Shown here: positions 1 through 64,000 of the stretch, piece by piece | Numbering within the stretch: position 1 is the first letter of the stretch | Layout of the letters: the number at the start of each line of letters is the position of its first letter | NCBI GenBank assembly: GCA_013265495.1 | Contig: MU057632.1 | Span: 232,054-296,053 of the forward strand | Source of the DNA: Vicugna vicugna | Lineage: Eukaryota | Direction: 5' to 3' | DNA: 64,000 nucleotides | The notes under the pieces: model-generated | The model's input: only the letters and a program-made list of their open reading frames with translations | The model's database searches: none | Told to the model about the DNA's origin: nothing | Translations under genes and position numbers: made by a program

Positions 1-690
1 GCTGTCCAATTTTCCTAACACCAACACTGTTTATTGAATAGACTCTCTTCTTCCCAATGTGTATTCTTGCCTTTTTTTTGTAGATGAATTGACCATATAA
101 ATATGGATTTCTGGACTTTCTATCCTGTTCCATTGATCTCTGTGTCTGTTTTTTTTGTGCCAGTACCATACTGTTTGATTACTGTAGTTTTGATAGTGAT
201 TTCACTGACTCTGTAGATTGCTTTGTGTAGTTTTGTCACTTTAACAATATTAATTCTTCCAATCCATGAGCAAGTACATCATTGCATTTGTTTCTGTCAT
301 CTGAATTTTCTTTCCTCAATGTCTTACTGACTTAGGACAGGTCTTTTACCTCCTTGGTTACTATTCTTAGGCATTTTATTCTTTTTGATGCTACTATAAA
401 TGGGGTCATTTTCTTAATTTCTCTTTATGATTTTCTTTTTCTTTTCTGATTGCTGTGGCTAGGAATTCCAATGCCATGTTGAATAAAAGTGGTCAGAGTG
501 GGCATCCTTGTCTTATTGCTGATCTTCGAGGAAATGCTTTCAGCTCTTCACTCTTGAGCATGATGTGAGCTGTGGGTTGGTCAAACATGGCCTTTATTAT
601 GTTGAGGTACACTCCTTCTTGTTTCATGAGGTAGGCTTGTATCACTACGAAATTCCTTCTTAGAACTGCTTTTGCTGCATCCCATAAATT
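1..690 (-). mobile_element. Old L1 ORF2 remnant (RT region plus post-endonuclease segment), internally deleted, continues past window start
   Basis: Minus strand reads QGCPL*PLLFNMALEFLATAIRK (about 445-512) and NLWDAAKAVLRRNFVVIQAYLMK (about 622-690), both recognisable L1 ORF2 motifs; stops and deletions present. Confidence 0.9.
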
Positions 691-703
691 AACATTTAAA
701 AAA

Positions 704-1088
704 AATTGAAGTATAGTTGGTTTACAATGTTGTGTTAATTTCTGGTGGACAGCATAGTGATTCAGTTATATATTCCTTTTCATATTCTTTTTCATTATAG
801 GCACTATTACGAGGAATATAGTTCCCTGTGCTATACAGTAGGACCTTGTTATTTCTCTCTTTTATATATAGTAGTGTGTATCTGCTAATCTCGAACTCCC
901 AATTTATCACTTCCCTCTTCCCCTTTCCCTCTTGGTAACCATAAGTTTGTTCTCTATATCTGTGAGTCTGTTTCAGTTTTGTAAATAAGTTCATTTGTGT
1001 CCTTTTTTTTTTTTTTAGATTCCACATATGAGTGATGTCATATGGTATTTTTCTTTCTCTTTCTGGCTTACTCCACTCAGTATGACAA
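704..1088 (-). mobile_element. Young camelid-type L1 3' end, 5'-truncated
   Basis: attgaagtatagttggtttacaatgttgtg...tagttccctgtgctatacagtagg...gattccacatatgagtg; homologous to many other copies in the window. Confidence 0.9.
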
Positions 1089-2539
1089 ACTTGAAGAGAC
1101 TTTTAAGCAGCACTGAGCTGTGCAAAAGAGGGTAGTGGATGACATCTGGGCATGCAGAGCACTTTCAGCATCTCAGCACCCTCAGGTTGAGGCATGACTC
1201 ATAGAATTTGAGTGTGATTGTTTGCTTTGGTGATTTTTTTCTGTCTGTTGAAAAGAGAACCTACTTAAATAATGTTTTTGTTCATTTAAAATATCAGTCT
1301 TATAAAAAATGTCTAGTCACCATAGTTGTTAGATATTTCCATCTTATAATTAAAAGAAATTTGTTGGCCACCAATAGAAACATAAAAATGAATTCTGGCT
1401 CTGGCTAAGGTTAAATTATGTTGAAATTTTATTTCATGCTTCTCTATTTCTGAATATTACTGAGTCAAGAGAAAGAGTAAACTCTTACTTCAGCTGGATT
1501 TTTCTTGGAGATTTTCCCAAGCAATTAATGCTTCTTCTCTTTGGTTTTCCTGATCTCACCTCCTGACAATCCCAAACTTTGATTTTTAAATTTTTATCCC
1601 TAGCTATCATTTGATGACATCAAGGGAAGCACACATATTTAGGTAACTGAAACTTAGAAAAAAATTAAAATAATTATCTTCCTTTAAAATTATTCTATCC
1701 TAATGATGCAAATGTTTATGCCAATGATTGGACTCATATTGATATTTGCTGCTTAGGTATCAGACCAGGATTATTTATGTCAGAAGTTAAAGGCTAAGGG
1801 ATGACTGTTTTAGGGTGAACAACAGCTTGGGTGGGTGGCTCTCAAGGTGCAGAACAATACATATGATTTAGGAGCCAACTTTGGTCCAACTAATGATTGC
1901 TGGAAAGAGAACCGATATTCTGGGAAGATGTGAGATTCCTGCAAAGCACTGATCTCATACAACCTTGGATGTTCCTGTAGACGAAAGGAACTATGCCTTC
2001 CAAGATGCAGTATTTCTTGAAGAACTCCATCCCTCTTTCCTGTGGGAAATGGGCATTAGTGATCACAATCACTCTAAAGCATCCTCACTTTTTATCCTAG
2101 ATTTAGGTTTCAGGATGGTTCTCAGTGATCCTTTGAACACTTTTTTTTTCTTTTTAAAATTAATTAATTTTACTGGGTCCTCAGTGCAACATTGACCCAT
2201 ACCTCATTCCAAGGAAGGTGGTTTCGTCCACAATTTTTCATTCACCCTCCGGGGACACCAAGACTGGGTGTGAAGGATGAAGGATGATGTAAGATAACAC
2301 TCTAACTAGTTAAATGCCAGGGTTGAAGGTGATGCTAAGGTTAGCCATATCTTGGGCAGACACCTAATAAAATGCCTCTAGTCTAAGTTTTAACAGAGGG
2401 GTGCTTGGCATTGAGTTTTCTAGGTGCATAACACAAAGAAGAGAGTGTTAGTATTGGGTCTGATCTCAGAATGGTCCACTCATCTCAATGGTGTCCTATT
2501 GTGCTATTTCCTTGTATGACTGTCTCACTTTCCTTCTCC

Positions 2540-3510
2540 CAGGGGTCCAGCTTTTCCCCTATGTACTCATGACATCCAAATCTAGACTCCTGGACTATAG
2601 ATAAGTATTTCCCTACCTTCTGATGGTTCTCAAATGAATGAAATGTAATCTATAGAAAACCAGCCTGTCTTTCCTCAGAAACTGTCAAACGCCCTGTGTT
2701 CCCAGTCTTGGGTGATGGCATCCCTGTGTAACCACACGGCAAAGTCAGACACCATGGGCATCCTCACTTCCAGTCTCTCACCTCAAATACCACCCTTTGT
2801 TGGGTCGGCCTCAGAAATGCCCCTTGAATTCAGCCTTACCTCTCCATTCCCTCTGCTAATCATATAGCTCAGGGAAATGCAGCCTCCATTCCTGTTTCCA
2901 TTATTTCCTCTCTACCCCAGCTATCCTCCAAAGTGGAGTCAGAATTATCTTTCTCAAAACCAATTTGATTGGGTCATTGTGCTACTTAAATGGAGATCCC
3001 TTTTGACTTTCCTCACTCACAGCATAAAATCCAAGTGATCTGACTTTAGAAAACTGGGTTCTTCCCAATCTGGTGCCAACCTTCCTCTGAGCCTCTGTAT
3101 GTCTACCTGATTCCCCCCTAAATTAATTTAGCCAGCGTGACCCAGACCTTTGTGACTCTAGACCTGGCTCAAATGTCCCCACCTCTAGACACCTTCCTCA
3201 ACTTACAGTGGTGGATTAGTCACGTCTCTGTTGTAATCAACTATTCTTTTTACATGTTTCTATTATATCATCATATTTACAGATCACATAATCTCTAATT
3301 CTACTTACTTTTGATCCTCTTGCTCGCTTTTGGTTCTTTTCCTCTCCAGATAAGAAATATGGTCTTTTTAATTCATAAAATTATTTGGAATTTTACTTTC
3401 GGTTAAAGACAGGAGAAGATAGTTAGAATAATCCAGTGATATCAGGGAGGAGGCCGGGGGTAGAGCTGAGAACACAACAGATACTAAAAAATGCTTGTTT
3501 AATGCATGGT
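2540..3510 (+). mobile_element. L2 LINE remnant
   Basis: Diverged L2 3'-region pattern (ccagtcttgggtgatggcatcc, ccttacctctccattcc, ctggctcaaatgtcccc) ending aaatgcttgtttaatgcatg. Confidence 0.6.
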
Positions 3511-4224
3511 TTAAAAAAATTGTGTCCAAAGTGGAATATAAGTGATGTATTGCATGAGGTCTAAGGGGTGAGTGATAACTACGTCTTAGTTTTATTAGGC
3601 TCGGTTGGTCTAAAACGTTATCACAGGAAGCTGTTTGGATGAATTAGTCCCAATTTCTTTTGCCTCTAGAGATCGTGAATGAAGGAGACAGTCATTGCTA
3701 AACGACTTTTTAATTAAAATATGTTAGTGTTGAATAACTGACTGGGTCGTTGCATCAATTTTCTCTTGTTATATGATCCTATTCATTTTTAATGCTGTCT
3801 ACAGACTCATGTTATACTATTATTCTTTAATGTTAATGATCAGCCTGCTTTGATATGAGGTAAGAGTATTTGCTTTAATAATATAAATATTTGATTACCC
3901 CAGATTCAGAAGGGTAATTGAAGCTCAGCAGAAAATGAGGGTAAGTGGGAAAAAAAGAGGCAAAAGCTAGCAAATAACAATTCTGTTTTAGATTTTCAAA
4001 CTTGCACCCAACACCACTTAATTCTACTTGCCTTTGTAGATCTTCCAAAGGATGAAAAATTGTTTTTGGAGTTTTATACCGCTAAGATTAAAAGACTAAT
4101 TGGAGACAGTATTTGAATGTCTCCATGGAGGCACTGAATTTATATACTAATTATTTAGAACAGTCCTATTCAGAGAGGAGGGTAAAGTCTGGTCTGGTCA
4201 TTTGTTTCACAGTTGAGAGTTTTA

Positions 4225-4910
4225 TCTTCATCTCTTTCCTCCCCGGCCTCGGGCACCTCTCTTGTTCCCGACATTGGGGTAGAAGTGATGAACAGAACAA
4301 CATGGGCCACTCTTAAGGTGTTTGCATTCTGGGGCCAGAAGTCGATAATGAAAAAGCCCCAGATAAGCAAAGAAATATCAAACAGTGATAACGCTATAGA
4401 GTCAACAAAACAGAATTACATGTGAAGTACGGAACTGGCTTCTTTGGGTTGGATGGTGGTTCGTTTAGTTTATTCACATTCTTTTGAGTATCTTCTACAT
4501 GCTAAGCACTGTGGTACCAACTAGGAAATACAGAGACTACTCACATTAGTCCTGATTCTTAGGTAGTTTTCAGTCCAGAAATAAAATATGTTTGGAAGTC
4601 AACAATCATACAGGGGCTTGATAAACACTGTTATCAACCATCTGCTGCTACAGACCATCCCTGCTGAACTGTGCTGGATGCCAGAGCACAGAGGAAGGGG
4701 ATGTTACACTTCCTTGAAGTCAGGGAAGACTTCCAGGAAGAGGGAGCATGAGCTGAGATTTTAAAAATAAGTAAGAATTACCATGGTGGTAAAGAGAAGT
4801 GGTGGCAGAGCTGGGCTTTTCAAGCAGAAGAAATAGCATTTATGAAAACACAGAGGCAGTGTTACTGGAAACGTGAATGGTTTAGTATTGCTGGAGGGTC
4901 AAGTGTGACC
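4225..4910 (-). mobile_element. Two adjacent L2 3' fragments
   Basis: Antisense L2 motifs: ttttgagtatcttctacatgctaagcactgtg, gtcagggaagacttccaggaagagggagcatgagctgag. Confidence 0.55.
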
Positions 4911-5294
4911 GTGAGTGAGTGCACACAGGTCTGTTCCCATGCACTGCTGCCTGTGTTGGCACTTTTCAGGGTAACTGGTGCAGAAATAAACCAAGAGATT
5001 TAGGAAAGACCAGAGAGATGGGAGCAGCCTGAGTGTGGAGAGGTAAAGAATTGCATCTTCTAATTCTAAAAATTATTTAGAATTTTACTTTATGTTAAAA
5101 ACAAAAAAAGAGAGAATAATCCAAATGTTACAAATTTTACATACTGAGAAGATGTCAAAATATGTAGAGTTCAGGTGAAAAATGAAGTTTACAGTGACTA
5201 AATCAAATTATACATTTTAAACAAAATATTCTTAATTTGCTCTATTGTAGCAGTCTTAAAATTTCTTTCTACCTGCAGCAACATTCTTTCTCGT

Positions 5295-5415
5295 TTTTAA
5301 AATTTTTATTGATGTGTACTTGATTCACAATGTTAGCTTCAGGTGTACAGCAAAGTGATTCAGTTATACATATACATACATAAACATATTTTCTTTTCAG
5401 ATTCTTTTCCATTAT
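5295..5415 (-). mobile_element. Young L1 extreme 3' tip
   Basis: ttttattgatgtgtacttgattcacaatgttagcttcaggtgtacagcaaagtgattcagttatac matches the terminus of the 26552 copy. Confidence 0.85.
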
Positions 5416-5442
5416 ATTATTTTTCTTTTTAAAAATATTTTA

Positions 5443-5596
5443 TTTATTCATTTATTTATTGTTTGCTTTTTGTTTGTTTGTTTAGGGGAAGGTAATTAGG
5501 TTTGTTTATTTATTTATTTTACTGGAGGTACGAGGTTTGAACCCAGAACCTCATGCACGCTAAGAACACACTCTACCACTGAGCTATGCCCTCCCC
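5443..5596 (-). mobile_element. Vic-1-type tRNA-Ala-derived SINE
   Basis: Minus strand ggggagggcatagctcagtggtagagtg...ctgggttcaaacc (A and B boxes), AT-rich tail; near-direct flanking repeat ttcttt(t/a)aaaaatatttta at about 5423-5442 and 5597-5615. Confidence 0.9.
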
Positions 5597-8110
5597 TTCT
5601 TTAAAAAATATTTTACTTATTTATTTTTGTTTAGGCATTATTTTTCTACTTAAACTGCATAAAAATTTCCTTTATTAACATTTTGGCTAATTAAAAAATT
5701 TGGATCTCTGATGAATAGATTTGTGAAGTTCAGATTTCTTTAACATAGCTTGGTAACGGGGAGAGCAGAAAAATTTGGATGAAGAATACTCTAAACCATC
5801 ACCTGATACAGGTGTTTATACCTTTGATTTATTTGACCTAAGAATGACACCTCCCAAGCCATCCTCATGATCCAAGGATGCAATAATGCCTTTCACTTGA
5901 AACGACTGTATTGCCAAGCAGATGCAGTGTATGCTTCTGAATGGGCAGAATGCACCCACTTACACTGGCTTTCCTGCCACAGTGCAGCAAATGGACTGAT
6001 GAAAAAGCCAGCTTTTAGGCAAGATTGCTCAGAGTTTATGATAAAAATAGAGTTAAGGCAAACCACTCTAAACCTGTGAAATGTTATAAACAGAGATGTA
6101 CCCAAAACAACAATCTGAATAAGACACTAGTACAGGTAAAAACAGATGTCAAGTTCTAATGGGGAAATACTGCTGTAATCCTGGTCGCCAAGACATCAGC
6201 GTGGAGAGAGCTTGATGGGAGGGGCATCGGGAAGGGTGCAGGCTGCTGGGTTGTGGAGACAAGGGTCCCACATCACACGACCCAGGTAGAGAGTAACCCG
6301 CTGGCTCTGCCCAAAGTGTGGTGATGCTAAAGGTGGGTCGCTCTCATTTATCACCTTGCGTCTGGTCCTTTGCACAGGTTGGGGGAGAACTGCCTTATAA
6401 GCACTCCCAAGGCAGAGCGAGAGTCAAAATAAAGGAGGCGCGTGGAGTCCTTCACTCCCCAGGTTGGCCGCAATCAGCTAGGCTGGCTTGTTTTCCACTC
6501 AGCAGCTGCTATTTGGGAAAAACCATCTCTGACTTCTGTGTTACACGGACATTGTTACCCAGTTTACAACCACGTACGCGCTCATTGGCATTACGGGCAC
6601 GTTGACGAAAGACAACAGACTGCAGGCACACAATACTCAAAATTCTCCACCTGATTTAACTGGAAACATAACTTTAAGGAAGCACCACAGACGTGGACGG
6701 GGACCAGGTGAGTATCTCAGCATACAGCTGGTGTGTAATGTGTGCAGGTGCTTAGCAAATACTGATGGCTCATGGAATACCTGGTAGGTACTTAGTGAAT
6801 ATCTGATGAGTCAATTAAATGAATCAATGAATTGATGAGCAGGTTGGGTTGAAAAACATACCCTTCAGTCTGCAAAGGAGACTCAAGGAAGCACTCAGGG
6901 CTCTGAGTGACCCCCTGATGTTCCCCATTTCTATCCCCTAGCCTAGAGTCTTCCACAGCTCTCTCCTGGGCTCTACAGACAGACAGGCTCCCCAGACTGG
7001 TTACAGGGCCCACCTGCCTAAGTCAGTTGAGTGCCCATCCTCACCTGGCCACAGTGACCCTGAGCATGCCATTCTCCTCTGCTATGGACCACAGGTCCAA
7101 GCCAGAAAGTGACCCAGGGAGGAGCATGCTGGAAAGAAGCAGGTGGGTTGGCAGAAACCCCTCCCCACCTCAAGATTCACAGGTGTGTAAGCAACTCACA
7201 CGTTCTCCACTTTTTATCATCCTGAAGTCAAAAAAGCCAAAGAGGCGGGATGCTCTCCGCCCCCCTCCCTGCCACTCGGCCTAACGCCTTCTGGTTATGT
7301 TGGGACTGCTTCCATTTGGAAGGTTGCATTTGATGTTGCTTTGTACTTGATTCTACCTGATTTTAAAAAATAAAGCTCAGCAGAGTCAGGGGTGGGGAGT
7401 TGGGGACAGAGTGAGTCCTCCCTCCCGCCCCCACTCCCAGGGGTGGTGCTCCCCCATTACGTCCTTTCCTGGCCCCACCTACGGGTGGGCTGGGTCTGGG
7501 GTTTCACCTCTCTGTTCTGCTTCCGCAAGGAGGGCTTTCCCGGTCTTCTCGTGATGCTGGGACCTCACACCAGATCACCCTCGATCAGTCCTCAGCGAGC
7601 CAAGGCTGGAGAGCCGGCTGCACTTCAAGTCTCTCCCCTGTTCTCTGTTTCCAGTGATGCTCTGTGGACTCATTAACGATTATGGCCCCGGAGGAAGCCA
7701 GGTCTGCAGCTTTCTCACGGCATCCAGCCAGGGATGCTGTTTGTCAAGCTGCCATTGGCAGCTTGGAAAGTTTTTCTCTCATCAACTTTGCGGAAGCATG
7801 ATATGTCTTTTCACCTTAGTTGTGACCCCTGATGTTTGTCTGCACTGGAATGGGAGACCCACCCTCATTCTAATCCAATATTCAGTATCTGAGCATGATA
7901 CATGTCTGCATGGGACAGGGGGACCACCCCATTGCTTCCAGCTTTTGACTTTGGCTTTACATATCAACCCCAAATTCTATATATGGGCATGACTAGTAGT
8001 CAACTAGATTGAAAATAATTCTTAGTAATCTTACCTGTGATCTTCATGAGGAATAAATGACTTGAGATAAGATTTATTCTCTCATGTCCATATGTCTTAA
8101 AGTGGGATTT

Positions 8111-8267
8111 TTTGTTTTCATATTCTTTTTTCACTATAGACCTTTACAAGATACTGGGTATAGATCCCTGAGCTCTACAGTAGGACCATGTTGTTTATCT
8201 ATTTTGTATATAGTAGTTAGTACCTGCAAATCTTGAATGCCCAATTTATCCCTTCCCACCCCCTTTC
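8111..8267 (-). mobile_element. Young L1 3'UTR fragment ending early
   Basis: ttttcatattc...tacagtaggacc...cccaatttatcccttccc; imperfect TSD aagtgggattt (8100-8110) / aagagggagtt (8268-8278). Confidence 0.8.
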
Positions 8268-8949
8268 AAGAGGGAGTTGTAAAAAATGGCAAATTAATCC
8301 ATTTTTCTTTCATCCCCTAATTGCATCACTTATTCTCTATAAACCCACAATTTCAAGGCTTTTCACTTCTCTGGCCTCTCTCTTGCTGGGGCTCCATCAC
8401 ATTTTACAGGAATGACTTTCACTGCTTCCTAAACAGCTTTGAGCCTACGACTTCCCCATCCCAGTCCGTTCGAGAGTCCATGCTGCATCGTGGTTTCATT
8501 TTGGTGCTGTATCCATGCTACTGGGGACATTTCAATATTAAGCCCTTGGCCATCCTCTCATCAAGTACGTACTAATAACTGGCCATCAGGTACCACCGTC
8601 TTAGGTACTGTTGCTGAATCTGCCTTGGGTCCTGTTCTCCAGACATTTGCAGTCCGACTGGGGCCTCATTTTCCTCCTCTTCCTCCACTGGCTTAACCCT
8701 CTTCAGCTCTCCTGGGCTTCCTGCCCTTCCCAGCCAGCCTCGGAAGGAATGGTCCTGCCTGAGGGCTTTTGTCCCGGAAGCTCTGTCCATCCAGAACGTT
8801 CTTTCCTCCAGCCTCCTCATTGCTTCCTGCCTCACTTACTGACGTCTCTGCCACCATGCTGCCTCTTCCAGTGGCCTTCTATAAACAGACTGTCTAAACA
8901 TGCCTGCCTTGCCGACTCCTTTTTCCTGACTTCCTTTTTCTTGTAAGAC

Positions 8950-9120
8950 TTCATATATGGACATGCTCATTTGTTTACTCAATGCCTCTCCCACAAAAAC
9001 CCAAGTTCCATGAGGACAGAGGTTGGCCTATTTTGCTCATTTCTATATCCTCAGCTCCCCAAAGAATGCCTCCCCTACATGGGTGCCACATAAACACTGC
9101 TGAGTAAATGGATAAAGGAG
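8950..9120 (+). mobile_element. L2 3' end
   Basis: aagttccatgaggacagagg...ttttgctcatttctatatcctcagc...ctgagtaaatggat. Confidence 0.65.
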
Positions 9121-9599
9121 GAGATACATTGTCAAGTAGGGAAGTCAGGGGGAGGTGCCCGTTTATTCCAGGCAGGAGGAGGTGTCTGACCTGGTTTCAA
9201 ACAGTGGAAATTACTTAAACCTGGAAAGGTAGAGAGGGAAGGGTGTTTACCTTTCTATCACCAGCCCTCTTGGACTCCGTTACTTTCCTGAGACCTTCTA
9301 ATGCTCATCACACCACCTTGTTCCTCTCCCTCTCTTAGCTGAATATGCTTTGGTAGACTCAAAAGGACACAGCAGGTCAGCGTCAGTGTGGATCTGGCTG
9401 CGTGTGGCTCATGGATGTCCTAAGGATGCCTTATCAAGTCTTGACACAGAATCGTGCAGAGCAGTTCTGGGATACAGCCTGGACCACTCAGTTCCACATC
9501 AATGCTCACATCACAAATGCAGAATGTTCCTTCCCTCCTTCATGGTCGACAGAGGTGTGGTCTTGTTCAGACATAATTCCATTATCTTTTTTTTTCTTT

Positions 9600-10092
9600 A
9601 AATTATTTTTAAGAGCTTTATTGATGTATAACTGACATGCAATAAACTGAACAATTAAAAAAAACTGACTTATGTATACACCTCTGAAACCATCACTACC
9701 ATCAAGTTCATAAAAATATCCATCACACCCTAAAGTTGCACATACTCTTTTTGAATTCCTCTCTCCTTTCTATTGCCTCTCCTCATCCCCAGGCAACTAC
9801 TGAGCTGCATTCCTTCACTATAGATTTGTGACAAAATAACAAAACTTTTCCAAAGAAGCTGTAACATTTCCATTCCCACAGCCGTGTATGAACGTTCTAG
9901 TTAACACACACCATCAGCAACACTTGGTATGGTCGGTCTTGTGTATTTTAGCTGTTCTCATAGGTACATAGGGATGTCTCATTGTGATTTTAATTTGCAT
10001 TTCCCTAATGACTGATGATGTTCGGCAGCTTGTTATGTCCTTACTTGCCATCTGTAGATCTTCTTTGATGAGATGTCTGTTCAAATCTTTCA
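9600..10092 (-). mobile_element. Ancient L1M (MB/ME-like 3' end joined to ORF2 C-terminal region)
   Basis: gctttattgatgtataactgacatgcaataaactg...aaaccatcactaccatcaag and ttttaatttgcatttccctaatgactgatgatg...gccatctgtagatcttctttg. Confidence 0.85.
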
Positions 10093-10104
10093 AATTAAAA
10101 AAAT

Positions 10105-10204
10105 TGTTTTTTCTTTATTTTTTTGATTTTTTTTGTATTCTTTTTTACTGAAGTCTAGTCAGTTTACAATGTTGCGTCAGTTGCTGGTGCACGGCATAAT
10201 GTTT
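10105..10204 (-). mobile_element. Young L1 extreme 3' tip with T-rich tail
   Basis: ttttttactgaagtctagtcagtttacaatgttgcgtcag...cataatgtttc matches 17940-18000. Confidence 0.8.
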
Positions 10205-11543
10205 CATTATCTTTGACTTGAACAAATCTTTCCTCTGATATCTGACATAATTTTCACAGAGCAACTCACACACTATATTATTATCCCGCAGTTAAGATGC
10301 AGTGTAGGTGTTAAACTTCTCCTGCTTTTTCTTTTCAGTCATCAGCAGATTGATGAGGGTCCTTAGTTTCCATGAATCATTTTAAAATTTATTTGCATTT
10401 GCCTTGATGAAAGACAAGCAAGGGAAAATAATTGCAGTTTTCAATGTTCGTGGGGATATTCTGAGCACTTTCTGCAGTAAATTACAGGGATGTGAGAAAC
10501 ACAAAGGAGCATCACCCATTCCTCATTTCTGGTTGCTGAACATCTCCCACTCTGTCATTTCGTCACATGCAGAAGACTTCATATCCTCACATGGATTCTC
10601 ATCCTTACGTCCTGTTATCCTCTCTTACAGTGTTTATGCCAGAGCTTTATATGTAAAGATTTAATGTAATCACCTATGTCAAATTCATATAATTTTATGC
10701 ACCAACCTTTCTACGTTGCAAGGACTGGTAAAACATGTTCATGACTCTGCCACTACCGCTGGGTGGGACATCTCTAATTCTTCAATACCGTGTTATATCA
10801 TTGGATGGCTTACAACAATGTTAAAAAAAAAAACCAAACCATCACGTACCCACATTAGAAAAAGAAAACAAACATGTAACACAGATTAATTATGGAGTTA
10901 TTAGCTTCTCAAAGGCACTCTTCACTTTACAAAAGGATTCACTACAGATTTTCTTTAAACAGTAAGCTCTACTAGTGCATTTAAGATATAATGAGATCTG
11001 CCTAAATTGGATGTGTACACATTTTGGGAACTGATTCATTCATTGTGCACAGGAACAGCAAACCCATGTTTGCTTTGCTACCCAAAGCAAAACTGGCAAG
11101 TATGCATATGCTTTCTCTAGGAGGTGCCAAGCAGCCAGATGTTTGGGAAAGCCTGGATATCTAACCATGTGTCTGAGTTCTCGTCCACAGGCTTAGCACA
11201 ATCCATTTATGGTCCAGAGTCCTTGTAACACGTGGGAGGGTGGAGGAGCAAATACAGTGAGACATTCTCTATTTTGCAAAAACTGATAACAGCATTCCGT
11301 TTACTGCTTGTGGATGGGTAATTTCAGAAATGACTACTTTCAGTGAAAACTTTGCAAATGATGTACATCATTTTCATTAGGAGGGGAGGTCATCAGATAA
11401 AGATCTGTCACCTGAAATGTGTACAAATCATCAATGTGTTGGGTAACCTACATTTAAAGGCCTAAAATGCATACTTTAAAATTAACCTGGAAAGCAAGAA
11501 GTTATCCAATAGGGAAAAAATGCTAACATAATATTGCACCTCA

Positions 11544-11705
11544 GGGGGTGGATATAGCTCAGTGGTAGAGTGCATGCCTTGCATGCACAAGGTCCTGGGT
11601 TCAATTCCCAGTACCTCCATTAAAATAATAATTAAATAAATAAACCTAAAAATTACCCTCCCCACATTAAAAAAAAAGAAATACAAAGAAAGAAAGAAAG
11701 AAAAA
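11544..11705 (+). mobile_element. Vic-1-type SINE
   Basis: tagctcagtggtagagtgcatg...ggtcctgggttcaattcccagtacctcca, then aataaataaacctaaaaattaccctcccc and A-rich tail. Confidence 0.92.
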
Positions 11706-11721
11706 GAAGACTGAGGGATAA

Positions 11722-12540
11722 AAGAAGATATACAGGTGGCCAAAAGGTACATGGAAAAAGGCGTTCAAAATCCCTAATCATCAGGGAAATGTAAATCAAA
11801 GCCACACTGAGGTATCACCTTACATGAATGGTTATATCAAAAAAACAAGAAATAATAAATGCTGGCGATGGTGTGGAGTACCAGGACCCCTCCTACACTG
11901 TTGGTGGGAATGCAAATTGGTGCAGCCACTGTGGTAAACAGCACAGAGATTCCTCAAAAAATTAAAAATAGCATTACCATCTGATCCAACAACCTCACTT
12001 CTGGGTACACATACACACAATGGAATAATATTCAGCCCTAAGAAGAAGGAAATCCTGCCATTTGTGACAACATGGATGGACCTCGAGGGCATCATGCTCA
12101 GTGAGACAATTCAGGCAGAGAAAGACAAGCACTGTATGATCTCATCTATATGTGGCATCTAAAAACAGAAACACCCGAACCCATAGAAACAGAGTAGATG
12201 GGTGGTTGTGCGGATGGAGGGGTGGGGGAAATGGTGAAGGTGATCAAGGCACAAGCCTCCAGTTATAAGACAAATCAGTTCTGAGGACCTAACGTACAGC
12301 ATGGTGACTACAGTTCATGGTACTGTATTACATACTTGAAATGTGCTAGCAGAGTAGGTCTTAACAGTTCTCACATTGCACACACAAAACGGTAACTATG
12401 TGAGGCGAAGAAGTGTTAAGTAACTTTACTGGGGTAATTGTTTTGCAATATATATGTACATAAAGTCATCACATTATACACTTTAACTTACACAATATTA
12501 TGTCAACTATATCTCAATAAAGTTGGCAAAAAAAAAAAAG
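11722..12540 (+). mobile_element. L1MA9-like element: ORF2 end, 3'UTR and polyA
   Basis: cctacactgttggtgggaatgcaaattggtgcagccact, catggatggacctcgagggcatcatgc, gtgactacagttcatggtactgtatt, ends atctcaataaagttggc plus A11. Confidence 0.88.
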
Positions 12541-14185
12541 ACAGAAAGATATGTAACAACATCTACATTTTTATGTACTCAAGTGCACTCTACTAAACTC
12601 TGGTCACTTGTTCACAGCTCAGGAAGTTTTAAGAATCAAGATATTAATTAGCCTTGGGCTTTTTAATAACATGAGTTTCTTTGGATTATTTAGAAACTCA
12701 TTAGCAATAACTGAATTTATATTTCAGAAATTTGAAGGATGTAAACCTACCATTTTGAATTCTTGACCTGGTTATAAAGGAAACTTTTTTGGTGGGAGTC
12801 CTAATGCTTGATTTATTCATAACATGTATCATTGGTCATGCAGTAAATCCAGATTTCCATGTGCCCAAGTCTAAAAATCAGATTTTTATTTTTGATCTGA
12901 AATTGCTAGTGGTCCATGCACCCAAAAGCCAGCTGTGCTTAGGCCTTGGGCTCAGACCATTTGTTGTTACCAGAAGATGCATGAGGCTAAAAGCCCACTT
13001 GCTTCCCAAACAGAAACCTTGTAAATAGAACAAGTCCCCAGTGGGCTCTTTGGTCTCTCCACTCTCTATCTTGGGTTTTGCAAAATAGTAACCTTGAAAT
13101 TAGCAAAGTACCACTGAGCACAGTTGGTATGGAAACAACTTAGGACAGATTTATCCCAGGTTCAAAAGTGATTTTTCCCTGACATAGGATGGAGACTTGA
13201 TGAAGTTGTGGTAGCTTCAGGCACAAAGCTCCACTCAGGTTTACGAGCTGACACTTTTCACTTTCCAACTTCAAGGTCAGAGTCCCTTTCTTACCCTAAG
13301 TGCTTGCTGCTGTACACAACCTATTTCTGTTTATCAGTGCACACAGCCATCCCATGCCCTTCCCTTCTCTCTTTTCCTCCCTAGTCCACCAGGCTTTATG
13401 GAAAAAGTGAGTTGTTCCAATTTATAGTTCATTCAGACAGTTCTGAGACTGTCAAGTTTGATATTTTTGGACTAAGTGAGTGGGTCAGAATGGATGTAAG
13501 TGAAGCAAACTTTCAATCAGATGTGATTTGAGTATATAGCACTATAGTTTAGTGGTAATAGAAAGTATAAGAGTTTAAAAGGCCCATAATAATTCAGACT
13601 AAAATATCTTGGGGTCTTTTTCCATTTTAAAATGAATTGAGCAATTCTGTGTGGCTGAGGATTGACAGCATATTGGAAATAGAGCAAACAGCAGAATTTC
13701 TCACCAGGTAACTGCATTAGCAGCAAGACTCAGAATGCAGTCTTCTGGCTGAAAAGAGCAAGAAGCCTTCTGCTTCTTTATGAGGTGCTTTATGCTCACA
13801 GCTCTTGGCCAATTATACTTAGCTACTGCCAAATTGTGCTTATTGGAAAACACTCTGTGTCCTGTAACTTTAAGCAATATAATGAGACTTCATGGATGCT
13901 GATTCCTCTTGTAATTTGCTTATCACCACAGAGAAACATAATTTAAACTGCTCCCAAGTACCGCCTCCTATTTAAGATGCAACTGGAACACAGGATATTG
14001 CTATGTAATAGCAATCTGGAATACTTCTCTATATTCCTAGGGTTGATTAAAGGTTAAAATTGTGGGCAAACGTTTCCATGATCTTTGAAATTTCTAGACT
14101 TTACAGAAACTCTTTTTTTCCCCCAGAGAGAACTTTTCGTGGGATAAAATGCATTGAATACATCTTATACACAGTTCTTATATTA

Positions 14186-14374
<189 letters not shown>

Positions 14375-14532
14375 TCAATGCTTTGTTTCTAATGAATAAA
14401 TCACCAGACCCATATGAATCGGCACTGATCAAATCATAAGAGCCCTAAAAGGGTCTAACCTTTCTGAATATCAAAACACAGTATGATGCCCAGGGCAAAT
14501 GGGGCTCCTCTGAAACTTTACTGATGATGATG

Positions 14533-14536
<4 letters not shown>

Positions 14537-14566
<30 letters not shown>

Positions 14567-14595
14567 TGTGTGCGTGCGCATGTGCGCATGTATGT
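14537..14595. repeat. (TG)n microsatellite continuing as alternating purine-pyrimidine tract
   Basis: About 14 TG units then ctgtgtgcgtgcgcatgtgcgcatgtatgt; potential Z-DNA former. Confidence 0.95.
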
Positions 14596-14869
14596 TGCCT
14601 GCTCTGCTTAAATGTCTACATCTAAGAATCTGTGAACTTCCCATAAATGTCTTTCCAAGGAGGGTCCTGAGAGGGCCCAGCAGTGTGTTCCACGCTCCTT
14701 TCAAACGAGCAGGTTCACCCTTACGTTTGGCAGCCCTGCTGAACTGTCAGCTGTTCTAAGTGGCTGCTGAGCCATGGGCTCAGTTTCAGAGTCTAAGATT
14801 GCTTGTGGATTCTCATTTGTCATTTCTTTGTAATAATAAGAACAGAAAAGGAAGGGAATGATTCCCTCT

Positions 14870-15040
14870 GACACCCACGTGCCATTTTCGATCAAACCAC
14901 TAGAGAAACTCTCCCCCCCAACCCCGTTCACCGCCCCCAGCTCTATTTGTGCTGCAGCTATGGAAGCGGAAGTCAGAAGCAATGTTTTCTACTGACCAAC
15001 CTACAGACATTTGTGTTCCTAGAAATGGACCTTCCGGGGT
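14870..15040. promoter_or_regulatory. Candidate cis-regulatory motif cluster
   Basis: CACGTG 14876-14881, GCCATTTT 14881-14888, CCGCCCC 14931-14937, GGAAGCGGAAGT 14962-14973, TTCCTAGAA 15016-15024, CTTCCGG 15031-15037. Motif evidence only. Confidence 0.3.
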
Positions 15041-15345
15041 CCAGAGAGGGAGATGAGTTCCCAAAGTAAATGTTTAATAAAAAGGGCAAGCTGTTTTAAA
15101 GTTGAAGTTACTTATCCTGAAATGCAGAAAATAAAAGAAACCAACCAGTATCTGAGCTACTTGCTCTAAGTTGTATTTTTCACTTTTACTTGTTTCTGGG
15201 AAGCTCACACAATCATCTCCTTTAAAACATCGGTGTCTGTGTTCTTCGGGATGGCACTGGGGTTGGTCTCTGCCTCCTAACTCGCCCTGACAAATCGATG
15301 CGTCCTTCTACCACACTTGTCTGGGCGCTCTCAAGGGCCGATAGC

Positions 15346-15567
15346 CGAGGATTGGTAACTCATGGCCTGTGAAACAACTCTGGCCCCTAATGCTTGTTTT
15401 TGTAAATAAAGTTTTATTGGCACACAGCTACACCCATTCATTTGTGTATTCTCTGTGTCTGTGCTTTCACGCCAGGACTGCAGAGCTGAGCATCTGTGAC
15501 AGTAGACAGCATGCAACAGTGAAATATTTACTCTCTGGCTCTTTAGAGGAAAGTTTGCCGACTCCTG
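15346..15567 (+). mobile_element. MER58A (hAT-Charlie non-autonomous DNA transposon)
   Basis: tgtttttgtaaataaagttttattggcacacagc...aaatatttactctctggctctttagaggaaagtttgccgactcctg; about 220 bp, matches recalled MER58A consensus. Confidence 0.9.
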
Positions 15568-15659
15568 ATTGATACCATGCATTTCTTATTTTTTTATATC
15601 TATTCCAGTACAGACCCCAAGTGGAAGCTCATAATTGCTCCAGTTCTGTATGCTGATGA

Positions 15660-15858
15660 CACTTACTAATATTCACAGAGGGCTTCCTACGAGCAAGACA
15701 CTGCTAAGTAAAGCCCCCTCCACATTATCCTCTTACGTTTATAGAGTAGAAATACTATTCCCACTTTGCAGATACAGAAACTGAGCATTAAGAACATTTT
15801 GTGACTCATCCCAGGCTGCTCAGCGGAAAGATGGTTCAAGCACTGTCTGTCCTGGAGT
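15660..15858 (-). mobile_element. MIR SINE
   Basis: Core cccactttgcagatacagaaactgagc. Confidence 0.7.
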
Positions 15859-16738
15859 TGTCGCAGTGTGGCTGAGGGAGTGTACCTGAGGATGGCAATG
15901 GTGTTCTTGGCTCGGCAAGACTTTTGGGGATACCTCTCTCCCTCCTTAAACTGAGAGGGGAGTAGTTATCATTCTGAACAGTAAAAATCTTCAAGAGAAA
16001 GGACATTACTAGGGAAAAAAACCTAGTACATGAGTTAATAACTACTCGTCATACCTTTGACTCATGTACCCAATGATTCAAGATGATTTGGATTATATTT
16101 TAAACTGGCTCGAATGCACTGGGAATTGTAAACTAGAAATTAAATTCCAGTGCACCTACAGACCTCAGAACTACTAATGAGAGAGTAATTCAAGGATCAC
16201 CATGGTCGCTGGGAAGATGATGTGGCATCAAATACAGACTGAGATACATGTTTTCATCCCCTGGTGAGTGGCTGTTACCTGTATAAGCCCCCCGAGTCCA
16301 GGATTAGCAGAAAACATTAGGAAAATGAGCAGGGGCTGATTTCATCTCTTAGACACCTTCTCCCTCCAAGGGCATCTCGAAGGCAGCTTCGTGATCTCTA
16401 CGTGTGTGTTTAAAGCAGATCTACATCATGAGTCCTTTTGCTAGTTTCCCCCTTCATTAATAGTTAGGTGTTGCTTAATCTTTTGTCCTTCACGTCACTA
16501 CTTTGCCCATTTTCTTTATTAAGCTGATCTTACCTTCCTTTCTAACAAGAGTGTTTTCTGTGCTAAAACTCTGCTATTTCTAACAGAAGCCCATTTGAAG
16601 ACTGCAAACTCAGGACCTCCACTGCTCTGGCTGCCTGAGGGGCTGTGGATGAACAAATACATTCACAAATCATGAATTCCCTCAGCCATTCATCCACTTA
16701 TCCAATCAGCAAGTATTAAGTATATAATACTAGACTGA

Positions 16739-17315
16739 ACTATTTACAATAGCCAAGACATAAAAACAACCTAAACGTCCATCAACAGATGACTGGATAA
16801 AGATGTGGTGGTATATTTATACAATGGAATACTACTCAACCATAAAAAAGAATAAAATAATGCCATTTGCAGCAACATTGATGTCACTGGAGAATGCCAT
16901 TCTAAGTGAAGTAAGCCAGAAAGAGAAAGAAAAATACCATATGAGATCACTCATATGTGGAATCTAAAAAAAATTACACAAATGAACTTATTTACAAAAC
17001 AGAAACAGACTCACAAACATAGAGTACAGACTTATGGTTACCAGGGAGGAAGGGGACGGGGAAGGATAAACTGGGAGTTCAAGATTTGCAGATACTAACT
17101 ACTGTAAATAAAATAGATAAACAAGTTTATACTGTATAGCACAGGGACCTATATTCAATAACTTGCAATGGTCTATAATGAAAAAGAATATGAAAAGGAT
17201 TATATATAATATATATATATATATACACGAATAACTGATTCACTATGCTGTACACCAGAAATTAACACATTATAAACTTATGATACTTCAATTAAATATA
17301 TATATATATATATAT
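16739..17315 (+). mobile_element. Young L1 3' end (ORF2 tail plus 3'UTR) with (TA)n tail
   Basis: ctatttacaatagccaagac...gccatttgcagcaac...cacagggacctatattc...ctgtacaccagaaattaacac...cttcaattaaa. Confidence 0.93.
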
Positions 17316-17898
17316 TTAAAAATTACAACAACGAATTAAAGTGACTTGTTATTTAAACTCCCCACTTATAAAGCAAGATATTTGAAAATGTAAAACTTGG
17401 AAGAGTGCCCACAAGGTCCGGAATCCTCAAGGCATTTCATGGCGGGTCTCAGCAAAGCCACATGGACCACGATGTAATAGTTGGGTTTCAGCCCGTGTGA
17501 CGATGTTCTTGGGATGGACCAGCCACAGTGTCTTCTTGACCCACTGCAGCCTCGGCCAGCTGGACCTTGGTGCCTAGTTCCTCATCACTTGAGTTTCTGG
17601 AAGGGATGTGAGGCTGACCTAAGTAAATAGGTGGAAGCACTGAGCAGCCACTGGGCTGCAGTCTATATGTGGGAATGAGCCTCAGTTAAATCGACCAGGC
17701 AAAGATTCATCATTAAAATGACCACAAATGACCGCTGACCAGGGCTGCTGTGCTAATAAACAGGCGATCTGCTGCTCCCTGATGGAGAAGGGGGCCACTC
17801 AGAAAAACATATTAATTCCAGACATTAATGAAATAAAAGTTAGCTGTAAAGGATGAGGGAGAGACAGCATTTGTAAAATCTATGCGAATGTTCCTTTT

Positions 17899-18317
17899 TT
17901 CAAATTTTTACTTTTAAAATTTAAAAACTTTTGTATTTTTTAATTGAAGTATAGTCAGTTTACAGTGTTGTGTCAGTTTCTGGTGCACAGCATCATGTTT
18001 CAGTCATACATGCACATACATATATTCCTTTTCACATTCTTTTTCATTACAGGTTATTACAAGATATTGAATATAGTTCCCTGTGCTATACAGTAGAAAC
18101 TTGTTGTTTATCTATTTTATATACAGTAGTGTGTACCTGCAAATCTCGAACTCCCAATTTATCCATTCCCAGCCCCTTTCCCCCTTGGTAACCATAGGTT
18201 TACTTTCTATATCTCTGAGTCTGTTTCCGTTTTGTAAATAAGTTCATTTGTGTCTTTTTTTTCCCCTAGATTCCACATATGAGTGATATCATATGGTATA
18301 TTTTTCTTTCTCTTTCT
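17899..18317 (-). mobile_element. Young L1 3' end
   Basis: Family match; TSD gaatgttcctttt (17886-17898) / gaatcttcctttt (18318-18330). Confidence 0.93.
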
Positions 18318-19586
18318 GAATCTTCCTTTTAAAGGCATCTTTTCAAGAGATAATTTTGGTGCTGACACCATGGGAAACAATCCAGTTTAACAGTTTTGAT
18401 AATATGAACCCACGTGGATTAAATTTTCCATGCTTTGTTTCAAAGGGTCTGTTTATGCAAGAGAGTAGCAGAGGTTGAAACGTGTTAAAAGAGGTTTGAC
18501 AACAGTTGTCTGGTCTGAGTGATTTTTCCATAAAAATGATGGTCAATTTATTAGGCAAACAATAACTTAATCATTGTAATTTTCTGAGTCTATGATCATA
18601 GCTGTTACATTATCTGAAAATGAATAATAGAAATTCTGAAGTACATTTATTTAAACATTTTTTGTTGGGAACAAACTTTACATAGGGGATAAAAGTAGGT
18701 TTAAAGTTATTTTTCCTTGCCAGCAGAAAGCTGTTTTAAAAGTACTATATTTGATAATAAAAAATCAATTATGAATTTGGTTTCTTGCAACTGGGTAGAC
18801 CCATATGATCCATTTACTTTGAAAATAGATTTTCCTTGAAAGGTGGCCTGAGAGCACCCACAGTATCATGGGAGATCTCAGTGCAGTTCTTTGCTACACA
18901 TATGCCAGCAGGACCCATTCTTTCTCATGAAATGAGAATTTTAAGCTTTGCAGAATGAAACCTTTCACCAAACGGAGCCTGGCCATCCTATGGGGGCTGA
19001 GGAGTGGGGGACTGCCACCGATTTTCTCCACTCCTTTTGGCCTTCAGAAATAAAGTAGCAAAGTGACTAAGACAGCAGAAAGCAAAGTCTTTGCAAGAAA
19101 AGTACTCTTGGCAGTAGACTTTATGATGTGGTACAACATCAGGAAAAAATAAACCCAGCAGACAGATGTCTCCAGACAGTAATAACCATAAACTCTGAAA
19201 TTACTACACATGTAAGTACCTGCCCAAAGGGTACGGAAGATACGTGTTTCTCTTGGGATTGACCTACAACGGCACTTGTGGCTCTTGGGGACCCGAGTTG
19301 AAAGGAAGCTGAAAGCCAGCATCACGCTGTGTGGAGCCACTGAATAGTTTATGGACCAGCAGAGTTGGCAAGCAGTGGACAGACACTAGGCAGAACGTAC
19401 TTCCCACCTCTAAAAATACACTTGTAGTCTTAAAAACTGTAGACGCTCCTCTGGGGCCCAGTAAGTAAGTAAAAGGGTTTGCTTTCCCTTGACACTGCTA
19501 TCTAGATAAGCATCAAGAATATTTTTTTTTTGTTTGTGCCCAAAAACATTGAAGTTGGTGATTCCACGTGTATAAGAAACACAACT

Positions 19587-21650
19587 GAGGTGGGGGTGGT
19601 CAACACGGTGGAGTAGGAAGGCCCTGGGCTCACCTCCTCCCACACAAACACACAGCAAAATTATGGCTATTTACATAGCAATTAGCTACAAAGATGACCT
19701 GAAGCTTAGCAGAAAATATTTCCTACAACCAAAGGCATAAGGAAAACACCGTAGTGAGAAGAGTAGGAAGGGCAGAGATACGGTGTAGTCAAGACCCACA
19801 CCCCCGGTGACCAGCAATCAGGAGGATAATCACAACTGAGAGGTGCCGAGTCCCACACTGAGCTCCCAATCATGGGGCTCTTGCCCTGGAAAGCTGAGCC
19901 CCCAGAACACCTGGTATTAAAGGTCAGCAGGGCTTGTGCATGAGGGAGAGAGCCAGAGGACTGCAGGAAACAGAGACTCCACTCTTAAAGGGTGTGCACA
20001 AAATCTCACATGCTCCAAGTCCAAGTGCAGAGGCAGTGATCTGAAAGAAGCCTGAGTCAGACTTACGTGCTGCTCTCGAAGACACGCCCAGAGAGGCAGG
20101 AGGCAACTGGGACTCCTCTTGAGGGCACAGATGCCAGAGGCAGCCGTTTGGGGAGCTCATTTCACCACAAGACGCTGGTGCAGGCACGCACCAGTCTGGG
20201 GTCCTTCTGGCCGACTAGTGCTGGGATCTGGCCCTACCAACCAGCAGGCAAGGCATCCAACTGGGACAGTGGCCAACCCTGCCTGCCACATCCACGGTCG
20301 TCAGCCCGCCACAGCAGAAGGGCCCACAGAGCCCAGATGGGGGCACCTCTGGAGCATGTAGCCAAGACGGTAAGAGCCCAGTGTGCTGCTGGGCTCCACA
20401 GGACGTCTCCCACATGAGGCCACTTCTGCAAGATGGGAAATAGAACCAACCGACCTAATACATAGAAGTAAGTACAGAGAATTTGGCAAAATAAAGAGAC
20501 AAAGGAACATGTTGCAAACAAGGGAACAAGACAAAACCCCAGAAAAAGAACTGGGCTAAGTAGAGATAAGCAGTCTATGCAATAGAGAGTTCAAGGTAAT
20601 GATCATAAAGATGCTCAACGAAGTTGGGAGAAGAGTGTTGAAACACAGTGAGAAGTTTAAGAAAGAGGTAGGAACATAAAGAAGAACCAAACAGAGCTGA
20701 AGATTACAATAACTGAAATTAAAAAAATACACGAGAAGAAATCAATGGTAGAACAGATGATACAGAGGAACAGATCACCAAGCTGAAACACAGAGTAGTG
20801 AAAATCATCCAAGCTGAAAAAAAAGAAAAAAAAAGATTGTTTAAGATATCTCTGAGACAATATCAAACAAACAATATTCACATTATCGGGGTCCCGGACG
20901 GAGAAGAGAAAGATACCCAGAGAACATATCTGAAGAAATAATAGCTAAAAATGTCCCTAACCTGGGAAGGAAGCAGACATCCAGGCACGTGAAGCACAAA
21001 GTCCTAAACAAGATGAACTCAAAGAGGTCTACTTGGTGGACATACTACATGTTTTGGTGGACTAACTATAATTAAAATGGCAAAACTTAAAGAGAAACTC
21101 TTAAAAGCAGCAAGAGAAAAGCAACTAGTTACAGACAAGGGAACTCCCATGAGACAATTAGCTGACTTTCCAACAGAAACTTTGAGGCCAGAAGGGAGTG
21201 GCATAATATATTCAAAGTGATGAAAGGAAAAACCTACAACTAAGAATATTCTACCCAGCAAGGCTCTGGTTCAGATTTGATGGAGAAATCAAAAGCTGAA
21301 AGAGTTCAGCAGCCTTAAACCAGCTTTACAAAATTGTTAAAAAGGACTTCTCTAAGCTAAAAAAAAAAAAAACAGACCACAACTAAAAATATGAAAATTA
21401 TGAAAGGGAAAAATATCACTGGTAAAGCAAACATACAGTAAAAACAGTAGGTCACCCACTCATAAAGCTAGTGGGAAGGTTGAAAGACAATGTAGTAAAA
21501 CCATCTAACCCAACAATATGTAGTTAAGGGATACACAAAACAAAAATGTGTAAACATGATGCCCAAAACATTAAATGTGCAGGAGAGGGAGGAAAAATGC
21601 CAGGTTGTTACAGTGCATTTAACTTAAGAGAGCATCAAGGTAAAATAATC
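19587..21650 (+). mobile_element. Older L1 5' half: 5'UTR, degraded ORF1 (about 20490-21357) and inter-ORF spacer; no ORF2
   Basis: 5' end gtcaacacggtggagtaggaaggccctgggctcacctcctcccac; ORF1-like KRQRNMLQTREQDKTPEKEL, REFKVMIIKML, LKAAREK, ADFPTETL; many stops and frameshifts. Confidence 0.85.
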
Positions 21651-21658
21651 TCAACTAA

Positions 21659-21691
21659 CTGTCTGTCTGTCTGTCTGTCCATCTGTCTGTC
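21659..21691. repeat. (GTCT)n tetranucleotide repeat
   Basis: ctgtctgtctgtctgtctgtccatctgtctgtc. Confidence 0.9.
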
Positions 21692-22369
21692 AGTGTTGCT
21701 TGGTGGAAAACCGTAATTGAGAGAAAAGCAACTGGAAATTAACCAGGTACTAATATCTGTAATAGATGTCAGGTAACTTTTCCAGCACTGTAAAATTTCA
21801 AGAGCTTGAAAAGTTTTCCAGAGCATCTATCTTTGCCACGAAGCTTTGGGAAACAGAAAGTAATGTAATGCTCTCAAATTTCAAAATGATTTTCCATAAT
21901 AATTCAGTCTTTTAAAGGATTTTTACAAAACCCTTACCCTCCAGTGAAAAACGCAAATGCTTTAATGTGCATACACACACACATACTTTTAAAATACATC
22001 TGAGAATAACTCTCCAACATTAAATGCTTGGACAGAATCCATGGCATCTCTAAAAAGTACTGTGGACCTTAAGGTTTTAACATTTTCTTTCCACTGAGTA
22101 AAATAAAAATTTTTAGACATGGATTTTCTTTTCACAACTGAAAAGTTTACAACCCTATCAATACGGTATGTTTGTGATAACCAGTAATCCATGGACAACA
22201 AATTATGAACTGAGGGCCGCATGCTGTTGAGGGACACCTTTTCCTACTCATTTGGGGTATTGGTGAATGAATGAAGGGACACTGCTTCCTTCCGTTTGCC
22301 AAGATGCTTTCTTTTCAGTTTGATTTCATAAGCCTGGGAGGTTTAGTGGAACTCACACTGGATCAGGTG

Positions 22370-23150
22370 TTAGAAAGCCTGGATTTTGGTTTATCTTCAC
22401 TACTTAGCTTGGAACCTGTGATGGTTCATTTGATGGGTCAACCTGACTGGCCTGGGGTGCCTGTAAACATTATCTGTGTCTGTAAGTTTGTCTCCAGACA
22501 AGATGAGCATTCAAATTGGTGGATTCTGTAAGATAGGCGGCCCTCCCCAATGTGGGTGGGCCCCATCCAATCTGTTGAGGGTCTAAACAGAACAAAACAA
22601 GGAGAAAGGAGGAATTCACCTCTTTTTTTACCATCCTCACTGCTTGAGCCAGAACATCCACCTCATCTCATCTTCTCCTGCCCCTGGACTGGGGCTGGTA
22701 CCATTAGCTCCCTGCTTCTCAAGTCTTAGGACTGAGCCACATCTCTGGCTTTCCTGGGTTTCTAGGTTGCAGATGGTAGCTTGTGGGACTTCTCAGCCTC
22801 CAGAATTACATACGCCATTCCTCGTAATGAATATCCTTTATCTATATGTCTGTTCTATATATCTATATCAATCAATCTATCTATCTAATCTCACTCTCTC
22901 TTTCTCTCTCTACCAATCAATCTACCTATCTTTCTTCCTATATCTCTCTGTCTCTACCCAATGTATGTATGTATGTATGTATCTTCTGAGTTCTGTCTGC
23001 CTGGAGAATACTGACTAACACAGAGCTCTTGGTCAAATCTCTTATCTCCTTTGTGCTTTTGTTTCCTCATCTGTAAAGCAGACTCTAATATCTGCCAGGC
23101 ATTGATAGGATTTGATTATGTGCATGATGAAATGAAAATATTACACAAGC
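22370..23150 (+). mobile_element. MIR split by MLT2 insertion (halves about 22370-22416 and 23023-23150)
   Basis: Left half cctggattttggtttatcttcactacttagc; right half cttggtcaaatctcttatctcc...gtttcctcatctgtaaa. Confidence 0.6.
22417..23022 (+). mobile_element. MLT2 (ERVL) solo LTR with internal (TCTA)n expansion
   Basis: Starts tgtgatggttcatttgatgggtcaacctgactgg; contains ccctccccaatgtgggtgggccccatccaatctgttgaggg; ends ctggagaatactgactaacaca. Confidence 0.9.
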
Positions 23151-25464
23151 ACACGGTACTCTTGTGCGAGGATTATGACATCCCTGAGAGCAGCCCTTTG
23201 ACTTACTTCTTTGAATTTCATTTAAGAAAAACTCACTGAACACCTACTAGGCACCCGTATTACCCACCAGAGCCAGTGAAGCAGCTCAGTAAGTATTCAT
23301 TGACTGGTATTAGATAAATGGTATATTTAATGGCAAAGAGAGAGTCGTCTACGCACTAGTGAAAAGATGCAGATCCTTTTCAGGCTGTCTATTTCTTCAT
23401 TAGATTTCTGCAAAGAAGAATCTTGAAAACCAGCTTGCTGTCATTCAGTCTGAGAGGAGTTCGCAAAGACAGAGGCTGTGACAAAGGCTGCCACGGTGAG
23501 AGAATTTCTCCCCCGTGCCTCGGAAGGTGGTGCCAACTTTCACATTGTGCAAAAGGCCTAACCAACAGTTGCTCCTGTTTCTATGAAAAAATATCTGTCA
23601 CAAAACTCGTTAGGTTATATTTAGCACCTGCTATAAAGTCTAATTCTCCTCCACTGGGTAATTAGATTTGATGTTACTGAACTGCCTGCAGAGAAAACAC
23701 ACTGCAATTTTCTATTTTCGGGTCACGGTGTTGATATTGTATACACGTGGGTGTGTAACACACGCGCGGCGGTCATCAAACCATTGAGCAAACACACCAA
23801 GACTTAGAGACTTAATCAACAGAAGCTGGCAGATACTTTGCTTCGCAATCAGAGTGGGGGTAATGGAGACCACACAGAAATAATATAGAAAGGAGGGGAC
23901 AATATAGAAAGAAGTATGCTGGAGTTTGGGGTGACTATTTTCTTGAGAGCATTTGTCCCAGAGCAGCCTCCTACTCAGGCCTTTAGAACTCCTACCAAGC
24001 AATTCGGTGGAGACATCAGACAACTGGAGGCTGTCACATTTGGACAGAGTCCTCTCAGGGACCTGAGTTTCTGGGATCTTCTCGATGCTCTGAGACAGTA
24101 TCAAGAGGAAAAGACACAGGGACTGGTAACAGAGAAAGAGCAGGAATGGTCAGCTAATTCTGTTTGTGTTCCTCCCTTCGGCACAGGAACTTCCTTTGAC
24201 CCTTAAAGTCTGAGAATATGCTGAACAGGAGATGGAGCAGCAACAAGGACAGTTAGAAGTCGTCAGCCTGTCCAGTAACATTTACAAGACAGCAAGATAC
24301 AGAATAGAATGACATAGACGTGGAGGAGGGCAGAAAAGGGTGTTCTGACCCAAACTGGGACTGGGACAGGAGTCAAACTGCCACCCCAATCTGGCAAACT
24401 GTCTACCCAAGTGAGGAGACTGGTATCGAGTGAGCTAAACTACTGGTTAATATTTATAGGTTTATAATGAAATTGCCATTATTGGATTTCAGAAACAATC
24501 AAATGTCAGCAATTTTACACGGTCCAAGCTTACCTGTTATTCCTGTATTATTCTTTTATTTGGCCACATACACATGTGTATACATTTATATACATTCAAC
24601 ACAAAAGTTCATCTACAGCTTTTTCCTGGATTCAAAAAATTCCCTTAAGAATAATACGTTGGGAGAGAAGAAGGGAAAATGTGGCTTTCCAGGCAGACAG
24701 CAATATTTCTAAAATATTTCCTCTATCTAGAGGGTTTTCAGTTCAGTTACTTTCAAAATTGGTTATGTTTTCAGATCAAAAGCATATCTTGTGTTTTAGG
24801 CACACGTAGCTTTTTAGGTATTAAGGAATACTTTAAAATAAGATACATTTTACAAAATGAATACACAGAAATTGCGGAGCAACCAACATGTTCAAGGCGA
24901 CTATTTTCAGCTTACTCCTCAGCTCATTTGTTTCAGGTATAAATTCATCACTTACTGATTGAGTGACCAGCCGGAAGGGAATCTTAGTAAGAGACCACAC
25001 TGTTTATTCTCAGCCCTGAAGTCGGCCACCCACAAGAGATGAATAAACAGCAGGTGCTGACTACGCGCGCAACACAGGTGGACCTTGGTGTCTCAACTTT
25101 ATTTTTGGCCAAGACAGTGTATTTGCACACCTGTTTGTCAACATGCAATACATGCATAAAAACTTATGGAAGTAAAGTTCTATACACCCTTGTTAGATAT
25201 TCTGATAGGTAAACCTGAGTGAGCTTAGGAAACGATCTGATTATAAAAACAAACCATTGTATCTTAGAATAAATATGGTAAAAATAAGCCCACGAATAAT
25301 ACAGAAACATATAACTTAGAAAATCAAAGTTCCTAGTAATCACTGTCTGCACATTTGCCCATCACCCTCTCCCAAATAATCAGTGTCAACAATTTGGGAG
25401 ATAAAACCTGAGTTTTCCTTTCCTCATGTCAGTATTCCACTTTTTTTTCCAACTACATTTTTAT

Positions 25465-25740
25465 TTCTTTTTTTTAAATTGACATATAACTTTTTACTAG
25501 TTTCAGGTATACAATATAATGATTCAACATATGCATGCACTGTGAAACGATCCCCACAATAAACCTAGCTAACATCCATCACCACACAGTCATTTTTTAA
25601 AATTGTGATGAGAACTTTTAAGACTTACTCTTTTAGCAACTTTCAAATATACAACACAGTATTATTAACTACAGTCACCATGCTGTACATGACATCCCCA
25701 GAACTTATGTATTTTATAACTAGAAGTTTGTGCCTTTTGA
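25465..25740 (-). mobile_element. L1MA-type 3' end
   Basis: gtgatgagaacttttaagacttactcttttagcaactttcaaatatacaacacagtattattaactacagtcaccatgctgtac. Confidence 0.88.
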
Positions 25741-26551
25741 TTATCTTCATGTTACATATTTTGATAAGAGAAATAATGAAACTAAAAATTGGGAGGAGAA
25801 GGGAGAGGAAAAGAGAAAACCACAAAAGGCTCATTGCTGTATATACAGTAAGTATGTATTAAAGGATGCCAACTACCCTCCTCAAAACTGATAATGCGGA
25901 CAGTAAAAAGTTAAATGAGGAAACAGGGAATTAAAGTCACTAAAGGAGATCGAAGTACCAAAGTAACTCCTAAAAAAAAATCCCACCTTCTTCATTATCC
26001 ATTTTTATTTCTTTTAAAGTCCAACCTCCTCTGAAAGTCTTTTCTTCACCAGCCCTTCTCATCATGACCTTTCTCTCCTCTACACTTGCAGTACCTTGAG
26101 TTTGCACTCAAACGTTAATGATAAAACGTCTTGGGTGGCTCTCTAATCTAGAATTTCCCACTTTTCCATAGAACACCACTACTCCAAGAGATTTTCATAG
26201 GTCTGACTCACAAAGATGTTTCTTTGTCAAAGACAGGTTGGGAAGGCTGGGCTCCATGACAGTACCCGGATTTCTTTATCTCAGGACTTTATCTTAGATG
26301 CATTTAGCAGCTAATGTGAAAGGCGGAGTTCCAGGGGGAGCTTTTAGCGTACCATGTTTCTCAGACTTGGATCAAGGAACACCATCTTCCCCATATCTTA
26401 TTGGTATCCTAGGTGACACTTACATTTCTTAGAACCTCATGTGGCAGTCATCACACTCCTAAAAGCAGGGAATATATTCTTTATCCTTTTGAGACCCTTG
26501 TAGTACATAGTATAGTCCTGAAAACATCAAGGCACCCCCACACTGTTTCTT

Positions 26552-27403
26552 ATTTTTTTTTAATTCTTATTTTTTATTGAAGTGGTTGATTTACAATGTT
26601 AATTTCAGGTGTTCAGCAAAGTGATTCAGTTATACATATATATATATATATTTTTCTTCAGATTCTTTTCCATTACAGCTCATTACAAGAAATTGAATAT
26701 AGTTCCCTGTGCTCTACAGTAGGACCTTGTTGTTTATCTATTTTAAATATAGTAGTTTGTATCTGCTAATTCCAAATTCATAATTTATCCCTCCCTCCCC
26801 TTCCCCACTAGTAACCATAGTTTGTTTTCTATTTCTGTGAATCTATTTCTGGTTTATAAATAAAATTTGTATCTTTTTTTTTGATTCCACATATAAGCAA
26901 CATCATATGATATTTGTCTTTCTCTGTCTGACTTCACTTAGTATAATAATCTCTAGGTCCATCCATGTTGCTGCAAATGGCATTATTTCATTCTTTTTTA
27001 TGGCTGAGTAGTATTCCACCACATATATATGTATACACATATATACATACATATATGAAATATAAATATATAAATATAAAATCTTCTTTATCCATTTACC
27101 TGTTGATGGACATTTAGGTTGTTTCCATGTCTTGGTTATTGTAAATAGTGCTGCTATGAACATTGGATTTTTATGTATTTATTTTTAATGGAAGTACTGG
27201 GGATTGAACCCAGGACCTTGTGCATGCTAGGCACATGCTCTACCACCGAGCTATACCACCCCCTGCTATGAGCATTGATTGAGGTGCATGTATCTTTTTG
27301 AATTAGAGTTACCTCCAGATATATGCCCAGGAGTGGGATTGCTGGATCCTAGGATAACTCTATTGTTAGTTTTGTAAGGAACCTGCATGCTGTCCTTCGT
27401 AGT
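26552..27403 (-). mobile_element. Young L1 3' end containing a nested SINE
   Basis: Family match; perfect 14-bp TSD ccacactgtttctt at 26538-26551 and 27404-27417. Confidence 0.95.
27166..27263 (-). mobile_element. Short Vic-1-type SINE nested in L1
   Basis: tRNA-Ala head; TSD tgctatgaacattg (27152-27165) / tgctatgagcattg (27264-27277) duplicates L1 sequence. Confidence 0.93.
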
Positions 27404-27460
27404 CCACACTGTTTCTTCATTGCTTCAAATGGTTGAAGGAAAATAAGAACAAAGGAATGA

Positions 27461-27908
27461 TGTCCATTGACAGATGACTAGATAAAGAAGTTGTGGTATA
27501 TTTATACAATGGAATACTACTCAGCCATAAAAAAGAATAAAATATTGCCACTTGTAGCAACATGGATGGACGTAGAGATTGTCATTCTAAGTAAAATAAG
27601 CCAGAAAGAGAAAGAAAAATACCAAATGATATCACTTATATATGGAATGTAAAAAAATAAAAAAAGGCGAATGAACTTATTTGTAAAACAGAAATAGACT
27701 CTCAGACATAGAAAACAAACTTATGGTTACCAGGAGGAAGCAGGGTGGGAGGGGGTAAATTGGGAGTTAGATATTTGCAGATACTAACTGATATATATAT
27801 AGAATAAATAAACAACAAGTTCATGCTGTACAGCACAGGGAACTATATTTGATATCTTGTAGTAACTTATGGTGAAAAAGAATATGAAAACACATACATT
27901 TATGTTAA
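27461..27908 (+). mobile_element. Young L1 3' end, ending early
   Basis: tgtccattgacagatgac...cacagggaactatatttg...gaatatgaaaac; probable TSD aaaggaatga (27451-27460) / aaaagaatga (27909-27918). Confidence 0.9.
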
Positions 27909-28999
27909 AAAAGAATGAAAAATATATCAAAAAATAAACATACACTAAAGGCTTTCACCATACTTTTTTCTAACTGACTTAGTTATCTTCAATTAAATAC
28001 AGGGATGTGTCTTGTTTTAGATGTACATCTTAAAGTTACACAATGTGGTTATCTTCCACTGTGGTAACCAAAAGTCACCACAGAGGAAGGGGCCAGGGAC
28101 TGCTTATCAAATCATTTTGAATAGTTGAAAAATTCATTGACTAAAATTTTTACAAGGCAAGGAAGATAAAAGGGATGAAATAAACCCCTAAAATTAATAC
28201 CATGAGGTTTACCACATTTCATGTCCTATGTGTGAAAGGAGACAAATGGATAACGTCAGAACTGGGGACTTTCTCCTTTGTCACTGCTGAAGGGAGCCAG
28301 TGCTGAAATTCTGCTCCATATAATAAAACATACAGGAGGAAAAAAAACTGTCCCTTGAGTCTATCCCTGTCCCTGTATGTCTTCCTCTGACTGCTACAAG
28401 GCAGGGAACAAATTCATTCTCATTCTTGAGTTTCTCCAACTCCTTCCAAAAACAACAAGTCTTCAAGGCATAATTAAGTGGGTTTTATTGAAATCAGCTG
28501 TTGGTAGACCCTGCCAATCACCAGTGCCAGTTCCTGAGTCACGGGAGAAGCTCTGGGCTCTTGAACTCAGTCTGTACAGAGGAGATTTCTTCTCGAAGTA
28601 TTTCCTCTGCAATGTTACACACATGACTTCCAGAACCAGTCATGGGTTTCCAACTGAACACAGTTGAGTTTCTGTTTTCCTAGTGAAAGTTCACTTTGGT
28701 ATAAATATTTGCATGTCATCACAAACTAATAGAAGGGTACTCTTCAAAATATTGCTTTCTTTTTTAAAATGAGAAGATAAGAGAAAACTTTGGATTCTAA
28801 GTTAACTGGGAATATTTGACTTCTGATCATAAAATGTGCTTAAATTAATGAGGAAGGAAAGTAATACGTTTAGGAGATCACAACAAGAAGTTCCCTTGGG
28901 GCTTGGGATGTTACCGCAAAGTAGGACAAGGGAATTCTGTCTTCTGTAGCTGGCAGGACTTTGCAGGGAGGGGACTCTGACAGAAGGAAGCACCCCCCT

Positions 29000-29075
29000 G
29001 GCTCTGCACCAGCGTGTGGCCTTGGGCAGGCACCCTAACCTCTCTGAGCTTGGCCTTCCCCTTTGGTGAACCCAA
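29000..29075 (+). mobile_element. MIR fragment
   Basis: gtgtggccttgggcaggcaccctaacctctctgagc. Confidence 0.55.
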
Positions 29076-29339
29076 GAGGATGACTGCATAAGCTTGAACA
29101 TCACTTCCAGCTAAATCCAAATCCAGGACATTATCACTCTGTGTTATCACTCTGTGCATGCTCGAGCCCCTCTGAGACAGAGTGAGCTACAGGGCACTCT
29201 GCTGGGTGTTGCCAGCCCTAAAGCCATCAGATTCTGCTCTATTTACCCCAGTTGTGAAGTTTTCCTAAAGATTTAAGTGATGATGTTTAAACCTAATAAG
29301 TTAAACTTCAATAGCAGCCTGATTGTTGAAAGTTGGATT

Positions 29340-29625
29340 TAGAAAACAAATTTATAGTTACCAAAGGGGAAAGGTGGGGAGGGACAAATTGGGAGTTTAG
29401 GATTAGCAGATACACACTACTGTATCTAAAGTAGATAAAGAACAAAGACCTACTGTACAGCACAGGGAACTACCTTCAACATCTTGTAACAACCTACAAT
29501 GAAAATGAATATGAAAAAGAATATATAAATATATATAACTGATTCACCATGCTGTACACCAGATACTAACACAACATTATAAATCAACTATACTTCACTA
29601 AAACAAAACAAAACAAAACAAAAAA
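29340..29625 (+). mobile_element. Young L1 3' end with (CAAAA)n tail
   Basis: agaaaacaaatttatagttaccaaagggg...cacagggaactac...ctgtacaccagatactaacac...cttcactaaaac. Confidence 0.92.
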
Positions 29626-29815
29626 TATATATATGGGGACCCAATAGTTAACAGTTCTGCAGACAACTGGACCACTTTCCTCCTTCACATTGTCTGATGC
29701 TGTGAGTCAACAGTGCAACACAAATGGGCATGAGACCATCTGCTCAGACGACTGGGCCGAAACAGCTCACGATGAAATGTTAGGAAAATGGCTTATGGGA
29801 AAGAAAAAAATGGGA

Positions 29816-30469
29816 CAATCGATTCCTGGGATTTGTGGTCATTCTATGTTCTATAAAGTTGCTCTCAGCACTGAGTTAGTGAATCCTGAACCACCTCATG
29901 GAGGGATGATGGAAAGTGAGGTTCCTGGGAGCCTCTGGGCACAAGAGTCTGTTCCATCATTCAGTACCGAACTTTGCTGTATGTGTGCTTTTGTTTAAAG
30001 ACACATTACTTAATAGATACTGTTGGTTCCTGGACACAACTCCCAGCCAGGAGCAGCGGCACCGATGCCTAAAAGAAGCTTAATTCACACTTGCATTTTC
30101 TCCACGAGGCACATCACAGCCTTCTCATGTTAGGACATCAGACGGCACTTCAGCAATGTGCCTGCGGACCACTTTAAATACTGAAATCATTTACAATAGT
30201 GAAATCATCAGCAAAAGGCACTAAAATGTGAAAAGTGTGATAGTAAACAGACCATGAAGAAAACACTTGTTTACAGTCTGGGACCTAAACCCAGGAGGCA
30301 AAGCAGAGCCAGGAGGCAGCAGGAAACACGCATGTTGGGGACCGAGACTCTTCGCGGCTCTACCAATGATCACAGAAGTAACACGAGGACTGATTCTTGT
30401 CTCACAAATAACCTTCAGTTACTTAGAAAATTTGTAAATAGCGGATTTGCGAATAAGGAGGATTGACTG
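29816..30469 (+). mobile_element. MER82 (TcMar-Tigger non-autonomous DNA transposon), near full length
   Basis: Degenerate inverted termini caatcgattcct / gaggattgactg; internal tatgttctataaagt, ttttctccacgaggcacatcacagccttct, acacttgtttacagt. Confidence 0.85.
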
Positions 30470-30530
30470 CATGTATAAACTGCACATAAATTCAAAATAT
30501 GTAAATACTTATATATAACTTCCTGTATTT

Positions 30531-30677
30531 TATTTTTGTTGGTTTTTTTTTTGGAGGGGGAGATAATCTGGTTTATTTATTTGCTTATTTATTGATTTAG
30601 TGGAGGTACCAGGGACTGAACCCAGGACCTCATGCATGCTAAGCAAGCACTCTACCACTAAGCTATAATCTCCCCCC
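30531..30677 (-). mobile_element. Vic-1-type SINE
   Basis: tRNA-Ala head; TSD aacttcctgtattt (30517-30530) / aaattcctatattt (30678-30691). Confidence 0.92.
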
Positions 30678-31058
30678 AAATTCCTATATTTAACAAGCAA
30701 AAGACAGTATTACTATTATCAACTCATGTAAAATATGCACTTGAAAAGAATATTTTCTTATAAGTAAGGAGTAAGTAAAATCAATAAAATAATTATAGCT
30801 CACATAAAAGTAAAATCTTTCTGTACTCTAAGGCATATTTTCCCTGTGGGTGAAGGTTTTAGAATCAACAAATAAACTGGAGTTACAATATGGAAAACCT
30901 ATGGCAGCTGCAAACGCTGTCAGGAACTGAGAGCATGAGGCTTTGCTTCCGGGGACGACTCACACAACTCTTTTGACCACGTGCTTCCAACAACCCACAG
31001 ACAGTCGTAAGGGGCAGAAAGAGGAGTACAATGAGCAACTTGGATGACGCTGTTGTCC

Positions 31059-31200
31059 TTTTTTCAATTAAAATTTTAAAAAAATTTAGTTTTAGGTGGG
31101 GAGGTAATTAGGTTTATTTATGTAATGTAAATACTGGGGATTGAACCCAGGACCTCGTGCATGCTGAGCACAGCGCTCTACCACTGAGCTACACCCTCCC
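31059..31200 (-). mobile_element. Vic-1-type SINE
   Basis: ctggggattgaacccaggacctcgtgcatgctgagc...ctctaccactgagctacaccctccc. Confidence 0.92.
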
Positions 31201-32758
31201 TACTGGAAGGCTGTCTTAATGACCTACTATAGATCCTACTGTAGGTCCATTTGGCCTCCCCTCCACCTCCCTCCAGTTCTCAGTCTCCTGTTGGTGATTC
31301 TCATCACATGCCAGGCTCAGAGGTGACAATGCCCGTAGAAGGCCTGTGTTTTCAAGCTTCTTTCATTGTGATCTCAGTCTGTCACACATGAATACTCAGC
31401 ACACACAAAATCCTGTGCATCAAAGCATTCTTGTTCACTCTGGTCCACGGCTGGCAGGTTTTCAAAAATCCTTGCCGGTACAAAATCACTCTACATTACA
31501 TTTATTTGTTTTAGAGTGTTAAATGAAAAGAGCTACTGCTGAGAGTTGAGTTAAAAAATTAAACACACTCAAGACACTTCCCACACTTTTGTGCTCTTGG
31601 ATGTCATTTCTGTCATTAGGTTTGAATTGTATTATGAATCTCTCTAGATCCTCGAGTTTCTAAGTAAACTTTTATTCAACAACAGTTTCAGCCTAACTTT
31701 TCCCCAAAGCAATTAACAAATGATAAAACTATTAACTCGTATTATAAATGCTGAAATGAGAAAGTGTGATTTATTCATTCCCTTCATTTATGAGGGAGAA
31801 TTCTTATTTTTCTTAGTATTTCTGAATCTCAGGGCTGTCCAGCATATTAGATAACCAAAATAACACTGCTTGCTTCTCTTTGGATTCAGATCTGCTGTCT
31901 CCTAAAATATGTTCACGGCATCCTTCACGGGTAGCATGAAGGATGTGTGTTGAATGTCTTTGCCATAATCCACATATTTGCATGTTTTCTAAAAACACAG
32001 AAACCTGAAACTTGATTGGGAGCTTTGTTCATGGAGAGTTCCTGAATTCCAGCAATTTGTAAGCTTTTTCCTTTTCTTGCCCAAATATGAAAGTCAGTGT
32101 TAATTTGATGCCTCTAAATTAAATAGCAAATATGAGACAGCAAAAATGCGAGCCAAGAAGGCCCTGGGCAAGATTCCCAGGCAGAGACGCTGGAATCCTG
32201 GCCTCGATCTGCAGGATCATTACTGCCCAGACCTCGCCTGAAAGCTAAATGTATTTTATTCTGCTTGTCGGTGCAGGCTTTGCCTCTAACAAGACCAGAG
32301 ATAACTAAATTTATTTTCTCCTGCCAAAACAAAAATCTGATTTCAATTCATATTTTCAAATGGGAAAGCAAAGACGACTAGCTGTGTCGTCACATCCTAG
32401 GTGTTACAATCCAACTCAGACGTATAGAGAAGAGAGAAGGGAAAGCACATTCTAAACCCAACTGTCCACTTTCCCTGCAGTGAACAGGGAGCACACACAG
32501 GTTTTCCTGAAGTTTCATCTTTGTTTGTTGTTATTAGTAAAAGGGGTCTTAGCGGTGATTCAGGAACATTAACAGCCCTCTCTAACATGGTTTATTTAAT
32601 AATGATCACCACAGGTTTTCCTGTCTTCAGACAATGTACTATGCTTTGAAAATGTAAGAAATCATGTTTCAATCATGCCAATGTCTTCTGTTAATGTCAG
32701 TGGAATTGTTACTTGGTTCTTGGCCTTAATATAGGGCCTGTTGAACATCAGTCAAACA

Positions 32759-32893
32759 GGGGGAGGTTATAGCTCAGTGGTAGAGTGTGTGCTTAACCTG
32801 CACGAGGCCCTGGATTCAATCTCTAGTATCTCCATTAAATGAATGAACCTAATTACCTCCCCCCCAAAATAAAATTAAAAAATGAAATAAAAA
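32759..32893 (+). mobile_element. Vic-1-type SINE
   Basis: gggggaggttatagctcagtggtagagtg...cctaattacctcccccc plus A-rich tail. Confidence 0.92.
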
Positions 32894-33609
32894 ACCATCA
32901 ATTGGACATACATTTATTTTATGCCCTCACATGATACAGTTTTCGTATTTTGTTGCACTTTATTATATCAGCTTAAATACATCTAAATTCCCTTGCCATA
33001 TTGTCCAATAGACAGGCAATGCTTACAGACAATGACAGTGAGAATCCAGAAAGTGAGCACGTTTCTGAGAGCAGAGAGTGTTTCGTTTGTGCCTGGGGTA
33101 TGTTGGGAGAGAGTGTAGAACGCATTTCTGGGGCTCAACCTCCCATAAAAAGCAATTGTGAAACAGTGTTCACGAATTGAACATGACAATGATTTTGTGT
33201 TTCTACTAACACTGTGTTATGAATTGGTCATTTGAGACAATCTCTATCCTCGATACTGGAATTCCATCAAATTGACCGCTCATCTTCCCAACTGGTAGAC
33301 TTGGGGTGGGGGTGGGGAGGTCGTAGCACTGAAGACTTTAACTGCCCATCTGCTCTAGGTTACATTCAGACTCTTCTCTTGTCATGGGTGGTTGGAGGCT
33401 CCATGAAGGGTCCCCTAGTCATAGAACACTATTCAGCATTCAGATTCCACTGGCTAAACTGGATGCCTTTCATTTACTAAGAAAAAAAGATGGAGCATCT
33501 TTTCTGTGCCAGGTACTCTGTATTCGGCCCCAGGTACATGTGAGTTCATAAGCACCGAAGGATCTGGGGAATCTGTTAAAATAATGCAGTCATTCTAAAA
33601 GAGGGCTTA

Positions 33610-34061
33610 TCGATACCTTGTATCAGCCTATAATGACAAAGGGAGAAGGGTATAATGCAGTGGTGGAGCATGTGTTTATCAAGTGCTAGGTCCTAGGTTT
33701 GAGCCCCAGTGCCTCCATATAAATAAATTAAGAAAAAAACCTAATTAGCCCCCCAAAACAACAACAAAACAAGGTCCTACTGTACAGCACAGGGAACTAT
33801 AGTCAATATCTTGTAGTAATCTATAATGAAAATGGATATGAAAAGGAATATACGCATGTACATGCATGACTGAAACATGATGCTGTACACCAGAAATTGA
33901 CACAACATTGTAAACTGACTAGACTTTAATAAAAAAAAGAAAAGGAATATGAAAAGGAATACCTATATGTAAATGTGTAACTGAACCACTATGCTGTCCA
34001 CCAGAAAGTAACACAACTTTGTAAGCCAACTATACTTCTATAAAAAACCATAAAATAAAAT
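33610..34061 (+). mobile_element. Composite: L1 3' tip interrupted by SINE (33641-33768) plus a second L1 3' end (33768-33939)
   Basis: Outer L1 reads gataccttgtatcagcctataatga|...|aaaggaatatgaaaaggaat; outer TSD aaagagggctta (33598-33609) / aaagaggactca (34062-34073). Confidence 0.85.
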
Positions 34062-34280
34062 AAAGAGGACTCAGAATTTTTCTTTTCCACAATTTGTGTG
34101 ACTTCGCATTTCAGAATAATTGATAGAAAACACTGCTATGACTGGGAAAAGGAAGATGAGAAGAATGAAATGATTTCCTGGGGAGCCCCTTAAGCTATCA
34201 GCCTTTCTCTCAGGTTTTCTGTGGAAAAGCCAACCAAGTAGTGAAATCCACACCATGAGTAACATGGACACTAGGAGAGT

Positions 34281-34396
34281 CGGGGGTGGGGAGCTAATTA
34301 GGTTTACTTACTTATTGTAATGAAGGTACTGGGGACTGAACCCAGAGCCTCGTGCATGCTAAGCACGCGCTCTACCACTTGAGTTACACCTTCCCC
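34281..34396 (-). mobile_element. Vic-1-type SINE lacking terminal A tail
   Basis: tRNA-Ala(AGC) head; TSD actaggagagt (34270-34280) / acttaggagaat (34397-34408). Confidence 0.9.
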
Positions 34397-34554
34397 ACTT
34401 AGGAGAATGGAATCTTTAAAAGTGAACCCGCCTTCAGCTCATACTGCTTTGAAGTAAGATAGCTGAGACATTGAGAAGATCCTCATTAGCATTTCAATGA
34501 CAAGAGGATGGAGGTTTTTGAAATGGAAGACAACGGGGAGATCCCTGTGCTGAT

Positions 34555-34728
34555 GCCTCTACATTCGGACTGCACATCAGAATCATCGGGGAGTGTTTAA
34601 AAAATATTCTTATTCAGGCTTCATCCAAGGATGGAAGTGTCTTAGAATCCCTGGGAGTGGGGCCGAGGTACCAAAAGTTTTAAAAAGCTTCCTAAGTACA
34701 TCCAGCCAAGGCTGAGACCTACGGCTCT
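34555..34728. mobile_element. MER5A-like hAT-Charlie element
   Basis: gactgcacatcagaatcatcggggagtgtttaaaaaatatt...agaatccctgggagtggggcc...cagccaaggctgagacc. Confidence 0.75.
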
Positions 34729-35264
34729 AGGCCAGTGCTCACTCATTTCAAAGTTTGTAAAAGCCAGAGGCACAAGACTCAGGGAGGGGCTTGAGATCAT
34801 GCTGTCAGGTCAGGGCAGGGCTGAGCCCGCCCTGTCGTCTCCAGACGCTGTAAGGCAACGGGTCTGATCACTGGTGCCCCAAACACCTGCTTTTGTCTGT
34901 GCTGACTTCGGAGGAAGCTTCGGAGGGTCTCCCAACAGAATCCTATCAAACATTCAAAAGGTCTGACATCACTTAAAGCTTTGAGATGTCAAAATCCCAT
35001 CTTTTGGGAGAGGCGAAAGCCAGGGCACACTGCCCCTCTTGCAATCAGAGTATCTCAATTTTTATCTGCTTAATATTACCGGTTTCCTCCATAAGCTTTC
35101 ACATCAAGAAAAAGCTAAAAAAAAAAAAAGCTTTAAGAAACACCGAGTTCTCTCTACGCTCAAAGAAGAGAATGACTTGAGTTAACCATTTAGATACTGT
35201 TTAAATTATGCCTACTGTCCTTGAAGGGGTATTTATGCACGAAGGAGGGGGAGACAGTAAAGGC

Positions 35265-35432
35265 AACGTAGTCATGAAGTGGTTAAATGGTTTGGCCCTG
35301 GTTTGAGTCTCTCCTCTGATTTGAGCAACCTCTCTGAGCACTGGTGTTTTTTCACATGTAAATAAAGATACTGTTGTGGGGTTCCTGCGAAGGATTACAT
35401 GAAATGACCAATGCAGTAAAGGCTTTAGCACA
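35265..35432 (+). mobile_element. MIR
   Basis: aacctctctgagcactggtgttttttcacatgtaaa...aggattacatgaaatgac...aaaggctttagcaca. Confidence 0.65.
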
Positions 35433-35609
35433 AAAAGCAACAATGTCACATTCAACAGGGAGCACCTGTCCATGTTTCCCAGATTAATTTCCTCCTCTTC
35501 CCTTGTGGTTGACAGCAAAGGAAAGGTTTCTATTTCACTGTGACCTAGGATGATGTCTAAAAAAACTTAGCACTTTAAACATTCTAAAGGTGGCCTTGTT
35601 TTGATAACT

Positions 35610-35761
35610 GTTTTTTTTTTAATGGTTTTTTTTGTAGGGGTGATTAGCTTAATTATTTTTTATTTATTTTAAAATTTATTTTTAATGGAGGGACTGGGGA
35701 TTGAACTCAGGACCTCGTACACTCTAGGCACACACTTCACCACTGAGCTCTATCCTCCTCC
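35610..35761 (-). mobile_element. Vic-1-type SINE
   Basis: tRNA head; TSD ttgataact at 35601-35609 and 35762-35770. Confidence 0.9.
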
Positions 35762-36957
35762 TTGATAACTATCGTCTTTGCATGGTATCTTAAGAAAACA
35801 TAAGCTTAAAAGACCCATTTTTATAGGACTTTGGTGCATCACGGTGCTTCCGGATTACAAAAAGCAAAATGATTAATCTCTGAGGTGCTTTTGAAGAACC
35901 AGGTCCTCATTTCTCCTATATCAACCCACAGCCCTGCCCAAGTAACCCAGCCAACGTAAGATGGATCAAGTCGCCTACAATCTCCATGGTCCTCCTTTTA
36001 TTAAAGGCACCAATTTCCCCCTTGCAGTTATAACAGATTAGAGTGAGCAAGCATTTTGGCAACACTGAGAGCAATTAAAAATGATTTAAAAGGCGAAAGG
36101 GTAAAAATTCCCAGACACGAAACACATCAAAGTAATCTAGCCGTTCAATTATTTTTTATTTAATCAAAGGTCTCAACTTGACTTTTTGTCTTCACTTTAA
36201 AGAAGTGTAAACTGAACAATTCCAAAGGCCTTCAGATGATTTATTCATGTTTGGTAATGAAGTTGATGTGTCCAATTTCAATTTCACAATTACTCAGACT
36301 ACTCATGATAAGAATGGCCCAGGGTCCCTCTCGGAATGATGGTTTTGAGTGATTATGCCAAGGGCTAAAATAAAGGGATGAAAAATCGTGGAACAACTGC
36401 TTGTGAAAACAACCTAAACTGATGTTTAGATCTGCCCTTGTCCCTCCACGCGCTGCCAAATTTCCATGATGCTACCAACTTAACTGCCTTTAAAGACCTC
36501 TGCCAAGAGACGTCTCTTATCTGTAGGAAGAAAACAAAGGGGGACCTTTTCCATGAGCTAAGAAGAAATCTCAAGTTCACAGGATCCAGATATAAGGTGG
36601 CAACAGCTGACAAGACTGAGAAACTGGGAGAGGGCAGATTTTCACACACACAAACACAGCATCCCAGCCCCAGACCCCTTCACGTTCACCACCAAGGTTT
36701 GCCCTTTCTACCAGGCGCTGTCCTCAGCAAGCAGACGTCGGCCACAATTTCACTGCACATGGGAAACCAACCAGGTAAAGCAACTGACTGTGCTGAGTGC
36801 ATCTGGGGGAAGGGCTGCATTCTAGAAAAGCACATTCTGTCACCATGTCTTGCTTTCAACTTACATTCCTGCCACCTCTTCCCCTAGAGGAATATTTTCC
36901 ATCACCAATGAGACAAAAATGCTCACTCTTAAGTTTCTCAGAAGTGAGAGTTTTCTC

Positions 36958-37647
36958 CACATGACTATTTATGAAATAGATAAACAATAAGGACCTACTG
37001 TATAGCACAGGGAACTATATTTGATTTCTTATAATAAGCTATAATGGAAAAGAATCTGAAAAGATATATATGTATGTGTATATATAACTGAACACTTGGC
37101 TGTACATGTGAAGCTAATGTTATAAATCAATTATACTTCAGTAAAAAATTTAAAAAATAAAGTGGATGACATTCACAACAAAGACACTGTAAATGGCTAA
37201 CATATAAAAAATGTTTAATTTTACTGTTAGCCAAAGAAACGTAAAATAAAACCAGATCCCATGTTCACCCAGCCAACTGTTAAGATTGACAGTGATGATG
37301 ATGAAATAAATATTAGTGACCACGTGATAAAACTGGAATATAAATTGTCACAATCTGTCTGAAAGAATTTCAACAGTTTTAACATTTTTTGACTCAGTAG
37401 TTCTATTTCTAGGAATCCATCATGAGAAGATACTGGAGATAGAGTCAGGATGGTCATCACATTATTACTGATCAGACTTAAATACCGGAAGTAATTGTAG
37501 CATATGACAACAAAAGGTTGATACAACAGAGTATATTTATGTTGTAAAATATATTTTTAAAAGCATATATCAAGGAATATTTAACAACATGAGGAAATGC
37601 TTACAATGGAATGTTAAAAATTTAAAAATAATCAAAAGTGAAAAAGA
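36958..37647 (+). mobile_element. Young L1 3' tip (about 36965-37160) plus about 480 bp of ancient L1M-like DNA within one TSD pair
   Basis: Perfect 18-bp direct repeat agaagtgagagttttctc at 36940-36957 and 37648-37665; A-rich tail before the second copy; old L1 motif tttgactcagtagttctatttctaggaat. Confidence 0.85.
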
Positions 37648-37819
37648 AGAAGTGAGAGTTTTCTCAACACACACACAGGTCTTGAAAAATCTTCTGAGAC
37701 TATGACACCTTAACTCCTGGCTCACAAAAGTAGAGCCGCATTAATAATCCTTACTTAAGTGGAGGCACTGGAATGCTGCTTTCATGGTCTCAAATTGTTT
37801 TACTGCAGCATTATTCTTT

Positions 37820-38199
37820 TCCCCTTGGGTAACCATAAGTTTGTTTTCTATGTCTGTAAGTCTGTTTCTGGCTTGTAAATACAATTTGTATCTTTTCTTT
37901 CTTTTTTTTTTTTTTGATTCCACATTTAAGTGATAGCATATAATATCTATCTTTCTCTGACTTAATTCTCTTAGTATGGTAATCTCTAGGTCCACCCACC
38001 TTGCCACAAATGGCATTGTTTTATTCTTTTTTATGGCTGAGTAGTATTCTATTGTAAAATATACCACATCTTCTTTATCTAGTCACCTGTTGATGGACAT
38101 TTAGGTTGTTTCTGTGTCTTGGCTATTGCAAATAGTGCTGCTATGAATATTGGGCTGCAGGTGTCTTTTAAAATTAAAGTTCCCTCTATACATGCCCAG
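37820..38199 (-). mobile_element. Young L1 fragment lacking its 3' terminus
   Basis: ggtaaccataagtttgttttctatg...aatggcattgttttattcttttttatggctgagtagtattc...gctatgaatattgg. Confidence 0.9.
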
Positions 38200-38469
38200 T
38201 AGCTCACCACTCTCCTCTCTTTATGGTGCTTACATTTTTTTCCTATTAAATTTTTGTTTGCTTTCATTTTGAGTAGATAATACATTCCAAGGCTTTAAAA
38301 GTCAAAACTCTGTAACACCTGTCACATGTATACATTGAGGAAGCCTCATGACATGCCTGTCTGCCCAGCCCCCAGGGAATTGCAAGAGTGAGTGTTCTCT
38401 TTTGAAGTGAAACAGGTCAAGATTTCTTAGTGACACAGAAGGGATGGACACAGGAGGATCTGCAGGGGG

Positions 38470-39006
38470 TGAAAGAAACCAGAATCCTCCAAAATATGTC
38501 ATCTTAGCAGAAGGATTATCTTGAGCTGATTATTTTAGGAAATAGCAGACACAGGAGAAGCTCTGAAAATGGAGTAGAAGTTACCCTTTGGTAAAAGACA
38601 GTTTACATTTACAAGGGAAATCTCCATTTGTAAAGGTGCTCTCCCTTTCTGTTCCAGGAGGAGCAGGATGACGCCAAATCCCAAGAGAATGTTATTGACG
38701 GAGAAGGCACACACTGGTATCTGTGTGACAAACTTTACTCTTGTTTATAGCATTTTTCCTGGTCACCTTCCCATAACTTGACTCCCCTGTATCCTTCCTC
38801 CTCTATTTTTAGCTAAAGATGGTATTGAAGCCAGAATTTGAAGCCACATCTTAGCGTTCACTCATCCCTGAGTTTCTCTCATGTAAATGTGAGATGTACA
38901 TGTAATAAACTTGTTTGTTCTTCTCTTGTTCATCTGTCTCTTGTCACAGGGGCCCCAGTGGAGAACTGAGCAGGGTGGAGGGAAAAGGAAGTTTTCCTCT
39001 CCTACA
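38470..39006 (+). mobile_element. MER34-family (ERV1) solo LTR
   Basis: TG...CA termini (tgaaagaaaccagaat...ttttcctctcctaca); aggattatcttgagctgattattt, cagacacaggagaagctctgaaaa; AATAAA near 38904; flanks aggggg / aggggc. Confidence 0.85.
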
Positions 39007-39529
39007 AGGGGCGTCAGGAATAGAGTGGAGTTGGCAAGGAGCTTTCCTAGGAAAGGAGCTCTTACTCTGGGGAAGAAGGGAACAGGTGACAGGTTAGTAC
39101 GATTCACTGGGTCTGAAAGTAGGCTTAAGTGTATGTGTGGTTTCAGTGATATTCAACATTTTAGAATTTGTGGTTGTCAAATCCCACAAATGAGAAAGCT
39201 GCTCCGTAAGTGAAACACACTGGAGTCCAATACCGACGGCCTCAGTCATGTTCAGTTAATAACCTACTACTTTTCTACCCAGCTCCAAAGGGTGAGTTAC
39301 CAGCTCACAATGTGCCCAGTGAAATTGCTACTCAGAAGAAGAAAAGCTTGGTTTACAGCCAGTGGGCTGCAAGTCAGGCTGAAGTCCACTCAGGAAAATG
39401 TTAACCAATCCAAGTTTTAAGAGAAATATGTGTGTCTTTACCAGATGATATGTGTGTTGGGAGTTCTCACTAGGTAAGTTCATCATTGGACTGTGAGGCC
39501 AAGGCAGGGACCAAGTCGGCTTCAACCAC

Positions 39530-39605
39530 CCGGTTCATCTAGAGTCTAGGACCGCACCAGCACACACTAGGTGCTCAGCACAGTCACTGGCTGGATGAAT
39601 GACAG
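39530..39605 (+). mobile_element. L2 3' tip
   Basis: ccagcacacactaggtgctcag...ctggatgaatga. Confidence 0.55.
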
Positions 39606-39932
39606 AATCACACGGAACCAGCTGACTGCAGAGTTGTCAGTGAGCATTTACACCTTCCCAGGTCCTCAGAAGAAACAAAAAGTAGGTAAGAGAGCAGACA
39701 CCTGCCTCTGGAATTTACCATCTAGATGCAGCATATGAGTTTATGACTTTTGACTTAGGACAAAAATAAAACTGGGCTATTTAAAGAAAAAAGCTTCAGT
39801 GAAGGAACAATTTTGGGAGGATGATAAAGAGGGAATAAATGCTAGAGAAATTCCTGAGAGCCCTGCTAATTAGAAAATTACTGAGAAGGAAGGGATTACC
39901 CTCAGGTGGAAAAGAGGAATAAGGTGAACTCT

Positions 39933-40090
39933 CACAGGGAACTATATTCAATATCTTTTAGTAACTTATGGTGAAAGAGAATATGAAAATGAATATACGT
40001 ATGTTCCCATATGACTGAAGAACTGTGCTGTACACCAGAAATTGACACATTGTAAACTGACTATACGTCAATAAAAAATATATATTAAAA
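39933..40090 (+). mobile_element. Young L1 3' tip
   Basis: cacagggaactatattcaatatc...ctgtacaccagaaattgacac...caataaaaaa; imperfect TSD aaggtgaactct / aaggtcaaatct. Confidence 0.9.
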
Positions 40091-41097
40091 ATAGAAGGTC
40101 AAATCTGGTAATTTGGTGTAGAGTCTCAAAATGTCTAAGTCCAGCTCAAGCTGGAAAATAATTTACAACATGGTCTTAGGTTGAGAACTCAGCGTTGTTG
40201 TAAGAAGATAAAATGTTTCTGTCAAATTTCCAGTTTTATTAAGGGGATTTCACGTCACTGTAAAAATGAGTTCTTTCTGAAACTTTGCAGTTGCCAGACA
40301 CAGATTCTAGAATTCCGTATACTAGAAGGAGATGTTTTGAGCTAGGTGCGATAAAAGAAGTATACAACGCAAGATCTTAAACTGGGTCCAATAAAATTTC
40401 TTGCCAATCATGCGAAGGTACTCGGTATCTGTGTTTGCTTTGTGTACGTACACGTGTGCGTGTGTTTTCTTGGAATGTTTCACACTTTCAAGTTGACGTC
40501 TTTATGTGCCACAGCAACCACCCTTACTAAAAAATACTTTACTGATCTCACTGAATCCTTCCTTTTGGGTTCCATTTTACCATCCACCCTTATAACTTAC
40601 TTCAATTTGGTAGACTTACAATAACCTTTTCTTCTCCCCCACGTGGACTAATTGTTCTTAGCGTTGACTTCAGTCATCAGGACAAACATTATCCTTTTTA
40701 TCTCCAGCTACAGTTATACAAGCCAGCTATTTAATTTCAGAGCTCGGGCCCACATGTTATTTGGTGAAATGTTAACTGCTTTTCCACCCAGCTCCTTTGA
40801 TCTCTCTTTTAATTTAATGGATTTGGACACAATAAGAAGTTCTCAAAGTATATTTCTTGACACCCCTCAGGACTGAGATCAGCTTTGTCATGTATTAAGA
40901 ATCAAGCTTGCCCCTTTGTTCTAGGTGTAAAATCCTCATTCTTAAAAGGTATTGATTGGCTCTCTGAGATGTTCTATGGGAAATGGTTGTGGATTAGGAT
41001 AAAATAAAAACACTATCACCAAATAAAAAGTGAGCATAGGTATGTATTTTCATGGTTACTGACAGATTACAAATCTTAGAGAAGGGCATAGGTTTCT

Positions 41098-41785
41098 TTT
41101 TTTTTAATTGAAGTTTAGTCAGTTTACAATGTTGTGTCAATTTCTGGTGAATGGCACAGTGATTCAGTCATACATATACACACATATATTCCTTTTCATA
41201 TTCTTTTTCATTATAGGTTACTACAAGATATTGACTACAGTTCCCTGTGCTCTACAGTAGGAACTTGTTGTTTATCTATTTTGTACACAGTAGTTAGAAT
41301 TTGCAAATCTCAAACTCCTAATTTATCCCTTCTTTACCCCTTCCCCCTCCCCCTATAACCATGTTTGTTTTCTATGTGAATCTGTCTCTGTTTTGTGAAT
41401 AAGTTCATTTGTGTCATTTTTAAGATTTCATACATAAGTGGTATCATATGGTATTTTTCTTTCTCTTTCTGGCTTACTTCACTTACAATGACAATCTCCA
41501 AATCCATCTATGTTGCTGCAAATGGCATTGTTTTATTCTTTTTTATGGCTGAGTAGTACTCCATTGTATAAATATACCACATCTTCTTTATCAACTCATC
41601 TGTCGATGGATGTTTAGGTTGCTTCCCTGTCTTGGCTATTGTATATAGTGCTGCTATGAATATTGGGGTGCATGTATCTTTTCAAATTAGAGTTCCCTCC
41701 TTACATATGCTGAGTATTAGGATTGCAGGATCATATGGTAAGTCTATTTTTAGTTTTTTAAGGAACCTCCATACTGTTGTCCATG
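41098..41785 (-). mobile_element. Young L1 3' end
   Basis: Family match; TSD agggcataggtttct (41083-41097) / aggacacaggtttct (41786-41800). Confidence 0.95.
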
Positions 41786-42849
41786 AGGACACAGGTTTCT
41801 CTATGAGAAGGCTGAGGGGTTAAATTAAGGAAGAATAATTTTAGGGAAAAGAGGATATTGTAAGAATAGAGGAACCAAAAATTCAGGTCATGGGGACAAT
41901 GTGCCCCTCTTGCTTTGTGTTCATATGCTTTCTCTGCATGTGAAAATACTCAAATCATCAATGTTGGTTTTCAGGATGTCAGGGGCAGCACATTTCAGGA
42001 ACTGAAAATCGAGCTCAAAAGTTTTCAGAAAAACAATCTGCATCCTCAGATCTAAGAAGCAGCAACAGGAAAGGCTAGAGAAGGTTGTCCTAAGGCCTTG
42101 GGACCAGATATCTAATCTAATCAGTAACAGGAATTTGATTGCACATAACCTTTTGTAGGGCGTAAAAAGTTACATTGGGACGATGAATCCTTATGACATC
42201 ATCACAGGCAGAGTCAATATTTGAGTTTCCCCTCCCATAATACGGCATTCCTCCAAGTTCTAAAAACATATTCCTAGAATTCAAGACGGACCACGCCAGT
42301 CTGGGATCATTTTACTGCTCCTGCCCTTGGAATTCTCCCTTCCCCAGTGGCCTCTGATGCACACACAGCTGTGGACCGACTGCCCACTCCAGTGTGGTCA
42401 TCAATGCAGGAGGCACGGGCCTCTTGGCCATCACTGTCACCAGGTGAGTACCAGACGTGGCAGCCTGCTCAGCTACTGGAGCGGCAGTGGGGGAGGCCCG
42501 TGTACGATCCTAGTGCATGGAGACCATGTTAAAGTCTCAGCGTCAGTGGGCTTCTCCTTCCTGCAACTCTCAAGTTGGCGATAAGTGGCAAGAATTTTCT
42601 GCCTGCTTTTTGGATGATGATTTTAGTTTTCTTTCTGGTGAAGCAATGGCCTCATCTGTTCCATTCAGTGATACAAAACTGTGCCCTGACTCCAAACAAG
42701 TGAATCAGGGTAAAGGATGATGATTTCTGCATGACAGATCATCTTTTAATCAGTCTGTTCACTAAAATTGGCTGCTGGTGGCATTTCATGAAAAAGTGAT
42801 TTCGGGTACCCTACCAGTTTTTAATACAAATGATTATCGAGACAGACTT

Positions 42850-42955
42850 TTTAAAAAATTGAAGTGTAGTTGATTTACAATGTTAGTTTCAGATGTACAG
42901 CAAAGTGATTCAGCTACACATAAACACATATATATACATATACCCCTTCTCAGAT
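42850..42955 (-). mobile_element. Young L1 extreme 3' tip
   Basis: attgaagtgtagttgatttacaatgttagtttcagatgtacagcaaagtgattcag; imperfect TSD agacagactttt / agactggctttt. Confidence 0.88.
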
Positions 42956-44262
42956 AAGACTGGCTTTTAAACAAAACAGTAAGAGATCAAATTTATAAGG
43001 GTCTTGAGAGCTCAATGTTTAGTTTTTCTTAGCTATTCTTGATTTTTAGTGATCTGAGTTACTAGGATAGTTGTTGAAAAAAATATTAAAGGGAAATATC
43101 TGTGATATTCTTCTATTAATTCTTCTCCTCAAAGAATAAAAGCACATTTATTACATCTCTGTTGGGAATTAAAAAAAAAGGGAGACATTTTGAATAAGAG
43201 GATTGTTCAAGACAGTTTTGAATAAAAAAACAATCAGAGGATAGAGCTTTTGTTAAAAAAAAAAAGAAGAAGTCTTCTTCTTCCCTCATGATTAAATACA
43301 AAATTAAGTCAGTAATCTTTTTATTCCCAAAATAAATTGAGTTTACTGGCGAGGGGCCAGTGTAAGGCAAATATTACCCCCGCTTCCTAGTGTAACTTTG
43401 GTGAAAGTAACAGCTAGACTTACTCTGATTACAATTTATGAAAAAATAGCAAGATTGATTTATTAGTCCCTGCGGAGAAATCCACTGGACAAAAGGGCCA
43501 AAACTGGATATGATAAAATATTGTGAAATGAATGAAAATGAGTACCGTATGAATCCTTTTAAAGCTATACCAGTGTAGTTAAATTTTTCCTGTCTGTTTT
43601 GTAATGTGGACACTATAAACACACATGGCATATAAACTCAGAAAAACCTCAATTGTCCAACGCCACCACTTCATGATCAATTTCAGAGAAATGGCAGGGA
43701 AATAAAAAAACAAGGGTGTTTGCAGCTGTCCCTGCTCCTCACAACACCCAGGGGACTCTGCTCCAACTTGGTGCGTCCAAGTGTCCCGTTCCACCTACAC
43801 GGTTGGAAATACTATTTGCCACATGTAATTCTACTCTGCATCGCTGGACTCCAGACCATGCAATTGCCACAGCATCTCCAAGAGAGGAAACCACACTTCT
43901 ACTATTCTCATTCCCTACCACACAGCACAGCAGACGATTTGTATAATGTCGTAGAGAATTAATGTTAAAGACCACCTAGGGTTCAACTTTCCAACCTAGA
44001 ACGCCCTTTTCAGAGGGCCAAGACCCCGACTCTGCATTTTGTGTTAATCGTACTGAGTTCCAAATATAAGTGTTCCTTTCTGCTTTTTCCCGAGTCAATA
44101 TGAGCCAGTATGAACACTGCTAATCAAGGAGCAACTCTGATTCAACAGCAATACTAACGAGGAAAGCGTGGGGAAAGTAGTCAAATAGAAAAGCAGTGAG
44201 GGGAGTAGTGGTTCTATTGAGATTGTGTATGTGCATTTGTTTGCTATTTAAAACTTCCTTTG

Positions 44263-44395
44263 AGGAGGAGGGTGTAGCTCAGTGGTAGAACCTGTGCTTA
44301 GCATGCAGGAGGTCCTGGGTTCAATCCCTAGTGCCTTCATTAAATGAATAAATAAATAAAAATAAATAAACCTAATTACCACCCCCCCCTCAAAT
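44263..44395 (+). mobile_element. Vic-1-type SINE
   Basis: gggtgtagctcagtggtagaacctgtgcttagcatgcaggaggtcctgggttcaatccc; imperfect TSD aaaacttcctttg / aaaactctgtttg. Confidence 0.92.
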
Positions 44396-46677
44396 AAAAC
44401 TCTGTTTGGTCCACTTATCTGCTATCATCATCTCCTATGGAATTTAAGAAGATAATGTTGTTAATACTTGTTGATTATTAAAGCCATTGCATATAAAGTC
44501 TTCATCGTCTCTTGACAAAACTTAGGCTCTTTCAGGTCTTCTTTTCTGAATCTATTTAAAGAAAACTTTAATGAACTTTTAGCATGGGTTAATTTATTAG
44601 TATGACAAGTAACCTAAATACTGAAATACAGACAATGACATAAGGTAATATTTTTCATAAATATAAAAACATATATTATTTGGAGGGTAGATTCAACCTT
44701 AAGATAACTGGGAATCTTAGTAGCTGGTAGAGATATAAACATAATAAAAAAATCAATCTCCACTGGCTCTTCTCTCCTAGTACATACCTCAAGGGGAAAA
44801 ATTGATACTGACAATAAATCCATTAAAAAGTAAAAAAGAATGAGCTATTTTATGAGAAAGGAAGCCAAGACCTAACAAAATGTTGTTCAAATGCTAATCA
44901 GAGAAGATGCTGTCTGCTCACCCTGCTCGGGGAAGCAGCCAGGAGATTCAGAACAACTTGTTCCCATGACTCTTATCTGTAAAGTATGGTAACAACAGGT
45001 TAGTTGAATTTGTAAACAGCTGGTTTTAGAAAGGTCTTGGCTGTGTGTAAAGTCAATTCTTTTTTTTTTAATCTCATAAGAATGACCTCAAAGAACCTTA
45101 ACAATTTTCCTTCAGATGCGTGGTATTGCTAGTCAAATTTCAGTCCAGCAATTATTTTAAAATTAGTATCTCACCACCCTGTAATTGGACCCTGATAGAG
45201 TGGAGAAAGTTGATAATTGCTTTTGAAACTGACGTTGTGCTGCATTAATTGATTTTTTTTTGTATTCTGGGAAAACTCCAGCATGTTGGTATCTCTTCAT
45301 AAAATGGTGTAATTGGACCCTTAGGATTTTTATGAAGGTTTTTTTTTTATGGTTGTTTTTATTCTTACTGTATCTAAATTGTAAAGAAGTCAAAGGTCTG
45401 GTTAAGTATTACACTGTAAGACAAAATTAACTATAAACTATCTCCATGTAACTTGTCTGCCTAACTTTCCAAGTAGAGCTGTCCTCTGTGGCTGCAATAA
45501 TAAATCTCATTATTTAATATTTGACCAAAAATGTGGCTATTGTAGATAGACAGACTGACAGGCTGGTAGAGACAAATGCCATGGAGCCTCTTTACCACAT
45601 TTTCTCTTCTGAAGTACAGACAGATAAACAGATAATGTTTCTGGAAGAGATGCGGGTATATCTATTAAGATTTACATACACTAAGAGGGAGAAACCCTTT
45701 AATGCTTTCACTGGCGTTTCATTAGAGATACTCCACTGACCTCTGGATATCCCACATCAGGTCATAATAGTCTCGTGGCCTATTAAGCACGCAAGAGGTC
45801 TTGTACCTCAGTTATAGCTACCAGTCCAAACCCTGCCCTCCTTCTAGGAAACACGGTGTGTAATAAATATTATTTGACGATGGTAACAGCTTTAGATGCT
45901 CCAAACTTTCCCTCCCAACTTAGGATCACGAGAGTCAAAAACTGCCTGATTCGCAGTGTGAAAAGACACCTATTTCACATTCAAAGCGCAGGAGAAAAGC
46001 ATAGCAAATGGGGTATATTTGTTAGTTTCAAAATTTTTACCTTTTTTCTCTGGACATCATCATTATCAGTTATGGTCTGTGGGGTCCAATGTTCACTAGT
46101 ATGCTGCAGTTAACACTGATGTTCAAAGGCTATTATGGATGTTAGTCACTTGGGGATACAGTTAAAATCATTGCTGGTGGGAAACTCGACATACATCAGT
46201 TAGGAACTTGAAGAGTCATGAACTTTGCCTGATGGAAGGCCGTTAGGCTGAAAGTCTGGGGATGGGGTGTGGTGACAGCTCATCGAGGAACTCTGCGTAA
46301 ACCTCGCTGTGCTGCATTTTCATGTGCAGAAAATGAGAGAAAGGAATCTTCCTTCCCCACATGTTGTAAATCAAACAAATGTATTTTAAGCACTTTAAGA
46401 TTTCCATACACAAGTAGTTCTACAGTTGAACTATAGTTAACAGCCAGATCAAGCACTTTGCCAATCAACAAATCCGTGTATTTATTCCCTTTTCTCCTTG
46501 CTTTCCCCATTAAATTTCATAGATGGAAGCATGTTGGAACCAAGAAATGATTCTTTGTGCTAACATTGATGTAATATATGTCACAATGTAGTGTATAAAA
46601 GATGATTCAGAACCTCTTTATCTTTTGAACAGCAGTGGTCTTATAATCACTTGCATGATCTCTGCTCAGGTAAAATA

Positions 46678-46885
46678 CTGTGATTTCATGGAAAAGACAT
46701 GGCTTTGGAAATAGCTGGTCTAGACCTGATTCTGCTACTGTAGTCACCTTGGGCCAGGTACGTGGCTTTCCCAAATCTCTATTTTCACATGATTAAATGG
46801 GGATTAAATGTACTTACTTCCAGAGTCATGAGAAACAAGTGAGATTATGTATGTTAAATTTCTGGGTGGTCACTATATGTAAGTT
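46678..46885 (+). mobile_element. MIR
   Basis: ggaaaagacatggctttgga...accttgggccagg...aaatggggatt...cttacttccagag. Confidence 0.65.
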
Positions 46886-47589
46886 TCCTTTCTCCCCTGT
46901 TATACTTTAAGAGTAGATCATCAGAGTTGCAGAATAAAGAAACACACATGCTCCCCCCTTGAATTTTTAGGGGATTAGATTTTCTATAAGCTCATGAATT
47001 TCCCTTCAAAGAATAAAATGACTACGAAAAAAGAGAATAAAATGGCATACAAAAGAATCTTGAACAGTAGTAATGAATTGTTTTTCCTTGTGTAGTCAAA
47101 GGACATAATCTGCTAGGAAAAGCCTTCACTAATGTAAGTAATCAGTTCACATGACATTGATAGTAGCAGAAAATGGAAAATTAAAGGAAAATTAAGGGCA
47201 CGGGGGAAAAACAAAGGAACAGGATGAGCTCAGATTCTGATCTCAGGATTTAGAAATCCTCAGCTTTTGTTTTGAAACTTGCATGGCTTTTCTCTGCACA
47301 CTCATGAGGAGACTGGCTTGACTTGTGACCATCTGCTCGTGGCCGGTGGAGAGAAACACGGCCAGTGGACCGTGAATGGACACAGCTCCCAGAGATCCAA
47401 AAATGCCTCTTCTTAAATAAATAAGTGTGTGGGGGAAACGGCAGTCACAGAGCTGACGTGTCCTGTGTAACGCATCACCCTGCTAAATTCCCAGATGTTT
47501 CATGATGGAAGATTTCAATTTCGTGGCACTGTTTCCCAGGATTAAAGGCTCAAACTGGAATTGAGTCAATGACAAAATGATTTACTAGG

Positions 47590-47715
47590 AGGTAAGTTCT
47601 GAGACAGCCAGACCCTGCCTGTCTTGTACTCTGCTGAACGCCCCAGAGTAGGTCCTGGAATACTGCCAAGCACATAGTAGGTGCCTTACTGTACACACAA
47701 GTATTTGTGGAAAAA
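47590..47715 (+). mobile_element. L2 3' end
   Basis: gtcttgtactctgctg...gcacatagtaggtgcc...aagtatttgtggaa. Confidence 0.65.
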
Positions 47716-48074
47716 AATACGAAAGAATGTTTTTTAAAAAACTGACCTTGACCCTTTGTAACACTTTGATGTATGAAATTATAGACACTACAAAGGTGGG
47801 ATGCCTCTTAGTAAATGTTAACCCCAAGATAACCTTACCAAAGCCCACCCAACATAGCTAATGATGGTGTGAAAAAATAAAATTTTAGTGGACTGCTACA
47901 TACTTAATGCAGCAAAAGAGACAACATATAGGAAAACAGGGTTTGTAATTGTTATAAACCAGTACTAGTAATTAGTGCTCATTGGATATTAACTAGGACC
48001 ACACAATGGTCGATGTGGTTTATATATTTACTCTCATTAAGTCATAGTCCTACAGGGATGTGCATCAAGAATTA

Positions 48075-48390
48075 CAGGGCAGTGGCTGAGGACAGAGTTT
48101 GAGGGTTTACAGCCTGGCTGTAAATTCAGACCCTGGTACTTCACTGCCTCTGGGCAAATTGTCTTACTTCTTGGTTTCTCAGTTTCCTTATCTGTGAAAA
48201 GAAGAAAACAGTAGAGCTTACCTCATATGGCTGTTGTGATGCTGACATGTGTAACTGATCCCAGGTCAGTACAAGACATGTAATCTCTAGCCCACGTTTC
48301 TCTGTGTCTCTCTCTGCCTCTCTCTTTTTCTGTCTGTCTTGCTTTCTCACTTGCACAGAACAGTGCCTAGTGCAAAGAAGGAGCTACATG
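48075..48390 (+). mobile_element. MIR (interrupted by CT-rich tract)
   Basis: ctgggcaaattgtcttacttc...ctcagtttccttatctgtgaaa...ttacctcatatggctgttgtga. Confidence 0.75.
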
Positions 48391-48411
48391 ATGTCCTCCA
48401 TCATTGTGTGT

Positions 48412-48535
48412 TATGATTATCACCCCACTTTACAGATGAGGAAACCGAGGCACTGAGCAGTCTCACACAGGTGGCAGGTATGGAAATGAAGTTTGGACTC
48501 CAGCCGATCTGACGCTAGGGCTTGTGCTCTTAACT
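48412..48535 (-). mobile_element. MIR
   Basis: ccccactttacagatgaggaaaccgaggcac. Confidence 0.8.
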
Positions 48536-50364
48536 TTGATCCCAAAGCCTCTCCCCAGATGAATGTGCTGAAAATGCAGTTAATTCACTCTTAGTGACAA
48601 TTCTTCTAGGATTTATTCCATAGTTTTCAAATGATACTTTGACACTCCCTGACTGATTTCTGATAAAGAAGTATAGGCGTTTCTGTAGGTTATTAATAAA
48701 AATATGCTATCATGAACAGTTGCCTGATTAATTTTAAGAGCCAACACACTAGAAGATGATTATGATTTTCTGTAATTAAGTCTGCAAAAATTGGTAGTCA
48801 CTAAAAATAAGCCTCATCTCCGTGAGCCCAGCTCTGCATTCATCTGACCCTGAAAATCCTTCAATGTTCATTCCCATCTGAGACGATGGATCCCCGACCT
48901 GAGCTCTAGTTTAAGATGTGTTCACACAGATCCTACAATACAAGGAGGGCAGGGCTATCTGGCAGTGACTATAGAACAGACTGGGGCTTTTCAGAACAGC
49001 TCAATCACACTTTTAACCAAAAAGAAAATAATGTAGGGCAATAACATGTATCACTAACAATGCAGACTCCATTTAAGAGTAAATGAGAAGATGTTGTGTC
49101 TGTTTCAATGTCAAGTTGCCTCTTTAGTCACATCCGTGCTATGATCATGAAAAAGACAACAACAACAAAAAATGATGATGTAATTTCCAAATCTCCCCTC
49201 GGAGTAATTTAACTTTGTAAGTTTAAAAAGCCTGTGAAACCTGGCCAAGTGTGTCAAGTAGACTATAAAATCAAAGACTGAAGCTGCAAACAAGGTTATT
49301 TTCCATTAAAAATAACAATTATTTTCCTTCCTGAAATCAGCCAAAGAGACTTCTACACGGAGATCCGGGCCAAGGCTGAGGTGATGAACTTTTTGGCTAA
49401 TGTAACTGGTCATTTCAGCACTGGATGCAGCCTCTCCTGCAGGTGTCCCTGTCACCTCAGACTCCCTACAGAAATCCAGTGAACATTCGAGGAAAAATTG
49501 CTTTAAAGGAATCTGTACTTCTACTTGGAAAACTCAGGGGTCCTTTTGAAGCTTCAAATCTATATTCAAATTTCCCCCAAACAATTGGAAAAGTCAGAAG
49601 GCAATTAGTATATGGAAAGCAGAATCTCTCTACAACTGAGGTTGTGATTTCTTTAACTCCTCTTTCTGTCAATCCCTTTAACTTTTTACCTGTAAAATAT
49701 ATTTCTGAGCCCATTCTGGAGGCCTCCCTGACAGCTACAGAGCTGAGGTGTCAAGAACGACTCTACTTCTCGATTGTTTAAATCATAAAATCCTTGATGA
49801 ATATTTGGGGGTAATTATCGATAATTATATTAACATAAATTTATGCAGAACAGAGAAAGGGGTTTAATTTTCCTACTCCAGGTCAATTAGTGAATAGCTA
49901 TATATGTTTAAAAATGAAGGATTCTGTAAATGGAAAGGGAACTTTCATTTAGAAATAAACTACAAGACATTGCTTTGTCATCAGCAAGGCAAAGCAACTT
50001 TCTGCTGGGTATTGTGCTATCTCCTCCAAATCTCTCTAGTGCACCACTGGAAAGAGGAGAAGGAATGAAAGGATGCGGAGACATAAAGAAAGAAAAGAAA
50101 GTAAAAGGAATAAAATTAAAGATACTGGGTGGGGGAAGGGAAGTAAAACTGATGGAGACCTATCTTAGTCTAGGCACTTGTTAAGCATCTCAGTCTGGCT
50201 TCATGACAACCTCATAAAGCAGGGATTCTGGAATCTGGGTTCCATCAGACCCCAACCTACACCAGTGCCCCTCACATTACATCATATTGTCTTGGCCCGT
50301 CTCAATGTCCTTTTCTTGGTGGCTTAATGTGAGTGTTTCTCCACGTGCAGGTACAACACACAGG

Positions 50365-50565
50365 TAACTAACACAGAGTATCTATCATGGCCCAGGGACT
50401 TTTCTGAATACCTGACACAGACCACCTTATTTAATCCTTAAAACAGCCCTGTTTTTATTCCCACCTACCAACAGGGAACCAACCCCCAGACTAGGAGTCA
50501 CAGAGCTAGTAGATGCCGAATCTGTGATTCAAACGCAGCCAGGACAGAGTCAGAGTCCCTCTGCT
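50365..50565 (-). mobile_element. MIR
   Basis: cttatttaatccttaaaacagccctg...gtcacagagctagtagatg...gattcaaacgcag. Confidence 0.6.
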
Positions 50566-50908
50566 CAGTCGCTGCCTGGGACTGCCTCTTCGTGTCGGGC
50601 AGACGGCGGAGGAAACACGTGACTTATCTGAGTGGTCTTCATTGTCCTGGCCAAATGGTTTATCCAGAACACACACCATCACTGCCTCTATCTGGGAGGG
50701 CTGATTGACAGATGGTAATGTCCTGGTCACACCTGGCCTGTGCACCCACTGGCCCAGGGACCATGGCACTAGTAAGTGGACAAGCGCCCTGCAGTCCCAG
50801 GGTGGGATGGGGGACAGACACACACTCCAGTCACTCAAGATACAGGCAGGATGGCATGAACCACCTGATGCATGGAAGTGAACAGAGCTGGGCATAAAGA
50901 TTTTTCCT

Positions 50909-51177
50909 TTGGGAGTGCGAAAGTTGCAGATACACACTACTATATATAAAATAGATAAACAAATTTCTATTGTATAGCACAGGGAGCTATATTCAATACC
51001 TTGTAATAGCCTATAATGAAAGAAATATGAAAACAAACATGTATGACTGATACATTATGCTGTACACCAGAAATTGACACATAATTGTACACTGACTATA
51101 CTTCAATAAAAAATAATGCAAAAAAAATAAGAAAAGGAAAGGAAAAAAAGATGTTATAATAAAACAACCATTAAAAA
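50909..51177 (+). mobile_element. Young L1 3' end with short extra 3' segment
   Basis: Family match; TSD aaagatttttc at 50896-50906 and 51178-51188. Confidence 0.92.
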
Positions 51178-52026
51178 AAAGATTTTTCTTGCTGGAACTT
51201 TACTAATTTGACTGAAATGAAAACCATTTCAATAAGGATGCATAAATAATTCAGCTGGATAAATCACACTGTGGGGTCCTGGGCTGGTGGTGTGGGCTGC
51301 ATGCTCTTGAATTAGCCACGTGACAGAAGAAATGTATCTTTAGAAAACCCAAAAGCATTATTATAAATTACGACAATAAAATTTTACTTTACTCCCTTAA
51401 AATCCCAGCTCATGTGTATAATTTATCAATATGGAGAGTTGTTTCAATGAATTGGCTTATTTTGTGCATATTCTCAGCTCCCTGGGACACTTACAGCCCC
51501 AGCTACAGTGATACTCCAGTTTTATCCTGTGATGCAGAAGGCACAATTGAAAGTGTGGAGAAATCAGACATTTGTAGGTGGTGTCAGAGAATTTGAAAAT
51601 CGTTAAGTCACCAAGGCCAAGGATGAGGAAACTATGGTCTAGAGAGACTGAATAATGTGTGGGGGTTTAAGGTGAGGAGGAGAGAGGCAAGAAGGAGGTT
51701 TTGACAAGTGCTAAGAATTTGCTACAGAATTTATATTTTAATGAGTTGAGTAAATTTATCAATTAAAAAATGCACATTATACACATGTATATATTTGACT
51801 GAACTATATAAATATATTTTATAAAAATGTAATAAAATATAATACCTGCCATGGTTGAAATATCAGTTGTAGGAGGCTGGGAAATGATAAATTTTTCAGT
51901 TCAAAACTTTGTATGTGACTGATTTTAATACACTAATTCTATTGTCCTTTCCCTTGATTTAGGAAAATCTGTCATGTAGATTTCTGAGTTAAACTTAAGG
52001 TTAAAGTTGAAGTGTCTAATCTTTGA

Positions 52027-52825
52027 TTCATTCATTGATTTTACAATAACTATTTACTAAGTGCCAGCTATAAACCCAGCACTGTTCTGTGCTCTGGGAC
52101 TAGAGCCAGAATAAAGTAGACGGGTTCCCCATTCTCTTGGAGCTTGTGTTTCAGTGGAGAGGCAAATCATGCACAAGAAAGTCAATAAATGTATGAGAAT
52201 TTCTGATGCTGACATGCACAATGGAGAAAATAAAAAGAAGGCAATGGAACAAAGTGACTGGGGAGGCTATTTTAGATCAGATGGTTAGGGAAAATTTCTG
52301 TATGGAGGGGACATTCTAGTAGAGACTGAATGGAGAAGACAGTTCTAAGAAAAGCAGGGAGTGAAGGGCTTTCCATGTGGAGGCAGCAGCAGTGCAAAGG
52401 CCCTGTGGCAGAAACAAGTGTAGCATATTTGAGGGGTACGAAGCTCAGGCAGCTGGAAAGGAGTGAAGGGGAGGAAAAGTGGTGGAGGAATATGAAGAAA
52501 CACTCAGGGACAGGGCCATAAGGAACTAGAATTTTATTTTAAGGGCAAAAGGAAATCAAGAGGATTTTAAACAAAACAGAGAGCCATAATCTGATTCACA
52601 CTTTCAATCCAGGTTATTTGGCTGCTGTTTGGAGACTGGATTACAGGGTGCAGCCACGGAAACAGGATGAAACTTAGTGAGCTACTGCAATAACCCAGGC
52701 TGAAAAGACAGGGGCCTATCATGGTGGTACGGGAGGGGACAAGTAAGAGAATTAGAGAAAGTAGAATGGACAAGATTTGCTGCTGGACTGGATGTGGAAC
52801 AAGGAAAAGGGAAGAGTCAAGAATG
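52027..52825 (-). mobile_element. L2 (L2a-like) 3' portion
   Basis: ttcattcatt...tatttactaagtgcc...agcactgttc; cagtgcaaaggccctgtggcag; ggactggatgtgg...gaagagtcaagaatg. Confidence 0.85.
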
Positions 52826-52834
52826 TTTGTGGTC

Positions 52835-53003
52835 ACATGCACCCCAGTGTTTGCAGCAGTACTATTTACAATAGCCAAGACATGGAAACAACCTAAATGT
52901 CCATCAACAGATGACTGGATAAAGTTGTCACATATTTATACAACAGAATACTACTCAACCATAAAAAAGAATAAAATAATGTCACCTGCAGCAAGATGGT
53001 GGA
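52835..53003 (+). mobile_element. Young L1 internal fragment (ORF2 C-terminus), truncated at both ends
   Basis: Encodes TCTPVFAAVLFTIAKTWKQPKCPSTDDWIK, the L1 ORF2 C-terminal motif. Confidence 0.9.
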
Positions 53004-53074
53004 TGTATCATTTACTAACTATGTGATCATGGCATTTTATTTAGTTCCACTGAACTTCTTTTTGTAAAACGAGC

Positions 53075-53385
53075 TCATCACCATCATCACCAGCATCACC
53101 ATCAACATTACCATCACCATTATTATCCTCACCATTGTCTTGTCATTATCATCATCATCACCATCAGCATCCTTCTCCTCACCATTATCTTTGTCACCAC
53201 TATCATCATCTCGCCATCAGCATCCTCCTGCCCATTATCACTGTCATCATCACTACCAACACCATTATCATCATCACCATCATTATCTTCACCATTGTCT
53301 TATCATTATCATTATCATCACCAACATCAGCATCCTCCTCCTCCCCAGCATATCACTGTCATTATCACCACCATCATCATCATGC
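53075..53385. repeat. Degenerate (CAT/CAC)n trinucleotide low-complexity tract
   Basis: About 310 bp of catcaccatcatcaccattat-type units. Confidence 0.95.
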
Positions 53386-53409
53386 TGTATACAGGTTGCT
53401 ATAATGTAT

Positions 53410-53740
53410 TTAGGGCCTTTCTATTACTCTGCATGGAACACTCTGTCCCCAGAACTTTGCTCACTGCATGTTATTCAGTCTTCATTCCAAATGTCACCTC
53501 CTCAGAGAATCCCAGTCACTCAAACTAAAGAAGGACTCTCTGACACTTTATTCCTAAAACACCCAGTGTTATTCCTCATTGCATATCTGACTATTTGATA
53601 TTATCTTTTTAATAGGGGATGTTATACATTTATTTGTTTACTTATTTATTGTTTATATTTCCTCTTTCAAGAAAAAAAATTCTATGAGATCAGGCCCGTT
53701 GTCTAAAAATTAATGACTTATTTATAGTAACAATGAATGA
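53410..53740 (+). mobile_element. L2 3' fragment
   Basis: ctctgcatggaacactctgtccccaga...ccaaatgtcacctcctcagag...aatgaatga. Confidence 0.7.
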
Positions 53741-53901
53741 AAAAGGTAAACTGTAAAATCCTCTACAGTTGTTATTACTGGGAGGAGAAGTGTAGCCTCA
53801 ATGCAATCAGTTTAAAGAAAGAAATTATAACACAAAGGGAATGCAATTGAAATATTGATATATCTATTGTGTTTTGAAGCATGATTGTTGCACATTTATT
53901 T

Positions 53902-54156
53902 AATTTTTAATTGAATATAGTCAGTTTACAATGTTGTGTCAATTTCCAGTGTACAGAATAATGTTTAAGTCAGGCATGTACGTACATATATTCATTTTCA
54001 TATTCTTTTTCAGGTTACTGTAAGATTGAATATAGTTCCCTGTGCTATATAGTAAAAACTTGTTGCTTATCTGTTTTTATATATATTAGTATCTGCAAAT
54101 TTTGAACTCCCAGTTTATCCCTTCCCATTCCCTTTTCCCCCTGGTAATCGTAAGTT
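53902..54156 (-). mobile_element. Young L1 3' end
   Basis: Family match; imperfect TSD ttgttgcacatttattt (53885-53901) / ttgttatatatttattt (54157-54173). Confidence 0.9.
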
Positions 54157-55514
54157 TTGTTATATATTTATTTTTGAAAACTCTCAACACTTAACAGTTA
54201 TGGAGTAGAAGACAGGTACTGTCAACCGATCAGACCTAATTTGAAATGATCAAGTAGAATGACTTGTGACAGAAGACAGAAGATCGTCAATTGGCACCCA
54301 CAGCAGAGACTGAGCTCACGTAATGTGGTCGGAGACAAGGAAGGTACAGATCTCCAGAAGGATGCTCCAAACTGGGGTGCTTATCCTGGACATATCATGG
54401 ACCAAAAGCCAAGGCATCATCCTTCAGCAGATGATAGAAAGTAACTTGATGAAGAGATGAAACATTCTGGCCAGGAAAGTTTACTCTCATAGCTTCCTTT
54501 GAATTAAGACTTTTACCTTAAATTATTAAAATTCTTAACACAGTAAATTCTGTTCAGAAGTGTTTCCAATCTGAGCATCTGAAGGTGGTTTTCATTTAAC
54601 ACACTCCAAAATATATTGGCTAAATATACACACACATACACACATATATAAAAAGGTTTATAAAAATTCAGATTTTTTTTCCCTTCTTGCTGCTTTATTG
54701 AGGACTGTTACTCAAGAATGGCCCTGCATTTGTTTTTTTCATGCTCAAATCTGTTTTAAAGCAATATAATTAATTTGTTTCACATAAGTCATAGTCAATT
54801 GACAGACTTTCATTCTTAGTTAAGAAAAACAGTGTTATACTGTAGTAGTTCATGAGAATTTTTTTCATATTTTAAAAATGTTTATTTACTGTGTGAGAGG
54901 AATGTGGTACTTAAATAGAATTAAAAATAAAGCAGATCAGAAAAAAGGCAAATTTTTAAAAACAAATAATCTTTTAAGATGCATAAAAGATTGAAAAATT
55001 ATCCCATGTACATCACAAATACACGTATGTCAAAAAGGCATGAATGTTCACTTCAGTAAAAATACCATTCTGATCAATTTACTTTCAGCTGGACTAGTTC
55101 ATGAGAATTTTCAAAAAACACTTCCAGCTATTTTAAAAAGCAGTTTTAGTGTAAAGTACAAAAAAAAGCCGCAACAAATAAATCATACAGGAAATGGATT
55201 CTTTGAAGTAATAATAATTTAAAAAGCAAAATTATAAAAATGCTCTTAAATTTTATACCACATCTAGTTTATATTTAATGCAGGACAAGAGATGCATTTT
55301 AAGCTATTTGATACAATGCAGGAATGGGGCATCTGAAAGCGATCATTCCTAGGGCCGTGGGGGTCTTAAGATGACAGGCAATCATGAAGCTAGATATGAA
55401 AGTGAGTTTTAAACGACAAACTCTGGGAGTTGGTAGAGAAAGAATAGCAGATTTCTCTCACTCTCTCTAAAGTTTGTTTTTAAAATGAGAACTATGTAAG
55501 CATCTATTATAATT

Positions 55515-56810
55515 TTAAATTTAGGTTTTAAAAAAATCAAAGTGATACATGCATACAAGTGAGAGAGTCACATAGTCTCCTGCTCCCAAACCAACTGCTT
55601 TCCCATCTGATTTAAAAAAATCTAAATAAGATGTCTCTTGGCTGCTTCTTAATTTTTCAGACATTGTCTATTGACTTCCTTTAGGAGGATGGGATGAAGC
55701 TCTTTCTCCTCATTTCCCTGCACCCACACCACACACACACATTATATCCTCACCACACACACATACACACACACACACTGACCATACATACATTCTCACT
55801 ACACACACATACTCACACACCCTCACCCCCTACACCCTCACCACACACTATACTCTCACCACACATACTCACACACCCTCACCACAAACACTCACCACAC
55901 ACTCACACACCATCCCCCCCCACACTATACCCTCACCACACACACATACACACATACACTGACCATACACACACTCGCACTACACACACAACATACTCAC
56001 ACACCCTCACCCCCTACACCCTCACCACACACACACACTCACACACTCTCACACAATTTCACATGCCCAGTAGAGCCGGTACATATTTTGGTAGACTCCC
56101 TGTTCCGTGTTTCTATCAAGACCCCACAGTCCCTTCCTCAGGGAGGAGCTCTGGGGGCCTGTGGGGGCCTTCTCAGGGGGAGCTGGACCCCAGCCCTCAT
56201 GTCTATGGGCCAGGTCGTTGTTCTTAGGTTTATGACAATTTCCCAGAGAAGGCATTTTCAGGGCCTGGGGACTGTAATCCTCCTGGTCACTGTTCTGGGG
56301 TCACAGCGTGTTCCCCTTACCCTCCTTGCCTGTTCTCAGGATGGCCACCCTGGGACCACAGTCTGGATGCTCCTTGTGCCTCCTCTCCAGTTTTCATCAG
56401 GGTGTGGGCGGGTGAACCAGCTGGTTGTGTGGAGTTGGGGGAATCCGGAGTCTACCTGCCTCTAACAAACTTACAAGCAGCCTTTTGTTTTAGTACCTTC
56501 ACTTCCATCCGAGAAGTGCCTGATGTCAGAGTCTGAGCCTTTTGTCTGCAATAGAAATCATGTTGCTTCCTGGCTGTCTCTGCTACTGATTTAGGATTTA
56601 ACTTTTCAGGATTTAACTTTCTCGGTTCTGCTAAGTCAGTTACTACTTGTCCATATGCTTTCCAGCATTTTTTGTGTTCTTTCTTTTATTTCCTGTGTCC
56701 TAGTGAGTTGGGCTCTTTAAAAAACCTCTTTAGACTCATTTTATTGGGACTTCAGAAAGGGATCAGAGGCAAATGCATGCATTCCATCCACCATCCTTAG
56801 CCAGACATCC
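55515..56810 (-). mobile_element. HAL1 (half-L1) remnant: 5' and 3' ends present, most of ORF missing
   Basis: Minus strand 5' end ...aggatggtggatggaatgc...gctggaaagcatatggacaagtagtaactgacttagcagaacc; 3' part aggaagtcaatagacaatgtctgaaaaatt and catgtatcactttgat, as in recalled HAL1 consensus. Confidence 0.7.
55720..56055. repeat. CA-rich compound minisatellite with internal block duplication
   Basis: Block cctcaccacacacacatac...ctgaccatac...ctcacacaccctcacccc(c)tacaccctcaccacacac occurs twice (about 55737-55848 and 55921-56032). Confidence 0.92.
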
Positions 56811-57137
56811 TGAAACTTGATTCTTAACAAAGGTGATTTAAACAGCATTTAAGAAAAGTATCAGTTTTTATATGAGATATTCTAGTCATAGGGTGTTATC
56901 ACACTTTTGAGCCAACATGATACAGATTGAGGGGAACAAATTGATGTAATAAAAAAGTAAACTTTTGTTTTAATAAAAGATGAGTTCTGTTATTTAAGAA
57001 AGTCATTTGTCTATATGAACTATCTCTCTAAACACAAACTTTCAGCTAAAAGTGGGCCCTAAAGAACGGTAGGCATGACACAGTTTGTATATTTCTGTAT
57101 AAGGACCAGGCGTATGTCTGTTTGAAAAGTACAGATC

Positions 57138-57808
57138 TTTGGGGTGCAGGTATCTTTTTCAATTTAGAGTTTCCTCTAGCTATATGCCCAAGATTGGGAT
57201 TGCTGGATCCTATGGGAAGTCTATTTTTAGTTTTCTAAGGAATCTCCATACTGTTTTCCATAATGGCTCTATCAAATTACATTCCCACCAACAGTGTAGG
57301 AGGGTTCCCTTTCCTCCACACCCTCTCCAGTACTATTTACAGTAGCCAAGACACAGAAGCAACATAAATGTCCATCAACAGATGACTGGATAAAAAAGAT
57401 GTGGTATATATACAATGGCATACTACTCAGCCATAAAAAGGAATGAAATAATGCCATTTGCAGCAACATGGATGGACCTAGAGATTATGATACTAAGTGA
57501 AATCAGACAGAGGAAGACAAATTCTATGTGATATCACTTATATGTGGGCTCTAACATATGACACAAACTGATTTGCAAAACAGAAACAGACTCACAGATA
57601 CAGCAAACAAGCTTATGGTCACCAGTGGGGAAAATGGGGGAGAGGGATAAATTAGGAGTTTGGGATTAACAGATACACACTACTGTATATAAAATAGATA
57701 AACAACAAGGACCTACTGTATAACACAGGGAACTATACTCATATTTTGTAATAACCAATAATGAAAAAGATTATGAAAGAGGATGTATACATATATGTGT
57801 GTGTGTAA
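57138..57808 (+). mobile_element. 5'-inverted young L1 (57139-57330 antisense, 57331-57808 sense)
   Basis: Orientation switch at ...ccctctccag|tactatttacag...; TSD aaaagtacagatc (57125-57137) / aaaattacaggtc (57809-57821). Confidence 0.92.
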
Positions 57809-59284
57809 AAAATTACAGGTCAATTTTGCCACAATAAATGTAAACCACAGTCAGTGATGACCCCGCTAACTACAGAGAGCAAAAATAGCAAACAAAAATA
57901 AAGATTCACCACTCTACGATGTAAGTGTGGCTAAACAGTGATTAAAATTGGAGTAACACAACCATCACTTCCCACTTGTCTTTTCTAAGGTATTGAGACA
58001 CAGGGCAGCTTGCAATAACACATTTAATTTAAACAAGCAAACCAATGGTTTACTCATGAATTGCCTTCAATCACTTCCACAGCTGGTATGAACATTTGTT
58101 AAGTTACAAATGAACAGAAGCCAAAGTATGTTACAGTAATTAACTTATGAGAGTAATTAATGGAAGCAACATATGAAGGAACATTATCATGTAGTAGTAC
58201 ATATGGTTAATTAGAGTTCAACATAAATTAGATCTATTTAACCTTATTTCAAAGACCCCTGGCATACGGCTTTTGTAAAATGTCCATATGTCTTAACTAG
58301 GTGATTAACTGAATTTTAGTACTGACCTAAAAAAATTAGCCAAATCGTCATGATTTATTACTTAGCTAACAGCAAACATGGCTCAAAGGCTCTATTTGTT
58401 TTCATGGTGATCCAGAAAGTCAAGAGTGGATAGAACACATAAAAGCCAAATCAAGGGATCAGTCTTTCTGGAAATAACAGATATATTTTCTATTTAAAGA
58501 AAACCTTCCCTTTGTAAATTGTAAGGTTATAAAATATACCGTAATTGCTTCTCTCAGATGGACTTGAATTGCTTTAAATAGTTTGATGTCATTTATTTAC
58601 TTTATTTAGAAGAGTCCACCAATAAATAATACTTTAATGGCAATTGTGTGTTATGCTAGTCTGCATGAAGAACCCTGTTAAGTCTGTAATACTTAGGCAC
58701 AAATTGTTTTCTTATTAGCTACACATCTTTGCAGAGATGATTTAAGATAGCTTATAAATATGGCCACTTACCTAACGAGATCAGCCAGAATAAGAAAATC
58801 AAATGTAAGAAAAGGAGAGCACAAATAGTTACTAGTTGCTCTGTGTATCATGTTTTATCTTAAACTTCCTAACATTCAAGGCAAAAAAAACAACCTTTCA
58901 TTTGAGTCACTGAAACGTGCTTTCATCTCTCCTCTCTTCATCCCCATCAATGCAGCATTTGACCAATGACCGCCCTCAACTCAATCCTATAAACACAGGC
59001 AGGATCTGAGTTTCAGCACCACCTCTTACAAGTCAAACTTCTCAATTTGTTGGGAGGTTAAAGGACTTGCTTATGGCTTTACCACTAGTTAAATAGCCTC
59101 AGTTATGATCAGCATATATGAAGTTAGGGTTTTAAAATATCACCTACGTAACTGGCTAATTAAACACTCAATGATCCTCCTAAACTCAGTTACCTGTGAT
59201 CTTCCTATAGCCCGATGTCTATTGTTGAGGACTGAGAGCTGGTCTTAGGAGGCTCTGTGAACCTTGGGTGTAACAACCACACCT

Positions 59285-59362
59285 AATTTATCTGTACATC
59301 TCCAACACTTAGTGAAAGTGTCTGGCACAGAATGTTTGATAAATGTCAGTTGATTGAGTAAG
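59285..59362 (+). mobile_element. L2 3' tip
   Basis: aacacttagtgaaagtgtctggcacagaatgtttgataaatgtcagttgattgagt. Confidence 0.55.
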
Positions 59363-61754
59363 AAATTAACTGATGAAAAATGAAAAGCTCGCAGGCAACT
59401 GGAGAGTAGGGAACCACGTTGGGGGTATCACCAATTCATCCTAATGTCCAGTTTCCACTGCAATTAGACTGAGAGTAACTTTTCCTCACAGATACACGTA
59501 TAGACGTGCATTTCGGTTAACTCTTTATCTCGATCTGCATTATCTATCTATCTGGGAATTTCTTTTTCCCAAATCAGGGCTTATCTGAAAATAAGATGAA
59601 GACTTCTCATGCTACCACAGCTCTCAAAACACTGGGAATGTTTACATTCCATGTGCAAAAAATACAGAGAATGTTTCCATTCTCTGATATTAAAATTAAT
59701 TTAAGTGGATTTTCTTCAGAATTTTATGGAATGAGAAGGTTAAAGGGTAACAGAAAATCATTTAACACTAAGATTCTTTTTATGGAGAAAAAAATTAATA
59801 TAAATATGAGCTACAGAACAATCATGGGGATTAACATGTTTGAGGAGCACAGCGGGACTTGGTCCCGGCATATCTGACACATATTAAAAGTACAGAATTC
59901 TGGGCTGTAAAAGATTTAGCATTTCCACATGGCTAATAAAGAACCACTAAGTACTACTGAAACGACTATAAAATTTCCCGCCGTGAGACCCAAGTTAGGC
60001 AGTTTCATAGAATTTAATTCCTTGTGTCAATGTTTTCTGAGGCTTAGATTTTTATTTTTAAATGAAGCCTCTGCATCTGGACTCTATCTCAGCATTTACA
60101 GAGTAGTAAAAAATGATCTATTGAACTTAAAAAATAAGAAGTGACTATGGGAATGAGAGACTTGTTGGAGCACATCATTTGTCCCGACATGTTTTCAATA
60201 AAAATACTTGTCTTCTATTTCCCTAGAAAATGCTAAATGAAGAGGATTTTGAATTTTCACAATCAGAGGTGTCTCCCCTTTCCAAAGACTTGAAGGGAAA
60301 ACTCTAAGGAACAGTAGGGCTGTTGACACTTCTGAGCTATTTCTCATTGTCTTTTTAATATAATTTGGGGCTTAGGGAGTCATTAGGTACCACTGCTTAC
60401 AAAACTACCTACATGAGAAGAAGTAATAATTGTAATTAAAAATATGCTAACTTCTAGAAACATAAATACAGCGCCAGAGAGAAAGAAGTGGGAAGAAACG
60501 TTGTCTCGGCCGGCAGACACTGTGGACAGATGTTTCCCATAAACCGTGTAAGCACATTAGTTTCAAATACGGTGTAGCTTTTCATGAGCTGATCATTTCT
60601 GGCAGAAGGAAGAGTAATGAATCTTTTTCTGTCCAGCTCTGTGTCCCAAACCCATATAATTTGGTGGGGCAGAGCTGTGTATGCCGGCAGTTAATGGAAT
60701 GAATGAAGGTGGACCCTGACTGCAAGGGTGAGCGAGCAAACACTTGATCTGTGTTGTGTGGTCCATGTCCTCTCCTGACTGCAGGGGACCCTGCCTGGAT
60801 CCTTTACTGACTTCATAGCTCCAATATTAATTCCTGCTCAGAAACAATGGCTAATTCTGCTGTATCATTTTGGAAAAACCTGTCATGTATCTCAGCTAAC
60901 TTGGAAGTTGTTTTGAAAATGACTGGTAAGTCTCAGATGAGCATGTAATAATTAGAAGATGAAGGATGAGAAAAAAGTAAAATATGAACTTTAGAAAAAG
61001 GAACTGAAACAGAAAACTGTATAAATGCCTCCCAAGTCGAATGTTACGATGTTACCCCTGAAGTATTAAAAATTGTCATAATTTAGTAAACTGTGATTGA
61101 ATTATTTTAGTACTTTTTCCTAACTCATTGTGACCTGAAAAGGAACCATTGTGTTCAAAATCATCCCCAAAGACAAAAACTGTGTTTATAGGTCTCTTTG
61201 ATTTAAAGATCGTATAAAGAAGTAGAGTAGCATACACCAGGCAACTGAAGGACATAGAAAATGATGCTCTTTTATCAAGTAATCCACTAATTTGTATGCA
61301 GCAAATTGACAGCATTTGCTGCATGCTTACTTTCCTTAGGAAGTTTACACATTAAAGGTGGCCACCAACATAAAGTCAGTCCTAGTACAGAGCTGGGGCT
61401 GGTACCTCTGATATCTTTTGAGTCAATCACCAAACCATTGCCACTGCTGAGTCAGCTGTAAGCAGATGGATTTTTCTGACATTGTTCCCTGCAAACTCCC
61501 CCTGCCCTCACCCCTTCTGGAGGAAGATCCCTTGACAGTATTGAGAGTTTCAAGCAAAGGTAGCCTTACATCTTAGATTTTTCTTTACATTCTTAACTGA
61601 CAAAGTTACTACACATATCAGGGTCACACAGCTAACCTGGGTTTGGGTTTGATGTATTTAGTGAGTTATGAATGACTGATGCCCAGTTTGGATTTGGCCC
61701 ATTGGGAAATTTACTATAAAAATATTCAAGTCGAGGCTCTCCAGGATGAAAGAT

Positions 61755-62005
61755 TAGCTATCAAATTTTGAGTACTTATCAATAAGTACTTACTGACTAT
61801 TTATTAAGAATATAACATGGTTTAGCTCATGTAATTCTTAGTACAACTCAGCGAAATCGATTGTTGTATCTTTCCCATTTTACATGTGAAGAGATTGAAG
61901 CTCAAAGAGATTCTCACGGTCCAGTGGGTCGTCTGTTCAGTAAACTGCAGAGCCAGGACTCAAACCCCTGATACCCCTAGCTCCACTGTCTTGCTCTTTG
62001 CCACT
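61755..62005 (-). mobile_element. MIR
   Basis: cccattttacatgtgaagagattgaagctcaaagag...gcagagccaggactcaaaccc. Confidence 0.8.
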
Positions 62006-62621
62006 CACTGCACACTTGGGGTCTCCAGAAATGTGCCTCGTCCCCTATTTCTGGCTCATCTTCCAAGCTTCCCTGAACTTAACATACTCCTGAGCCCAAT
62101 CAATGCTCACACCATTTTCTAAACTTGCCACGCATGCGTCTTTGCTCCCGTGTTTGACCACCGGTTAAAGAAGAGGGTTGGTCTGTCCAAACATTAGTGT
62201 GTAGCAAAACCACTCTAGTTTGAAAAAACATCAGACTAGATATAAACTTAAAAGAGGATTGGCTAAGATTTAGCAAGAAAAATATTTCTAAAAGACAGAC
62301 TGGAACTGGGTGAGGGATTAGAACCAGTTAACATCGTTCTGAACACAAATGTCAAATGCAGGAAAAGAAAAGAGGGTTGGGCGTTTCCTTTACTGAAATG
62401 AATGCAGGAAAAAATTATAGGTGAGGGTGTCCAGATGCTGAAATAACACCCAAGGGAAGAAGTGTTCAGGAAGTAGCTCCAAGGACCACCTGATTAACAA
62501 GAGAGCAAGTTAAGGGAGAGGGGTACAAATGACCTGCACGAGGTCACAGTTTGTCTGCGGTGTGAACTCCCACACCTGGTGTAGATGCACTACTATATTT
62601 AAAGGGATCAAACTCTCTTTT

Positions 62622-63079
62622 TAAAAAAAAAATTTAAAAATTTAATTCTCTTCCTCTTTTTTTTTTTTTTGGTAGGGGGAGATAATTAGGTTTATTTATT
62701 TATTTACTTAAAAAAAAACACCTTTATTGTGGTATGGTTCCTGTACAGTAAATGACACATATTTCAGGTATACAATTTAATGAATTTTGATAGATTTATA
62801 CACCAATGAAACCATCACCACAATCAAGATAGCTAACATTTCCATTACTCCCCAAGAGGTAAAGCTTTGGAATTCCCAATTTATCACTTCCCATCCCCTT
62901 TACCCCCTGGTAACCATAAGTGTTTTCTCTATGTCTGTGAGTCTGTTTCTGTTTTGTAGATAAGTTCATTTGTGTCCTTTTGTGTCCTATTAATTTACTT
63001 TTGATGGAGGTACTGGGGATTGAACCCAGGACCTTGTGCATACTAAGCATGTGTTCTACCACTAAGCTATACTCTTCCC
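62622..63079 (-). mobile_element. Vic-1-type SINE interrupted by a 278-bp chimeric L1 insert (62710-62987)
   Basis: Outer TSD tcaaactctctttt (62608-62621, 63080-63093); inner TSD tatttatttactt (62697-62709) / tattaatttactt (62988-63000). Confidence 0.88.
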
Positions 63080-63529
63080 TCAAACTCTCTTTTGATTACC
63101 CAGTGAAGAAGACGACACAGGTCATGATATAGGCAGACAGGTGGACTGGGAGGTGATGAGGGAGGAGGTGGCAGGGGAGGAGATGAAGGCGTTGATGCTA
63201 CAAGACAGCTTCAGTGTACAGCTGAGGCTTGGTCAGGATTGTGATGGACGTTCCCTGTGCTGTGGGCTCTGAGCCTCCTGGTAACGGGTACCCTACACCC
63301 AACATCTACCTGCTGGAAATGTCTAGAGCTCACACACAACACAGCTGTCGTGGGCATGGGAAGACTCATACAAACTGCATGGCTGATCTACAGCCACACG
63401 CAGGTCCCCTTCAATACTGACTGATGCTTTTTCTCAAATTCCAGCCCATCCAGGACACTTTGCTCAAATCTAGGCATCTAACTGCCTAAAGTTATATTTT
63501 CACTTTCTGATTTTTTTTTCTGAGAAGGA

Positions 63530-63780
63530 GTCCAGCAGAGTAACTAAGAGCACAGACTGAGTCAGAGACCCTGGTTGGAATCCTGGTTCCAACATTTATC
63601 AGCTGCTTGATCTGGGGAACTTCACTTCTCCGATTCCCTCTTTCCTCCCCGATAAAATGGGAAAGGTATCTACCTCACAGGTTTGTTGTAAGAATAAAAT
63701 GAGCAAACCACCAAAAAGCATGTAGAAAAGCAGCTGGTAAACGCAACCACTCAACACATGCTAGTGATGATGATGATGAC
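63530..63780 (+). mobile_element. MIR, near full length
   Basis: taagagcacagactgagtcagagaccctggttggaatcctggttcc...taaaatggg...tacctcacaggtttgttgtaagaataaaatgag. Confidence 0.85.
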
Positions 63781-64000
63781 TTATGTCACCATAAATTGTT
63801 AATTTATCAAAGATTATGATGTAACAAATTACATGATAATATTGCAAACTAACAGTGGGTTGTAATAGCTATATTTTGAGGTTCCTGTCTCACTCATAAC
63901 CTCTCTTTAAGAGCTGCCTGGGTCTTTACAGCCTGCTGCATGGGCAGGTCTATATGACCCTAGAGGACTTTGTGCCTGTCCTCTCTTCCCCTGCAAGATC

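What the first reader, a model, noticed from the sequence alone, without database searches (positions are those of the whole stretch)
36940..37665. L1 3' transduction of about 480 bp, bounded by a perfect 18-bp TSD
Seen: agaagtgagagttttctc occurs at 36940-36957 and 37648-37665. It brackets a young L1 3' tip, its A-rich tail, about 480 bp of heavily decayed L1M-like sequence and a second A-rich tail (37616-37647). Established: L1 read-through past its polyA signal mobilises 3' flanking DNA. Inference: the old-looking DNA is not native here but was copied from the donor L1 locus, so it tags the source element.
Basis: partly seen in the sequence, partly recalled or inferred. Interest (0 to 1): 0.7.

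Follow-up and report, generated by a model that had tools for sequence, protein, structure and literature searches.

The report
Old L1-copied DNA with distant twin
A mammalian LINE-1 retrotransposon long ago pasted in a scrap of itself together with about 450 bases copied from elsewhere in the genome; the other copy still exists, but this is a well-known kind of genomic fossil.

Summary
The 18-mer repeat is real (2 copies in the window). It brackets a 5'-truncated L1 3' end that starts exactly at the repeat, about 455 bp of other DNA (the cargo) and two A-rich tracts. A second locus for the cargo exists: one single-copy contig in 4 of 4 runs matches 37206-37409 without gaps at 84%. Three of its details fail or are unshown. 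The event is old: the tip branch is about 9% and the cargo half-distance 8-9%, so the twin is not near-identical. 'L1M-like' was not confirmed. The twin's contig runs 432 nt upstream with no listed match to the L1 tip, which argues against a source L1 directly upstream. Best reading: an ancient partnered L1 3' transduction whose source L1 was lost or lies further off (0.6). Main rival: cargo inserted later into the tip's A-tail (0.2). No outgroup empty site and no donor flank sequence could be obtained. This is an ordinary class of event.

The parts
36940..36957 (+). 5' copy of the 18-bp direct repeat (candidate target-site duplication). The inferred nick reads TC|AGAA on the top strand, a purine/pyrimidine match to the L1 endonuclease motif TT|AAAA (4 of 6 letters).
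   Evidence: motif as given in 10.1101/2025.02.02.635956. 1.9% of window positions fit YY|RRRR and 7.8% match 4 of 6 letters.
36958..37141 (+). 5'-truncated 3' end of a high-copy L1 family, about 9% diverged on its own branch
   Evidence: 14 other window copies aligned. Summed contig depth here is about 100,000 times single copy in run X1. 10 of 110 sites are private, CI 4-16%. 'L1' rests on sister copies lying beside pieces that match ORF2p and on recall of the family.
37142..37160 (+). first A-rich tract (L1 tail)
   Evidence: 75% A over 37142-37161; the tip plus tail alone has no bracketing repeat longer than 7 nt
37161..37615 (+). cargo: DNA with no other copy in the window and one paralogous locus elsewhere in the genome
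   Evidence: no window hit below E 0.089; second-locus contig in 4 of 4 runs
37206..37409 (+). block aligned without gaps to the second locus, 32 differences in 204 nt (runs X1, X3, X5; 25 in 166 nt in X2, whose contig ends at 37371)
   Evidence: tables 3 and 8; K2P about 0.18
37553..37579 (+). second short block (25-27 nt), assigned to the same second-locus contig by its identical depth, in 3 of 4 runs
   Evidence: joint 37409 to 37553 table 5
37616..37647 (+). second A-rich tract: a decayed poly(A) tail, a native A-rich priming site, or the 3' copy of an inner duplication of the first tract
   Evidence: 69% A; 15 of 16 nt shared with 37141-37156
37648..37665 (+). 3' copy of the 18-bp direct repeat
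   Evidence: bridged by own-locus contigs with 0 differences in 769 nt in runs X1 and X2

Best explanation
One ancient L1 target-primed reverse transcription event made 36958-37647. An active L1 next to the second locus read through its own poly(A) tract into the downstream DNA. ORF2p nicked the target at TC|AGAA, primed on the A-rich 3' end of that RNA, copied about 490 nt of flank and about 190 nt of L1, and stopped; repair left the 18-bp duplication. The source L1 is probably no longer directly upstream of the second locus: either it was an allele that never fixed, or about 300 nt lie between it and the cargo and are missing from this copy. Shown: the repeat, the tip starting at the repeat, one paralog of the cargo, and matching divergences. 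Inferred: the RNA intermediate, a single event, the direction of copying and the fate of the source L1. The insertion most likely has no function; it is a neutral fossil shared by the animals sampled.
For: Perfect 18-mer far above chance. The tip begins at the first base after the repeat and has no repeat of its own. Exactly one other locus holds the cargo, at single-copy depth (14.4 vs 13.4; 9.95 vs 12; 12.4 vs 13.5; 8.29 vs 8.3), in 4 of 4 runs from 3 studies. That contig runs on for up to 5315 nt downstream and 432 nt upstream, with no listed piece on either flank, so this is not a larger segmental duplication. The ages agree: tip branch 9% (CI 4-16%), cargo half-distance 8-9%. The listed differences are 18 transitions and 7 transversions, as for neutral decay. 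Tica et al. (PMC4862182, section 14 read) found only one full-length L1 near a source locus in non-human primates, and 23 of 80 source loci with no L1 fragment within 5 kb, so a missing source L1 is usual.
Against: No piece or joint puts the second-locus contig on the L1 tip, and it ends 432 nt upstream of the matched block in all 4 runs. In simulation, a contig crossing 373 nt of collinear high-copy L1 unbroken had a weighted chance of about 7% (0-52% over 16 settings). No poly(A) signal lies near the second tract. The second tract resembles this tip's own tail more than 13 of 13 other L1 tails and more than 232 of 233 A-rich control windows, which the nested rival predicts. An 18 of 18 repeat is a lucky survival at 16% pairwise divergence (P about 0.05, range 0.014-0.12). 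Only about 230 of about 455 cargo nt were aligned to the twin. No empty site was seen.
Confidence: 0.6

Rival explanations
1. Two nested events. The L1 tip inserted first and made the 18-bp duplication. An orphan transduction or retrocopy of RNA from the second locus then inserted into its A-rich tail and duplicated about 15-25 nt of the tail (37141-37164 and 37613-37640).
For: 15 of 16 nt repeat, extendable with two small gaps; score 31 against at most 27 for 13 other L1 tails, and 1 of 233 A-rich windows scored as high. It explains at once why the twin shows no adjacent L1.
Against: The comparison was made after seeing the repeat. The core 13-mer also occurs exactly at 2 other window sites, and one sister L1 has a similar tail. 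No separate poly(A) lies in front of the inner 3' repeat. It needs the two events to be about equally old and a hit in a 20-bp target.
Confidence: 0.2
2. One event with a chimeric template. Reverse transcription began on an RNA from the second locus and switched to, or was ligated with, the 3' end of an unrelated L1 RNA.
For: One outer repeat, matched ages, and no L1 seen beside the twin. Template switching and RNA ligation are proposed for L1 chimeras (10.1101/2025.02.02.635956, passages).
Against: In the passages seen, the non-L1 partner lies 5' of the L1; here the L1 is 5'. Read-through is the commoner way to this order (established knowledge).
Confidence: 0.08
3. DNA-level copying: break repair or gene conversion pasted a block holding tip and cargo from another locus, with an 18-bp flanking duplication.
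For: Weak 3' tail and no poly(A) signal; the nick site matches only 4 of 6 consensus letters.
Against: It predicts the tip collinear at the twin, which is disfavoured. The order repeat, truncated L1, A tract, cargo, A tract, repeat is the retrotransposition anatomy (PMC4862182).
Confidence: 0.07
4. The cargo is native here, the 18-mer pair is chance or unrelated, and the twin is a sister repeat copy or was derived from this locus.
For: No outgroup was seen; the direction of copying is not shown directly.
Against: Chance is excluded for the 18-mer. The tip alone has no duplication. A single 84% ungapped twin is not what an ancient high-copy family would give (inference).
Confidence: 0.04

Closest known systems
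Germline L1-mediated 3' transductions (partnered), e.g. the primate set of Tica et al. 2016, PMC4862182
   Same: Duplication-bounded insert of truncated L1, A tract, unique DNA and A tract; a distant source locus for the unique DNA; source L1 often not found at that locus.
   Different: Ancient and shared by all animals laid (about 9% per lineage), not polymorphic; probably non-primate; poly(A) signal and clean tail not visible; the source L1 is not shown.
Orphan transductions and L1-made retrocopies of unique RNA
   Same: Unique DNA with a paralog elsewhere, A-rich 3' end, L1-type duplication.
   Different: An L1 3' end sits at the 5' edge inside the same outer repeat. It would be an orphan only under the nested rival.
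L1 chimeric insertions (U6/L1, Alu/L1, mRNA/L1; TiMEstamp, 10.1101/2025.02.02.635956)
   Same: Two unrelated sequences inside one target-site duplication.
   Different: In the passages seen the L1 is the 3' partner; here it is the 5' partner.

Membership tests
L1 3' transduction | Target-site duplication (4-25 bp) bounding the whole insert | tested here: met
   18 bp exact; length range from PMC4862182
L1 3' transduction | L1 3' end with its A tract 5' of the non-L1 DNA, same strand | tested here: met
L1 3' transduction | Transduced DNA maps to a distant source locus | tested here: met
   one single-copy paralog at 84% in 4 of 4 runs; whether it is the donor or a sibling copy is not shown
L1 3' transduction | Source L1 upstream of the source locus (now or in the past) | tested here: inconclusive
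   No collinear L1 seen and about 7% chance of an unbroken contig if collinear; upstream letters not available; absence is usual
L1 3' transduction | New poly(A) tail and poly(A) signal at the end of the transduced DNA | tested here: inconclusive
   69% A tract, none of 12 hexamers 10-40 nt upstream; the twin's matching end was not aligned
L1 3' transduction | L1 endonuclease motif at the nick | tested here: inconclusive
   TC|AGAA, 4 of 6 letters; 7.8% of window positions do as well
L1 3' transduction | Empty orthologous site with one copy of the repeat | not testable with these tools
   No whole genome held; all 20 holder runs carry at least 80% of the words; left flank without cover
L1M (old mammalian L1) as identity of the cargo | Significant similarity to L1 ORF2 3' end or L1M consensus | tested here: inconclusive
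   Protein-level tests not significant; no DNA repeat library available
Nested insertion into an L1 tail | Inner target-site duplication around the cargo | tested here: inconclusive
   15 of 16 nt A/T-rich repeat; 1 of 233 controls as good
Segmental or tandem duplication | Homology continuing into the flanks | tested here: not met
   No twin piece on the flanks (simulated miss rate 2-54% for 144 nt by seed length); flank-versus-cargo scores at shuffle level

The most novel reading that the evidence does not exclude
The cargo records a 'ghost' source: an L1 allele that was active some tens of millions of years ago at the second locus and never fixed, so today's genomes keep only its daughter and an empty parent site. 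Such fossils would let one count lost active L1 alleles in deep time. The alternative in the same class is an L1-first chimera (L1 3' end fused 5' of a unique RNA copy).
Probability: 0.35. Interest if true: 0.35.

Novelty: new member of a known kind. Interest (0 to 1): 0.2.

Why it matters
As a single locus it matters little: L1 3' transduction is established, and the cargo has no sign of a gene or function. It is a usable presence/absence marker for a clade. It is also one example of an old transduction whose parent locus can still be found while the parent L1 apparently cannot, which bears on how often active L1 alleles fail to fix. That question needs a genome-wide set, not one case. Nine literature searches listed no report on this locus or on camelid transductions; the library lacks most subscription papers, so this does not show absence from print.

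Tried and rejected
No whole genome is held, so the suggested BLAT could not be run. The cargo has no copy in the window. A 21-nt motif shared by both loci gave 0 matches in the metagenome contigs. Earlier scan findings: none near, none by sequence, none by words. Protein tests for L1M identity were not significant. A tandem-duplication model, prompted by a resemblance between 36888-36926 and 37573-37604, was rejected: 211 of 2516 tiles score as high. 'Old tip carried as a passenger in a much younger event' was rejected because cargo and tip divergences match. APOBEC-type G-to-A editing of this copy was considered: the window has A where the twin has G at 10 sites against 1 the other way (p=0.012), but against T/C differences, allowing for composition, p=0.59; there is no outgroup to polarise, so it is not claimed. 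The left flank 36400-36927 had almost no cover in the lay and no empty-site joint appeared; the tool filters records, so this is no evidence either way. The joint 37125 to 37544 (21-nt side, a different contig depth) was treated as a chance AT-rich match. Of 24 listed runs, 4 were laid; the raw-read runs X22-X24 were not. Table 8 is cut (48,180 pieces not shown) and 1 joint was dropped at a masked repeat, so a tip match of the twin could be hidden.

Full report
Observation. The 18-mer lies exactly at 36940-36957 and 37648-37665 and nowhere else in the window at up to 2 mismatches; 0 of 100 shuffles gave two matches. Among 1500 random pairs of windows 700 bp apart the longest shared word was 15 nt. 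For 23 other repeat intervals of the window the best bracketing word was 5-10 nt. For the L1 tip alone it was 7 nt, and for tip plus cargo it was the 18-mer. The window is mammalian non-coding DNA rich in L1 pieces; window fragments match L1 ORF2p in the PDB (E 1e-15). Its SINEs look camelid to me, but that is recalled and no call tested it.

Anatomy. An L1 3' end aligns with 14 other window copies, and the alignment begins at 36958, the first base after the repeat. It is followed by an A-rich tract (37142-37161, 75% A), about 455 bp with no other copy in the window, a second A-rich tract (37616-37647, 69% A) and the second 18-mer. The inferred nick reads TC|AGAA, 4 of 6 letters of the TT|AAAA endonuclease motif; 7.8% of window positions do as well (motif from 10.1101/2025.02.02.635956, passages). 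None of 12 poly(A)-signal hexamers lies 10-40 nt before the second tract.

The tip is not young. It differs from its two closest window sisters by 16.6% and 13.4%, with 10 of 110 sites private to it (CI 4-16%). The cargo's L1M identity is not shown. Its three forward frames found no ORF2p in the PDB. Against a profile from 91 of 150 L1 ORF2 C-terminal fragments (those 110 aa or longer from P0018 on), a frameshift-aware score of 24.1 was reached by 32 of 150 shuffles, while true window L1 pieces scored up to 217; hmmsearch gave one collinear hint at E=0.049. I regard decayed L1M as plausible from recall only.

The second locus. No genome is held, so I used public runs. Of 24 listed runs, 20 hold at least 80% of the words of 35800-37815, under 4 organism labels and 8 studies. 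Four runs, one per label and from 3 studies, were laid at 80% likeness. Own-locus contigs cover 37042-37810 with 0 differences in X1 and X2, and 0-1 differences in pieces in X3 and X5, so the cargo and 3' junction are shared by all four. In every run one further contig at single-copy depth aligns to 37206-37409 without gaps, with 32 differences in 204 nt (25 in 166 nt in X2). In 3 of 4 runs a contig of the same depth aligns again from 37553 for 25-27 nt. Depth over 37216-37359 is exactly own locus plus this one contig. The contig continues up to 5315 nt downstream and 432 nt upstream, with no listed piece on the flanks outside the 18-mers.

Age. Half the cargo distance (8-9%) matches the tip's own branch (9%), so tip and cargo arrived at about the same time. 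At this divergence a perfect 18-mer survives with P about 0.05; that is acceptable for a repeat picked for being perfect among two dozen elements. With the camel rate quoted in PMC8605555 (passages: 2.5e-8 per 5-year generation), 9% is about 18 million years; with slower mammalian rates that I recall, about 40 million. Both depend on the untested clade. If camelid, the event postdates the split from other even-toed ungulates (55-60 million years, PMC3514880, start of abstract in listing), so pig and cow should show the empty site.

Is a source L1 there? Not visibly. No piece or joint puts the twin's contig on the tip, and it ends 432 nt upstream of the matched block in all 4 runs, whereas the window's own contig breaks about 105 nt into the tip. 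If a long L1 lay collinear, the contig would have to cross about 373 nt of a family with about 100,000-fold depth. In a star-tree simulation that had a chance of 0-52% over 16 settings, about 7% when weighted by how well each setting reproduces the window's own break (one search was a first version). The aligner would miss a 190-nt 84% match 0.5-43% of the time, depending on its unknown seed; table 8 is cut and one joint was dropped at a masked repeat. So a directly adjacent source L1 is disfavoured, not excluded. The shared break may mark a repeat, possibly the L1, some 300 nt further up. Tica et al. (PMC4862182; passages and section 14) report that non-human primate source loci showed a full-length L1 in only one case, and no L1 fragment within 5 kb in 23 of 80. 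A lost source allele is thus an ordinary outcome. I did not open that paper's supplements.

Mechanism. Most likely (0.6) a single partnered 3' transduction: read-through RNA, target-primed reverse transcription, 5' truncation 190 nt into the L1, 18-bp duplication, and later loss of or distance from the source L1. The repeat, the boundaries, the twin and the matched ages are shown; the RNA step, the single event, the direction and the source are inferred. The main rival (0.2) is a second insertion into the tip's tail. The two A-rich tracts share 15 of 16 nt, and the second fits this tip's tail better than 13 of 13 other tails and 232 of 233 control windows. That test came after the observation, and the A/T core recurs at 2 other window sites. 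A template-switch or ligation chimera (0.08), DNA-level copying (0.07) and native cargo (0.04) are less likely. A local tandem duplication was rejected.

Comparison and verdict. It works like a germline L1 3' transduction. Three defining features are met, three are inconclusive, and one could not be tested. It is a new member of a known kind. An earlier scan note from the same genome describes another L1-made copy of unique DNA (e1-7856071, unchecked here), which suggests such fossils are common in this genome. Interest 0.2; the boldest open reading, a fossil record of an unfixed source L1, has probability about 0.35 and would merit about 0.35.

Noticed in passing
33828-34047: A 111-nt head-to-tail doubling (77% match) of an L1 3' end; it may be a second compound L1 insertion or a local duplication.
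   Followed up: no
37237-37378: Lopsided differences to the second locus: window A / twin G at 10 sites against 1 the other way; only 4 of 25 listed sites touch a CpG; not significant against T/C differences after composition.
   Followed up: partly
36916-36954: Most of the left 18-mer forms the 3' arm of a weak DNA hairpin (-4.9 kcal/mol, no shuffle control) at the inferred target site.
   Followed up: no
37666-37677: A short CA run right after the 3' repeat breaks the contigs in 2 of 4 runs, which suggests length variation.
   Followed up: no
36400-36927: The left flank had almost no contig cover in all 4 runs although the runs hold most words of the region; the tool's filter is the likely cause.
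   Followed up: no
53075-53383 and 55721-56055: Long decayed simple-repeat tracts (TCA-type and CA-type) that produce spurious open frames.
   Followed up: no
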